Assembly: GCF_054482525.1 (NCBI RefSeq)
Contig: NZ_CM137006.1
Length of the DNA stretch: 64,000 bases
Reading direction: 5' to 3' (one strand)
The notes below the pieces were generated by a model, which had not been told where the DNA came from, made no database searches, and was given only the letters and a program-made list of their open reading frames with translations. Position 1 is the first letter of the stretch; each line of letters opens with the position of its first letter. Of the stretch, positions 1-64,000 are shown piece by piece. The position numbers were made by a program, and so were the translations under genes.

Positions 1-1
1 C

Positions 2-202
2 ATGCTGGATGACGATTCCACGTTACAAAAAGCCCGTACGAAATTCCTTCAGGCTTACGAAGGCAACATGATGGTGCGTGGCGAAGGTGATGATGTCTGG
101 TATCAACGGCTCTGGCGGCAATTAACACCAGAGACAATGGAGGCCATCGTTGAACAGTCGCAACGTTTCCTGTTACCGCTGTTTCGCTTTAATCAGTCAT
201 GA
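2..202 (+). CDS. recC: RecBCD exonuclease V subunit RecC, C-terminal fragment (5' end outside window)
   Basis: ORF runs in from the window edge; followed by ptrA-recB-recD as in E. coli; C-terminal sequence recognised. Confidence 0.8.
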   Translation: MLDDDSTLQKARTKFLQAYEGNMMVRGEGDDVWYQRLWRQLTPETMEAIVEQSQRFLLPLFRFNQS

Positions 203-377
203 GTGCTGTATAAAAATTGCGCAATATATCTGCTTGCTTTATGATGCGCACCAGTCACGGACTGATGGATATATAGACATAGGCTGACTCGTGCAGCACA
301 AGATTAAATTCTGGCAGATGATTTGCGTTAACCTGTTGAATCTGGCCAGAAAATAAAGTTGATTATGAGGTCCGTGA

Positions 378-3266
378 ATGCCCCGCAGCACTTGGTTCAA
401 AGCATTATTGTTGTTTGTTGCCCTTTGGGCACCCTTAAGTCAGGCAGAAACGGGATGGCAGCCGATTCAGGAAACCATCCGTAAAAGTGATAAAGATAAC
501 CGCCAGTATCAGGCTATACGTCTGGATAACGGTATGGTGGTCTTGCTGGTTTCTGATCCGCAGGCGGTTAAATCGCTCTCGGCGCTGGTGGTGCCCGTTG
601 GGTCGCTGGAAGATCCTGAGGCGTACCAGGGGCTGGCACATTACCTTGAACATATGAGTCTGATGGGGTCGAAAAAGTACCCGCAGGCTGACAGTCTGGC
701 CGAATATCTCAAAATGCACGGCGGGAGTCACAATGCCAGCACGGCACCGTATCGCACGGCTTTCTATCTGGAAGTTGAGAACGACGCCTTGCCCGGTGCG
801 GTAGACCGCCTGGCGGACGCTATTGCAGAACCCTTGCTCGACAAGAAATACGCCGAACGTGAGCGTAATGCAGTGAATGCCGAATTAACCATGGCGCGTA
901 CGCGTGATGGGATGCGCATGGCACAGGTCAGTGCAGAAACCATTAACCCGGCACATCCCGGTTCAAAGTTTTCTGGTGGTAACCTCGAAACTTTAAGCGA
1001 CAAACCCGGAAATCCGGTGCAGCAGGCGCTGAAAGATTTTCACGAGAAATATTACTCTGCCAATCTGATGAAGGCGGTTATTTACAGCATTAAACCGTTG
1101 CCGGAGTTGGCAAAAATGGCGGCGGACACCTTTGGTCGCGTGCCGAACAAAGAGAGCAAAAAACCGGAAATCACCGTGCCGGTAGTCACCGACGCGCAAA
1201 AGGGCATTATCATTCATTACGTCCCGGCGCTGCCGCGTAAAGTTCTGCGCGTTGAGTTTCGCATCGATAACAATTCAGCGAAGTTCCGTAGTAAAACGGA
1301 TGAATTGATTACCTATCTGATCGGTAATCGCAGCCCAGGTACACTTTCTGACTGGCTGCAAAAGCAGGGATTAGTTGAGGGCATTAGCGCCAATTCCGAT
1401 CCTATCGTCAACGGCAACAGCGGCGTATTAGCGATCTCTGCGTCTTTAACCGATAAAGGTCTGGCGAATCGCGATCAGGTTGTGGCGGCCATTTTTAGCT
1501 ACCTCAATCTGTTACGCGAAAAAGGGATTGATAAACAATACTTCGATGAACTGGCGAATGTGCTGGATATCGACTTTCGTTATCCGTCAATCACCCGTGA
1601 TATGGATTACGTCGAATGGCTGGCAGATACCATGATTCGCGTTCCTGTTGAGCATACGCTGGATGCAGTCAATATTGCCGATCGGTACGACGCTAAAGCA
1701 GTAAAAGAACGCCTGGCGATGATGACGCCGCAGAATGCGCGTATCTGGTATATCAGCCCGAAAGAGCCGCACAACAAAACGGCTTACTTTGTCGATGCGC
1801 CGTATCAGGTCGATAAAATTAGCGCACAAACTTTCGCTGACTGGCAGAAAAAAGCCGCCGACATTGCGCTCTCTTTGCCAGAGCTTAACCCCTATATTCC
1901 TGACGATTTCTCGCTGATTAAGTCAGAGAAGAAATATGACCATCCAGAGCTTATTGTTGATGAGTCGAATCTGCGTGTGGTCTATGCGCCAAGCCGTTAT
2001 TTTTCCAGCGAACCCAAAGCTGATGTCAGCCTGATTTTGCGTAATCCGAAAGCCATGGATAGCGCCCGCAATCAGGTGATGTTTGCGCTCAATGATTATC
2101 TCGCAGGGCTGGCGCTTGATCAGTTAAGCAACCAGGCGTCGGTTGGTGGCATAAGTTTTTCCACCAACGCTAACAACGGCCTTATGGTTAATGCCAATGG
2201 TTACACCCAGCGCCTGCCGCAGCTGTTCCAGGCATTGCTCGAGGGGTACTTTAGCTATACCGCTACGGAAGATCAGCTTGAGCAGGCGAAGTCCTGGTAT
2301 AACCAGATGATGGATTCCGCAGAAAAGGGCAAAGCGTTCGAGCAGGCGATTATGCCCGCGCAGATGCTCTCGCAAGTGCCGTACTTCTCGCGAGATGAAC
2401 GGCGCAAAATTTTGCCTTCAATCACTTTGAAAGAGGTGCTGGCCTATCGCGACGCCTTAAAATCAGGGGCTCGACCAGAGTTTATGGTTATTGGCAACAT
2501 GACCGAAGCCCAGGCAACAACGCTGGCACGCGATGTGCAAAAACAGTTGGGCGCTGATGGTTCGGAGTGGTGTCGTAACAAAGATGTCGTGGTCGATAAA
2601 AAACAATCTGTCATCTTTGAAAAAGCCGGTAACAGCACCGACTCCGCACTGGCAGCGGTATTTGTACCGACTGGCTACGATGAATACACCAGCTCAGCCT
2701 ATAGCTCTCTGTTGGGGCAGATCGTACAGCCGTGGTTCTACAATCAGTTGCGTACCGAAGAACAGTTGGGCTATGCCGTGTTTGCGTTTCCAATGAGCGT
2801 GGGGCGTCAGTGGGGCATGGGCTTCCTGTTGCAAAGCAATGATAAACAGCCTTCATTCTTGTGGGAGCGTTACAAGGCGTTTTTCCCAACCGCAGAGGCA
2901 AAATTGCGGACGATGAAGCCAGAAGAGTTTGCGCAAATCCAGCAGGCGGTAATAACCCAGATGCTGCAGGCACCGCAAACGCTCGGCGAAGAAGCATCGA
3001 AGTTAAGTAAAGATTTCGATCGCGGCAATATGCGCTTCGATTCGCGTGATAAAATCGTGGCCCAGATAAAACTGCTGACGCCGCAAAAACTTGCTGATTT
3101 CTTCCATCAGGCGGTGGTCGAGCCGCAAGGCATGGCTATTCTGTCGCAGATTTCCGGCAGCCAGAACGGGAAAGCCGAATATGTGCATCCTGAAGGCTGG
3201 AAAGTGTGGGAGAACGTCAGCGCGTTGCAGCAAACAATGCCCCTGATGAGTGAAAAGAATGAGTGA
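378..3266 (+). CDS. ptrA: Protease III (pitrilysin), periplasmic zinc metalloprotease
   Basis: 962 aa ORF; N-terminal signal peptide; HxxEH inverted zinc motif (HYLEH); position between recC and recB. Confidence 0.95.
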   Translation: MPRSTWFKALLLFVALWAPLSQAETGWQPIQETIRKSDKDNRQYQAIRLDNGMVVLLVSDPQAVKSLSALVVPVGSLEDPEAYQGLAHYLEHMSLMGSKKYPQADSLAEYLKMHGGSHNASTAPYRTAFYLEVENDALPGAVDRLADAIAEPLLDKKYAERERNAVNAELTMARTRDGMRMAQVSAETINPAHPGSKFSGGNLETLSDKPGNPVQQALKDFHEKYYSANLMKAVIYSIKPLPELAKMAADTFGRVPNKESKKPEITVPVVTDAQKGIIIHYVPALPRKVLRVEFRIDNNSAKFRSKTDELITYLIGNRSPGTLSDWLQKQGLVEGISANSDPIVNGNSGVLAISASLTDKGLANRDQVVAAIFSYLNLLREKGIDKQYFDELANVLDIDFRYPSITRDMDYVEWLADTMIRVPVEHTLDAVNIADRYDAKAVKERLAMMTPQNARIWYISPKEPHNKTAYFVDAPYQVDKISAQTFADWQKKAADIALSLPELNPYIPDDFSLIKSEKKYDHPELIVDESNLRVVYAPSRYFSSEPKADVSLILRNPKAMDSARNQVMFALNDYLAGLALDQLSNQASVGGISFSTNANNGLMVNANGYTQRLPQLFQALLEGYFSYTATEDQLEQAKSWYNQMMDSAEKGKAFEQAIMPAQMLSQVPYFSRDERRKILPSITLKEVLAYRDALKSGARPEFMVIGNMTEAQATTLARDVQKQLGADGSEWCRNKDVVVDKKQSVIFEKAGNSTDSALAAVFVPTGYDEYTSSAYSSLLGQIVQPWFYNQLRTEEQLGYAVFAFPMSVGRQWGMGFLLQSNDKQPSFLWERYKAFFPTAEAKLRTMKPEEFAQIQQAVITQMLQAPQTLGEEASKLSKDFDRGNMRFDSRDKIVAQIKLLTPQKLADFFHQAVVEPQGMAILSQISGSQNGKAEYVHPEGWKVWENVSALQQTMPLMSEKNE

Positions 3267-6200
3267 TGTCGCCGAGACATTAGATCCTTTGCGCTTGCCC
3301 TTACAGGGCGAGCGCCTGATTGAAGCCTCTGCCGGCACAGGCAAAACCTTTACGATTGCGGCGCTCTATTTGCGCCTGTTACTTGGACTAGGCGGTTCTG
3401 CCGCCTTTCCCCGCCCGCTGACCGTTGAAGAACTGCTGGTGGTCACCTTTACCGAGGCTGCCACGGCAGAATTGCGCGGTCGTATCCGTAGCAATATCCA
3501 CGAGTTGCGCATCGCCTGTCTGCGTGAAACCACCGACAATCCACTGTACGAACGCCTACTGGAAGAGATCGACGATAAAGCGCAAGCCGCGCAGTGGTTG
3601 TTGTTAGCCGAACGGCAGATGGATGAAGCGGCAGTCTTTACTATTCACGGTTTTTGCCAGCGCATGCTCAACCTGAATGCCTTTGAATCCGGCATGCTGT
3701 TTGAGCAGCAGCTGATTGAAGATGAGTCTCTGCTACGCTACCAGGCCTGCGCCGATTTCTGGCGTCGCTACTGCTACCCGCTGCCGCGTGAAATTGCCCA
3801 GGTCGTCTTTGAAACCTGGAAAGGACCGCAGGCGTTGCTGCGCGATATTAATCGTTATCTGCAAGGCGAAGCGCCGGTTATCAAAGCGCCGCCGCCCGAT
3901 GATGAAACGCTGGCTTCCCGCCACGCGCAAATTGTGGCGCGTATTGATACGGTAAAACAGCAGTGGCGCGACGCGGTGGGTGAACTGGATGCGCTGATCG
4001 AATCTTCTGGTATTGATCGACGCAAGTTTAACCGTAGCAATCAGGCTAAATGGATCGAGAAGATCAGCGCCTGGGCAGAAGAAGAGACCAACAGTTATCA
4101 GTTGCCAGAGTCGCTGGAAAAATTCTCTCAGCGTTTCTTAGAAGATCGCACGAAAGCCGGGGGGGAAACCCCGCGACATCCACTGTTTGAGGCGATCGAT
4201 CAACTGCTTGCAGAACCATTGTCGATCCGCGATCTGGTGATCACCCGCGCATTGGCTGAGATCCGCGAAACAGTAGCGCGTGAAAAACGCCGCCGTGGCG
4301 AATTGGGTTTTGATGACATGTTAAGTCGGCTCGATTCCGCGCTGCGTAGCGAAAGCGGCGAGGTGTTGGCAGCGGCGATCCGTACGCGATTCCCGGTGGC
4401 AATGATCGATGAATTTCAGGATACCGACCCCCAGCAGTACCGAATTTTTCGCCGTATCTGGCACCATCAGCCGGAAACCGCATTGTTGCTGATTGGCGAC
4501 CCGAAACAGGCCATTTATGCATTCCGGGGTGCGGATATCTTCACTTATATGAAGGCGCGTAGCGAAGTTCACGCCCACTACACTTTAGACACCAACTGGC
4601 GTTCCGCACCAGGAATGGTGAATAGTGTGAACAAGCTTTTCAGTCAGACTGATGACGCGTTCATGTTTCGCGAAATTCCTTTTATTCCAGTGAAATCAGC
4701 CGGGAAAAATCAGGCGTTACGTTTTGTCTTTAAAGGTGAAACGCAGCCTGCGATGAAAATGTGGCTGATGGAAGGCGAAAGCTGCGGCGTTGGCGACTAT
4801 CAAAGTACCATGGCGCAGGTATGTGCTGCGCAAATCCGCGACTGGCTACAAGCCGGACAGCGGGGCGAAGCGTTGCTGATGAACGGCGACGACGCGCGTC
4901 CGGTGCGTGCTTCGGACATCAGTGTGCTGGTGCGCAGCCGCCAGGAGGCCGCCCAGGTGCGCGACGCCTTAACGTTGCTGGAAATCCCTTCCGTTTACCT
5001 TTCGAACCGCGACAGTGTTTTTGAAACTCTGGAAGCGCAGGAAATGCTTTGGTTGTTGCAGGCGGTGATGACGCCCGAACGTGAGAACACCCTGCGTAGT
5101 GCGCTGGCAACGTCAATGATGGGGCTGAACGCGCTGGATATCGAAACGCTGAACAATGACGAACATGCGTGGGATGCGGTAGTCGAAGAGTTCGATGGTT
5201 ATCGGCAAATCTGGCGCAAACGTGGCGTTATGCCGATGCTGCGGGCGCTGATGTCGGCGCGTAACATTGCTGAAAACTTGCTGGCAACGGCAGGCGGTGA
5301 GCGGCGTCTTACCGATATCTTGCATATCAGCGAACTGCTACAAGAAGCCGGAACGCAGCTGGAAAGTGAACATGCGCTGGTACGCTGGTTATCGCAACAT
5401 ATCCTCGAGCCAGACAGTAATGCCTCCAGCCAACAAATGCGCCTCGAAAGTGATAAACATCTGGTGCAGATTGTCACGATCCATAAATCAAAAGGGCTGG
5501 AATATCCGCTGGTCTGGTTGCCATTTATTACCAATTTCCGCGTCCAGGATCAGGCGTTCTATCACGATCGCCACTCGTTTGAGGCTGTTCTGGATCTTAA
5601 TGCTGCGCCAGAAAGTGTCGATCTCGCGGAGGCCGAACGTCTGGCGGAAGATCTGCGTTTGCTTTACGTGGCGCTGACACGTTCGGTTTGGCATTGCAGT
5701 CTCGGCGTTGCACCGCTGGTGCGCCGTCGTGGCGATAAAAAAGGTGACACCGACGTCCACCAAAGTGCGCTCGGGCGTTTGCTGCAAAAAGGGGAACCGC
5801 AAGATGCGGCAGGGCTTCGCACCTGTATTGAAGCGTTATGCGATGATGATATTGCCTGGCAAACGGCACAAACGGGTGATAACCAGCCCTGGCAGGTTAA
5901 TGATGCTTTAACTGCAGAACTGAATGCGAGGACGCTACAACGATTGCCCGGCGATAACTGGCGTGTCACCAGCTACTCCGGTTTGCAGCAGCGTGGTCAC
6001 GGTATCGCTCAGGATCTGATGCCACGGCTGGATGTTGATGCCGCAGGCGTGGTCAGCGTCGTTGAAGAACCGACGTTAACACCGCATCAGTTCCCGCGCG
6101 GTGCGTCACCAGGGACATTCTTGCACAGTTTGTTTGAAGACCTCGATTTTACCCAGCCGGTTGACCCGAACTGGGTACAGGAAAAACTGGAACTCGGCGG

Positions 6201-6801
6201 CTTTGAATCGCAGTGGGAACCGGTGTTGACCGAGTGGATCACGGCTGTCCTCCAGGCACCTCTCAATGAAACGGGTGTTAGCCTGAGTCAGCTTTCCGAC
6301 CGCGATAAACAGGTGGAGATGGAGTTTTACCTGCCGATTAGTGAACCGCTCATCGCCAGCCAGCTTGATGCACTAATTCGCCAGTTTGATCCGCTATCCG
6401 CTGGCTGCCCGCCGCTGGAGTTCATGCAGGTACGCGGCATGTTAAAAGGCTTTATCGACCTGGTATTCCGCCACGAAGGGCGTTATTACCTGCTCGACTA
6501 TAAATCCAACTGGCTGGGTGAAGACAGTTCGGCTTACACCCAACAGGCTATGGCAGCGGCGATGCAGGCACACCGCTATGATCTGCAATATCAGCTTTAT
6601 ACCCTGGCGCTGCATCGTTATCTGCGCCATCGCATTGCTGATTACGACTATGATCGTCACTTTGGCGGCGTTATCTATCTGTTCCTGCGTGGCGTTGATA
6701 AAGAACATCCGCAACAAGGGATTTACACAATCCGACCCAACGCCAGGTTGATTGACCTGATGGATGAGATGTTTGCCGGTATGACCCTGGAGGAGGCGTA
6801 A
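3259..6801 (+). CDS. recB: RecBCD helicase/nuclease subunit RecB
   Basis: 1180 aa from ATG at 3259 (ORF track extends 3 codons upstream from a GTG); Walker A AGTGKT; overlaps ptrA stop by 8 nt and recD start by 1 nt. Confidence 0.95.
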
Positions 6802-8627
6802 TGAAATTGCAAAAGCAATTACTGGAAGCTGTGGAGCACAAACAGCTACGCCCGCTGGATGTGCAATTTGCCCTGACCGTGGCGGGAGATGAACATCCTG
6901 CCGTCACCCTCGCGGCGGCACTGTTAAGTCATGATGCCGGAGAGGGACACGTCTGTTTGCCGCTTTCACGACTGGAAAATAATGAGGTGTCGCATCCGCT
7001 GTTGGCGACCTGTGTCAGTGAAATCGGTGAGCTACAAAATTGGGAAGAATGCTTGCTGGCTTCACAAGCGGTCAGCCGGGGAGATGAACCAACGCCGATG
7101 ATCCTCTGTGGCGATCGTCTTTATTTGAATCGCATGTGGTGTAACGAGCGCACAGTGGCACGCTTTTTCAACGAAGTGAATCATGCCATTGAGGTTGATG
7201 AAGCTCTACTGGCGCAAACCCTGGACAAACTTTTTCCAGTAAGCGATGAAATTAACTGGCAAAAAGTTGCGGCGGCAGTGGCGCTGACGCGGCGGATCTC
7301 GGTGATTTCCGGCGGCCCTGGCACCGGTAAAACGACCACCGTAGCGAAGTTGCTGGCAGCGTTAATTCAAATGGCAGACGGCGAACGCTGCCGTATCCGT
7401 CTGGCTGCACCAACGGGTAAAGCTGCCGCGCGCTTAACCGAATCTCTCGGCAAGGCTTTGCGACAGTTACCGCTGACCGATGAACAAAAGAAACGCATTC
7501 CGGAAGATGCCAGCACTTTGCACCGATTGCTGGGTGCGCAGCCGGGTAGCCAGCGTTTACGTCATCATGCCGGTAACCCGCTGCATCTTGATGTGCTGGT
7601 GGTAGATGAAGCGTCAATGATCGATCTGCCTATGATGTCGAGACTGATCGACGCCTTGCCCGATCATGCGCGAGTGATCTTTCTCGGCGATCGTGATCAA
7701 CTGGCTTCGGTTGAGGCTGGGGCAGTGCTGGGCGATATCTGCGCTTATGCCAATGCCGGCTTTACCGCCGAGCGTGCCGGGCAGTTGAGCCGCCTGACGG
7801 GAACTCACGTTCCGGCAGGAACTGGCACAGAAGCGGCATCTTTGCGCGACAGTCTCTGCCTGCTGCAAAAAAGCTATCGTTTCGGCAGCGATTCTGGCAT
7901 TGGTCAGTTAGCTGCGGCGATCAACCGTGGTGATAAAACGGCAGTGAAAACCGTTTTTCAGCAGGATTTTTCTGATATCGAAAAACGGCTTTTACAGAGC
8001 GGCGAAGATTATATTGCGATGCTTGAGGAAGCTCTTGCGGGTTACGGACGTTATCTGGATCTGCTGCAAGCGCGTGCCGAGCCGGATTTAATCATTCAGG
8101 CGTTTAATGAGTACCAGCTTTTGTGCGCCCTGCGGGAAGGGCCGTTTGGCGTGGCCGGACTGAATGAGCGAATTGAGCAGTTTATGCAACAGAAGCGCAA
8201 AATTCATCGTCATCCGCACTCTCGTTGGTACGAAGGCCGACCGGTGATGATTGCCCGTAATGACAGCGCGCTTGGGTTGTTTAATGGCGATATCGGTATT
8301 GCGCTGGATCGCGGGCAGGGGACGCGCGTTTGGTTTGCGATGCCGGACGGCAATATTAAGTCTGTGCAACCGAGCCGCCTGCCGGAGCACGAAACGACGT
8401 GGGCGATGACGGTACATAAATCGCAGGGATCGGAGTTCGACCATGCGGCGTTGATTTTACCGAGCCAACGCACGCCGGTAGTAACGCGAGAGCTGGTTTA
8501 CACCGCGGTGACCCGCGCGCGTCGCCGTCTGTCGCTGTATGCCGATGAGCGCATATTAAGTGCGGCAATCGCCACGCGCACTGAGCGGCGCAGTGGTCTG
8601 GCGGCATTGTTTAGTTCGCGGGAATAA
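6801..8627 (+). CDS. recD: RecBCD helicase subunit RecD
   Basis: 608 aa; Walker [10 protein letters not shown]; start overlaps recB stop (TAATG). Confidence 0.95.
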
Positions 8628-8635
8628 ACGTAATT

Positions 8636-8676
8636 GCCTGATGCGACGCACGAGTGTTACGCATGTCGCATCCGGC
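8636..8676. repeat. REP unit between convergent recD and argA
   Basis: GCCTGATGCGACGCACGAGTGTTACGCATGTCGCATCCGGC. Confidence 0.55.
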
Positions 8677-8688
8677 GATTTTCATCGC

Positions 8689-10020
8689 TTACCCCAAATC
8701 CGCCATCAGCACTTTGGATTTACGCTGGTAGTTGTACAACTGCTTTTTGCTCTCGGGCAGTAAATCAATATCCACTGGGGTAAATCCACGTTCCTGGAAC
8801 CAGTGAATACTGCGCGTGGTCAGCACAAACAATTTGCTTAAGCCGCTCTGCTTCGCCTGAGCGGCAATGCGTTCCAGCAGAACCTCGCCCCGTGATGAAC
8901 TGCGGTAATCCGGGTGAACTGCCACACAGGCCATTTCCCCAATCTTCTCTTCCGGGAACGGATAGAGCGCGGCGCAGGCAATAGTCGTGTTATCGCGCTG
9001 AATAATGGTGAATTTGTCGATTTCCATCTCCAGCTGCTCGCGAGAACGGCGTACCAGAATACCTTGCTGCTCCAGCGGGCGAATCAACTCCAGAATACCG
9101 CCAATATCGTTGATTGTTGCGCGACGAATCTGCTCGGCGCTTTCCATCACAATCTGCGTACCGATACCGTCGCGTGAGAACAACTCTTGCAACAGCGCGC
9201 CATCTTCCTGATAACTGATTAAATGACAGCGACGCACGCCGCTGCGGCAGGCTTTCACTGCGCCACGCAAAAAGCGCACCGTACCGGAGTTGTAATCACC
9301 TTTCTCTTCCTGGGCTTCTACCCGCGCTTGCGCTTCGTTAGGGAAAAGTTCGGAGACAATATCACCGTCGTCATTAGTGACGCCCTGGGAAGAGCAAAAA
9401 CCAATCATCTTTTCAGCTTTCAGTTTGATGGCCAGTTGAGTGGCAATCTCTTCCGAGGTCAGATTAAAGCTCTCGCCAGTGACTGAAACAGCGACCGGCC
9501 CCATTAGCACTATTGCACCGCTGTCCAGTTGACGATGGATCGCGTCTTCATCAATCCGCCGGATACGCCCGCTATGGCAGTAATCCACGCCGTCATCGAC
9601 GCCCAGCGGCTGGGCAATAATAAAATTGCCACTGACGACGTTGATATGTGCGCCCTGCAGCGGCGTGTTATTGAGACTCATCGACAGGCGAGCAGTAATA
9701 TCCAGTTGCAATGTTCCCGCAGCCTGCTTCACCAGTTCCAGTGTTTTGGCGTCGGTCACACGTATATTCTTGTGATACAGCGGTTCGTGGTGATGCGCAG
9801 CCAGATTTGCGTCGATCTGCGGACGTGCGCCATAGACCACCACCAGACGGATGCCGAGGCTGTGCAACAACCCGATATCATTAACGATACTGGAGAAATT
9901 CTCATGCTCAATGGCTTCACCGCCGAGCATGATGACAAACGTTTTTCCCCGGTGGGTATTGATATAGGGAACCGAATGGCGGAATCCCTCGACCAGCTCG
10001 GTTTTACGTTCCTTTACCAC
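8689..10020 (-). CDS. argA: N-acetylglutamate synthase (arginine biosynthesis)
   Basis: 443 aa counted from a GTG start ([11 protein letters not shown]...); ORF track shows a longer in-frame extension that is probably not translated; amino-acid kinase-like N-terminal region plus GNAT C-terminal region. Confidence 0.92.
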
Positions 10021-10030
10021 GGCACACCCC

Positions 10031-10066
10031 TTTGCATGATTATTCGAAATTATTGTATTTTTATTC
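10031..10066 (-). promoter_or_regulatory. Putative ArgR operator (two ARG-box-like TGNAT...ATTC palindromes) just upstream of argA
   Basis: AT-rich palindromic sequence TGCATGATTATTCGAAATTATTGTAT resembling the ARG box consensus; read by eye. Confidence 0.3.
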
Positions 10067-10251
10067 TGTTTTTTCGCGGGGTGCAAGTGTAAATTTTATG
10101 CGAGAGCGACTTTTTTATCAGTAATGCCGTGAATATAAAAAGAATGTTTACCGTTTATTAGATGACAGATTATGCGTCTTTCGCTAAAGTTTCCGGTCAA
10201 ATTAGTCGTTTACTTGTTACACAGCTTAGATTTCTTTTACTCGGGAGAGGC

Positions 10252-11505
10252 ATGTCAGGATCCAACACTGCAATCAGCCGTCGTCGTTTACTGCAAGGCG
10301 CGGGTGCCATGTGGCTATTGAGCGTAAGTCAGGTCAGTCTGGCTGCGGTCAGCCAGGTCGTGGCGGTGCGCGTCTGGCCTGCGTCCAGCTACACCCGCGT
10401 GACGGTGGAATCAAATCGTCAGCTGAAATATAAGCAGTTCGCGTTGAGTAACCCGGAACGCGTGGTGGTGGATATCGAAGATGTAAACCTGAACTCGGTA
10501 CTCAAGGGGATGGCGGCACAAATTCGTGCAGACGACCCGTTCATCAAGTCGGCGCGCGTCGGGCAATTTGACCCGCAGACCGTACGCATGGTTTTTGAAT
10601 TAAAGCAAAACGTAAAACCGCAGCTGTTTGCCCTTGCGCCGGTCGCTGGGTTTAAAGAGCGTCTGGTGATGGACCTCTATCCGGCCAATGCACAGGATAT
10701 GCAGGACCCGCTGCTGGCGCTGCTGGAGGATTACAACAAAGGCGACCTCGAAAAGCAGGTGCCGCCAGCACAAAGTGGTCCACAACCGGGTAAAGCAGGG
10801 CGCGATCGTCCTATTGTCATTATGCTTGACCCTGGCCACGGTGGCGAAGACTCCGGTGCGGTGGGGAAATACAAAACGCGCGAAAAAGACGTGGTATTAC
10901 AAATAGCTCGCCGTCTGCGCTCTCTGATCGAGAAAGAGGGCAATATGAAGGTGTACATGACGCGCAATGAAGACATCTTCATTCCGTTGCAAGTGCGCGT
11001 AGCAAAAGCCCAGAAACAGCGTGCCGACCTGTTTGTCTCTATCCATGCCGACGCCTTTACCAGTCGCCAGCCGAGCGGTTCCTCAGTGTTTGCGCTCTCA
11101 ACCAAAGGCGCAACCAGTACTGCGGCAAAATATCTGGCACAAACCCAGAACGCCTCGGACTTGATTGGTGGCGTGAGCAAAAGCGGTGACCGCTATGTCG
11201 ACCACACCATGTTCGATATGGTGCAGTCGCTGACCATTGCCGACAGCCTGAAGTTTGGTAAAGCGGTGCTGAATAAGCTCGGTAAAATCAACAAGCTGCA
11301 TAAAAATCAGGTTGAACAGGCCGGGTTTGCCGTACTAAAGGCACCAGATATTCCCTCCATTCTGGTCGAAACGGCGTTTATCAGTAACGTTGAGGAAGAA
11401 CGTAAACTGAAAACGGCGACTTTCCAGCAGGAAGTTGCGGAGTCTATTCTTGCGGGGATTAAAGCGTATTTTGCCGATGGGGCGACGCTGGCGAGAAGGG
11501 GATGA
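10252..11505 (+). CDS. amiC: N-acetylmuramoyl-L-alanine amidase AmiC
   Basis: 417 aa from ATG at 10252 with GGGAGAGG Shine-Dalgarno; twin-arginine signal peptide ([11 protein letters not shown]); amidase_3 C-terminal domain. Confidence 0.9.
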
Positions 11506-11508
11506 TAA

Positions 11509-11536
11509 AAAGGCGCTGAATGGCGCTTTTTTTATG
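11509..11536 (+). terminator. Putative amiC terminator (A-run, GCGC stem, T7 run)
   Basis: aaaaaGGCGCtgaatgGCGCttttttt directly after amiC stop; stem is short. Confidence 0.4.
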
Positions 11537-11548
11537 GGAGACCAGAAA

Positions 11549-11571
11549 CAAAAAAACACCCGTTAGGGTGT
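11549..11571 (-). terminator. Putative terminator of the tRNA-fMet operon
   Basis: On the minus strand ACACCC-taac-GGGTGT hairpin followed by U7 run, immediately downstream of the last tRNA copy. Confidence 0.6.
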
Positions 11572-11579
11572 TCAATAAT

Positions 11580-11656
<77 letters not shown>

Positions 11657-11688
11657 TCACCGTACTGCTTTATTTCATCAAATTTGAT

Positions 11689-11765
<77 letters not shown>

Positions 11766-11798
11766 TCACCGTACTGCTTTACTTCATCAAATTTTAAT

Positions 11799-11875
<77 letters not shown>

Positions 11876-12083
11876 TCCGTGGATGCGCACTATACTCCGC
11901 TCGCGTTTTCATGCAACCTTTTTTTTACCCCGATCACGGATTCGGCATGATTTTGAACAAAAACAAATCACTAAAGCCTATTTTTTGTGCAAAATTTGCG
12001 TCAGGGAGAGGCTGCTCATTTCATTAAACGCGGCGGTTTGTTATCTTCGTTGCGCCTTATTTTTTAACCTGAAGAAGAGAACA

Positions 12084-13181
12084 ATGAAAGGACGTTGGGT
12101 AAAGTACCTTCTTATGGGCACGGTTGTGGCAATGCTTGCCGCCTGCTCTTCCAAACCAACCGATCGCGGACAGCAATATAAAGACGGGAAATTTACCCAG
12201 CCTTTCTCTCTGGTGAACCAGCCAGATGCCGTTGGCGCGCCGATTAACGCCGGTGATTTTGCCGAGCAAATTAACCATATCCGTAATTCGTCACCGCGTC
12301 TGTATGGCAACCAGAGTAATGTTTATAACGCGGTGCAAGAGTGGCTGCGCGCAGGCGGTGATACCCGCAATATGCGCCAGTTCGGCATTGATGCCTGGCA
12401 GATGGAAGGTGCCGACAACTATGGTAACGTGCAGTTTACAGGCTATTACACGCCGGTAATTCAGGCGCGCCATACCCGCCAGGGCGAGTTCCAGTATCCT
12501 ATTTACCGTATGCCGCCAAAACGTGGTCGTCTGCCGTCTCGTGCGGAGATCTACGCGGGGGCATTGAGCGATAAATACATCCTCGCTTACAGCAACTCCC
12601 TGATGGATAACTTCATTATGGATGTGCAGGGTAGCGGGTATATTGACTTTGGTGATGGCAGTCCGCTTAACTTTTTCAGCTATGCAGGGAAAAACGGTCA
12701 TGCATATCGCAGCATTGGTAAGGTGCTGATCGACCGTGGCGAAGTGAAAAAAGAAGATATGTCGATGCAGGCGATTCGTCACTGGGGCGAAACACACAGT
12801 GAAGCCGAGGTTCGCGAGCTGCTGGAACAGAACCCGTCTTTCGTCTTCTTTAAACCGCAATCTTTTGCACCGGTGAAAGGGGCAAGTGCGGTGCCGCTGG
12901 TTGGCCGTGCTTCTGTTGCCTCCGATCGTTCAATTATTCCGCCAGGTACTACCTTGCTGGCAGAAGTGCCGCTGCTGGATAATAACGGCAAATTTAACGG
13001 TCAGTACGAATTGCGTCTGATGGTGGCGCTGGATGTCGGTGGCGCAATCAAAGGCCAACACTTCGATATCTATCAAGGGATCGGGCCGGAAGCCGGGCAC
13101 CGCGCAGGTTGGTACAACCACTATGGACGTGTCTGGGTGCTGAAAACGGCTCCGGGCGCAGGTAACGTCTTTAGCGGCTGA
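12084..13181 (+). CDS. mltA: Membrane-bound lytic murein transglycosylase A (lipoprotein)
   Basis: 365 aa from ATG at 12084; lipobox LAACSS; ORF track extension upstream overlaps the tRNA genes and is spurious. Confidence 0.92.
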   Translation: MKGRWVKYLLMGTVVAMLAACSSKPTDRGQQYKDGKFTQPFSLVNQPDAVGAPINAGDFAEQINHIRNSSPRLYGNQSNVYNAVQEWLRAGGDTRNMRQFGIDAWQMEGADNYGNVQFTGYYTPVIQARHTRQGEFQYPIYRMPPKRGRLPSRAEIYAGALSDKYILAYSNSLMDNFIMDVQGSGYIDFGDGSPLNFFSYAGKNGHAYRSIGKVLIDRGEVKKEDMSMQAIRHWGETHSEAEVRELLEQNPSFVFFKPQSFAPVKGASAVPLVGRASVASDRSIIPPGTTLLAEVPLLDNNGKFNGQYELRLMVALDVGGAIKGQHFDIYQGIGPEAGHRAGWYNHYGRVWVLKTAPGAGNVFSG

Positions 13182-13216
13182 TGTGATATTCTGTATGCCG
13201 TTTTTACGGATACGAC

Positions 13217-13245
13217 AGGGTGAGGGATAACCTCGCCCTTTTTAT
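13217..13245 (+). terminator. Putative mltA intrinsic terminator
   Basis: AGGGTGAGG-gataa-CCTCGCCCT hairpin followed by T-run. Confidence 0.55.
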
Positions 13246-13256
13246 TCTGAGGTGCT

Positions 13257-14063
13257 ATGTCTGTGGTAATTAGTGATGCATGGCGTCAGCGTTTTGGTGG
13301 CACAGCGCGTCTGTATGGTGAAAAAGCGTTGCAACTGTTTGCTGACGCGCATATTTGTGTGGTCGGTATTGGCGGTGTCGGTTCCTGGGCGGCGGAAGCG
13401 CTGGCGCGCACAGGGATTGGCGCAATCACGCTTATCGATATGGATGATGTGTGCGTCACCAATACCAATCGGCAAATTCATGCCCTGCGCGATAACGTTG
13501 GGCTGGCAAAAGCGGAAGTTATGGCGGAGCGTATTCGCCAGATTAACCCGGAGTGCCGTGTAACGGTGGTGGATGATTTCGTGACGCCGGATAACGTAGC
13601 GCAGTATATGAGCGTGGGTTATTCGTACGTGATTGATGCCATTGATAGTGTACGGCCCAAAGCGGCGCTGATTGCTTATTGTCGGCGCAATAAAATTCCA
13701 CTGGTCACAACCGGTGGCGCGGGTGGGCAGATTGACCCGACGCAGATTCAGGTTACCGATCTGGCGAAAACGATTCAGGACCCGCTGGCGGCGAAGTTGC
13801 GTGAGCGCCTGAAAAGCGATTTTGGCATAGTGAAAAACAGTAAAGGTAAGCTCGGCGTGGATTGCGTGTTCTCTACCGAAGCATTGGTGTACCCGCAGTC
13901 AGACGGTACGGTGTGTGCTATGAAAGCCACGGCGGAAGGGCCGAAGCGGATGGATTGTGCATCTGGATTTGGCGCGGCGACGATGGTGACCGCCACCTTT
14001 GGTTTTGTTGCGGTTTCTCATGCGCTGAAGAAGATGATGGCGAAAGCGGCCCGTCAGGGGTAA
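13257..14063 (+). CDS. tcdA: tRNA threonylcarbamoyladenosine dehydratase (ThiF/MoeB-like E1 fold)
   Basis: 268 aa; nucleotide-binding GxGxxG (VGIGGVGSW); adjacent to csdAE. Confidence 0.9.
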   Translation: MSVVISDAWRQRFGGTARLYGEKALQLFADAHICVVGIGGVGSWAAEALARTGIGAITLIDMDDVCVTNTNRQIHALRDNVGLAKAEVMAERIRQINPECRVTVVDDFVTPDNVAQYMSVGYSYVIDAIDSVRPKAALIAYCRRNKIPLVTTGGAGGQIDPTQIQVTDLAKTIQDPLAAKLRERLKSDFGIVKNSKGKLGVDCVFSTEALVYPQSDGTVCAMKATAEGPKRMDCASGFGAATMVTATFGFVAVSHALKKMMAKAARQG

Positions 14064-14068
14064 ACAAT

Positions 14069-14104
14069 CAGGTCGGATGCGACGCGAACGTCTTATCCGA
14101 CCTG
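14069..14104. repeat. REP (repetitive extragenic palindrome) unit between convergent tcdA and csdE
   Basis: CAGGTCGGATGCGACGCGAACGTCTTATCCGACCTG palindrome. Confidence 0.6.
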
Positions 14105-14113
14105 GTTCTGTGC

Positions 14114-14557
14114 TTAAACCTGCTTCGCCACAGCGATAATCGCCTCGCTTAACGCATTCAACCCTTGGCTGCGTGAGGCGCTAAGCTGCGCACGCAATCC
14201 CAGCTCATCAAACAATGCCAGCGGCGACTGTGCCTGCAATTCGGCGGCGGTTTTCCCCTCAACGGCAGTCAACAACACCGCCAGCAGGCCGCGCACAATG
14301 CGCCCTTCGCTGTCGCCAAAGAAGTGCATTTTACCGTTTTCAGCCACGGTATATCCCAGCCAGACGCGGTTTTCGCATCCGGCAATCTCTTTAGCCTGCG
14401 CTTTTAACTCGTCTGGCAAAGCCGGAAGCTGTTTCCCCAGCATGATCAACTGGCGATATTTATCTTCCCATTGCGTCAACGGTGCGAAGGTATTGCGTAA
14501 CGTTTCTGCGGTTACGGTTGTGCCGAACGGATGTCCGGCGAATTGCGGGTTCGTCAT
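14114..14557 (-). CDS. csdE: Sulfur acceptor protein CsdE (SufE-like)
   Basis: 147 aa; SufE-family sequence; start overlaps csdA stop by 1 nt. Confidence 0.9.
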
Positions 14558-15762
14558 TAATCCACCAATAATTCCAGCGCGCGGTCAACGGCATTCACCA
14601 GCGCATCCACATCACTCTTTGTATTATATGGCGCAAAAGAGGCGCGCAGTGTGCCGGTTACGCCTAATTCTGCCAGTAGCGGCTGAGCGCAATGCTGCCC
14701 GGCCCGCAGGGCAATACCGTACTCCGCCAGCAGCGTCACCATATCGCTGTGATGAACGCCAGCAAAATCAAAGGCCAGCAGGCTGGAATCCTGGCAGCGA
14801 AATGAGCGGAAGCCAGGACGTTTTGCCAGCGCATCTTCCGCCAGCGTTGCTAAGCTACGGCTCCAGCTTTCGGCCTGGTTGATATCGTAATCTGCCAGCC
14901 ATTCCAGCGCCGCGCTTAATCCTATGACACCAGCGACATTTGGCGTTCCGGCTTCCAGTTTCCACGGCGCAGATTGAGTCGTGAAGCCGTCAAAACTCAC
15001 TTCGTGAATCATTTTGCCGCCACCCAGCCAGGGTGACATCGCTTCCAGCAGTTCTGATTTGCCATACAGCACGCCGATACCCGTCGGGCCATACAGTTTG
15101 TGACCAGAGAAAGCATAGAAATCAATATCCAGTTGCTGAACATCCGCAGGGAAATGCACCGCCCCCTGAGCACCATCAACCATCACCACCATCCCGGCTG
15201 AATGAGCAAAGGTAATCGCTCGTGCCAGACCCGGGCAACCGCCAGTCACGTTCGACATCTGACCCAACGCCAGAATCCGACTACGAGGAGTAATCAGTTC
15301 CGGCAACAAATCGACATCTGGCAACCGCTGCGCATTAAGCGGCAATTTCACCACTTTGGCTCCCGTTTGTTGGGCGACCATCAGCCAGGGGACAAGGTTG
15401 GCGTGGTGTTCTGCCACGCTGACAATAATCTCATCGCCCGGTTGCAGACGCGGACGCGCATAGCATTGTGCCACCATGTTGATGGATTCAGTGGTGCCGC
15501 GCGTCCAGACGATAGTTTTATCATCCGGTGCATTCAGTAATTGCGCCACTTTCTCTCGTGCAGCTTCATAACGCGCGGTCAGGCGTTGGGCTTCGGCAAA
15601 CTGGCTGCGATGGACGTTTCCGGCGCTCAGGCTGTAAAACTGTCGAGTGGCTTCAACCACGGCTTCAGGTTTAAGCGCGGTCGCGGCGCTGTCGAGATAG
15701 ACGCCCGCATCCTGAAGTGCGGGAAACTGGGCGCGAAACTGCGCGGGATTAAAAACGTTCAT
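14557..15762 (-). CDS. csdA: Cysteine desulfurase CsdA (PLP-dependent)
   Basis: 401 aa from ATG at 15762 with GAGGAG Shine-Dalgarno (ORF track extends 12 codons further); class V aminotransferase motifs. Confidence 0.92.
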
Positions 15763-15950
15763 GGTACTCCTCGGCTTGATGAACCGATCGTGACGCAAAA
15801 TTCACTTTGATACAAGGAGAGTGCTAACCATCAGAATTATCTGGATATCCTGGCGAAGCCGCGTAAGTAACATATGCTGAATAGTGTTAGGCGTTAATTT
15901 TAGCCTGTTAATCAATACTATTAAGATTTATTAATCGCTTTAAGGAGAAG

Positions 15951-16181
15951 ATGATGAAAAAGACTGCCGCAATTATTTCTGCCTGTATGCTGACTTTTGC
16001 CCTGAGCGCCTGTTCCGGTTCGAACTATGTGATGCACACCAATGACGGACGTACCATCGTCTCTGACGGCAAACCACAGACTGATAACGATACCGGTATG
16101 ATTTCGTATAAAGACGCTAATGGCAACAAACAGCAGATCAACCGTACTGACGTGAAAGAGATGGTCGAACTGGATCAGTAA
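15951..16181 (+). CDS. ygdI: Small DUF903-family lipoprotein
   Basis: 75-76 aa; signal peptide with lipobox LSAC; start may be the second ATG (15954). Confidence 0.8.
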
Positions 16182-16197
16182 TTCGCGATCGCAAGGT

Positions 16198-16403
16198 AAA
16201 AAAAAGCACCGCAATTAGGCGGTGCTACATTAATCACTATGGACAGACAGGGTAAATGTACAGGAAGTGAAAAAAGGTAGCTTTGCTACCATGGTCTGAA
16301 TCGCAGACCAATTGCAAACACAACAACACAACATCACAACCGTAAGCCAAAAGTTCACCAGAACACGCATTCCGATAAAACTTTTCGTTCCGGCTCAGGA
16401 AGT
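16198..16403 (-). ncRNA. gcvB: GcvB small regulatory RNA (Hfq-dependent, represses amino-acid/peptide transporters)
   Basis: 206-nt sequence recognised (5' ACTTCCTGAGCCGGAACGAAAAGTTTTATCGG... 3' GCACCGCCTAATTGCGGTGCTTTTTTTT on minus strand); G/U-rich target-binding regions; intrinsic terminator; divergent from gcvA. Confidence 0.9.
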
Positions 16404-16531
16404 GCCGCCACTATAGGTATTTGCTGGTAGAAGCTCAACGGACAATTTATAATGGCTCAGATTAAAAAAACTAATAGGTTACACAGTGTGATCTAATTGT
16501 TAAATTCATTTAACATCAAAGTTTAAAAGCC

Positions 16532-17449
16532 ATGTCTAAACGATTACCACCGCTAAATGCCTTACGAGTTTTTGATGCCGCAGCACGCCATTTAAGTTTC
16601 ACTCGCGCAGCAGAAGAGCTTTTTGTGACCCAGGCCGCAGTAAGTCATCAAATCAAGTCTCTTGAGGATTTTTTGGGGCTAAAACTGTTCCGCCGCCGTA
16701 ATCGTTCACTCCTGCTGACCGAGGAAGGGCAAAGCTATTTCCTCGATATCAAAGAGATATTTTCGCAATTAACCGAAGCGACGCGTAAACTCCAGGCCCG
16801 TAGCGCCAAGGGGGCGTTGACGGTCAGTTTACTCCCCAGTTTCGCCATTCATTGGTTGGTTCCGCGACTTTCCAGCTTTAATTCAGCTTATCCGGGAATT
16901 GACGTTCGAATCCAGGCGGTTGATCGTCAGGAAGATAAGCTGGCGGATGATGTTGATGTGGCGATATTTTATGGTCGGGGCAACTGGCCGGGGCTACGGG
17001 TGGAAAAACTGTACGCCGAATATTTATTGCCGGTGTGTTCGCCGCTACTGCTGACTGGCGAAAAACCCTTGAAGACCCCGGAAGATCTGGCTAAACATAC
17101 GTTATTACATGATGCGTCGCGCCGTGACTGGCAGACATATACCCGACAGTTGGGGTTAAATCATATCAACGTTCAGCAAGGGCCAATTTTTAGCCATAGC
17201 GCCATGGTGCTGCAAGCGGCTATCCACGGGCAGGGAGTGGCGCTGGCAAATAACGTGATGGCGCAATCTGAAATTGAGGCTGGACGTCTTGTTTGCCCGT
17301 TTAATGATGTACTGGTCAGTAAAAACGCTTTTTATCTGGTTTGTCATGACAGCCAGGCAGAACTGGGTAAAATAGCCGCCTTTCGCCAATGGATCCTGGC
17401 GAAAGCCGCTGCTGAACAAGAAAAATTCCGCTTTCGTTATGAACAATAA
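16532..17449 (+). CDS. gcvA: LysR-type regulator of the glycine cleavage system
   Basis: 305 aa; N-terminal LysR helix-turn-helix; divergent from gcvB. Confidence 0.95.
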   Translation: MSKRLPPLNALRVFDAAARHLSFTRAAEELFVTQAAVSHQIKSLEDFLGLKLFRRRNRSLLLTEEGQSYFLDIKEIFSQLTEATRKLQARSAKGALTVSLLPSFAIHWLVPRLSSFNSAYPGIDVRIQAVDRQEDKLADDVDVAIFYGRGNWPGLRVEKLYAEYLLPVCSPLLLTGEKPLKTPEDLAKHTLLHDASRRDWQTYTRQLGLNHINVQQGPIFSHSAMVLQAAIHGQGVALANNVMAQSEIEAGRLVCPFNDVLVSKNAFYLVCHDSQAELGKIAAFRQWILAKAAAEQEKFRFRYEQ

Positions 17450-17467
17450 TTTACGTAGGGTACGACC

Positions 17468-17863
17468 ATGACCAGCCGTTTTATGCTGATTTTCGCCGCC
17501 ATTAGCGGCTTCATTTTTGTGGCTCTGGGCGCTTTTGGCGCGCATGTGTTAAGTAAAACCATGGGGGCCGTTGAGATGGGCTGGATCCAGACCGGTCTCG
17601 AATATCAGGCGTTCCATACGCTGGCGATCTTAGGTCTGGCGGTGGCAATGCAGCGTCGCATCAGTATCTGGTTTTACTGGAGTAGCGTTTTCCTCGCGTT
17701 AGGCACGGTGCTGTTCAGCGGCAGCCTTTATTGCCTGGCGCTGTCCCATCTGCGTTTGTGGGCATTTGTCACACCGGTTGGCGGCGTGAGCTTCCTCGCG
17801 GGCTGGGCGTTAATGTTAGTTGGTGCTATCCGTTTAAAGCGCAAGGGCGTAAGTCATGAATAA
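17468..17863 (+). CDS. ygdD: DUF423 inner membrane protein
   Basis: 131 aa, 4 predicted TM helices; overlaps rlmM start by 8 nt. Confidence 0.85.
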
Positions 17864-18956
17864 GGTTGTATTGCTGTGCCGTCCGGGCTTTGAAAAAGAG
17901 TGCGCCGCAGAAATTACCGATAAAGCCGGCCAGCGGGAAATTTTCGGTTTTGCCCGCGTGAAAGAGAATGCGGGTTATGTCATTTATGAATGTTATCAAC
18001 CTGATGATGGCGATAAGTTAATCCGTGAGCTGCCGTTCAGTTCATTAATTTTTGCCCGCCAGTGGTTTGTGGTGGGGGAACTCCTGCAGCATTTGCCGCC
18101 AGAAGATCGTATTACTCCCATTGTCGGCATGTTACAGGGCGTAGTAGAGAAGGGCGGTGAACTGCGTGTTGAAGTTGCCGATACCAACGAAAGCAAAGAG
18201 TTGCTGAAATTCTGCCGTAAATTCACCGTGCCGCTACGCGCTGCCTTGCGCGATGCGGGTGTGCTGGCGAACTATGAAACGCCGAAGCGTCCGGTTGTGC
18301 ATGTATTCTTTATTGCACCAGGCTGCTGCTATACCGGTTACTCATACAGCAACAATAATTCGCCGTTCTATATGGGCATTCCGCGCCTGAAATTTCCGGC
18401 AGATGCGCCGAGTCGTTCCACGCTCAAACTGGAAGAGGCATTTCATGTGTTTATTCCTGCGGATGAGTGGGATGAACGCCTGGCGAACGGGATGTGGGCG
18501 GTGGATTTAGGCGCTTGCCCAGGCGGCTGGACCTACCAACTGGTGAAGCGCAACATGTGGGTTTATTCCGTCGACAACGGCCCGATGGCGCAAAGTCTGA
18601 TGGATACCGGACAGGTGACTTGGCTGCGGGAAGACGGTTTCAAATTCCGTCCGACACGCAGCAATATCTCCTGGATGGTATGCGATATGGTTGAAAAACC
18701 GGCGAAAGTTGCGGCATTGATGGCGCAGTGGCTGGTTAATGGCTGGTGTCGTGAAACCATTTTCAACCTCAAACTGCCGATGAAAAAACGCTACGAAGAA
18801 GTGTCACACAATCTGGCGTATATTCAGGCACAGCTTGATGAACATGGCATAAATGCTCAGATCCAGGCGCGGCAGTTGTATCACGATCGCGAAGAAGTGA
18901 CGGTGCACGTCCGCCGTATCTGGGCTGCGGTGGGTGGTCGTCGCGACGAGCGATAA
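17856..18956 (+). CDS. rlmM: 23S rRNA 2'-O-ribose C2498 methyltransferase
   Basis: 366 aa; position and sequence match. Confidence 0.9.
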
Positions 18957-18962
18957 CAGGCA

Positions 18963-18986
18963 AGGCCGGGGCGTCGTCTCCGGCCT
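18963..18986. terminator. Putative bidirectional terminator between convergent rlmM and fucR
   Basis: AGGCCGG-loop-CCGGCCT GC-rich hairpin between the two stop codons. Confidence 0.45.
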
Positions 18987-18999
18987 GCTACCCTTTCCG

Positions 19000-19731
19000 T
19001 CAGGCTGTTACCAAAGAAGTTGCAACCTGGCGCTCATCAGAAATAATGTGCGTTACCTCATCCAGATGCCCGATGCGGGCTTCCCCTGAACGATTAAATT
19101 TACTTTTATCAATCAATAACAACGATTGCGCGGCGCGTTTTAATAGCATTGATTTGTAATCAGCGTTGATGGCATTGGAGTCCCACAGTGCGCCGCTGCT
19201 ATCGATCCCTTCACAAGAAAAAATAAACAGATCGATTTCCAGCGATTTAAGTTGGGAAATCAGCGAGGGATTGACGTAACAGCCATATTTGCGCTCAAGT
19301 GTGCCACCGGAACTGATCAGTTGAATGCGTTCGCGTTTACCGAGTTCATGGCAAATCGGATGGCTATTGGTGAAGACCTGAATGTTGATGTCAGGCAACT
19401 GGCGTGCCAGATACCAGCAAGTTGAACTGGCGTCTAAGGCTATCACCATCCCTTCTTCAATCCACGCGAGCGCCTCGCGCGCGATATCTGCTTTATGCGC
19501 ATAATGGCTTTTCAGCCGGATGTGAAAGGGATCGCCACTGTCTTGATTTTGACGGTGGATATATTTAGCGCGTCCATGATTGCGCAGAATTTTACCCTGC
19601 GTCTGTAATTCATTGAGATCGCGACGAATGGTTTCTTTACTGACCTTTAGCTGTTCAGAGAGAGCTTCCGTGGTCAGGCTGGTATGGTTCAGCAGCAGGT
19701 CGACTATCGCTTGCTGGCGTGCCGCTTTCAT
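19000..19731 (-). CDS. fucR: DeoR-family L-fucose operon activator
   Basis: 243 aa from ATG at 19731; N-terminal HTH (DeoR); last gene of fuc cluster. Confidence 0.9.
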   Translation of the reverse strand: MKAARQQAIVDLLLNHTSLTTEALSEQLKVSKETIRRDLNELQTQGKILRNHGRAKYIHRQNQDSGDPFHIRLKSHYAHKADIAREALAWIEEGMVIALDASSTCWYLARQLPDINIQVFTNSHPICHELGKRERIQLISSGGTLERKYGCYVNPSLISQLKSLEIDLFIFSCEGIDSSGALWDSNAINADYKSMLLKRAAQSLLLIDKSKFNRSGEARIGHLDEVTHIISDERQVATSLVTA

Positions 19732-19788
19732 AATTTTCACCCCATCATTCGATAACCGCCCGCGTCATGCGGGCGTACCGGTATGAGA

Positions 19789-20211
19789 TTACGGTGTTAC
19801 CCCTTTTTTTAAAAGAATATTCCCGTACTTCGCTCGTTCGCCTGTGATAACGATCGCAAAGGCTTTTTGCGCCCGTTCATAAAACGCAAAACGATTGATG
19901 CGGATGATGTCAGGACAGGGGGCTTGTAGTGAAAGCGCATTACGATAACGTCGTTCTACTTCAGGATCGAGAGTGTCACCTTCTACCGCCGCCATCATCA
20001 CCAGCGGCGGGGCATAACTGTCCAGTTCAAATAACGGGATTATTGCCTGGAGCAAGTCGCTCACCAACAGGCCATCAGCGCGGATCACCTGCGGTCCCAT
20101 CGAATGGGCGGGAAAGTGAGCATCGGAAAAAATAATTTCATCTCCATGTCCCATCTCTGCCAGCACTTTCAATAGTTCGGGAGAAATTAACGGCGAAATT
20201 GTTTTCAGCAT
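19789..20211 (-). CDS. fucU: L-fucose mutarotase
   Basis: 140 aa; RbsD/FucU family; between fucK and fucR. Confidence 0.92.
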
Positions 20212-20212
20212 T

Positions 20213-21631
20213 TCACACTTCCTCTATAAATTCAGGTTCAGTTTGCGGGTAGAAATAACGGTACTGATAATGAATCTGTGCGCGGGCTTCTTCCGGGCTG
20301 TTAAATTCCCCTACGCCATACCAACCGAACAGCGCAGCTCCTGCGACGGTCGTTTCGGCGTCGTCGAGAACTTTTACCGGAATATCAAGCATATTGGCTT
20401 TAATCTGATTCCACAATGTGTTGCGACTTCCTCCACCGACTAACAATAATTCAGAGGCTTTAAAGTGCCCGATTTTTTCCAGCATCTGTAGATTGCGCTG
20501 TAATTGCGCAGTTAACCCTTCCAGCGCCGCGCGATAGAAATGCCCCCGCGTGGTATTAAGCGTCACTCCTTGCCAGCCAGCGTTCTGACACGACAATAAA
20601 TCACACTGCATTTTTACGCCATCCGCGCCAGGCGCGATCAGACGAGCTTCTTCAATCAACATTTGCCAGGGTGTTTCAGCCGTCCAGAACAGTTTTCTCA
20701 CCCATTCCAGCACGCCGGATGCCAGCCATTGCATACCTGGGTTATACAACCCTGCCTGGCTATCCAGTTCGCAGGTGGAACCGGCGTACTGACTTAACAG
20801 CGAAGTATCAACCTGGGCGCTACGGACCATTAAAATTTCCCATGTACCGGAAGAGAGCACGGGTTCATTTTGTTCGGCACCAGCGCCAAAAAGGGCGAAC
20901 TGGGTATCGTGACCTGCGGAAATCACCGGTATGCCAACGGGTAAGCCGAGCATTCCTGCGGCGCTGTTCTGTAACGTACCAATCTGTTCACCCGCTTCCA
21001 CCAGACGAGGGAAGAGTCGGCGTGGAATACCGGTGGCTTGTAAAATTTGCGGACTGAAATCGCGTTGCTGGATATCCAGCATCTGGCTGGTTCCGGCCAT
21101 CGTGATATCAGTAGTGAATTCGCCGGTTAAACGGTGGTTAATCAGCGACGAAATAAAGAGCCAGGCGTGCGCGCGTTCCAGCAGTTGTGGATGATTTTCT
21201 TTCAACCACACCAACTTATATAACGTATTGAAACTAAAGGCTCCGACTCCAGAAATAGCCTGCAACTGCTGTGCGGAGATCAACCGTTCAATATTGTCCA
21301 TTACCGCTGCTGTTCGCGGACATTTCCAGCTAATGATCGGATAGAGCAGATTGCCTTGCTTATCTACCAGAGCGCCATCCACACCAAAGGTGGTGACGGC
21401 GATACCGCGGATGTGGCATTCAGTCAGTTCACTATTGATTTGCCGACAGCAATCAGCAAAGCGTTGCAAAATGGCGTCTAAAGACCACTGGTGCCAGGTG
21501 GTGTTTTCCATCGCGATATCGCTGGCATTAGGCGTTGAGGCGCGGGCAACAATTTTTCCCTGCCGATTAACCGCGATGGCCCTGACATTGGTCGCGCCAC
21601 AGTCGAGTACCAGGATAACTTCTTGTTTCAT
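20213..21631 (-). CDS. fucK: L-fuculokinase (FGGY family)
   Basis: 472 aa from ATG at 21631 with AGGAG Shine-Dalgarno; ORF track extension to 21661 starts at TTG and is probably not used. Confidence 0.92.
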
Positions 21632-21648
21632 AATCGCTCCTGCAATAT

Positions 21649-21674
21649 AGCCGGATAACATTGCTTATCCGGCT
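21649..21674. repeat. REP-like perfect hairpin in fucI-fucK intergenic region
   Basis: AGCCGGATAA-cattgc-TTATCCGGCT; a second GC hairpin GCCCGGT...ACCGGGC lies at about 21695-21718. Confidence 0.55.
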
Positions 21675-21739
21675 AACCACTCTTGCTTGTTCAGGCCCGG
21701 TAGCCGGAGCGACCGGGCATCACATCAGGGAGTAATGTA

Positions 21740-23515
21740 TTAACGCTTGTACAACGGGCCGTAGTTCTGGCAAGCGCGGTAATCCTGGCCTTCAATATCC
21801 ATGCCGTGCGCGGCCCAGGCAGAAGGACGATACACTTTGGTCTCTTCAACGTTGTGCATACATACCGGGATACGCAGCATGGAGGCAAGAGTGATAAAGT
21901 CTGCGCCAACGTGGCCGATGGTCAGAACCCCGTGGTTAGCGCCCCAGTTCGCCATTACCGAGTACACATCCGTAAACGGCCCTTTACCGGTGAGGCGCGG
22001 TGCAAACCAGGTGGTTGGCCAGGTTGAGTTGGTGCGTTTGTTGAGGATGTCATGCACATCCTTCGGCAATTCCACGCTCCAGCCTTCCGCGATTTGCAGT
22101 ACCGGTCCCAGGCCTTTGATGATGTTGACTCGAGTCATAGTGAACGGGACGCCGCCTTCGGTAAGGAAGCGAGAAGAGTAACCGCCGCCACGGAAGTATT
22201 CGTGGATCGCCGGGCACCATTCGGTAGCGGCGAGGCAAGCGTCAGCCTCTTGCTGAGAGATTTCCCAGTGCGGCTTCATCGTCGGGTTACCTTCGCTGTC
22301 GCGTTGTTTACAGGAACCGTCCAGCGCAGCAGAACCGGAGTTGATCAAATGGATGATGCCGTGTTCTGCCAGTCCGTCCAGTTTATGCCCCGTTACACGC
22401 TCAATTGCTTCTGGTGACCAGTAGGTACGCACATCGGCAAATACCTGAGCGGTGCCGGTGAGCTGGTGACCCATTAGCATTGCCACGCCGTTAAGACTGT
22501 CGTTTTCGGTCGCCACGACAAAGGGTTCGCGCACGCCATTCCAGTCAAATGAACTGTTAAGGATCGCTTCGGCGGTGTCGCCATTGGGATATTGATCGGT
22601 CCAGTGACGTTGTCCCTGGAAGCCCGCAGCGATGGCGTTGTAGCCAAGTGATTCTTCCACGCGACCAATATCGGCCAGTTTGCTGTTGCCTTGCATCATG
22701 TCGCGGATACACATCGCCATCAGTAAACTTTCGCGCAGAACTGCGCGGCTTTGCTCGGCATTGCGTTGATACTGTTTGTTATTTTCATCTTCGCCATAGC
22801 GGAAGTTTTTATCAGCCCAGGCCAGCGCCATTTCCAGTTCGGCTTCGTCGTAAATCTTCTGATCGATACGGCGACGCAGTTCGGTCATATCCACCGCCTG
22901 GACTTTCATTCCCAGCCAGGATTCAAAGAAGTTGTGATCAACAATGGAACCGGCGATACCCATCGAAACGCCGCCCAGCGACAGATAGCTTTTACCTTTC
23001 ATACTGGCGACCGCCAAACCGGCGCGGGCAAAGCGCAGCAGTTTTTCTTCAACATCAGCAGGAATCGATGTGTCATCGGCATCCTGAACGTCATGACCGT
23101 AAATGGAGAATGCCGGGATGCCTTTCTGGCTGTGAGCTGCCAGAGCCGCAGCCAGGTAAACAGCGCCGGGGCGTTCAGTGCCGTTAAAGCCCCAAATGGC
23201 TTTCGGGCGGGTTGGATCCATGTCGATAGTTTCACTGCCATAGCACCAGCAAGGCGTTACCGTAATGGTGAGGCCTACATTCTGACTGCTGAATTTTTCT
23301 TCGCAAGCAGCGGCTTCAGCCATACCCGCGATACAGGTATCGGAAATGACACACTCGACGGCAGCTCCGCAGGCATGGCGCAGTTTCTCGGTCAGCAGTG
23401 CAGCCGTGGCTTTCGCCATATTCATTGTTTGTTCTTCAAGCGACTCACGAACACCCATGCGACGACCGTCAATAACCGGGCGGATACCAATTTTCGGTAA
23501 GCTGATTTTTTTCAT
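21740..23515 (-). CDS. fucI: L-fucose isomerase
   Basis: 591 aa; sequence and position. Confidence 0.95.
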
Positions 23516-23547
23516 TACTGATTCCTCACTTTATTCGGAAAATATGT

Positions 23548-24864
23548 TCAGTTAGTTGCCGTTTGAGAACGGAAACGGGCAAAGATAAAGATGACTGCGA
23601 AGCAGAGTGCCGGGATCAGTTCGGCAGTGGGGATGTTGCCCGCTGCGTCACTGACAAACCCCATGACCGGAGTGACAATACCGCCGCCAATAATGGTCAT
23701 AACGATGAAGGACGAACCGTATTTGGTGTCCTGGCCGAGATTTTTAATGCCCAGCGAGAAGATTGTTGGGTACTGAATCGACATAAAGGCACTGCATAAA
23801 GTCAGGGCTATTAAGCCCACATGACCGCCAGCGAAGGCTGAGATCAGGCACAGTGCCATAGCGATTAATGCGTAGGCGGCCAGGACTTTGTGTGGTGCGA
23901 AGCGACTGATGAGCCAGGTACCGGTGAAACGACCAATAAAGAAGCACACCATGGTTCCGGTTAAATAGTTAGCGGCAAAGCCTGCAGTCATACCTGGAAT
24001 TTCTTCTACAGCGTAGCGAATCAAATAGCTCCAGCAGGCCGTTTGTGCGCCGACATAGCAGAATTGCGCTAATACCGCCCAGCGCCAGTGACGAATACGC
24101 GCCAGACGAGAAAGCGATGCGGAGAACGATCCTTGTTTGGCGTCACTGTGATTATCACTCTGCAATGCCGGGAATTTCGTCAGCATGATCAGCAGGGCGA
24201 CCAGTAACACGATAGCCACGATGATCATATAAGGTGTCTGTACCGATAATACCAGGCTGTGTTTATACGCACTCAATTGCTCTGGAGACATTTTATCGAG
24301 AACGTCTTGCGATTGATGTGGCACGTTAGACAAAATAAGACTTTGCCCAAAGACAACCGCGATAATTGCGCCAAATGAGTTAAATGTTTGCGCAAGATTT
24401 AAGCGGAAGTGACCACTGCTTTCCGGCCCTAATACCGTAACAAAAGGGTTTGCGGCAGTTTCCAGACAACCTAATCCAGCTGCAATAATAAATAGGCCAA
24501 CTAAAAATAAGGTGTAGTTCATTATTTCTGCAGCGGGCCAGAATAATGCAGCGCCCAAGGCATATAAAAATAATCCGGTAATAATCCCTGCTTTATAACT
24601 GAGTTTTTTCATCAATATCCCAGCAGGGATTGGGATAATGAAATAACCAAAGTAAAAGGCCGATTGGATCAGGCCAGCCTGGAAATTTGTCAGCGTAAAA
24701 GCCTGCTGGAATTGAGGTAATAAAATGTCGTTAAGGTTATTGGCTACCGCCCAAAGAAAAAACAGTGAGCACAGCAGCGCGAATGGAATAATGTAACTTC
24801 TGCTTTGCCCTGCATCTTTATCTACCGCACGGTAACTCTGCGTTTGTATTGATGTGTTTCCCAT
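23548..24864 (-). CDS. fucP: L-fucose:H+ symporter (MFS)
   Basis: 438 aa, 12 TM helices; first gene of fucPIKUR. Confidence 0.95.
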   Translation of the reverse strand: MGNTSIQTQSYRAVDKDAGQSRSYIIPFALLCSLFFLWAVANNLNDILLPQFQQAFTLTNFQAGLIQSAFYFGYFIIPIPAGILMKKLSYKAGIITGLFLYALGAALFWPAAEIMNYTLFLVGLFIIAAGLGCLETAANPFVTVLGPESSGHFRLNLAQTFNSFGAIIAVVFGQSLILSNVPHQSQDVLDKMSPEQLSAYKHSLVLSVQTPYMIIVAIVLLVALLIMLTKFPALQSDNHSDAKQGSFSASLSRLARIRHWRWAVLAQFCYVGAQTACWSYLIRYAVEEIPGMTAGFAANYLTGTMVCFFIGRFTGTWLISRFAPHKVLAAYALIAMALCLISAFAGGHVGLIALTLCSAFMSIQYPTIFSLGIKNLGQDTKYGSSFIVMTIIGGGIVTPVMGFVSDAAGNIPTAELIPALCFAVIFIFARFRSQTATN

Positions 24865-25052
24865 AGCATCCTCTTAGGTTCAGAAGCTTAAGCACGTAAT
24901 CGGTTATGTTTTCAAAAGTGCAAAACCAGCGAGTTCGGGCTTCATATCAGTGAATATTTGCCTGTCAGAAATGAACTCATGGATTCATTTTCAAATAAAA
25001 AACGCTCTGTAATATGACGGCGGTCACACTTATTAGCTGGGAGGTGACTTTA

Positions 25053-25068
25053 TGTGACTACCATCACT
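25053..25068. promoter_or_regulatory. CRP-like site in fucPIKUR/fucAO divergent control region
   Basis: TGTGActaccaTCACt (TGTGA-N6-TCAC). Confidence 0.4.
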
Positions 25069-25410
25069 TTAATAATCGAAATTTCATGCCCGTTTCAGAA
25101 AATAAATCATAAAAAACACAAACCCGATGACCGTATTAATTGTTTGTGCCGAAAACGGGCATTTCTGGCGAGGGGGAATGGAAAAATGACCGTTTTGATA
25201 AATATTTTTAAGAGCGGTCATTTTTAATAGGGTTATAAAAAGAGAACTTGCAGTTATTTACTGTGATTAGTTGAACCAGGTCACAAAATATAAGCTTGTG
25301 AATTTCTTTCTGGTTAATCAGGAAGAAGATGGTGGGTAATTAAACGGCTAATTCAATAGTGTGAAAGGAACAACATTATTGCCCTGTTTTGAATCAGAGA
25401 GAGGTAGCTA

Positions 25411-26058
25411 ATGGAACGAAATAAACTTGCTCGTCAGATTATTGACACTTGCCTGGAAATGACCCGCCTGGGACTGAACCAGGGGACAGCGGGTAACGTC
25501 AGTGTACGTTATCAGGATGGGATGCTGATTACGCCTACAGGTATTCCATATGAAAAACTGACGGAGTCGCATATTGTCTTTATTGATGGCAACGGTAAAC
25601 ATGAGGAAGGAAAGCTCCCCTCAAGCGAATGGCGTTTCCATATGGCGGCCTATCAAAGCAGACCGGATGCCAACGCGGTTGTTCACAATCATGCCGTTCA
25701 TTGCACAGCAGTTTCCATTCTTAACCGACCGATCCCCGCTATTCACTACATGATTGCGGCGGCTGGCGGTAATTCTATTCCTTGCGCGCCTTATGCGACC
25801 TTTGGAACACGCGAACTTTCTGAACATGTTGCGCTGGCTCTCAAAAATCGTAAGGCAACTTTGTTACAACATCATGGGCTTATCGCTTGTGAGGTGAATC
25901 TGGAAAAAGCGTTATGGCTGGCGCATGAAGTTGAAGTGCTGGCGCAACTTTACCTGACGACCCTGGCGATTACGGACCCGGTGCCAGTGCTGAGCGATGA
26001 AGAGATTGCCGTAGTGCTGGAGAAATTCAAAACCTACGGGTTACGGATTGAAGAGTAA
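25411..26058 (+). CDS. fucA: L-fuculose-1-phosphate aldolase (class II)
   Basis: 215 aa; sequence recognised. Confidence 0.95.
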   Translation: MERNKLARQIIDTCLEMTRLGLNQGTAGNVSVRYQDGMLITPTGIPYEKLTESHIVFIDGNGKHEEGKLPSSEWRFHMAAYQSRPDANAVVHNHAVHCTAVSILNRPIPAIHYMIAAAGGNSIPCAPYATFGTRELSEHVALALKNRKATLLQHHGLIACEVNLEKALWLAHEVEVLAQLYLTTLAITDPVPVLSDEEIAVVLEKFKTYGLRIEE

Positions 26059-26085
26059 TTTCGTAAAGCAACAAGGAGAAGGATG

Positions 26086-27234
26086 ATGGCTAACAGAATG
26101 ATTCTGAACGAAACGGCATGGTTTGGTCGGGGCGCTGTTGGGGCTTTAACCGATGAAGTGAAACGCCGTGGTTATCAGAAGGCGCTGATCGTCACCGATA
26201 AAACGCTGGTGCAATGCGGCGTGGTGGCGAAAGTGACCGATAAGATGGATGCTGCAGGGCTGGCATGGGCGATTTACGACGGCGTAGTGCCCAACCCAAC
26301 AATTACTGTCGTCAAAGAAGGGCTCGGTGTATTCCAGAATAGCGGCGCGGATTACCTGATCGCTATTGGTGGTGGTTCTCCACAGGATACTTGTAAAGCG
26401 ATTGGCATTATCAGCAACAACCCGGAGTTTGCCGATGTGCGTAGCCTGGAAGGGCTTTCCCCGACCAATAAACCCAGTGTACCGATTCTGGCAATCCCCA
26501 CCACAGCAGGCACTGCGGCAGAAGTGACCATTAACTACGTGATCACTGACGAAGAGAAACGGCGCAAGTTTGTTTGCGTTGATCCGCATGATATCCCGCA
26601 GGTGGCGTTTATTGACGCTGACATGATGGATGGTATGCCTCCAGCGCTGAAAGCTGCGACGGGTGTCGATGCGCTCACTCATGCTATTGAGGGGTATATT
26701 ACCCGTGGCGCGTGGGCGCTAACCGATGCACTGCACATTAAAGCGATTGAAATCATTGCTGGGGCGCTGCGAGGATCGGTTGCTGGTGATAAGGATGCCG
26801 GAGAAGAAATGGCGCTCGGGCAGTATGTTGCGGGTATGGGCTTCTCGAATGTTGGGTTAGGGTTGGTGCATGGTATGGCGCATCCACTGGGCGCGTTTTA
26901 TAACACTCCACACGGTGTTGCGAACGCCATCCTGTTACCGCATGTCATGCGCTATAACGCTGACTTTACCGGTGAGAAGTACCGCGATATCGCGCGCGTT
27001 ATGGGCGTGAAAGTGGAAGGTATGAGCCTGGAAGAGGCGCGTAATGCCGCTGTTGAAGCGGTGTTTGCTCTCAACCGTGATGTCGGTATTCCGCCACATT
27101 TGCGTGATGTTGGTGTACGCAAGGAAGACATTCCGGCACTGGCGCAGGCGGCACTGGATGATGTTTGTACCGGTGGCAACCCGCGTGAAGCAACGCTTGA
27201 GGATATTGTAGAGCTTTACCATACCGCCTGGTAA
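26086..27234 (+). CDS. fucO: L-1,2-propanediol oxidoreductase / lactaldehyde reductase (iron-containing ADH)
   Basis: 382 aa from second ATG; Fe-ADH motifs (GGGSPQD). Confidence 0.95.
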   Translation: MANRMILNETAWFGRGAVGALTDEVKRRGYQKALIVTDKTLVQCGVVAKVTDKMDAAGLAWAIYDGVVPNPTITVVKEGLGVFQNSGADYLIAIGGGSPQDTCKAIGIISNNPEFADVRSLEGLSPTNKPSVPILAIPTTAGTAAEVTINYVITDEEKRRKFVCVDPHDIPQVAFIDADMMDGMPPALKAATGVDALTHAIEGYITRGAWALTDALHIKAIEIIAGALRGSVAGDKDAGEEMALGQYVAGMGFSNVGLGLVHGMAHPLGAFYNTPHGVANAILLPHVMRYNADFTGEKYRDIARVMGVKVEGMSLEEARNAAVEAVFALNRDVGIPPHLRDVGVRKEDIPALAQAALDDVCTGGNPREATLEDIVELYHTAW

Positions 27235-27252
27235 ATGCGCTGATGTGATAAT

Positions 27253-27285
27253 GCCGGATGCGACGCTAGCCGCGTCTTATCCGGC
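27253..27285. repeat. REP unit (part of a BIME) between convergent fucO and xni
   Basis: GCCGGATGCGACGCTAGCCGCGTCTTATCCGGC; a partial second unit follows at about 27323-27335. Confidence 0.6.
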
Positions 27286-27338
27286 ATATAAGTGCATTAA
27301 ATTCAATGTGCTGATAATCGTTTGCATCCGGCACGTCG

Positions 27339-29572
<2,234 letters not shown>

Positions 29573-29629
29573 AGGAAATACATCGCGTTAAAACGGAGGA
29601 AGCGCCGCCCGAAAGCGGCGCGAAAGGAC

Positions 29630-30919
29630 TTAGCTGAACAGAGAGTAGAAGATTGCGGAGATTGCAATCAGACCCATCACGACAACGAATACGTTGCTGA
29701 TGTGACCGCTGTACTTACGCATTGCCGGTACTTTCTGAATTGCGTACATCGGCATCAGGAACAGGATCATCGCGATGATTGGGCCGCCCAGGGTTTCAAT
29801 CATACCCAGGATGCTCGGGTTCAGGGTGGCAACAATCCAGGTCGTTACCAGCATGAACAGCGCAGTGATACGGTTCAGCTTGTTGATTTCGATAGACTTA
29901 CCTTTACCACGCAGAGATTTAATCACCATACCGTTGAAGCCTTCACGTGCGCCCAGGTAGTGGCCGAGGAAGGATTTGGTGATAGCGATAATCGCGATAA
30001 TCGGAGCCATCCACGCGATAACCGGTGCGTTAAAGTGGTTAGCCAGGTAAGACAGAATCGAGATGTTCTGCTCTTTAGCCGCAGCCAGGTCTGCCGGAGT
30101 CAGGCTCAGTACGCAGCTGAAGACGAAGAACATTACGGTCAGCACCATCATGATGTGTGCGAATGCCAGGATCTTCGAGCATTTCTGTTCTGCCATATCG
30201 CCGTACTCTTCACGCTTCGCAACGGCGAAAGAAGAGATGATCGGAGAGTGGTTGAACGAGAACACCATTACCGGAATTGCCAGCCACAGGGTCATCCACA
30301 GACCGTTTCCGGTTGCAGATGCAGTGTCCAGAGACAGCGTTTCCAGTGCTGCGCCGTTCCACTGCGGGATCAGGTACAGAGCCAGCAGCATCAGTACGCC
30401 AACAAACGGGAATACCAGAATACTCATCGCTTTAACGATCATCTGCTCACCGAAGCGAACGATGGTCATCATACCCACGATCAGGATCAGCGACAGAATC
30501 GCACGCGGCGGTGGCGTCATACCCAGCTGGTGAGACATGAAGCTTTCAACTGTATTGGTGATTGCCACGCTATAAACCAGCAGGATCGGGTAGATAGCGA
30601 AGAAGTAGAGCAGGGTAATCAGTTTACCTGCGCCAATACCAAAGTGTTCTTCTACAACCTCGGTGATGTCTTCGCCCGGGTTTTTACCAGACAGTACGAA
30701 GCGAGTCAGGCCGCGGTGAGCAAAAAACGTCATCGGGAACGCAAGGATAGCCATGATGATCAGCGGGATCATACCGCCAACACCAGCGTTGATTGGCAGG
30801 AACAGCACGCCCGCGCCGATTGCCGTGCCGTAAAGGCCCAGCATCCACATGGTGTCTGTCTTGCGCCAGGCACTACGAGAGTCTTTCGACGCAATCGTGC
30901 TGGTTTGAGTCGTTTCCAT
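29630..30919 (-). CDS. sdaC: Serine:H+ symporter (HAAAP family)
   Basis: 429 aa; polytopic membrane protein upstream of sdaB. Confidence 0.95.
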
Positions 30920-31428
30920 CTATTTCTCCTGGAGGAATGCAAATAATTCAGCTTTTAGCCAGTTCAGCCCGGGAAGGTGCCTGACCGTAAAAATGAAATC
31001 TGTCTATCGGCGATGGCTTAATCATTTACCGCCGTAATAATTTGAGGGCGGAAAGATACACACAAGTTATGTATCTATCAGTGATCTTGATCCCAAATAC
31101 AATAATCTACTTGGAAGATAGATTATCCCAACGCTTTACTCTGTAAATCAAAAGTAAAAGAGAATTTAAGGGCAATATTTGCCCATTAAACGACATCTGA
31201 CTTCTTCCGGGGCGCGCAATATATGTAGGTTGAACTGAAAAAATCAATACTTTTAGTTAATCATGGCGATAATTTCTTTTTCATAGCGATAAAATGTGGT
31301 TTATGAAAATAGGTAAACGTTTGCGTTACAACATAAATTGTATGACATATTAACTGTAATGATATTTATCGCGTGAGGGTGGTAAGAAACATTCATATAA
31401 CAAATGAAATAAATTGATGGGTATGTGA

Positions 31429-31465
31429 CCAAAAACGAGAAAACCCGGCAACAAACGTCACCGGG
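31429..31465 (-). terminator. Putative ppnN terminator
   Basis: On minus strand CCCGG-loop-CCGGG followed by U-rich run; weak stem. Confidence 0.35.
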
Positions 31466-31474
31466 GGAGGGAGA

Positions 31475-32839
31475 TTACGTGCAGATTTCGTAGCAAGGGA
31501 TGTAGGCTGAGCCTGGCAACTTCATACGATGCTGGGCAACAAAACCCTGTAGCAGGTCATCCATACGACGCATAATCTCTTTATCGCCGTTGATTTTATA
31601 AGGACCAAACTCTTCAATAGCGCGAATACCGACTTCTTTTACGTTACCCGCCACAATACCGGAAAACGCACGGCGCAGGTCAGCAGCCAGCACTTCAACG
31701 GGTTGATCCGGGTAAAGCTTCAGATTTGCCATATTCTCGTGAGACGGCTCAAACGGCATTTGCAAATCTGGCGCAATGCGCATTGACCAGTTAAAGCTGT
31801 AGGCATCGCCTGTGTCGCGGCGATTTTCTTTCACCAGCGGCATCGATTTTTTCATCTGACGAGCGACTTCAGCGGCGTCATCAATGATGATGCGGTAATG
31901 GCGGCGCGCGTTTTCACCCAACGTATGCACGACAAACTCGTCCAGTACGCGGAAGTAGTCGGCGCTCTCTTTCGGGCCGGTGAGGATCAAAGGTAAAACC
32001 TGATCTTTGTTGGCCGGGTTCATTAAAATTCCCAGCAAATACAGCAACTCTTCTGCCGTACCCACACCGCCAGGGAAGATAATGATACCGTGAGCGATAC
32101 GGACAAACGCTTCCAGACGTTTTTCGATATCTGGCATGATGATCAATTCGTTGACCAGCGGGTTAGGCGGTTCAGCGGCGATAATCGACGGCTCTGTCAT
32201 ACCAATAAAACGACTGTCTTTGTAACGCTGCTGTGCGTGTCCGACCGCAGCGCCTTTCATCGGCGCTTCCATCGCTCCCGGACCACAGCCGGTGCAGATA
32301 TTCAGCTCACGCAGGCCCAGCTGATTCCCGACGCGACGGGCATACAAATACTCGTTTTCGTTAATTGAGTGCCCGCCCCAGCAGACCACCATATTTGGCG
32401 CTTCACCGACATGCAGTGCGCGAGCGTTACGCAAGATGGAAAAGACCAGGTTAGTGATGTGGACGGAGTTGTCGAGATTCAGGTTGGGAAAACGAACGGT
32501 GTTATGGATTTGCCCGTAAACGAAGAGAATGTCACGCAGAACCGCGAACAAGTTGGCCTGCAAAGCGCGAATAATTCGCCCATCGACAAAAGCCTCTTCC
32601 GGGGGATTAATCAGTTCCAGCTTTACGCCGCGTTCACGGCGCAGGACGTTAATATCGAAATTTTCAAAACGAGACAGCAATTCTTTGCTGTTATCGGTTA
32701 AACTACCGGAGTTCAGTACGGCAAGTGAACAGTTGCGAAACAGTTGATAGAGGTCGCTGCTGGCGGTGCGTTTAAGCATATCCACTTCCAGCTGCGACAA
32801 CATATCCATGGAGCCAAGCGGGCTAATATGTGTAATCAA
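31475..32839 (-). CDS. ppnN: Pyrimidine/purine nucleotide 5'-monophosphate nucleosidase (LOG family, ppGpp-regulated)
   Basis: 454 aa; LOG-family motifs (GGGxGxxE-like [10 protein letters not shown]). Confidence 0.9.
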
Positions 32840-32950
32840 GAAAAACTCCTTATGGGACGAATATCGTCATTCCCTTTGATTACAATAGCCCTGCCTGATG
32901 ACCTTTCACAACCTTCTGCGTGAATCCAGCACGCAAAATTGAGAAAAAAT

Positions 32951-33799
32951 TTATTGCCGAACCAGTCTTGTGGTCGATGGGACAAAATCGCTATTACTGC
33001 GCCACGGGTTAATGTCCAGACCGCCACGACGGGTATAACGTGCGTAAACGCTCAATTTCTCTGGCTGGCAGAAGCGTAACAGGTCATTAAAGATGCGTTC
33101 CACGCACTGTTCGTGGAACTCGTTGTGATGACGGAAAGAAACCAGGTAACGCAGCAGTTTTTCTCTGTCAATTTGGCGTCCACGATACTGAATTTGGATC
33201 GATCCCCAATCTGGTTGATGGGTGATCAGGCAGTTTGATTTCAGCAGGTGGCTGACGAGCGTCTCTTCTACTACTTTTTCGCCACTGGTGGCATTCTCCA
33301 GATAGTCAGTAGTGAATTCATAGTTATCGATAGTGATATCCTGGTCATCAATGCAAGTGCCATTGAAATGACCTATCGGTTGGCCTTCCAGTTCATCAAG
33401 ACGATATAACGCCACGCTAACCTTACCCTGGGCGCAAGTGCTTAAGTCGCGCTCCAGCGTCTGGCGCACCTCATCCCAGTTATTAAAACGCGTCTGGTTA
33501 AAACTGTTGAGATAGAGCTTAAAACTCTTCGACTCAATCAGATTTGCGCTGGTGTAATCAAGTTCAACATGACCGACGGCGACCTGCGGCAAACCTTTCG
33601 CATTCAGCCAGGAAAGTTCATACAGCGTCCAGATATCCGTACCGTGAAAAGGCAGGTTATCCGCTTTCAGACCCAGCGGATCGCGATTCAGACTACGCGG
33701 AACGCCTTGCAGTAGGCTGGCGTCATAGGTATCCCGGTAATCGGTTGATTTTCCAAGAGTCAGGCCCGCAAGTGCCTGATGGTTTGCATAAGAAGACAT
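32951..33799 (-). CDS. queF: NADPH-dependent 7-cyano-7-deazaguanine (preQ0) reductase
   Basis: 282 aa; two-domain YqcD-type QueF. Confidence 0.92.
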
Positions 33800-33866
33800 G
33801 TTTCACCGTCATAAACCAGATAAACTAAACGACAAGTGTATCTGGTTTAAGTGAAGAGAGAAATTA

Positions 33867-34412
33867 GTGGACGATTTGACCGCACAAGCCCTGAAAGATT
33901 TTACTGCACGCTACTGCGATGCGTGGCATGAAGAGCATAAAAGCTGGCCGTTAAGTGAGGAACTGTACGGCGTTCCTTCACCGTGCATTATTTCAACCAC
34001 CGAAGATGCCGTATACTGGCAACCCCAGCCGTTTACCGGGGAACAAAATGTAAACGCGGTTGAACGCGCTTTTGATATTGTGATACAACCCACAATTCAT
34101 ACCTTTTATACGACTCAGTTTGCCGGGGATATGCATGCGCAGTTTGGCGATATCAAACTGACATTGCTACAAACCTGGAGTGAAGACGACTTCCGTCGGG
34201 TGCAGGAAAATCTGATTGGTCATCTGGTGACTCAGAAAAGGCTAAAATTGCCGCCCACGCTATTTATCGCGACGCTGGAAGAAGAGTTAGAGGTCATCTC
34301 GGTGTGTAATCTCTCCGGTGAAGTGTGTAAAGAGACGCTGGGAACACGTAAACGGGCGCATTTAGCCTCAAATCTTGCGGAATTCCTTAATCAACTTAAG
34401 CCTCTTCTGTAA
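33867..34412 (+). CDS. syd: SecY-interacting protein Syd
   Basis: 181 aa; sequence and position. Confidence 0.9.
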
Positions 34413-34431
34413 TCCAAATACCCCATCTGGT

Positions 34432-34449
34432 TGTGAGAGATCTCTTACA
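34432..34449. promoter_or_regulatory. UvrY (GacA-family) binding palindrome upstream of csrB
   Basis: Perfect 18-bp inverted repeat TGTGAGAGATCTCTTACA about 180 bp upstream of the csrB 5' end. Confidence 0.7.
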
Positions 34450-34619
34450 GACTCTGTAGGAGATCGCCAGGAAATAAGCGAATACTTAAAAAGATAAGAA
34501 TCGTTATTTTCATTTAAAATCAATATATTGCTTGTTAATCCTTAACTTTCATATGAAATTTTCCTTAAGGCATTGTCTGTAAGCGCCTTGTAAGACTTCG
34601 CGAAAAAGACGATTCTATC

Positions 34620-34988
34620 TTCGTCGACAGGGAGTCAGACAACGAAGTGAACATCAGGATGATGACACTTCTGAAGGACACACCAGGATGGTGTTTCAGG
34701 GAAAGGCTTCTGGATGAAGCGAAGAGGATGACGCAGGACGCGTTAAAGGACACCTCCAGGATGGAGAATGAGAACCGGTCAGGATGATTCGGTGGGTCAG
34801 GAAGGCCAGGGACACTTCAGGATGAAGTATCACATCGGGGTGGTGTGAGCAGGAAGCAATAGTTCAGGATGAACGATTGGCCGCAAGGCCAGAGGAAAAG
34901 TTGTCAAGGATGAGCAGGGAGCAACAAAAGTAGCTGGAATGCTGCGAAACGAACCGGGAGCACTGTGAATACAGTGCTCCCTTTTTTT
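34620..34988 (+). ncRNA. csrB: CsrB small RNA (CsrA-sequestering sRNA)
   Basis: About 369 nt with roughly 20 GGA-containing motifs (CAGGAUG/AGGA) in predicted loops; ends in GGGAGCACTGTGAATACAGTGCTCCC hairpin plus T7 terminator; 5' end approximate. Confidence 0.9.
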
Positions 34989-35033
34989 ATTCCTGCTATC
35001 CTTCGCGGCAGTTTTTCTTATTGAGGTTGCTTT

Positions 35034-35363
35034 ATGACCACTCATGACCGCGTTCGTCTCCAGTTGCAGGCGCTTGAAGCGTTACTGCGTGAACATCAGC
35101 ACTGGCGAAACGATGAACCCCAGCCGCATCAATTTAACAGTACCCAACCGTTCTTTATGGACACCATGGAACCACTGGAGTGGTTGCAGTGGGTGCTTAT
35201 TCCGCGAATGCACGATTTGTTAGATAACAACCAGCCGTTACCGGGCGCTTTTGCCGTTGCTCCCTATTATGAAATGGCGCTGGCGACGGACCATCCGCAA
35301 CGCGCGCTTATTCTGGCTGAGCTGGAAAAACTGGATGCTCTTTTTGCGGATGATGCGAGCTAA
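35034..35363 (+). CDS. yqcC: DUF446 protein
   Basis: 109 aa; 1-nt overlap with truC start. Confidence 0.85.
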   Translation: MTTHDRVRLQLQALEALLREHQHWRNDEPQPHQFNSTQPFFMDTMEPLEWLQWVLIPRMHDLLDNNQPLPGAFAVAPYYEMALATDHPQRALILAELEKLDALFADDAS

Positions 35364-36145
35364 TGCTGGAAATACTCTATCAGGATGAATGGCTGGTTGC
35401 GGTAAATAAACCCTCCGGCTGGCTGGTTCACCGCAGCTGGCTGGATCGCGACGAGAAAGTAGTGGTCATGCAAACCGTGCGTGACCAGATAGGACAGCAT
35501 GTTTTTACTGCTCATCGTCTGGACCGACCCACTTCTGGTGTGTTGTTGATGGGATTATCCAGCGAGGCCGGACGGCTGCTGGCACAACAGTTTGAACAGC
35601 ACCAAATCCAGAAACGTTACCATGCGATTGTGCGCGGCTGGTTGATGGAAGAAGCGGTGCTGGATTATCCACTGGTGGAAGAACTGGACAAAATCGCTGA
35701 TAAATTTGCCCGCGAAGATAAAGGCCCGCAGCCAGCAGTGACGCATTACCGCGGTCTGGCGACCGTAGAAATGCCGGTAGCGACCGGACGTTACCCGACC
35801 ACGCGCTACGGCCTGGTGGAACTGGAGCCGAAAACCGGACGCAAACATCAGCTTCGCCGACATCTTGCCCATTTGCGCCACCCGATTATTGGCGATAGCA
35901 AACATGGCGATTTACGCCAGAATCGCAGCGGTGCTGAACATTTTGGTCTTCAGCGGTTAATGCTGCATGCCAGTCAGTTGTCATTGACGCATCCTTTTAC
36001 TGGCGAGCCGCTGACTATTCACGCGGGCCTGGACGACACCTGGATGCAGGCGTTATCACAATTTGGCTGGCGCGGTCTGCTTCCTGAAAATGAAAGGGTT
36101 GAGTTCAGTGCGCCATCGGGTCAGGATGGAGAGATAAGTTCCTAA
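35363..36145 (+). CDS. truC: tRNA pseudouridine(65) synthase
   Basis: 260 aa; RluA-family motif (HRLDRPTSG). Confidence 0.92.
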
Positions 36146-36162
36146 TCCAGGGAGAAAACGGT

Positions 36163-36612
36163 ATGGCGGAAATTGGTATTTTTGTCGGCACCATGTACGG
36201 AAATTCGCTGTTAGTGGCGGAAGAAGCAGAAGCAATTCTGACCGCACAGGGCCACAAAGCAACGGTATTTGAAGATCCTGAATTAAGCGACTGGCTGCCC
36301 TATCAGGATAAGTATGTTCTGGTGGTTACGTCCACGACCGGGCAGGGCGACCTTCCTGATAGCATTGTGCCGCTCTTTCAGGGAATCAAAGATAGTCTGG
36401 GCTTCCAGCCGAATCTGCGTTATGGCGTGATTGCGCTCGGCGACAGCAGTTATGTGAATTTCTGCAATGGCGGCAAACAGTTCGATGCCTTGTTGCAGGA
36501 ACAGAGCGCTCAGCGGGTTGGCGAAATGCTGTTGATTGACGCCAGTGAGAACCCGGAACCGGAAACGGAATCAAATCCGTGGGTCGAACATTGGGGCACG
36601 CTGTTGTCCTGA
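36163..36612 (+). CDS. yqcA: Flavodoxin-like protein
   Basis: 149 aa; flavodoxin fold signature (TSTTGQG). Confidence 0.88.
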
Positions 36613-36665
36613 TATGTTCAGCGAGCGGTAAATGCCGTTTTAGCGGTGCTGAATCGAATCTTTTC

Positions 36666-36720
36666 AGGCAAATGCCAGTAAAAACTGCTTCATAGCGCGG
36701 ATTTTTACTGGCGTTTGCCT
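36666..36720. repeat. Long inverted repeat (19-bp arms, 17-bp spacer) downstream of yqcA and upstream of gudP
   Basis: AGGCAAATGCCAGTAAAAA...TTTTTACTGGCGTTTGCCT; one G-U wobble if RNA. Confidence 0.6.
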
Positions 36721-37046
36721 GGAGTCAAGCGATCCATTTCATACTCTTCTTTATTTCTTCGTTTTAACCCTTCCTTTCTTGTTTTTGTTTTCATTTCCGT
36801 GAAGTGGATTCCACCGTCCAGGGCTAATGCCAAAATCGGGCCTCATTGAACGCATTAATGTTGTGTTGTTGCACGGTGAGCCGCTATGGCGCGCTTTTTA
36901 TACTGCTATTGCCAGATATAAACACGCGCCGTATTCGGCGAACGACCTATAAAAACGGCAAAAAACACCCTACGTCACCTCTGATTTCCTGGCGATGTCG
37001 CAGTCCAGAGTGAGCGTGGCTAACGCGAATTTTCAGGAGTGCAACA

Positions 37047-38399
37047 ATGAGTTCTTTAAGTCAGGCTGCGAGCAGTGTGGAAAAACGCACGAATGCTCGT
37101 TACTGGATAGTGGTGATGTTGTTTATCGTCACATCCTTCAACTACGGCGACCGCGCTACGCTCTCTATCGCCGGTTCGGAAATGGCCAAAGATATCGGCC
37201 TTGATCCTGTGGGAATGGGCTATGTGTTCTCTGCTTTCTCATGGGCTTATGTTATCGGGCAGATCCCTGGTGGCTGGTTGCTGGACCGTTTTGGTTCAAA
37301 ACGCGTCTACTTCTGGTCGATCTTTATCTGGTCGATGTTTACCTTGCTGCAAGGCTTCGTCGATATTTTTAGTGGATTCGGCATTATCGTTGCCCTGTTT
37401 ACGCTGCGCTTCCTGGTCGGGCTTGCTGAAGCGCCATCTTTCCCCGGTAACAGTCGCATTGTAGCGGCCTGGTTTCCGGCGCAGGAAAGGGGAACGGCGG
37501 TGTCGATTTTTAACTCCGCTCAATACTTCGCAACGGTGATCTTCGCGCCGATTATGGGCTGGCTGACGCATGAAGTGGGCTGGTCACACGTCTTTTTCTT
37601 TATGGGCGGTCTGGGCATTGTCATCAGCTTTATCTGGTTGAAAGTCATCCACGAGCCAAATCAACATCCGGGTGTAAATCAGAAAGAGCTGGAGTACATC
37701 GCTGCGGGTGGCGCGCTGATCAATATGGATCAGCAAAACACCAAAGTTAAAGTACCGTTCAGCGTGAAGTGGGGGCAGATCAAACAGCTGCTCGGGTCAC
37801 GGATGATGATCGGCGTTTATATCGGTCAGTACTGTATCAACGCCCTGACTTACTTCTTTATTACCTGGTTCCCGGTTTATCTGGTGCAGGCGCGCGGGAT
37901 GTCGATTCTTAAAGCGGGCTTTGTGGCTTCCGTTCCGGCGGTTTGCGGTTTTATCGGCGGTGTGCTGGGTGGGATTATTTCCGACTGGCTGATGCGCCGC
38001 ACGGGATCGCTGAACATTGCGCGTAAAACACCGATCGTAATGGGCATGTTGCTGTCGATGGTGATGGTGTTCTGCAACTACGTCAACGTTGAGTGGATGA
38101 TCATCGGCTTTATGGCGCTGGCCTTCTTCGGTAAGGGCATCGGGGCGCTGGGTTGGGCAGTAATGGCAGATACCGCGCCAAAAGAGATCAGCGGTCTTTC
38201 CGGTGGCCTGTTCAACATGTTCGGTAACATTTCTGGCATCGTCACGCCAATCGCAATTGGTTATATCGTTGGCACGACTGGCTCCTTTAATGGGGCGCTG
38301 ATTTATGTTGGTGTTCATGCCTTAATCGCGGTACTGAGCTACCTGGTGCTGGTGGGCGATATCAAGCGTATCGAGCTGAAACCTGTCGCGGGGCAATAA
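37047..38399 (+). CDS. gudP: Glucarate/galactarate transporter (MFS)
   Basis: 450 aa, 12 TM; first gene of gudPXD. Confidence 0.93.
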
Positions 38400-38400
38400 G

Positions 38401-39741
38401 ATGACGACACAATCCAGTCCTGTTATTACTGATATGAAAGTCATTCCGGTCGCCGGGCACGATAGCATGTTGCTTAATATTGGTGGGGCGCATAACGCAT
38501 ATTTCACTCGCAATATTGTGGTACTCACCGATAACGCCGGGCATACCGGCATTGGTGAAGCGCCAGGCGGAGAGGTGATTTATCAGACGCTTGTCGATGC
38601 TATTCCGATGGTTCTGGGCCAGGAAGTTGCGCGCCTGAATAAAGTGGTCCAGCAGGTGCATAAAGGTAATCAGGCCGCCGATTTTGATACCTTCGGTAAA
38701 GGGGCCTGGACCTTTGAATTACGCGTTAACGCCGTGGCGGCGCTGGAAGCCGCCTTGCTTGACCTGCTAGGTAAGGCGCTGAATGTTCCGGTCTGCGAAC
38801 TGTTAGGGCCAGGTAAGCAACGCGAGGCTATTACCGTCCTCGGTTATCTGTTTTATATCGGTGATCGGACCAAAACCGATCTTCCTTATCTGGAAAATAC
38901 GCTGGGCAACCATGAGTGGTATCAGTTGCGCCATCAGAAAGCGATGAACAGCGAAGCCGTTGTGCGTCTGGCGGAAGCCTCACAGGATCGCTACGGCTTT
39001 AAAGATTTCAAACTTAAGGGCGGCGTGTTACCTGGCGAGCAAGAAATCGACACTGTTCGTGCATTGAAGAAACGCTTCCCGGATGCGCGGATTACCGTTG
39101 ATCCCAACGGTGCATGGCTGCTTGATGAAGCCATTTCTTTGTGCAAAGGGCTGAATGATGTTCTTACCTATGCCGAAGATCCATGCGGCGCAGAACAGGG
39201 CTTCTCCGGACGTGAAGTGATGGCGGAGTTTCGGCGGGCGACCGGCTTGCCCGTCGCGACTAACATGATCGCCACCAACTGGCGCGAAATGGGCCATGCG
39301 GTAATGCTCAATGCGGTGGATATTCCACTTGCCGATCCGCATTTCTGGACGCTTTCCGGTGCAGTCCGCGTGGCGCAGCTTTGCGACGACTGGGGGCTGA
39401 CCTGGGGCTGCCATTCCAATAACCACTTTGATATCTCTCTGGCGATGTTTACCCATGTGGGCGCGGCGGCACCGGGTAATCCCACCGCTATCGATACCCA
39501 CTGGATTTGGCAGGAGGGCGATTGTCGCCTGACCCGAAATCCGCTGGAGATTAAAAACGGAAAAATTGCCGTTCCTGATGCGCCCGGTCTGGGCGTGGAA
39601 CTGGACTGGGAACAGGTACAAAAGGCACATGAGGCCTATAAACGTCTGCCTGGCGGTGCGCGTAACGACGCAGGCCCGATGCAGTACCTGATCCCCGGCT
39701 GGACCTTTGACCGTAAACGTCCCGTTTTCGGCCGTCATTGA
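38401..39741 (+). CDS. gudX: Glucarate dehydratase-related protein (enolase superfamily paralog)
   Basis: 446 aa; paralog of downstream gudD. Confidence 0.92.
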
Positions 39742-39761
39742 TTCTGAAAAAGGACATAAAT

Positions 39762-41102
39762 ATGAGTTCTCAATTTACGACGCCTGTTGTTACTGAAATG
39801 CAGGTCATCCCGGTGGCGGGCCATGACAGTATGCTGATGAATCTGAGTGGTGCACACGCACCGTTCTTCACGCGTAATATTGTGATTATCAAAGATAATT
39901 CTGGTCACACCGGGGTAGGGGAAATTCCCGGCGGCGAGAAAATCCGTAAAACGCTGGAAGATGCGATTCCGCTAGTGGTGGGTAAAACGCTGGGTGAATA
40001 CAAAAACGTTCTGACGCTGGTGCGTAATACATTTGCCGATCGTGATGCCGGCGGGCGCGGTTTGCAGACATTTGATTTGCGGACCACTATTCATGTGGTT
40101 ACCGGGATAGAAGCGGCAATGCTGGATCTGCTGGGGCAGCATCTGGGGGTTAACGTGGCATCCCTGCTGGGCGATGGTCAACAGCGTAGCGAAGTCGAAA
40201 TGCTCGGTTATCTGTTCTTCGTCGGTAATCGCAAAGCCACACCGCTGCCGTATCAAAGCCAGCCGGATGATAAATGTGACTGGTATCGCCTGCGTCACGA
40301 AGAAGCGATGACGCCGGATGCGGTGGTGCGCCTGGCGGAAGCGGCATATGAAAAATATGGCTTCAACGATTTCAAACTGAAGGGCGGTGTACTGGCCGGG
40401 GAAGAAGAAGCAGAATCTATTGTGGCACTGGCGCAACGCTTCCCACAGGCGCGTATTACCCTCGATCCTAACGGTGCCTGGTCGCTGAACGAAGCGATTA
40501 AAATTGGTAAATACCTGAAAGGTTCGCTGGCTTATGCAGAAGATCCGTGTGGTGCGGAGCAAGGTTTCTCCGGGCGTGAAGTGATGGCAGAGTTCCGTCG
40601 CGCAACTGGCCTGCCGACCGCAACCAATATGATCGCCACCGACTGGCGGCAGATGGGCCATACGCTCTCCCTGCAATCCGTTGATATCCCGCTGGCGGAT
40701 CCGCATTTCTGGACGATGCAAGGTTCGGTACGTGTGGCGCAAATGTGCCATGAATTTGGCCTGACCTGGGGTTCACACTCTAACAACCACTTCGATATTT
40801 CCCTGGCGATGTTTACCCATGTAGCCGCTGCTGCACCGGGTAAAATTACTGCTATTGATACGCACTGGATCTGGCAGGAAGGCAATCAGCGTCTGACCAA
40901 AGAACCGTTTGAGATCAAAGGCGGGCTGGTTCAGGTGCCGCAAAAACCAGGATTGGGCGTAGAAATCGATATGGATCAGGTGATGAAAGCCCACGAGCTG
41001 TATCAGAAACATGGGCTTGGCGCGCGTGACGATGCGATGGGAATGCAGTACCTGATTCCTGGCTGGACGTTCGATAACAAGCGTCCGTGCATGGTGCGTT
41101 AA
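39762..41102 (+). CDS. gudD: D-glucarate dehydratase (enolase superfamily)
   Basis: 446 aa from ATG at 39762 ([14 protein letters not shown]...); ORF track extension upstream overlaps gudX stop. Confidence 0.93.
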
Positions 41103-41115
41103 GACAGAAAACCAA

Positions 41116-41140
41116 AACCGGCTCTGTCAGGAGCCGGTTT
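41116..41140 (+). terminator. Putative gudD terminator
   Basis: AACCGGCTC-tgtcag-GAGCCGGTT 9-bp hairpin with short T-run. Confidence 0.5.
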
Positions 41141-41164
41141 GAGTCTGATGCCAAACGCAAAATT

Positions 41165-41192
41165 GCCTGTTGCGCTACGTATCAGGCCTACA
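41165..41192. repeat. REP unit
   Basis: GCCTGTTGCGCTACGTATCAGGCCTACA. Confidence 0.55.
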
Positions 41193-41228
41193 TTATTTTT
41201 TTAATTCATTGAATTTAATTGGTGTTTA

Positions 41229-41260
41229 TGCCGAATAAGGCGTTAACGCCGCATCCGGCA
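41229..41260. repeat. REP unit
   Basis: TGCCGAATAAGGCGTTAACGCCGCATCCGGCA. Confidence 0.55.
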
Positions 41261-41334
41261 TAAACACAGGCACCTTGTCACCAGTCTGAAACCAGCGTCA
41301 TAAAAAGCCGATTGCTACTCGGCAAGACGGTCCA

Positions 41335-44091
41335 TTACCCTAGAATTTTGCTGGCTTCGCGCGCTACATTATCCATCTCGTCCAACAGTTCCAGCAGCTC
41401 CGGCTCCAAATCTTCTTCTTTAGTACCGCTACGTAGCTGTTGTTCGATCAGTTGGCAGAGATTCTTCATACGCGGCACACCGCTATAGCCGCAACTGCCA
41501 TGCAGTTTATGAATCAAATCAACCAGGCCTTCCGGGTTTTCTCCAACCAGCTGTTCCTCAACTTTGTTGCGAACTTCAGGCAGGAAATCGAGTAACATTT
41601 GCAGCATATCGCGCGCTAAATCGGTTTTTCCTGCTGCCTGGCGTAGTGCCAGTTGCCAGTCGAGGGTCGCATTCGGGTTCACCACAATTTCGTTGACTTC
41701 GGGCGTCACGACGCGAGAGGAAATACCGCTGCCAGGCTTGTAGCGCAACAGCAAATTATGCAATCGCTCTTCTTCAATCGGTTTCGCCAGATAATCGCTC
41801 ATCCCTGCGCCAAGCAGCTTCTCTTTTTGCCCGGCCATTGCATGCGCCGTTACCGCGATAACTGGCGTTTGTTGCTGATGGGGGAGCTGGTGGATGAGTT
41901 CGCAGGCCCGAATGCCGTCCATGTCCGGCATTTGAATATCCATTAAGATCAAATCGAACGGCATCTGTTTCGCCCGTTCAACCGCCTGATGCCCGCTATC
42001 GCAAAGTTCCACATGTTGCACCATATCTTCCAGCAATGCGCCGATAAGTTTCAGGTTAGCGGGGTTGTCATCAACCGCCATGACTGTCATTGCCAGCTTA
42101 CTTTCATCGGTTACAGGCAAAAGCGTGTTTTGTTTGTGATGACAAAATTCCGTCAGGGCAGGTAACAGGCGCGTAGGTGTTAATGGTTTCAGCAGACACG
42201 CGCCGATACCATCTTGCTTAAGTTTTTCAGCATTGACTTGTGCATGGCAAGGAAGTGCCAGCATGAGAAAATCGGTCATCGATACCGCTTTCGCTAATCG
42301 CTCATGTTGCATTGTTAGCGGCTCGCGGAAGGTCACCGCAATGCCTAATAACATCATGTCGTAATGCGCGGGAGGCAGCGCGGAGAACGTTGGGCTATAA
42401 ACCACTTCCAGCGGCGTTTCACTTAAAATATCCAGCGTGCATTGCGCTGCTGCGGAGTTTGGTTCGACATAGGCCAGGCGCTTGCCGGCGAGGCACTGGG
42501 TGGATGGCCCTTCGATAATAATGTTCGGGTTCAGATCGAGATTAATGTGGAACCAGAAAGTTGAACCGCGATTCGGCTGGCTATGGAACGAAATATCGCC
42601 GCCCATTTCATTAACCAGTTTTTGTGTAATCACCAGCCCCAGCCCGGTGCCACCATGACGGCGGGAAATACTGGCATCAGCCTGTCGGAAGGCCTGGAAT
42701 AAGCGCGATTGATCGCGTTCAGGAATACCAATGCCGGTATCCCGAATCTGCACTTCAATCTGAACTTTGGTATTACTCAGCGCACGTTTTTCTACCAGAA
42801 TATCAATGTTGCCATTCTCGGTGAATTTAATTGCATTCCCTACCAGGTTAGTGATGATTTGCTGTAATCGCAGTGGGTCGCCAATTACGTTATCGGGCAC
42901 GTCGCTCTTAATATTGAGCGTCAGTTCCAGCCCTTTATCGTGAGAAGAATGTGCCAGCAGGGTAACTACTTCATCCAGCGTGCTGCGTAGTGGGAATGGA
43001 ATACTTTCCAGAATCAGCTTACCTGCTTCCAGTTTCGAGAAGTCGAGAACATCATTAATAATTGCCAGCAAATTATTTGCCGAACGTTCAATCGTATTCA
43101 GGTGATCGCGCTGCGTTGGTGTTAATTCTGTTTTCAGCGTCAGGCGGGTAAAGCCAATAACACCATTCAGTGGTGTACGCAGCTCGTGTGACATATTTGC
43201 CAAAAACTCGGATTTAATACGCGCCGCTTCCTGGGCGCGCTTTTTCGCCAGATCCAACTCAACGTTCTGAATTTCCATCTGCTCCAGCGTTTCACGCAGA
43301 TCGGACGTCGCCTGGTCGATATTGTGCTGCATCTCTTCGTGATAAGCAGCCAGCGACATTGCCATCGAGTTGATACCGTTTTTCAGCATATCCAGCTCGC
43401 CGAGCATAAATCCTTCCACCCGGCTGTCGAGTTGCCCGCGACGGATGCGGTCGACGGTATTCACCATATTGCGAATCGGACCGGTTACATCGCGCATTAA
43501 GCGCCAGCCAAAAATAAGCGCAATACCGATACAAAACAGCATCATCACGCTGGAAATAAAGATCTCTTTATATTGCTGCAAGCGAACCGATTTAAGATCC
43601 AGCTCAAGCGCAATATATCCCAACATATTTTGACTATTTTTGGCATCGCTACTGGGCGATTCGTCGGGGGAGTAACTCTCAGAAATAATCGGCGTGCGGA
43701 GGATCATAATATCGCCGTCACGAGTGACAGTGAGCTGGCGAGGAAACGGCACGTTGCTGCCGAGCTGCATTGATGAGGGATCAAGATGAAAATTGGAGGT
43801 GACAAAGAGTCGGTTATTTTCATCATAAACCGAAATCGCGCGAACAATATCGGAATGGCGACGATGCAGTACGCTTATTAACTGACCGATAGATTCGCGA
43901 TTTTGCAGGCTCATGCCATATTCAGTAGAAACTGCAAGCGGCTCAATAATGCTGGCACCGGCATCTTCCAGTTGACGCTGCAAGTCGTTATAGCGATGCA
44001 CAACGAAAAAGATACTCAGCAATAAACCAATAAGGACGGTCGGTGCCAGGATCAGAATCATCATGCGTGCGCGCAGGCTGTAGTTGGTCAT
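41335..44091 (-). CDS. barA: Hybrid sensor histidine kinase BarA (partner of UvrY)
   Basis: 918 aa; two N-terminal TM segments, HAMP, HisKA H-box (SHELRTPLN), HATPase, receiver and HPt domains. Confidence 0.95.
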
Positions 44092-44147
44092 GGAGTTCCG
44101 TTATGGGACAATTAAGGTCACACTGTTAAATTGAGAAAGTCTCGCCA

Positions 44148-45449
44148 ATGGCGCAATTCTACTCTGCAAAACGACGCACGACGACGCGTCAGATCATAAC
44201 TGTTTCAGTCAACGACCTCGACTCTTTTGGTCAGGGCGTGGCACGACATAACGGCAAAGCGTTATTTATTCCTGGATTACTGCCACAGGAAAACGCGGAA
44301 GTTACTGTTACTGAAGATAAAAAACAGTACGCCCGCGCTAAAGTCGTGCGCCGGTTAAGCGATAGCCCGGAACGCGAAACGCCACGCTGCCCTCATTTTG
44401 GCGTATGCGGTGGCTGTCAGCAACAACACGCCAGCGTGGATTTACAGCAGCGAAGCAAAAGTGCGGCACTCGCCCGATTAATGAAACACGAAGTCTCTGA
44501 AGTGATCGCCGATGTTCCCTGGGGCTATCGCCGTCGCGCGCGTTTAAGTCTGAACTACTTACCGAAAACACAGCAACTTCAGATGGGGTTTCGCAAAGCG
44601 GGCTCCAGTGACATTGTCGACGTTAAACAATGCCCCATTTTAGTGCCCCAACTTGAAGCATTGCTGCCCAAAGTCAGGGCATGCCTGGGCAGCTTACAAG
44701 CTATGCGCCATCTTGGTCATGTTGAACTGGTACAGGCAACCAGCGGCACGCTGATGATTTTGCGCCATACCGCACCGCTAAGTTCGGCAGATCGCGAAAA
44801 ACTGGAACGCTTTTCGCATTCTGAAGGCCTGGATCTGTATCTCGCCCCCGATAGTGAGATACTCGAAACCGTCTCTGGTGAGATGCCCTGGTATGACTCA
44901 AACGGGTTGCGCTTAACTTTTAGCCCGCGCGATTTTATTCAGGTCAATGCGGGTGTGAACCAAAAAATGGTAGCGCGTGCGTTGGAATGGCTGGATGTAC
45001 AACCTGAAGATCGCGTACTGGATCTGTTCTGCGGTATGGGCAACTTTACACTGCCATTGGCGACACAAGCTGCCAGTGTGGTGGGTGTAGAAGGCGTTCC
45101 GGCGCTGGTGGAAAAAGGCCAGCAGAATGCGCGTCTTAATGGCTTACACAATGTGACGTTTTATCACGAAAATCTTGAAGAAGATGTCACAAAGCAGCCG
45201 TGGGCGAAAAACGGCTTCGATAAAGTGTTGCTGGACCCGGCGCGAGCAGGTGCCGCAGGTGTTATGCAGCAAATTATAAAACTGGAACCTATTCGTATAG
45301 TTTATGTATCCTGTAACCCTGCAACGCTGGCTCGGGATAGCGAAGCGTTATTAAAAGCAGGATATACCATTGCGCGACTGGCGATGCTGGATATGTTCCC
45401 ACACACGGGACATCTGGAATCGATGGTACTTTTCTCGCGCGTTAAATAG
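44148..45449 (+). CDS. rlmD: 23S rRNA m5U1939 methyltransferase (Fe-S, TRAM domain)
   Basis: 433 aa; Cys cluster [11 protein letters not shown]; SAM-MTase C-terminus. Confidence 0.93.
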
Positions 45450-45496
45450 TTACGATTTGCCGATTTCGGCAGGTCTGGTCCCTAAAGGAGAGGACG

Positions 45497-47731
45497 ATGG
45501 TTGCGGTAAGAAGTGCACATATCAATAAGGCTGGTGAATTTGATCCGGAAAAATGGATCGCAAGTCTGGGTATTACCAGCCAGAAGTCGTGTGAGTGCTT
45601 AGCCGAAACCTGGGCGTATTGTCTGCAACAGACGCAGGGGCATCCGGATGCCAGTCTGTTATTGTGGCGTGGTGTTGAGATGGTGGAGATCCTCTCGACA
45701 TTAAGTATGGACATTGACACGCTGCGGGCGGCGCTGTTGTTCCCTCTGGCCGATGCCAACGTAGTCAGCGAAGATGTGCTGCGTGAGAGCGTCGGTAAGT
45801 CGGTCGTTAACCTTATTCACGGCGTGCGTGATATGGCGGCGATCCGCCAGCTGAAAGCGACGCATACCGATTCTGTTTCCTCCGAACAGGTCGATAACGT
45901 TCGCCGGATGTTATTGGCGATGGTCGATGATTTTCGCTGCGTGGTCATCAAACTGGCAGAGCGTATTGCTCATCTGCGCGAAGTAAAAGATGCGCCGGAA
46001 GATGAACGTGTACTGGCGGCAAAAGAGTGCACCAATATCTACGCGCCGTTGGCGAACCGTCTTGGGATTGGGCAACTGAAATGGGAGCTGGAAGATTACT
46101 GCTTCCGTTATCTCCACCCGACCGAATACAAACGCATCGCAAAACTGCTGCATGAACGCCGTCTCGACCGCGAACACTATATCGAAGAGTTTGTCGGCCA
46201 TCTGCGCGCTGAGATGAAAGCTGAAGGCGTTAAAGCTGAAGTGTATGGTCGACCGAAACACATCTACAGCATCTGGCGCAAAATGCAGAAAAAGAACCTC
46301 GCCTTCGATGAGCTGTTTGATGTGCGTGCGGTACGTATTGTCGCCGAGCGTTTACAGGATTGTTATGCCGCACTGGGGATAGTGCACACTCACTATCGCC
46401 ACCTGCCGGATGAGTTTGACGATTACGTCGCTAACCCGAAACCAAACGGTTATCAGTCTATTCATACCGTGGTTCTGGGACCGGGTGGAAAAACCGTTGA
46501 GATCCAAATCCGCACTAAACAGATGCATGAAGATGCAGAGTTGGGTGTTGCTGCGCACTGGAAATATAAAGAGGGCGCGGCAGCTGGCGGCGCACGTTCG
46601 GGACATGAAGACCGGATTGCCTGGCTGCGTAAACTGATTGCGTGGCAGGAAGAGATGGCTGATTCCGGCGAAATGCTCGACGAAGTACGTAGCCAGGTCT
46701 TTGACGACCGGGTGTACGTCTTTACGCCGAAAGGTGATGTCGTTGATTTGCCTGCGGGATCAACACCGCTGGACTTCGCTTACCACATCCACAGTGATGT
46801 CGGACACCGCTGCATCGGGGCAAAAATTGGCGGGCGCATTGTGCCGTTCACCTACCAGCTGCAGATGGGCGACCAGATTGAAATTATCACCCAGAAACAG
46901 CCGAACCCCAGCCGTGACTGGTTAAACCCAAACCTCGGTTACGTCACAACCAGCCGTGGGCGTTCGAAAATTCACGCCTGGTTCCGTAAACAGGACCGTG
47001 ACAAAAACGTTCTGGCTGGGCGGCAAATCCTTGACGACGAGCTGGAACATCTGGGGATCAGCCTGAAAGAAGCAGAAAAACATCTGCTGCCGCGTTACAA
47101 CTTCAATGATGTCGACGAGTTGCTGGCGGCGATTGGTGGCGGGGATATCCGTCTCAATCAGATGGTGAACTTCCTGCAATCGCAATTTAATAAGCCGAGT
47201 GCCGAAGAGCAGGACGCCGCCGCGCTGAAGCAACTTCAGCAAAAAAGCTACACGCCGCAAAACCGCAGTAAAGATAACGGTCGAGTGGTAGTAGAAGGTG
47301 TCGGTAACCTGATGCACCACATCGCGCGCTGCTGCCAGCCGATCCCTGGAGATGAGATTGTCGGCTTCATTACCCAGGGACGCGGTATTTCAGTACACCG
47401 CGCCGATTGCGAACAACTGGCGGAACTGCGCTCCCATGCGCCAGAACGTATTGTTGATGCGGTATGGGGCGAGAGCTACTCCGCCGGATATTCGCTGGTG
47501 GTCCGCGTGGTGGCTAATGATCGTAGTGGGTTGTTACGTGATATCACGACCATTCTCGCCAATGAGCAAGTGAACGTGCTTGGCGTTGCCAGCCGTAGCG
47601 ATACCAAACAGCAACTGGCGACCATCGACATGACCATTGAGATTTACAACCTGCAAGTGCTGGGCCGCGTGCTGGGTAAACTCAACCAGGTGCCGGATGT
47701 TATCGACGCGCGTCGGTTGCACGGGAGTTAG
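45497..47731 (+). CDS. relA: GTP pyrophosphokinase, (p)ppGpp synthetase I
   Basis: 744 aa; sequence recognised. Confidence 0.95.
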   Translation: MVAVRSAHINKAGEFDPEKWIASLGITSQKSCECLAETWAYCLQQTQGHPDASLLLWRGVEMVEILSTLSMDIDTLRAALLFPLADANVVSEDVLRESVGKSVVNLIHGVRDMAAIRQLKATHTDSVSSEQVDNVRRMLLAMVDDFRCVVIKLAERIAHLREVKDAPEDERVLAAKECTNIYAPLANRLGIGQLKWELEDYCFRYLHPTEYKRIAKLLHERRLDREHYIEEFVGHLRAEMKAEGVKAEVYGRPKHIYSIWRKMQKKNLAFDELFDVRAVRIVAERLQDCYAALGIVHTHYRHLPDEFDDYVANPKPNGYQSIHTVVLGPGGKTVEIQIRTKQMHEDAELGVAAHWKYKEGAAAGGARSGHEDRIAWLRKLIAWQEEMADSGEMLDEVRSQVFDDRVYVFTPKGDVVDLPAGSTPLDFAYHIHSDVGHRCIGAKIGGRIVPFTYQLQMGDQIEIITQKQPNPSRDWLNPNLGYVTTSRGRSKIHAWFRKQDRDKNVLAGRQILDDELEHLGISLKEAEKHLLPRYNFNDVDELLAAIGGGDIRLNQMVNFLQSQFNKPSAEEQDAAALKQLQQKSYTPQNRSKDNGRVVVEGVGNLMHHIARCCQPIPGDEIVGFITQGRGISVHRADCEQLAELRSHAPERIVDAVWGESYSAGYSLVVRVVANDRSGLLRDITTILANEQVNVLGVASRSDTKQQLATIDMTIEIYNLQVLGRVLGKLNQVPDVIDARRLHGS

Positions 47732-47740
47732 TCTTACATA

Positions 47741-47781
47741 GCTGGATATGGCGTCAGCCGTATCCAGCGATATCTTTTACT
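47741..47781 (+). terminator. Putative relA-distal hairpin / terminator
   Basis: GCTGGATA-12 nt loop-TATCCAGC followed by U-rich GATATCTTTT. Confidence 0.4.
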
Positions 47782-47826
47782 CGAAGGTATTACACCTGAC
47801 AGACCCGCAATTTTCAGGACAATTCA

Positions 47827-48618
47827 ATGAATCAAATCGACCGTTTGCTCACTATTATGCAGCGCCTGCGCGATCCGGAAAACGGCTGCCCGTGGGATAA
47901 AGAGCAGACATTTGCCACCATTGCGCCTTACACCCTTGAAGAAACCTACGAAGTGCTGGACGCCATTGCCCGTGAAGATTTTGACGATCTGCGCGGTGAA
48001 CTCGGCGATCTGCTGTTCCAGGTGGTGTTTTACGCACAAATGGCCCAGGAAGAAGGGCGCTTTGACTTTAATGATATTTGCGCCGCGATCAGCGATAAAT
48101 TAGAACGTCGCCATCCGCATGTTTTTGCTGACAGTTCTGCCGAAAACAGTAGTGAAGTGCTTGCCCGTTGGGAGCAAATCAAAACCGAAGAGCGCGCGCA
48201 GAAAGCGCAGCATTCGGTGCTGGACGATATTCCTCGTAGTTTACCGGCTTTAATGCGTGCGCAAAAAATCCAGAAACGTTGCGCCAACGTTGGTTTTGAC
48301 TGGACGACGCTTGGCCCGGTAGTCGATAAAGTCTACGAAGAGATCGATGAGGTGATGTACGAAGCGCGGCAGGCTGTTGTCGACCAGGCTAAACTGGAGG
48401 AGGAAATGGGTGACCTGCTGTTTGCCACAGTCAATCTGGCTCGTCATTTAGGGACAAAAGCGGAAATCGCATTGCAAAAAGCGAACGAAAAATTCGAGCG
48501 TCGTTTTCGCGAAGTGGAGCGTATTGTTGCCGCGCGTGGACTGGAAATGACAGGTGTTGACCCCGAAACAATGGAAGAAGTCTGGCAACAGGTAAAACGG
48601 CAGGAAATTGATCTCTAA
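47827..48618 (+). CDS. mazG: Nucleoside triphosphate pyrophosphohydrolase MazG
   Basis: 263 aa; tandem MazG domains; immediately follows relA with no mazEF between. Confidence 0.93.
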   Translation: MNQIDRLLTIMQRLRDPENGCPWDKEQTFATIAPYTLEETYEVLDAIAREDFDDLRGELGDLLFQVVFYAQMAQEEGRFDFNDICAAISDKLERRHPHVFADSSAENSSEVLARWEQIKTEERAQKAQHSVLDDIPRSLPALMRAQKIQKRCANVGFDWTTLGPVVDKVYEEIDEVMYEARQAVVDQAKLEEEMGDLLFATVNLARHLGTKAEIALQKANEKFERRFREVERIVAARGLEMTGVDPETMEEVWQQVKRQEIDL

Positions 48619-48630
48619 GGGAATTACGCG

Positions 48631-48674
48631 GTCAAGCGCCATTTGTGTCATTTTTTAAATGACAAGCGCTTGAT
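48631..48674. repeat. Compound inverted repeat 13 nt after mazG stop
   Basis: GTCAAGCGC..TGTCATT-ttttt-AATGACA..GCGCTTGAT; no following U-tract. Confidence 0.5.
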
Positions 48675-48830
48675 TTGCGTCAAAAACATTTACCCCAAAG
48701 GGGCTATTTTCTCACTCCTGATTTCAATAGTGCGCTGGCGAAGAGGAGGGATAATGAAAGTTTGTGGCACAGGTCATGTTCGGGTATACTGCTTTCCCGT
48801 CCTGGTTATTCCATCGTCTTTTCAACCTAA

Positions 48831-50483
<1,653 letters not shown>

Positions 50484-50554
50484 GAAAAAAGTTAGAACGG
50501 CAACGCGTACCCTGGGTACGCGTTGTTTGTCTGGAGTTTCAGTTTAACTAGTGA

Positions 50555-51868
<1,314 letters not shown>

Positions 51869-51887
51869 GTCTGACTTTATCTGATTT

Positions 51888-51918
51888 AAAAATGCCAGCC
51901 TTCGGGCTGGCATTTTTT
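51888..51918. terminator. Bidirectional intrinsic terminator between convergent eno and ygcG
   Basis: AAAAATGCCAGCC-ttcg-GGCTGGCATTTTTT: perfect stem flanked by A-run and T-run. Confidence 0.8.
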
Positions 51919-51927
51919 ATGGTTGAG

Positions 51928-52800
51928 TTACCAGCGACCGGACGCGCCGCCACCGCCAGAAGAACCGCCACCACCGCTAAATCCGCCGCCACTTGAGCCG
52001 CCACCGGAACCGCTGTTGTCTGAATGATAACTTCTACCAGATGCTTTTTTCTGAAGTACACATAAACAGGTAAAGACCATAATGGTGGTGAAAGTAAAAA
52101 AGAAGAAAAATACAGCAATGGAAAAAGTTTTATCGGAGAACAGGAATAAATCTAAAAGATAGATTGCTGAAATACAGACACTGCTTTTACATGCGCGACA
52201 AAAATTACTGCCTTGATGAAAAAACCAGAAAGGGAAGAACATCACTGCAAATACCCAAAAAATAGCAAAGTAGTAATGATCGCTGGAAGACGCTGATTCA
52301 CTTTCTGAAGGATTAGCCGAATATTGGTGTTGTGAAGTGAGTTGGTTATTCAAAGCGATTATAGCTAACTCTAATCCCTTAGCTAATTTTTGTTGTTTAA
52401 ATGCGGGTATCATGTTGCTACGGATGATATCTCCAGCCAGAGCATCGGTTACCTTTTCTTCCAGCCCATAACCTACCTGGATGCGGACAGTGCGATCCGA
52501 CCAGGCAACAATGATCAGTATCCCATCATTGCGTTTGGCATCTCCTAAACGCCAATTGTTAAAAACCCTTGTAGCATATTGTTCAATTGTCTCGTCTTTG
52601 GTTGTGGGAATAATTAATACAGCAATTTGTACTTGGGTATTATTGAAAATAGATTCTAACTTGTACGTCAGTTCTTTCTTTTCTTGTGAGTTTAAGCTAC
52701 TCGTAAGATCCGTAACTTGTTGCTGTAATTGTGGGACAATAGTTGGTTGGGCTGCAACAAAGGAACACACGAATGTGAATATTAGTATGAAATAGCGCAT
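51928..52800 (-). CDS. ygcG: TPM-domain membrane protein with Gly/Ser-rich C-terminal tail
   Basis: 290 aa from ATG at 52800; signal peptide, TPM domain, TM helix, [16 protein letters not shown] tail; ORF track extension upstream probably spurious. Confidence 0.8.
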
Positions 52801-53093
52801 TATAAATGTCTCATTAAATCTGGATAAATAAATTGACGGCGGCATCGGTAATTTGAGATTCGTTATAATTAAAAACGAACACAGAAAAAATAAGTATAAT
52901 TTTGGTGAATGTTTTTGACATGATTAAATCCCTTTACTTTATTTATTTCTGACATAATACGTTACCCCCTTTTATTATTAACGATCTGTTTCTCATTTTT
53001 CTTTAAACCTGCCTGTAACAGAATGTTAATAAGACATGATTGTTGTGGCAGGATCTGCAATAATTAACAATTATCCACTTCACAGAGAATGCT

Positions 53094-53765
53094 ATGCAGT
53101 ACCCGATTAACGAGATGTTCCAGACCCTGCAAGGTGAGGGTTACTTTACCGGCGTCCCCGCCATTTTTATTCGTTTACAGGGATGCCCGGTTGGCTGTGC
53201 CTGGTGCGACACCAAACACACCTGGGAAAAGCTTGAGGATCGGGAAGTTTCCCTTTTCAGCATTCTGGGTAAAACGAAAGAGAGTGATAAGTGGGGAGCA
53301 GCAAGCAGTGAAGACTTACTCGCAGTCATCGGTCGTCAGGGATACACCGCGCGTCACGTGGTGATTACGGGTGGTGAACCTTGTATTCATGATTTGCTGC
53401 CACTGACTGACCTGCTCGAAAAGAACGGTTTCAGTTGTCAGATAGAAACCAGCGGTACTCATGAAGTGCGTTGTACGCCGAATACCTGGGTCACCGTGTC
53501 GCCAAAGCTAAATATGCGTGGTGGTTATGAAGTATTGTCGCAAGCCCTGGAGCGAGCTAACGAAATTAAACACCCAGTTGGACGTGTACGTGATATCGAA
53601 GCACTGGATGAATTGCTTGCGACGCTGACCGATGATAAACCGCGAGTCATTGCACTGCAGCCGATTAGCCAAAAGGATGATGCCACACGTTTGTGCATTG
53701 AAACTTGCATTGCGCGTAACTGGCGTTTGTCGATGCAAACACATAAATATTTAAATATTGCCTGA
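53094..53765 (+). CDS. queE: 7-carboxy-7-deazaguanine synthase (radical SAM)
   Basis: 223 aa; CxxxCxxC-type cluster motif CPVGCAWC. Confidence 0.92.
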   Translation: MQYPINEMFQTLQGEGYFTGVPAIFIRLQGCPVGCAWCDTKHTWEKLEDREVSLFSILGKTKESDKWGAASSEDLLAVIGRQGYTARHVVITGGEPCIHDLLPLTDLLEKNGFSCQIETSGTHEVRCTPNTWVTVSPKLNMRGGYEVLSQALERANEIKHPVGRVRDIEALDELLATLTDDKPRVIALQPISQKDDATRLCIETCIARNWRLSMQTHKYLNIA

Positions 53766-54039
53766 TTACACATTTATATGCGTTATAAATGGGTGGAACC
53801 TGTAAAGACTTCCACTCATTTATATTTTTTGTCGCCTCTGAAAACTCATCCATTTTGCCCATTCCGGACTAATCATTGTCATTCTCTACAAATTCTGTGG
53901 CGTTAATTTTTCTCTGGGGTGAAAATTATTGCGGTAAAGTTTGGTAGATTTTAGTCGGTATAGGATTACTTTAAATATTTAGCTTTTCAATCAATGAATT
54001 AAGTGCTCTTTAACATAATGGATGTGTTGTTTGTGTGAT

Positions 54040-54104
54040 ACTGTAAAGTTGGTAGATTGTGACTGGCTTAAAAAATCATTAATTAATAATAGGTTATGTT
54101 TAGA
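54040..54104 (+). promoter_or_regulatory. AT-rich CRISPR leader
   Basis: TTAATTAATAATAGGTTATGTTTAGA immediately precedes the first repeat. Confidence 0.5.
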
Positions 54105-54255
54105 GAGTTCCCCGCGCGAGCGGGGATAAACCGAAAACCACGACCTGGCGATCGGCGTGCTGGATGAGTTTCCCGCGCGAGCGGGGATAAACCGGATAGG
54201 TGTTACACATATGACCAGGCACTGGCGAGTTCCCCGCGTCAGCGGGGATAACCAT
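54105..54255 (+). CRISPR. Minimal type I-E CRISPR array: 3 repeats (last degenerate), 2 spacers of 32 bp
   Basis: Repeats GAGTTCCCCGCGCGAGCGGGGATAAACCG (54105-54133), GAGTTTCCCGCGCGAGCGGGGATAAACCG (54166-54194), degenerate GAGTTCCCCGCGTCAGCGGGGATAACC.. (54227-54255); spacers 54134-54165 and 54195-54226. Confidence 0.85.
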
Positions 54256-54268
54256 TCAGGTATGTTCA

Positions 54269-54292
54269 GGCCGGGCAGTTTCCCGCCCGGCC
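54269..54292. terminator. GC-rich hairpin between CRISPR array and ygcE stop
   Basis: GGCCGGGC-agtttccc-GCCCGGCC; no clear U-tract on either strand. Confidence 0.35.
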
Positions 54293-54300
54293 TTCCTCAC

Positions 54301-55779
54301 TTACGCATTCGACCAGCTCTGGATCGAATCTTCATTCCCCAGCTCACCATGCATCACTTCATACGATTTTTTCAGGATCACATCAGTGTGCTTGGTTAGG
54401 TCTTTGAAAATGCCTTTATTCATCGCGTCGTAGCGTTTGGCATTGCTCTCAACAGGCATAAAGATATCTTTCACGCGAACCATTTTGTCGACAGCCGTTG
54501 CGTAATCCGGGTATAGCCCCAGACCTACCGCCGTATTAATCGCTGCCCCCAGACTTGCACAACCATTAATGGCGTTACGGCGTGCCGGAAGGTTGAACAC
54601 GTCGGCAAAAATCTGCATAAACAGATCGCTGTTCGAACCGCCGCCAGTAATGATCACATGCTTTGCAAAGTGATTCATTTCATTACACATATTGTCGTAA
54701 TTGTTCTTCAGCGTCAGCGCCACGCTTTCCAGTATCGAACGATATATCCATGCGTAATCCATGCTGGAATCAAAGCCGATCATAATCCCGCGTTTGTACG
54801 GTTCCCACGGATTGGTCAGCCAGTCCAGCACCGTCATCAGCCCATTACAGCCAGGTGGCACACTAGAGGCTTTCTTGTTGAGTAAATCTTCCGGTGAAAG
54901 ATCCTGCGCCCTGGCATCCTGAATTAACGACTCGCCTAACATGTCGCGTAGCCAGCTCACCGTCCACATGCCTTTGCGAATACCGTAACCTTCATACAGC
55001 AAGGTTTGCGGAATAGAAGACATAATCGGCCAGTACGCTACCGGATCTTTCGGCAGTGCTTTACCGTTCATCATCAGCGCGATGTAGGTGCCAAGAGAAA
55101 TCACCGCCGTTTCATCATCCAGTAATCCGGCTCCCAGAGCTTCTACCGGTTTATCACTGGTGGTACAAACAACCGGCAGCCCTGCTGGGAAATGTGTCGC
55201 CAGCGCGGCTTGAGGAGTGATATGCCCAAGAACAGTGCCCGGCATTTGCACATCAAACAGCATATGACGGGGGATATTAAACTTCTCCATGACTGCGGCA
55301 TCTTCACTCCATGCCCAGGTCTTATAATCCACCGGCCACTGACCAAAATAGTTGGCGATATTATCTTTAAACTCGCCGGTTAAGCGATGCGTCAGATAAC
55401 CTGAAAAAGAGGTGACATAGGCCACGTCAGGATTCGTATGTTCGTAAGGGCGTGTAACGCGTGCATCCTGCCAGCTGATCAACGGTGCAGCTGGCGTGCC
55501 ATCGGCTTTCAATAACGCACGGCAGCAACGGATGGATCCCAGACCAATACCGACAATATCGTCTTTATTCCCGGCAAACTGACTCATCAAATCGTGACCG
55601 GCAAAACATAATGATGCCCATAAATCGTCGTCAGGATGTTCTGCAGTATCGGCATCTGGCGTGTGCATCGGCTGTAATAAGCCTTTGCCTTCGCAAACCA
55701 CGTTACCTTCCAGATCGTACATCACCACTTTTGTGCTCTGACTTCCGCCATCAATCCCTATGATGTATTTTTTCGACAT
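54301..55779 (-). CDS. ygcE: FGGY-family carbohydrate kinase (glycerol kinase-like)
   Basis: 492 aa; FGGY N- and C-terminal domains; 26 nt after yqcE stop. Confidence 0.88.
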   Translation of the reverse strand: MSKKYIIGIDGGSQSTKVVMYDLEGNVVCEGKGLLQPMHTPDADTAEHPDDDLWASLCFAGHDLMSQFAGNKDDIVGIGLGSIRCCRALLKADGTPAAPLISWQDARVTRPYEHTNPDVAYVTSFSGYLTHRLTGEFKDNIANYFGQWPVDYKTWAWSEDAAVMEKFNIPRHMLFDVQMPGTVLGHITPQAALATHFPAGLPVVCTTSDKPVEALGAGLLDDETAVISLGTYIALMMNGKALPKDPVAYWPIMSSIPQTLLYEGYGIRKGMWTVSWLRDMLGESLIQDARAQDLSPEDLLNKKASSVPPGCNGLMTVLDWLTNPWEPYKRGIMIGFDSSMDYAWIYRSILESVALTLKNNYDNMCNEMNHFAKHVIITGGGSNSDLFMQIFADVFNLPARRNAINGCASLGAAINTAVGLGLYPDYATAVDKMVRVKDIFMPVESNAKRYDAMNKGIFKDLTKHTDVILKKSYEVMHGELGNEDSIQSWSNA

Positions 55780-55805
55780 GATTTTTCTCCTGTAATTTTC
55801 TGGAC

Positions 55806-57083
55806 TTACTTGCTGCTAGCCATAGCAGGGGCGCTATCAGCAGTACGAATTTTTTGGAACAGCAAAAAGGTAAAGACGATCACCATGGCAAGCGCCGCCA
55901 TGCCCATCAGCCACATATTGCGGTAGGCTTCTGCTGCGGGCAGGGTGTCTTGCCAGTGGCCGATAATTGGGTAAACGAAGACATCCGGCAGGAATCCAAT
56001 CACCGAACAAATACCTACCGTGGTGCCCATAATGTAAGACGGTGTTCTCGCTTCGCCAGGGCAGGCCCAGTACAGCCCGCGTGAGGCGTAACAGGTGAAT
56101 CCCAGAAGTAAAATCAGACCAATCCCCATCGCGACCGATTGCGGGTTAGAGTTCGTGATGAGCAGGGCAGTTAACGCCAGCAGGCCGAGTACGGAAAGGA
56201 TTTGGATCACGCGGGTAGGGGATTTCACTTTGCTGTAAGTGGTGATAATGCCGCCAAGCGGACCGCACAGTGCGCGGAAGATTTTGTTGATCACAATCCC
56301 CATGTAGCTCGCCGCCACCAGCGACATACCGTACATTTCGGTCAGATAGTTGGTGGAGTAACTCAGAATGGCGTAGATGGTGAAGACACCAAAAATCACC
56401 ATGCTGCAATACCAGGTGGTGCTGATGCGCAAAACGGCCAGGATGTCGCTAAGCTGGAATGACTGTTTTTCTTCGTTATTGGTATTGCGTAGGTTGTTGT
56501 TATCGCTAACAAAAAACCAACACAAAATGCCCAGCAGAATGTAAACCACACTGTAGATGATAATGACCGTTTTCAGGCTGGCGCTGTCATCCGGTGCAAA
56601 GCGAGAAAAGACCCACATGGTAAACACCGCCAGCGACATTACACCGACGCCGCGCAGCCCTTCCATCCAGCCCATAATTTTCCCTTGCTCGCTATGATCG
56701 CCCAGCAACGATGCGGCTTTAATCGACACCGACCACAGCATTAAAATCGTCGTTATCGCAAAGGCGACCTGAATACAGAGCATTACCCACAGCGGTGGAT
56801 ATGTTGCCATTAACAGACCCAGTAATCCGGTAATGATCATCGCGGAAGTAATCATTTTGCGGTGTGAAAATTTATCGGCAATAACGCCGCTGGGGGCATA
56901 AAGAATAATAGCCGCAATACCAAAGGTACTCATTATTAAACCTATCTCGGTATTGCTGAATCCCATAAATTTTGCCATGGGAATTTGATAAATATAACGT
57001 AAATAAGCCAGGTCGAAACTAACGCCGCCGCTAAAACTAATTATCGCGAGGGTTATCCAACGGCGATATGAGTTGTGTTGCAT
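55806..57083 (-). CDS. yqcE: MFS transporter
   Basis: 425 aa; 12 TM; first gene of yqcE-ygcE. Confidence 0.88.
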   Translation of the reverse strand: MQHNSYRRWITLAIISFSGGVSFDLAYLRYIYQIPMAKFMGFSNTEIGLIMSTFGIAAIILYAPSGVIADKFSHRKMITSAMIITGLLGLLMATYPPLWVMLCIQVAFAITTILMLWSVSIKAASLLGDHSEQGKIMGWMEGLRGVGVMSLAVFTMWVFSRFAPDDSASLKTVIIIYSVVYILLGILCWFFVSDNNNLRNTNNEEKQSFQLSDILAVLRISTTWYCSMVIFGVFTIYAILSYSTNYLTEMYGMSLVAASYMGIVINKIFRALCGPLGGIITTYSKVKSPTRVIQILSVLGLLALTALLITNSNPQSVAMGIGLILLLGFTCYASRGLYWACPGEARTPSYIMGTTVGICSVIGFLPDVFVYPIIGHWQDTLPAAEAYRNMWLMGMAALAMVIVFTFLLFQKIRTADSAPAMASSK

Positions 57084-57107
57084 ATCGTATTCCCATTTGT
57101 AATAGAC

Positions 57108-57155
57108 AAAAAAAAGAGAAAAGTAAGCCGCCCTTTCAGGTGGATTACTTTTCTC
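57108..57155 (-). terminator. Leader intrinsic terminator about 25 nt upstream of yqcE start (putative attenuator)
   Basis: On minus strand GAGAAAAGTAA-18 nt loop-TTACTTTTCTC (perfect 11 bp) followed by T8 run. Confidence 0.6.
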
Positions 57156-57204
57156 AGGTCTCTAGTAATTGCAATAAGAAATAACATGGAAAGCAGAGGT
57201 GTTG

Positions 57205-57220
57205 TGTGAGAGTAATCACG
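57205..57220. promoter_or_regulatory. CRP-like site, yqcE-proximal
   Basis: TGTGAgagtaaTCACg. Confidence 0.5.
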
Positions 57221-57261
57221 CTTCTGCTTTTTAAAATTATTTGACAATTCGAATATCACAC

Positions 57262-57277
57262 TGTGATTACGATCACA
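57262..57277. promoter_or_regulatory. CRP consensus site, ygcW-proximal
   Basis: TGTGAttacgaTCACA: both half-sites perfect with 6-bp spacer. Confidence 0.6.
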
Positions 57278-57331
57278 TTAGCGATTATGCCCTTATGATA
57301 AAAATTATCTCCAGTTACCAGAGATAATGAG

Positions 57332-57377
57332 AAAGGTAACTTCCCTCTCGCGGGGGAAGTTACCTTTCTTTTTTTTT
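57332..57377 (+). terminator. Leader intrinsic terminator about 25 nt upstream of ygcW start (putative attenuator)
   Basis: AAAGGTAACTTCCC-tctcgcgg-GGGAAGTTACCTTT (perfect 14 bp) followed by CTTTTTTTTT; upstream AGTTACC (57313-57319) can pair with GGTAACT (57335-57341) as an alternative antiterminator. Confidence 0.6.
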
Positions 57378-57401
57378 GCCTTACGGAAATTGGAGCTAAC
57401 T

Positions 57402-58187
57402 ATGTCAATCGAATCTCTCAATGCGTTCTCAATGGATTTTTTCTCCCTGAAAGGTAAAACCGCAATTGTTACCGGCGGGAATAGCGGTTTAGGCCAGGCA
57501 TTTGCCATGGCGCTGGCCAAAGCAGGCGCAAATATCTTTATTCCAAGCTTCGTTAAAGATAACGGCGAAACAAAGGGAATGATTGAAAAACAGGGTGTTG
57601 AAGTTGATTTTATGCAGGTGGATATCACCGCAAAAGGCGCGCCGCAGAAGATAATCGCCGCCTGTTGCGAACGTTTCGGTACCGTCGATATTCTGGTTAA
57701 CAATGCCGGTATTTGTAAGCTGAATAAGGTGCTGGACTTCGGTCGTGCCGACTGGGATCCAATGATTGATGTGAACCTGACCGCCGCATTCGAGTTAAGC
57801 TATGAAGCTGCAAAAATTATGATCCCGCAGAAAAGCGGTAAAATCATTAATATCTGTTCATTGTTCTCTTACTTAGGTGGACAATGGTCACCTGCTTATT
57901 CTGCCACTAAACATGCTCTTGCCGTATTCACCAAAGCCTATTGCGATGAATTAGGTCAATATAATATTCAGGTGAATGGTATTGCTCCGGGATATTACGC
58001 TACCGATATCACTCTGGCGACCCGTAGTAATCCAGAAACTAACCAGCGCGTTCTTGATCATATTCCGGCAAACCGTTGGGGCGATACTCAGGATTTAATG
58101 GGCGCAGCCGTATTCCTCGCAAGTCCGGCATCGAATTATGTCAACGGACATTTATTAGTGGTTGATGGCGGTTATTTAGTGCGCTAA
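57402..58187 (+). CDS. ygcW: Short-chain dehydrogenase/reductase (SDR)
   Basis: 261 aa from ATG at 57402; TGGNSGLG Rossmann motif and YxxxK catalytic pair; ORF track extension upstream spans the leader terminator and is spurious. Confidence 0.88.
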   Translation: MSIESLNAFSMDFFSLKGKTAIVTGGNSGLGQAFAMALAKAGANIFIPSFVKDNGETKGMIEKQGVEVDFMQVDITAKGAPQKIIAACCERFGTVDILVNNAGICKLNKVLDFGRADWDPMIDVNLTAAFELSYEAAKIMIPQKSGKIINICSLFSYLGGQWSPAYSATKHALAVFTKAYCDELGQYNIQVNGIAPGYYATDITLATRSNPETNQRVLDHIPANRWGDTQDLMGAAVFLASPASNYVNGHLLVVDGGYLVR

Positions 58188-58256
58188 TCCATAACGGTGG
58201 TTTCTGTTTTCTCTTATTAATGATTATTCCATTTTTATTATCAGGAAGGAATTACT

Positions 58257-59711
58257 ATGTCTTTATCTCGCGCAGCGATTGTCGACCAGCTAAAGGAAAT
58301 TGTTGGTGCAGATCGCGTAATTACCGATGAAACAGTATTAAAGAAAAACAGTATTGACCGTTTTCGTAAATTTCCGGATATTCATGGTATTTATACTTTG
58401 CCGATTCCGGCAGCGGTCGTAAAACTCGGTTCCACAGAACAAGTCTCCCGTGTGCTGAATTTTATGAATGCGCACAAAATTAACGGTGTGCCGCGTACCG
58501 GCGCTTCCGCCACTGAAGGTGGGCTGGAAACCGTTGTGGAAAACTCGGTGGTGCTCGACGGCTCCGCCATGAATCAAATCATTAATATTGATATTGAGAA
58601 TATGCAGGCCACGGCGCAATGTGGCGTTCCGCTGGAAGTGCTGGAAAACGCGTTGCGTGAAAAAGGTTACACCACGGGGCATTCTCCGCAGTCAAAGCCG
58701 CTGGCGCAGATGGGCGGCCTGGTAGCAACCCGCAGTATCGGGCAGTTCTCCACACTCTACGGCGCAATCGAAGATATGGTCGTTGGTCTGGAAGCAGTAT
58801 TGGCTGATGGCACCGTGACACGCATTAAAAACGTGCCACGTCGCGCGGCTGGCCCGGACATTCGTCACATCATCATCGGCAACGAAGGTGCATTGTGCTA
58901 TATCACTGAAGTAACAGTGAAAATCTTTAAATTCACCCCAGAAAACAACCTCTTCTACGGCTATATCCTGGAAGACATGAAAACCGGCTTCAACATCCTG
59001 CGTGAAATCATGGTGGAAGGGTATCGTCCGTCGATCGCTCGTTTGTATGACGCTGAAGATGGCACCCAACACTTCACCCATTTTGCCGATGGTAAATGTG
59101 TGCTGATCTTTATGGCTGAAGGTAACCCTCGCATTGCGAAGGCGACAGGCGAAGGGATTGCTGAAATCGTGGCACGTTACCCGCAATGCCAGCGAGTGGA
59201 CAGCAAGCTGATCGAAACCTGGTTTAATCACCTGAACTGGGGGCCGGATAAAGTGGCCGCTGAACGTGTGCAGATCCTCAAAACCGGCAACATGGGCTTT
59301 ACCACCGAAGTGTCCGGCTGCTGGAGCTGCATCCACGAAATCTACGAAAGCGTTATTAACCGTATTCGTACCGAGTTCCCGCACGCCGACGACATCACCA
59401 TGCTGGGCGGTCACTCCTCTCACAGCTACCAGAACGGCACCAACATGTACTTCGTTTACGACTACAACGTTGTTGACTGTAAGCCGGAAGAGGAAATCGA
59501 CAAGTACCACAATCCGCTCAACAAAATCATCTGCGAAGAAACCATTCGCCTCGGCGGTTCGATGGTGCACCACCACGGTATTGGTAAACATCGCGTTCAC
59601 TGGAGCAAACTGGAACACGGCAGCGCGTGGACGTTGCTGGAAGGTCTGAAAAAACAGTTCGATCCTAACGGCATTATGAATACGGGTACTATCTATCCGA
59701 TTGAAAAATAA
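58257..59711 (+). CDS. ygcU: FAD-linked oxidase (GlcD / alkyl-DHAP-synthase-like)
   Basis: 484 aa; FAD-binding PCMH-type domain. Confidence 0.88.
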   Translation: MSLSRAAIVDQLKEIVGADRVITDETVLKKNSIDRFRKFPDIHGIYTLPIPAAVVKLGSTEQVSRVLNFMNAHKINGVPRTGASATEGGLETVVENSVVLDGSAMNQIINIDIENMQATAQCGVPLEVLENALREKGYTTGHSPQSKPLAQMGGLVATRSIGQFSTLYGAIEDMVVGLEAVLADGTVTRIKNVPRRAAGPDIRHIIIGNEGALCYITEVTVKIFKFTPENNLFYGYILEDMKTGFNILREIMVEGYRPSIARLYDAEDGTQHFTHFADGKCVLIFMAEGNPRIAKATGEGIAEIVARYPQCQRVDSKLIETWFNHLNWGPDKVAAERVQILKTGNMGFTTEVSGCWSCIHEIYESVINRIRTEFPHADDITMLGGHSSHSYQNGTNMYFVYDYNVVDCKPEEEIDKYHNPLNKIICEETIRLGGSMVHHHGIGKHRVHWSKLEHGSAWTLLEGLKKQFDPNGIMNTGTIYPIEK

Positions 59712-59751
59712 TATGTCAGGCAGCGTTCCGCTATGAGGGGCGTTGCCTTTT

Positions 59752-59781
59752 CGGCTTCTCAGGCGAGAAGCCGTTCTTATT
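59752..59781 (+). terminator. Hairpin with weak U-tract between ygcU and ygcS
   Basis: CGGCTTCTC-aggc-GAGAAGCCG followed by TTCTTATT; a second imperfect hairpin lies at 59719-59747. Confidence 0.4.
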
Positions 59782-59803
59782 ACCGGACAATGAAGGGGTA
59801 AAA

Positions 59804-61141
59804 ATGAACACTTCACCGGTGCGAATGGATGATTTACCGCTTAACCGTTTTCACTGCCGCATTGCTGCGCTCACTTTCGGCGCGCACCTGACCGACGGTT
59901 ATGTTCTCGGCGTCATTGGTTACGCCATTATTCAGCTTACACCCGCCATGCAACTGACGCCGTTTATGGCGGGAATGATTGGCGGCTCGGCGCTACTTGG
60001 CCTGTTTATCGGTAGCCTGGTTTTGGGGTGGATCTCCGACCATATTGGTCGGCAAAAAATCTTCACCTTCAGCTTTTTGCTGATTACGCTCGCTTCGTTC
60101 TTACAATTTTTTGCCACCACGCCAGAGCATCTTATTGGACTGCGCATTTTGATCGGCATTGGTCTGGGAGGCGATTACTCAGTAGGTCACACTTTGCTGG
60201 CTGAATTTTCTCCGCGCCGCCATCGCGGTATTTTGCTGGGCGCATTCAGCGTGGTGTGGACCGTAGGCTATGTGCTGGCAAGTATTGCCGGACATCACTT
60301 TATTAGCGAAAGCCCGGAGGCCTGGCGCTGGCTGCTGGCATCGGCAGCTCTGCCCGCATTGTTGATTACGTTATTACGCTGGGGAACGCCAGAATCGCCA
60401 CGCTGGCTACTGCGCCAGGGGCGTTTTGCAGAAGCTCACGCTATCGTGCATCGCTATTTTGGTCCCCATGTTTTACTGGGCGATGAAGTGGCAACGGCGA
60501 CCCATAAACACATCAAAACCTTGTTCTCTTCGCGCTACTGGCGGCGCACAGCGTTTAACAGCGTCTTCTTTGTCTGCCTCGTAATCCCATGGTTTGTGAT
60601 TTATACCTGGCTGCCAACTATCGCCCAAACTATTGGTCTGGAAGATGCGCTGACCGCTAGCCTGATGCTTAATGCGTTGTTAATTGTGGGCGCGCTGCTG
60701 GGATTAGTTCTGACGCACCTGCTGGCACATCGCAAGTTTTTGCTGGGAAGTTTTTTGCTGCTGGCGGCAACGCTGGTAGTAATGGCCTGTTTGCCTTCCG
60801 GCAGTTCATTAACGCTGCTGCTTTTTGTTCTCTTCAGCACCACCATTTCGGCAGTCAGTAATCTGGTGGGCATTTTGCCTGCGGAAAGTTTTCCTACTGA
60901 CATTCGCTCGCTGGGCGTCGGTTTTGCCACCGCCATGAGTCGGTTGGGCGCGGCAGTAAGTACGGGCCTGCTGCCGTGGGTGCTGGCGCAGTGGGGAATG
61001 CAAGTCACCTTATTGCTCCTGGCGGCAGTGTTGTTGGTTGGTTTTGTCGTGACCTGGCTATGGGCACCAGAAACCAAAGCACTCCCGCTGGTGGCGGCGG
61101 GAAATGTTGGAGGTGCGAATGAACATTCTGTTAGCGTTTAA
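59804..61141 (+). CDS. ygcS: MFS transporter
   Basis: 445 aa; 12 TM; overlaps ygcR start by 23 nt. Confidence 0.88.
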   Translation: MNTSPVRMDDLPLNRFHCRIAALTFGAHLTDGYVLGVIGYAIIQLTPAMQLTPFMAGMIGGSALLGLFIGSLVLGWISDHIGRQKIFTFSFLLITLASFLQFFATTPEHLIGLRILIGIGLGGDYSVGHTLLAEFSPRRHRGILLGAFSVVWTVGYVLASIAGHHFISESPEAWRWLLASAALPALLITLLRWGTPESPRWLLRQGRFAEAHAIVHRYFGPHVLLGDEVATATHKHIKTLFSSRYWRRTAFNSVFFVCLVIPWFVIYTWLPTIAQTIGLEDALTASLMLNALLIVGALLGLVLTHLLAHRKFLLGSFLLLAATLVVMACLPSGSSLTLLLFVLFSTTISAVSNLVGILPAESFPTDIRSLGVGFATAMSRLGAAVSTGLLPWVLAQWGMQVTLLLLAAVLLVGFVVTWLWAPETKALPLVAAGNVGGANEHSVSV

Positions 61142-61898
61142 AGCCGAACCGGATGCCGGAATGCTGGCGGAAAAAGAGTGGCAGGCGGCGGCTCAGGGTA
61201 ATAGCGGACCGGATGTTTCGCTTCTGCGAAGTTTACTCGGTGCTGATGAACAGGCTGCCGCCGCGCTGCTGTTGACGCAGAGAAAAAACGGTACGTCGAT
61301 GTCTTTAACCGCGTTGAGCATGGGGGATGAACGGGCGTTGCACTGGCTGCGCTATCTCATGGCTCTTGGGTTTGAGGAAGCTGTATTACTGGAGACGGCG
61401 GCAGATCTGCGCTTTGCGCCGGAATTTGTCGCTCGCCATATTGCCGAATGGCAGCGTCAGAATCCGCTGGATCTGATAATTACCGGCTGCCAAAGCAGCG
61501 AAGGGCAGAATGGGCAAACGCCATTTTTGCTGGCGGAAATGCTGGGCTGGCCCTGCTTCACCCAGGTGGAGCGTTTTACTCTCGAAGCGCCGTTTATCAC
61601 CCTCGAACAGCGTACTGAAAACGGGCTGCGCTGTTGCCGGGTTCGCTTGCCTGCGGTGATTGCCGTGCGTCAGTGCGGTGAAGTGGCCTTGCCAGTACCG
61701 GGAATGCGCCAGCGAATGGCGGCGGGGAAAGCAGAAATTATCCGTAAAACTGTTGCTGCCGAATTGCCAGCGATGCTGTGTCTGCAACTGGCAAGAGCAG
61801 AGCAACAACGCGGAGCGACGCTGATTGATGGGCAAACGGTAGCAGAAAAAGCGCAAAAGCTATGGCAGGACTATTTACGTCAAAGGATGCAGCCATGA
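61119..61898 (+). CDS. ygcR: Electron transfer flavoprotein beta-subunit-like (FixA-like)
   Basis: 259 aa from ATG at 61119 with GGAGGTG Shine-Dalgarno; ETF-beta family. Confidence 0.85.
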   Translation: MNILLAFKAEPDAGMLAEKEWQAAAQGNSGPDVSLLRSLLGADEQAAAALLLTQRKNGTSMSLTALSMGDERALHWLRYLMALGFEEAVLLETAADLRFAPEFVARHIAEWQRQNPLDLIITGCQSSEGQNGQTPFLLAEMLGWPCFTQVERFTLEAPFITLEQRTENGLRCCRVRLPAVIAVRQCGEVALPVPGMRQRMAAGKAEIIRKTVAAELPAMLCLQLARAEQQRGATLIDGQTVAEKAQKLWQDYLRQRMQP

Positions 61899-62755
61899 AT
61901 ATCGCAATTGTGACAATAAATCAGGAGAATGCCGCAATAGCGAGCTGGCAGGCGGCGCAGGATTTCAGCGGTTGTACCCTGGCGCACTGGAAGATTGAAC
62001 CTCAGCCCGCTGTGGCGGAACAGGTGCTGGATGCGCTGGTGGAACAGTGGCAGCGAACGCCTGCGGACGTTGTTCTCTTTCCGCCGGGAACGTTTGGCGA
62101 TGAACTGTCGACCCGGCTGGCCTGGCGTTTACATGGTGCAAGCATCTGCCAGGTGACTTCGTTAGATATTTCAACCGTAAGCGTGCGCAAATCCCACTGG
62201 GGAAATGCGCTAACGGCGACGCTGCAAACAGAAAAACGCCCGCTATGCCTTTCCCTTGCCCGCCAGGCGGGAGCAGTGAAAAACGCCACGTTGCCCTCTG
62301 GTATGCAGCAACTGAACATTGTCCCAGGTGCGCTTCCCGACTGGCTGGTTAGCATAGAAAACCTGAAAAATGTTACCCGCGACTCATTAGCTGAAGCCAG
62401 ACGGGTGCTGGTGGTGGGGCAGGGCGGAGAGGCAGATAACCAGGAAATCGCTATGCTGGCAGAAAAGCTGGGAGCCGAAGTGGGCTACAGTCGGGCGCGA
62501 GTAATGAACGGTGGTGTTGATGCCGAAAAAGTGATTGGTATTTCCGGACATTTGCTGGCACCTGAGGTGTGTATTGTTGTTGGCGCTTCCGGCGCAGCAG
62601 CATTAATGGCGGGCGTACGCAATAGCAAGTTTGTGGTGGCGATTAATCATGACGCCAGCGCGGCGGTATTTTCACAGGCAGATGTTGGCGTGGTTGATGA
62701 CTGGAAAGCGGTGCTGGAGGCACTGGTGACAACCATTCACGCAGATTGCCAATAA
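61895..62755 (+). CDS. ygcQ: Electron transfer flavoprotein alpha-subunit-like (FixB-like)
   Basis: 286 aa from ATG at 61895 (ATGA overlap with ygcR stop); ETF-alpha FAD-binding C-terminal domain. Confidence 0.85.
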   Translation: MNIAIVTINQENAAIASWQAAQDFSGCTLAHWKIEPQPAVAEQVLDALVEQWQRTPADVVLFPPGTFGDELSTRLAWRLHGASICQVTSLDISTVSVRKSHWGNALTATLQTEKRPLCLSLARQAGAVKNATLPSGMQQLNIVPGALPDWLVSIENLKNVTRDSLAEARRVLVVGQGGEADNQEIAMLAEKLGAEVGYSRARVMNGGVDAEKVIGISGHLLAPEVCIVVGASGAAALMAGVRNSKFVVAINHDASAAVFSQADVGVVDDWKAVLEALVTTIHADCQ

Positions 62756-62803
62756 CTTGCTGCCGGATGATCCTGCCTACGGTTCTGGCCTGGGGACTTG
62801 TAA

Positions 62804-62836
62804 GCCTGATAAGACGCGTCAAGCGTCGCATCAGGC
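62804..62836. repeat. REP unit within a BIME between convergent ygcQ and ygcP
   Basis: GCCTGATAAGACGCGTCAAGCGTCGCATCAGGC; flanking partial units at about 62761-62782 and 62845-62871. Confidence 0.6.
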
Positions 62837-62901
62837 GCTGAATGTCGGATGTGGCGTGCAGCCTACAAATCACACAAATTCAATTCGTTACGATTATCCC
62901 G

Positions 62902-63477
62902 TCAAAGCAATTTTTTCGCTAGCGTCCAGACCCCGGTATTTGTGGTGGAAAGCGCCACGACACCTGCGTTAATCGCATTACGCGCATCTTCTTCATCGCA
63001 CACCAGCCCGCCGGCAATCAGCGGTTGGCGGATTTTCTCCGTCACCCAGCCCAGCACTTTAGGCATACAGCCTGGCAGGATCTCAATACAATCCGGATTC
63101 GATTGCGCAACTTGCTTATCAATGTTGTGAAACGAAATCGAATCAACAATAAACAGGCGATGAATACAGAAAAAACCTTCCGCTCTTGCCGCTTTCAACA
63201 TTGAGGCTTTGGTACTGATAATGCCGTCCGCCTCAGTCACCAGTTTCAAAAACTGAATCACCACTTCTTTATTTGACGCGCCTTCCAGCAAATCAACATG
63301 AATAAAAGCATATTTTCCGGCATTTTTAATCTTTTTAACGATTTGACTAATGGTGCAGATATTGCCGTACAACACGGAAATAAACTGGCATTCAGAGTCG
63401 ATTGCCAGTTGCAGGCTGGCATTATCTTTAACGGCAGCAATCACCGGATTCTGGCGGAGCAGGTGTAAGAGGGGCAT
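62902..63477 (-). CDS. ygcP: GlpP-family (glycerol-3-phosphate-responsive-type) transcription antiterminator
   Basis: 191 aa; shares GlpP signature blocks (DLLEG, DGIISTK, DCIEILPG, IAGGL, GVVALSTT) with B. subtilis GlpP as recalled. Confidence 0.85.
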   Translation of the reverse strand: MPLLHLLRQNPVIAAVKDNASLQLAIDSECQFISVLYGNICTISQIVKKIKNAGKYAFIHVDLLEGASNKEVVIQFLKLVTEADGIISTKASMLKAARAEGFFCIHRLFIVDSISFHNIDKQVAQSNPDCIEILPGCMPKVLGWVTEKIRQPLIAGGLVCDEEDARNAINAGVVALSTTNTGVWTLAKKLL

Positions 63478-63493
63478 AAATTATCCTTATTAT

Positions 63494-63754
63494 TTATCCA
63501 AAGCGGTAGGTGATGCCGAATCCGGAAGGCGGATAGTGCCACTGTTGTAGCGTTTTTTCATCGCACAGCAAACGGCAGGTGCCGCACTCCAGACAATTAC
63601 GATAATCAACGTGAAAATCACCTTCCGGTGTGAGCGAAAAAAGACCAGCCGGACAAGCGTTAATCAACTGTTGTGCCGTCTGGCGCTCAACGGAGTCAGC
63701 CGGAACAATGTGCGGCGCATCGGCAACGCGCCAGAGATTACGGGCTACAGACAT
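63494..63754 (-). CDS. ygcO: Ferredoxin-like protein (FixX-like)
   Basis: 86 aa from ATG at 63752-63754; Cys motif CLECGTCRLLC; ORF track extension upstream overlaps ygcN 3' end. Confidence 0.8.
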   Translation of the reverse strand: MSVARNLWRVADAPHIVPADSVERQTAQQLINACPAGLFSLTPEGDFHVDYRNCLECGTCRLLCDEKTLQQWHYPPSGFGITYRFG

Positions 63755-64000
63755 CGCAGACTCCTGATAACATCGCCCGCCAGATGCCACAGGCCGTGAC
63801 GACGTAAATGACGCCAGAATAACTGGCGCAGCGGTGGAACAGGTTTATCACCCTGATCCCATAAATCGCGGGAAATATCCTGCATTAACGCAGGCCACGC
63901 ACGGTACCATCCAGGGCGTTGCAAAAGCGCCGGAACATGCTGATAACGTTGTAGAACATCCCATAGCAGGCTGCGCTCGACGTTGTGATGATAAAGCGCA
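63745..64000 (-). CDS. ygcN: FAD-dependent oxidoreductase (FixC / ETF-QO-like), C-terminal fragment; 5' end outside window
   Basis: Open frame on minus strand from window edge to TAG at 63745-63747 (...LWDQGDKPVPPLRQLFWRHLRRHGLWHLAGDVIRSLRCL); not in ORF track because no start codon lies in the window; overlaps ygcO start by 10 nt. Confidence 0.6.
   Translation of the reverse strand, partial: ALYHHNVERSLLWDVLQRYQHVPALLQRPGWYRAWPALMQDISRDLWDQGDKPVPPLRQLFWRHLRRHGLWHLAGDVIRSLRCL

Follow-up and report, generated by a model that had tools for sequence, protein, structure and literature searches.

The DNA analysed here, a stretch of 64,000 nucleotides which we refer to as the window (NCBI RefSeq assembly GCF_054482525.1, contig NZ_CM137006.1), is a part of the Escherichia coli chromosome running from recC to ygcN. 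It is ~99.98–99.99% identical to strain PCN033 (NZ_CP006632.1), and shares ~96% identity with MG1655 over the ygc region. The gene map was obtained by moving the PCN033 RefSeq annotation to window coordinates, with every CDS checked by its start and stop codons, and it bore out the gene names used in the original prediction. Counting RNA genes, ten junctions in the window are convergent: recD/argA, amiC/tRNA-fMet, tcdA/csdE, ygdI/GcvB, rlmM/fucR, fucO/xni, gudD/barA, eno/ygcG, queE/ygcE and ygcQ/ygcP. REP-type palindromes had been predicted at five of these (recD/argA, tcdA/csdE, fucO/xni, gudD/barA and ygcQ/ygcP), together with a REP-like hairpin in the gap between fucI and fucK, and palindromes were found at each of the predicted positions, displaced by 1–5 nt (Table 1).

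Distribution of REP-type elements over gene junctions

The statement that REPs mark most convergent junctions was too generous, as they are found at half of them (5/10), or at 4/10 under strict classification; at convergent junctions between two protein genes the figure is 5/8. The enrichment itself is real. When only gaps of at least 30 nt are counted, a REP-type element is present in five of the nine that are convergent, whereas the 29 that are divergent or co-directional have none (Fisher p = 2.5e-4), and the enrichment persists when recD/argA is left out (p = 1.7e-3) or when the fucI–fucK hairpin is counted as a REP (p = 1.4e-3).

Four of the remaining convergent junctions (amiC/tRNA, ygdI/GcvB, rlmM/fucR and eno/ygcG) carry terminator-type hairpins instead of REPs. 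The bidirectional terminators at eno/ygcG and amiC were called from predicted folds, having been missed by the terminator scan because their A/T runs pair. The queE/ygcE junction carries a small CRISPR array and then a hairpin in place of a REP. This type I-E array consists of three 29-nt repeats and two 32-nt spacers, with an AT-rich leader on its upstream side and the GC-rich hairpin on its downstream side; PCN033, which is near-identical, continues beyond cysH directly into a hok/gef gene and iap, without cas genes, and the array may therefore be an orphan. Two further differences between strains were observed along the gene map: the relA–mazG gap spans 95 nt in the window, where mazEF is missing, compared with ~730 nt in MG1655, and the window carries three initiator tRNA-Met genes in tandem (metZWV), as does MG1655, the PCN033 assembly having only two, which creates a 109-nt offset against the window.

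Table 1 Positions of the REP-type elements and other features of the window, with matches to the Escherichia albertii profiles.
Feature	Positions	Strand	Description	Profile match (nhmmer)
recD/argA, head-to-head palindrome	8635–8677	.	Two REP head halves, TGCCTGATGCGACGC...GTCGCATCCGGCG	
metZWV	11583–11875		Initiator tRNA-Met genes	
mltA–tcdA gap	13182–13256		Empty site, one hairpin	
tcdA/csdE, single y-type REP	14070–14105	-	GGTCGGAT/ATCCGACC subclass; foot CCAG (14105), not GTAG	y, 14072–14103 (-), 21.9 bits, E = 6.2e-6
csdE 3' end	14091	-	Inside the REP	
fucI–fucK, linker-like 12-mer	21637–21648	-	ATATTGCAGGAG	
fucI–fucK, perfect 11-bp palindrome	21648–21675	.	TAGCCGGATAA/TTATCCGGCTA	
fucO/xni, full REP	27252–27288	-	y-type arms (CCGGAT), z2-type inner stem; no GTAG foot, TATA (27288)	z2-like, 27250–27290 (-), 32.3 bits, E = 3.6e-9
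fucO/xni, L-like linker and REP fragment	27289–27333	+	AAATTCAAT at 27299–27307; head-half TGCATCCGGCA, 11 nt, at 27323–27333	
gudD/barA, z1 REP of BIME-1	41164–41191	-	GTAG foot intact (41188–41191)	z1, 41161–41193 (-), 27.2 bits, E = 1.3e-7
gudD/barA, L linker of BIME-1, 35 nt	41192–41226	-	Core AAATTCAAT at 41208–41216 (-); IHF-like ATTCAATGAATTA at 41202–41214 (-)	
gudD/barA, y REP of BIME-1	41227–41260	+	Foot TTAT (41226)	y, 41227–41262 (+), 42.4 bits, E = 2.6e-12
relA–mazG gap	47732–47826		mazEF missing	
queE/ygcE gap	53766–54300		Contains the CRISPR array	
CRISPR array	54105–54255		Repeats at 54105–54133, 54166–54194 and 54227–54255	
ygcQ/ygcP gap	62756–62901			
ygcQ/ygcP, y-type REP relic 1	62761–62780	-	+ strand reads iREP, TGCCGGATG then ATCCTGCCTAC	
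ygcQ/ygcP, intact z2 REP	62800–62837	+	GTAAGCCTGATAAGACGCGTCAAGCGTCGCATCAGGCG; foot GTAA (62800)	z2, 62798–62836 (+), 47.3 bits, E = 6.9e-14
ygcQ/ygcP, IS1397 site in z2 loop	62819–62822		TCAA target duplication; empty in the window strain	
ygcQ/ygcP, y-type REP relic 2	62843–62866	-	TGTCGGATGTGGCGTG..CAGCCTAC; 3' arm lost	
ygcQ/ygcP, L-type (BIME-1) linker	62867–62897	+	Begins after CTAC tail; core AAATTCAAT at 62876–62884; IHF-like 13-mer ATTCAATTCGTTA at 62878–62890	

Classification and architecture of the elements

The palindromes were classified with two scans, using the y/z1/z2 nomenclature after Ton-Hoang 2012 (PMC3333891). The first was a blastn-short search with y, z1 and z2 consensuses, for which the best of 30 Markov shuffles scored 24 bits; the second was an nhmmer search with profiles derived from REPs of E. 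albertii, for which the maximum over 30 shuffles was 12.9 bits. The profile sequences came from a pattern scan in which REPs paired tail-to-tail were sought; most of its matches were chance ones in unrelated taxa, the real yield being BIMEs of E. albertii and Superficieibacter. At least 15 loci were recovered in E. albertii NBRC 107761, and the E. albertii matches listed supplied 18 BIME-1 copies and 26 y, 20 z1 and 5 z2 REPs. These agree with the consensuses of the first scan and also yield an L-linker consensus, AAAATCGTGCAAATTCAATATATTGCAG.

Five elements at four of the five junctions scored above all shuffles in both scans, with 34–44 bits against the consensuses and 21.9–47.3 bits against the profiles. 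The expectation that a consensus scan would classify the predicted palindromes as REPs held for these four junctions, but not for recD/argA or the fucI–fucK hairpin. Copy number divides the elements in the same places: in blastn searches of 5426 complete E. coli genomes, the ygcQ/ygcP z2 REP was found at 40 or more places in all 5426, the gudD/barA BIME-1 (as a whole query) at 40 or more, the fucO/xni element at no fewer than 38–40 and the tcdA/csdE REP at a median of 37, whilst recD/argA and fucI–fucK each had a median of one. REP/BIME-family elements are in this sense as typical of E. coli as had been stated, the four junctions matching consensus and profiles with queries of high copy number. 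An Rfam search of the window found CsrB, GcvB and three tRNAs and nothing else, Rfam having no family for REPs, and a half-site scan allowing 2–3 mismatches was rejected as too noisy (101 matches, 52 expected).

In predicted folds, four of the full REPs are hairpins with a dG of -18 to -26 kcal/mol on either strand and an internal loop at ATAAG/CGCAT, and the z1 unit at gudD/barA folds more weakly (-7 to -11 kcal/mol). The GTAG foot is kept in one of the five, this z1 unit. Two of the four altered feet, those of the ygcQ/ygcP z2 REP and the gudD/barA y REP, read GTAG in MG1655, and both y relics at ygcQ/ygcP keep the tetranucleotide as CTAC. TnpA-REP requires the GTAG foot and the stem mismatch (PMC3333891), and with a foot left in only one of five full REPs, most are probably immobile fossils in the window strain. 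The tnpA-REP gene lies outside the window.

Hairpins at the ends of convergent genes stand exactly where terminators are expected, and other convergent junctions in the window do have terminator hairpins, so we considered whether the elements are ordinary, locus-specific Rho-independent terminators which resemble REPs by chance. This is very improbable: a T-run follows none of the five full REPs on either strand, profiles derived from another species match them with E = 1e-5 to 1e-14, and queries from four junctions recur between 37 and at least 40 times per genome. The one palindrome with some terminator character is that at recD/argA, which is followed by ATTTTCAT and gave a weak match in the terminator scan.

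The gap between ygcQ and ygcP opens on the left with a y relic. Separated from it by 19 nt is a z2 REP, and 5 nt further on lies another y relic, followed by a linker of the L type. The z2 REP is intact, scores 44 bits to the z2 consensus and has 14-nt arms that are 86% complementary (dG -21.8 kcal/mol). The first relic retains its head and CTAC tail and has lost ~15 nt of the middle, a deletion shared with MG1655 and three other strains; it has no match in the y/z1/z2 profile scan and no stable fold (dG -3.5 kcal/mol, z +0.9). The second relic, which stands head-to-head with the z2 REP, reaches only 8.4 bits with the y profile (E = 0.1) and likewise has no stable fold, the two relics together spanning -3.5 to -6.2 kcal/mol with z about 0. 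Since neither can fold, a single hairpin in the gap would be able to act. Together with the linker, the second relic matches positions 2–74 of the BIME-1 profile (E = 2.9e-4). The same architecture is present in MG1655 and the three other strains, and the junction is uninterrupted in 4806 of 5425 genomes. Judged by its motifs, the gap is an old, fixed, species-wide and decayed atypical BIME with y, z2 and L components.

In 285 genomes, for example MLI108K3, the loop of this z2 REP is occupied by a 1432-bp element of the IS1397 family with a TCAA target duplication, and in two more (287 in total) the element is in the opposite orientation, which implies at least two independent insertions. IS1397 is specific for palindromic units (PMC1525189), and its placement in the z2 loop matches that specificity. 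The synthetic junction query used for the element also matched IS1397 beside similar z2 REPs elsewhere.

At gudD/barA, the region 41158–41261 matches positions 2–108 of the 109-nt BIME-1 alignment (71.4 bits, E = 2.5e-21), with a z1 REP (34 bits to the consensus), an L linker and a y REP (42.5 bits; dG -18.6/-23.9 kcal/mol), and is by this match a complete BIME-1. Its architecture is retained in 5202 of 5424 genomes. The fucO/xni REP (38.3 bits to the consensus, dG -25 kcal/mol) is followed by an L-like linker and a fragment of a second unit, and the element matches BIME-1 profile positions 2–62 (E = 1.9e-6), which identifies it as a decayed BIME-1. The tcdA/csdE element is, from its sequence, a lone y REP (34 bits to the consensus; dG -24 to -25 kcal/mol).

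Next to the latter, a canonical BIME-1 is present in MG1655 between mltA and tcdA as a 163-bp insertion (y iREP, 34-nt L linker, z1 REP) with one copy of the mltA terminator hairpin on each side, that is, with the hairpin duplicated; the window has the empty site with a single hairpin. This absence, the occurrence of IS1397 at ygcQ/ygcP and the existence of long and short fucO/xni alleles, described below, support the proposal that the elements are useful as strain markers.

Symmetric single-copy palindromes

The palindrome at recD/argA had been predicted to be of REP type, and it is certainly present, but it fails the full-length scans and is single-copy. It gives half-site matches only, with 24 bits against the consensus (equal to the null maximum), 15.4 bits against the profile and E = 2.4 against the BIME-1 profile, and its arms are symmetrised, without the REP stem mismatch (dG -22 kcal/mol). 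Its origin can be read from strain N96, in which the junction spans 237 nt and contains two longer copies of the palindrome, recognisable as z2 iREPs (24.0 and 19.7 bits), flanking a duplicated 3' fragment of argA and a canonical y REP (44.6 bits). The expansion in N96 apparently arose by REP-associated duplication. The short form is absent from at most ~4% of genomes. As N96 carries the undeleted form, the comparison supports the reading that a BIME at recD/argA lost its interior by deletion and collapsed to the present 43-nt head-to-head palindrome.

A similar form occurs as an allele at fucO/xni. The long allele, present in the window and in 1501 of 5317 genomes, has a 104-nt gap with the REP, the L linker and the 11-nt head fragment; the short allele has a 54-nt gap with a head-to-head palindrome and is found in K-12 MG1655, an O157:H7 strain and others.

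The hairpin between fucI and fucK was described as REP-like, and this is accurate for its arms, both of which resemble the tail half of a y REP (2 mismatches in 14), but it fails the REP scan and is single-copy. It is a perfect palindrome without GTAG foot or stem mismatch (dG -16.6 kcal/mol), it has no significant match to the REP or BIME-1 profiles, and its identity is 99% or higher in 4910 of 5424 genomes. Immediately 3' of it on the fuc sense strand is the 12-mer ATATTGCAGGAG, which includes the fucK Shine-Dalgarno sequence just before the start codon; the same 12 nt are found in the mltA/tcdA BIME-1 of MG1655, as a part of its L linker, and are otherwise absent from the window.

Two origins can be considered for this hairpin. 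It could be a locus-specific element of the operon RNA, of an origin unrelated to REPs, which would serve processing, stability or translational coupling for fucK. Its single, near-invariant copy, its perfect symmetry and its want of a significant profile match are all in keeping with this, and we hold it to be a serious possibility, falling a little short of an even chance. The similarity of both arms to the y-REP tail half speaks against it, as do the adjoining 12-mer shared with a BIME-1 linker, and the recD/argA palindrome and short fucO/xni allele, which show that BIMEs collapse into symmetric palindromes. The other origin is suggested by this last comparison: the symmetric single-copy palindromes at recD/argA, in the short fucO/xni allele and at fucI–fucK may represent a form in which the decay of BIMEs repeatedly ends. 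A deletion between two inverted REPs would join their outer arms, head to head at recD/argA and in the short fucO/xni allele and tail to tail at fucI–fucK, and the fused palindrome, having lost the GTAG foot and the stem mismatch, would be invisible both to TnpA-REP and to consensus scans. It would then persist as a stable, locus-specific RNA hairpin, and at fucI–fucK a remnant of the L linker would now provide the fucK ribosome-binding site. As a general rule for all three loci we think this rather unlikely; collapse has support at recD/argA, and for the short fucO/xni allele it is plausible, whilst at fucI–fucK it is speculative. It is the one mildly new idea to come from the analysis.

Possible functions and relation to known systems

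The original prediction proposed the elements as IHF and gyrase sites and as likely mRNA stabilisers. For IHF, the 64 kb contain exactly three copies of the 9-mer AAATTCAAT, the L-consensus core, at fucO/xni, gudD/barA and ygcQ/ygcP, in each case 10–11 nt past a y-type tail and inside a 12/13 match to the IHF consensus WATCAANNNNTTR. The exact consensus is present in no linker, and its six matches elsewhere in the window are not above chance. The BIME-1 L linker frequently has an IHF site (PMC3333891), and a literature search with the L-linker sequence returned nothing relevant. The proposal is thus upheld as far as L-linker motifs in a fixed register at three junctions go, though without an exact consensus, and these linkers are candidate IHF sites. 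For gyrase it has no support here: cleavage mapped by Topo-seq is concentrated in BIME-2, mainly in y-type units (PMC6379681), and the window has no intact BIME-2, the y units beside the ygcQ/ygcP z2 REP being dead relics.

REP hairpins resist exonucleases and have been linked to Rho-dependent 3' ends (PMC6061677). The primary 3' end of csdE was located by Term-seq at position 2945008 of MG1655 (Adams et al. 2021, PMC7815308). Aligned to the window, this end falls inside the tcdA/csdE REP, 23 nt past the csdE stop codon, in the 5' arm of the hairpin and not 3' of it, so that the classic geometry of a protected end is not demonstrated there. The stabiliser proposal has indirect support, from the literature and from this one end inside a REP. 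The csdE end is antisense to the 3' region of tcdA, and the convergent transcripts overlap over the REP. The Adams 2021 Term-seq tables list no 3' ends within the other four junctions, probably because the operons were poorly expressed under the conditions used.

A further consideration is how close the stop codons lie: the tcdA/csdE REP is separated from that of tcdA by 6 nt and from that of csdE by 8 nt. Liang, Rudd and Deutscher reportedly found in 2015 that terminating ribosomes can be stalled by a REP if it lies within ~15 nt of the stop codon, and the recD, argA, tcdA and csdE stops, at 6–11 nt from a hairpin, are all within that distance.

We consider it very probable that the elements belong to the E. 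coli REP (palindromic unit)/BIME family, either as members or as products of its decay, taken jointly with the following working model, which follows the literature on the family. Intact units would be transcribed at the 3' ends of convergent genes and would fold, in either orientation, into hairpins with a dG of -18 to -26 kcal/mol. These would impede 3'-to-5' exonucleases and thereby define or stabilise the 3' ends of mRNAs, above all where termination is Rho-dependent. As DNA, the L linkers would bind IHF and the REP loops would be targets of IS1397. REPs would accumulate at convergent junctions because insertions there break no promoter.

An alternative is that the elements have no selected function and are selfish or neutral repeats, surviving at convergent junctions because no other intergenic space tolerates their insertion and decay without harm. 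Decay is indeed heavy in the window (two dead y relics, collapsed BIMEs and the GTAG foot lost in 4/5 REPs), and polymorphism carries no obvious cost, as in the fucO/xni alleles, the mltA/tcdA BIME-1 and the IS1397 insertions in 287 genomes. The wide retention of the ygcQ/ygcP and gudD/barA architectures (4806/5425 and 5202/5424 genomes) argues the other way, as do published reports that REPs protect mRNA and bind proteins (PMC6061677, PMC3333891). We regard absence of function as possible, at clearly less than an even chance; the neutral-repeat and functional views are not mutually exclusive and can both hold.

Beyond annotation these results have little importance, and their practical output is a classification of each element in the region. 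A plain consensus scan overlooks several of the 'REPs', which proved to be collapsed BIMEs or dead relics. The long and short fucO/xni alleles, and IS1397 at the ygcQ/ygcP z2 REP, provide two clean strain markers, and, as a caution, gyrase-site claims are best kept for intact BIME-2. Descriptions of REP/BIME elements, of their bias towards gene 3' ends, of their links to IHF and gyrase and of the use that IS1397 makes of them go back to the 1980s–1990s. E. coli REPs, or palindromic units, and their y, z1 and z2 classes are credited to Stern (1984) and to Gilson and Bachellier. Like other E. coli REPs, all five full units are extragenic, high-copy, imperfect palindromes of 30–40 nt with the ATAAG/CGCAT mismatch and a class-specific sequence; unlike typical REPs, four of the five no longer have a GTAG foot in the window strain, and the fucO/xni unit (27252–27288) combines arms of y type with an inner stem of z2 type.

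BIME-1 (RIP/RIB) consists of y and z1 units placed tail-to-tail around a ~35-nt L linker with an IHF site. The gudD/barA element corresponds to it from end to end, and fucO/xni and ygcQ/ygcP correspond in their y and L parts, with the 9-mer core in the same register. They depart from it in that the second REP at fucO/xni is an 11-nt head fragment, whereas ygcQ/ygcP has no z1 after the L linker and an internally deleted y unit. In its alternation of y, z2 and y units (head-to-head at 5 nt, tail-to-tail at 19 nt) the ygcQ/ygcP gap instead resembles an atypical BIME or BIME-2, and with its L motif it is a chimera as defined for atypical BIMEs. It differs from BIME-2, in which intact y and z2 units are joined by a short linker, usually in tandem copies, in being a single unit with both y relics dead. 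Its z2 loop corresponds to the targets of IS1397, an IS3-family element specific for palindromic-unit loops, in carrying the element in 287 genomes, the site being empty in the window strain.

A further comparison was provided by the pattern scan. The enterobacterium Superficieibacter electus BP-1 has many tail-to-tail REP pairs in which a GTAGGCC foot is common and the stems differ (CCGGGTGGCG...), with linkers containing ATATCAA/TTGATAT motifs and some tandem arrays of up to six copies; from these sequence features it is a parallel BIME system. The elements of the window itself are of kinds already known, several of them decayed, and their identification as REP/BIME elements, right in substance, is routine.
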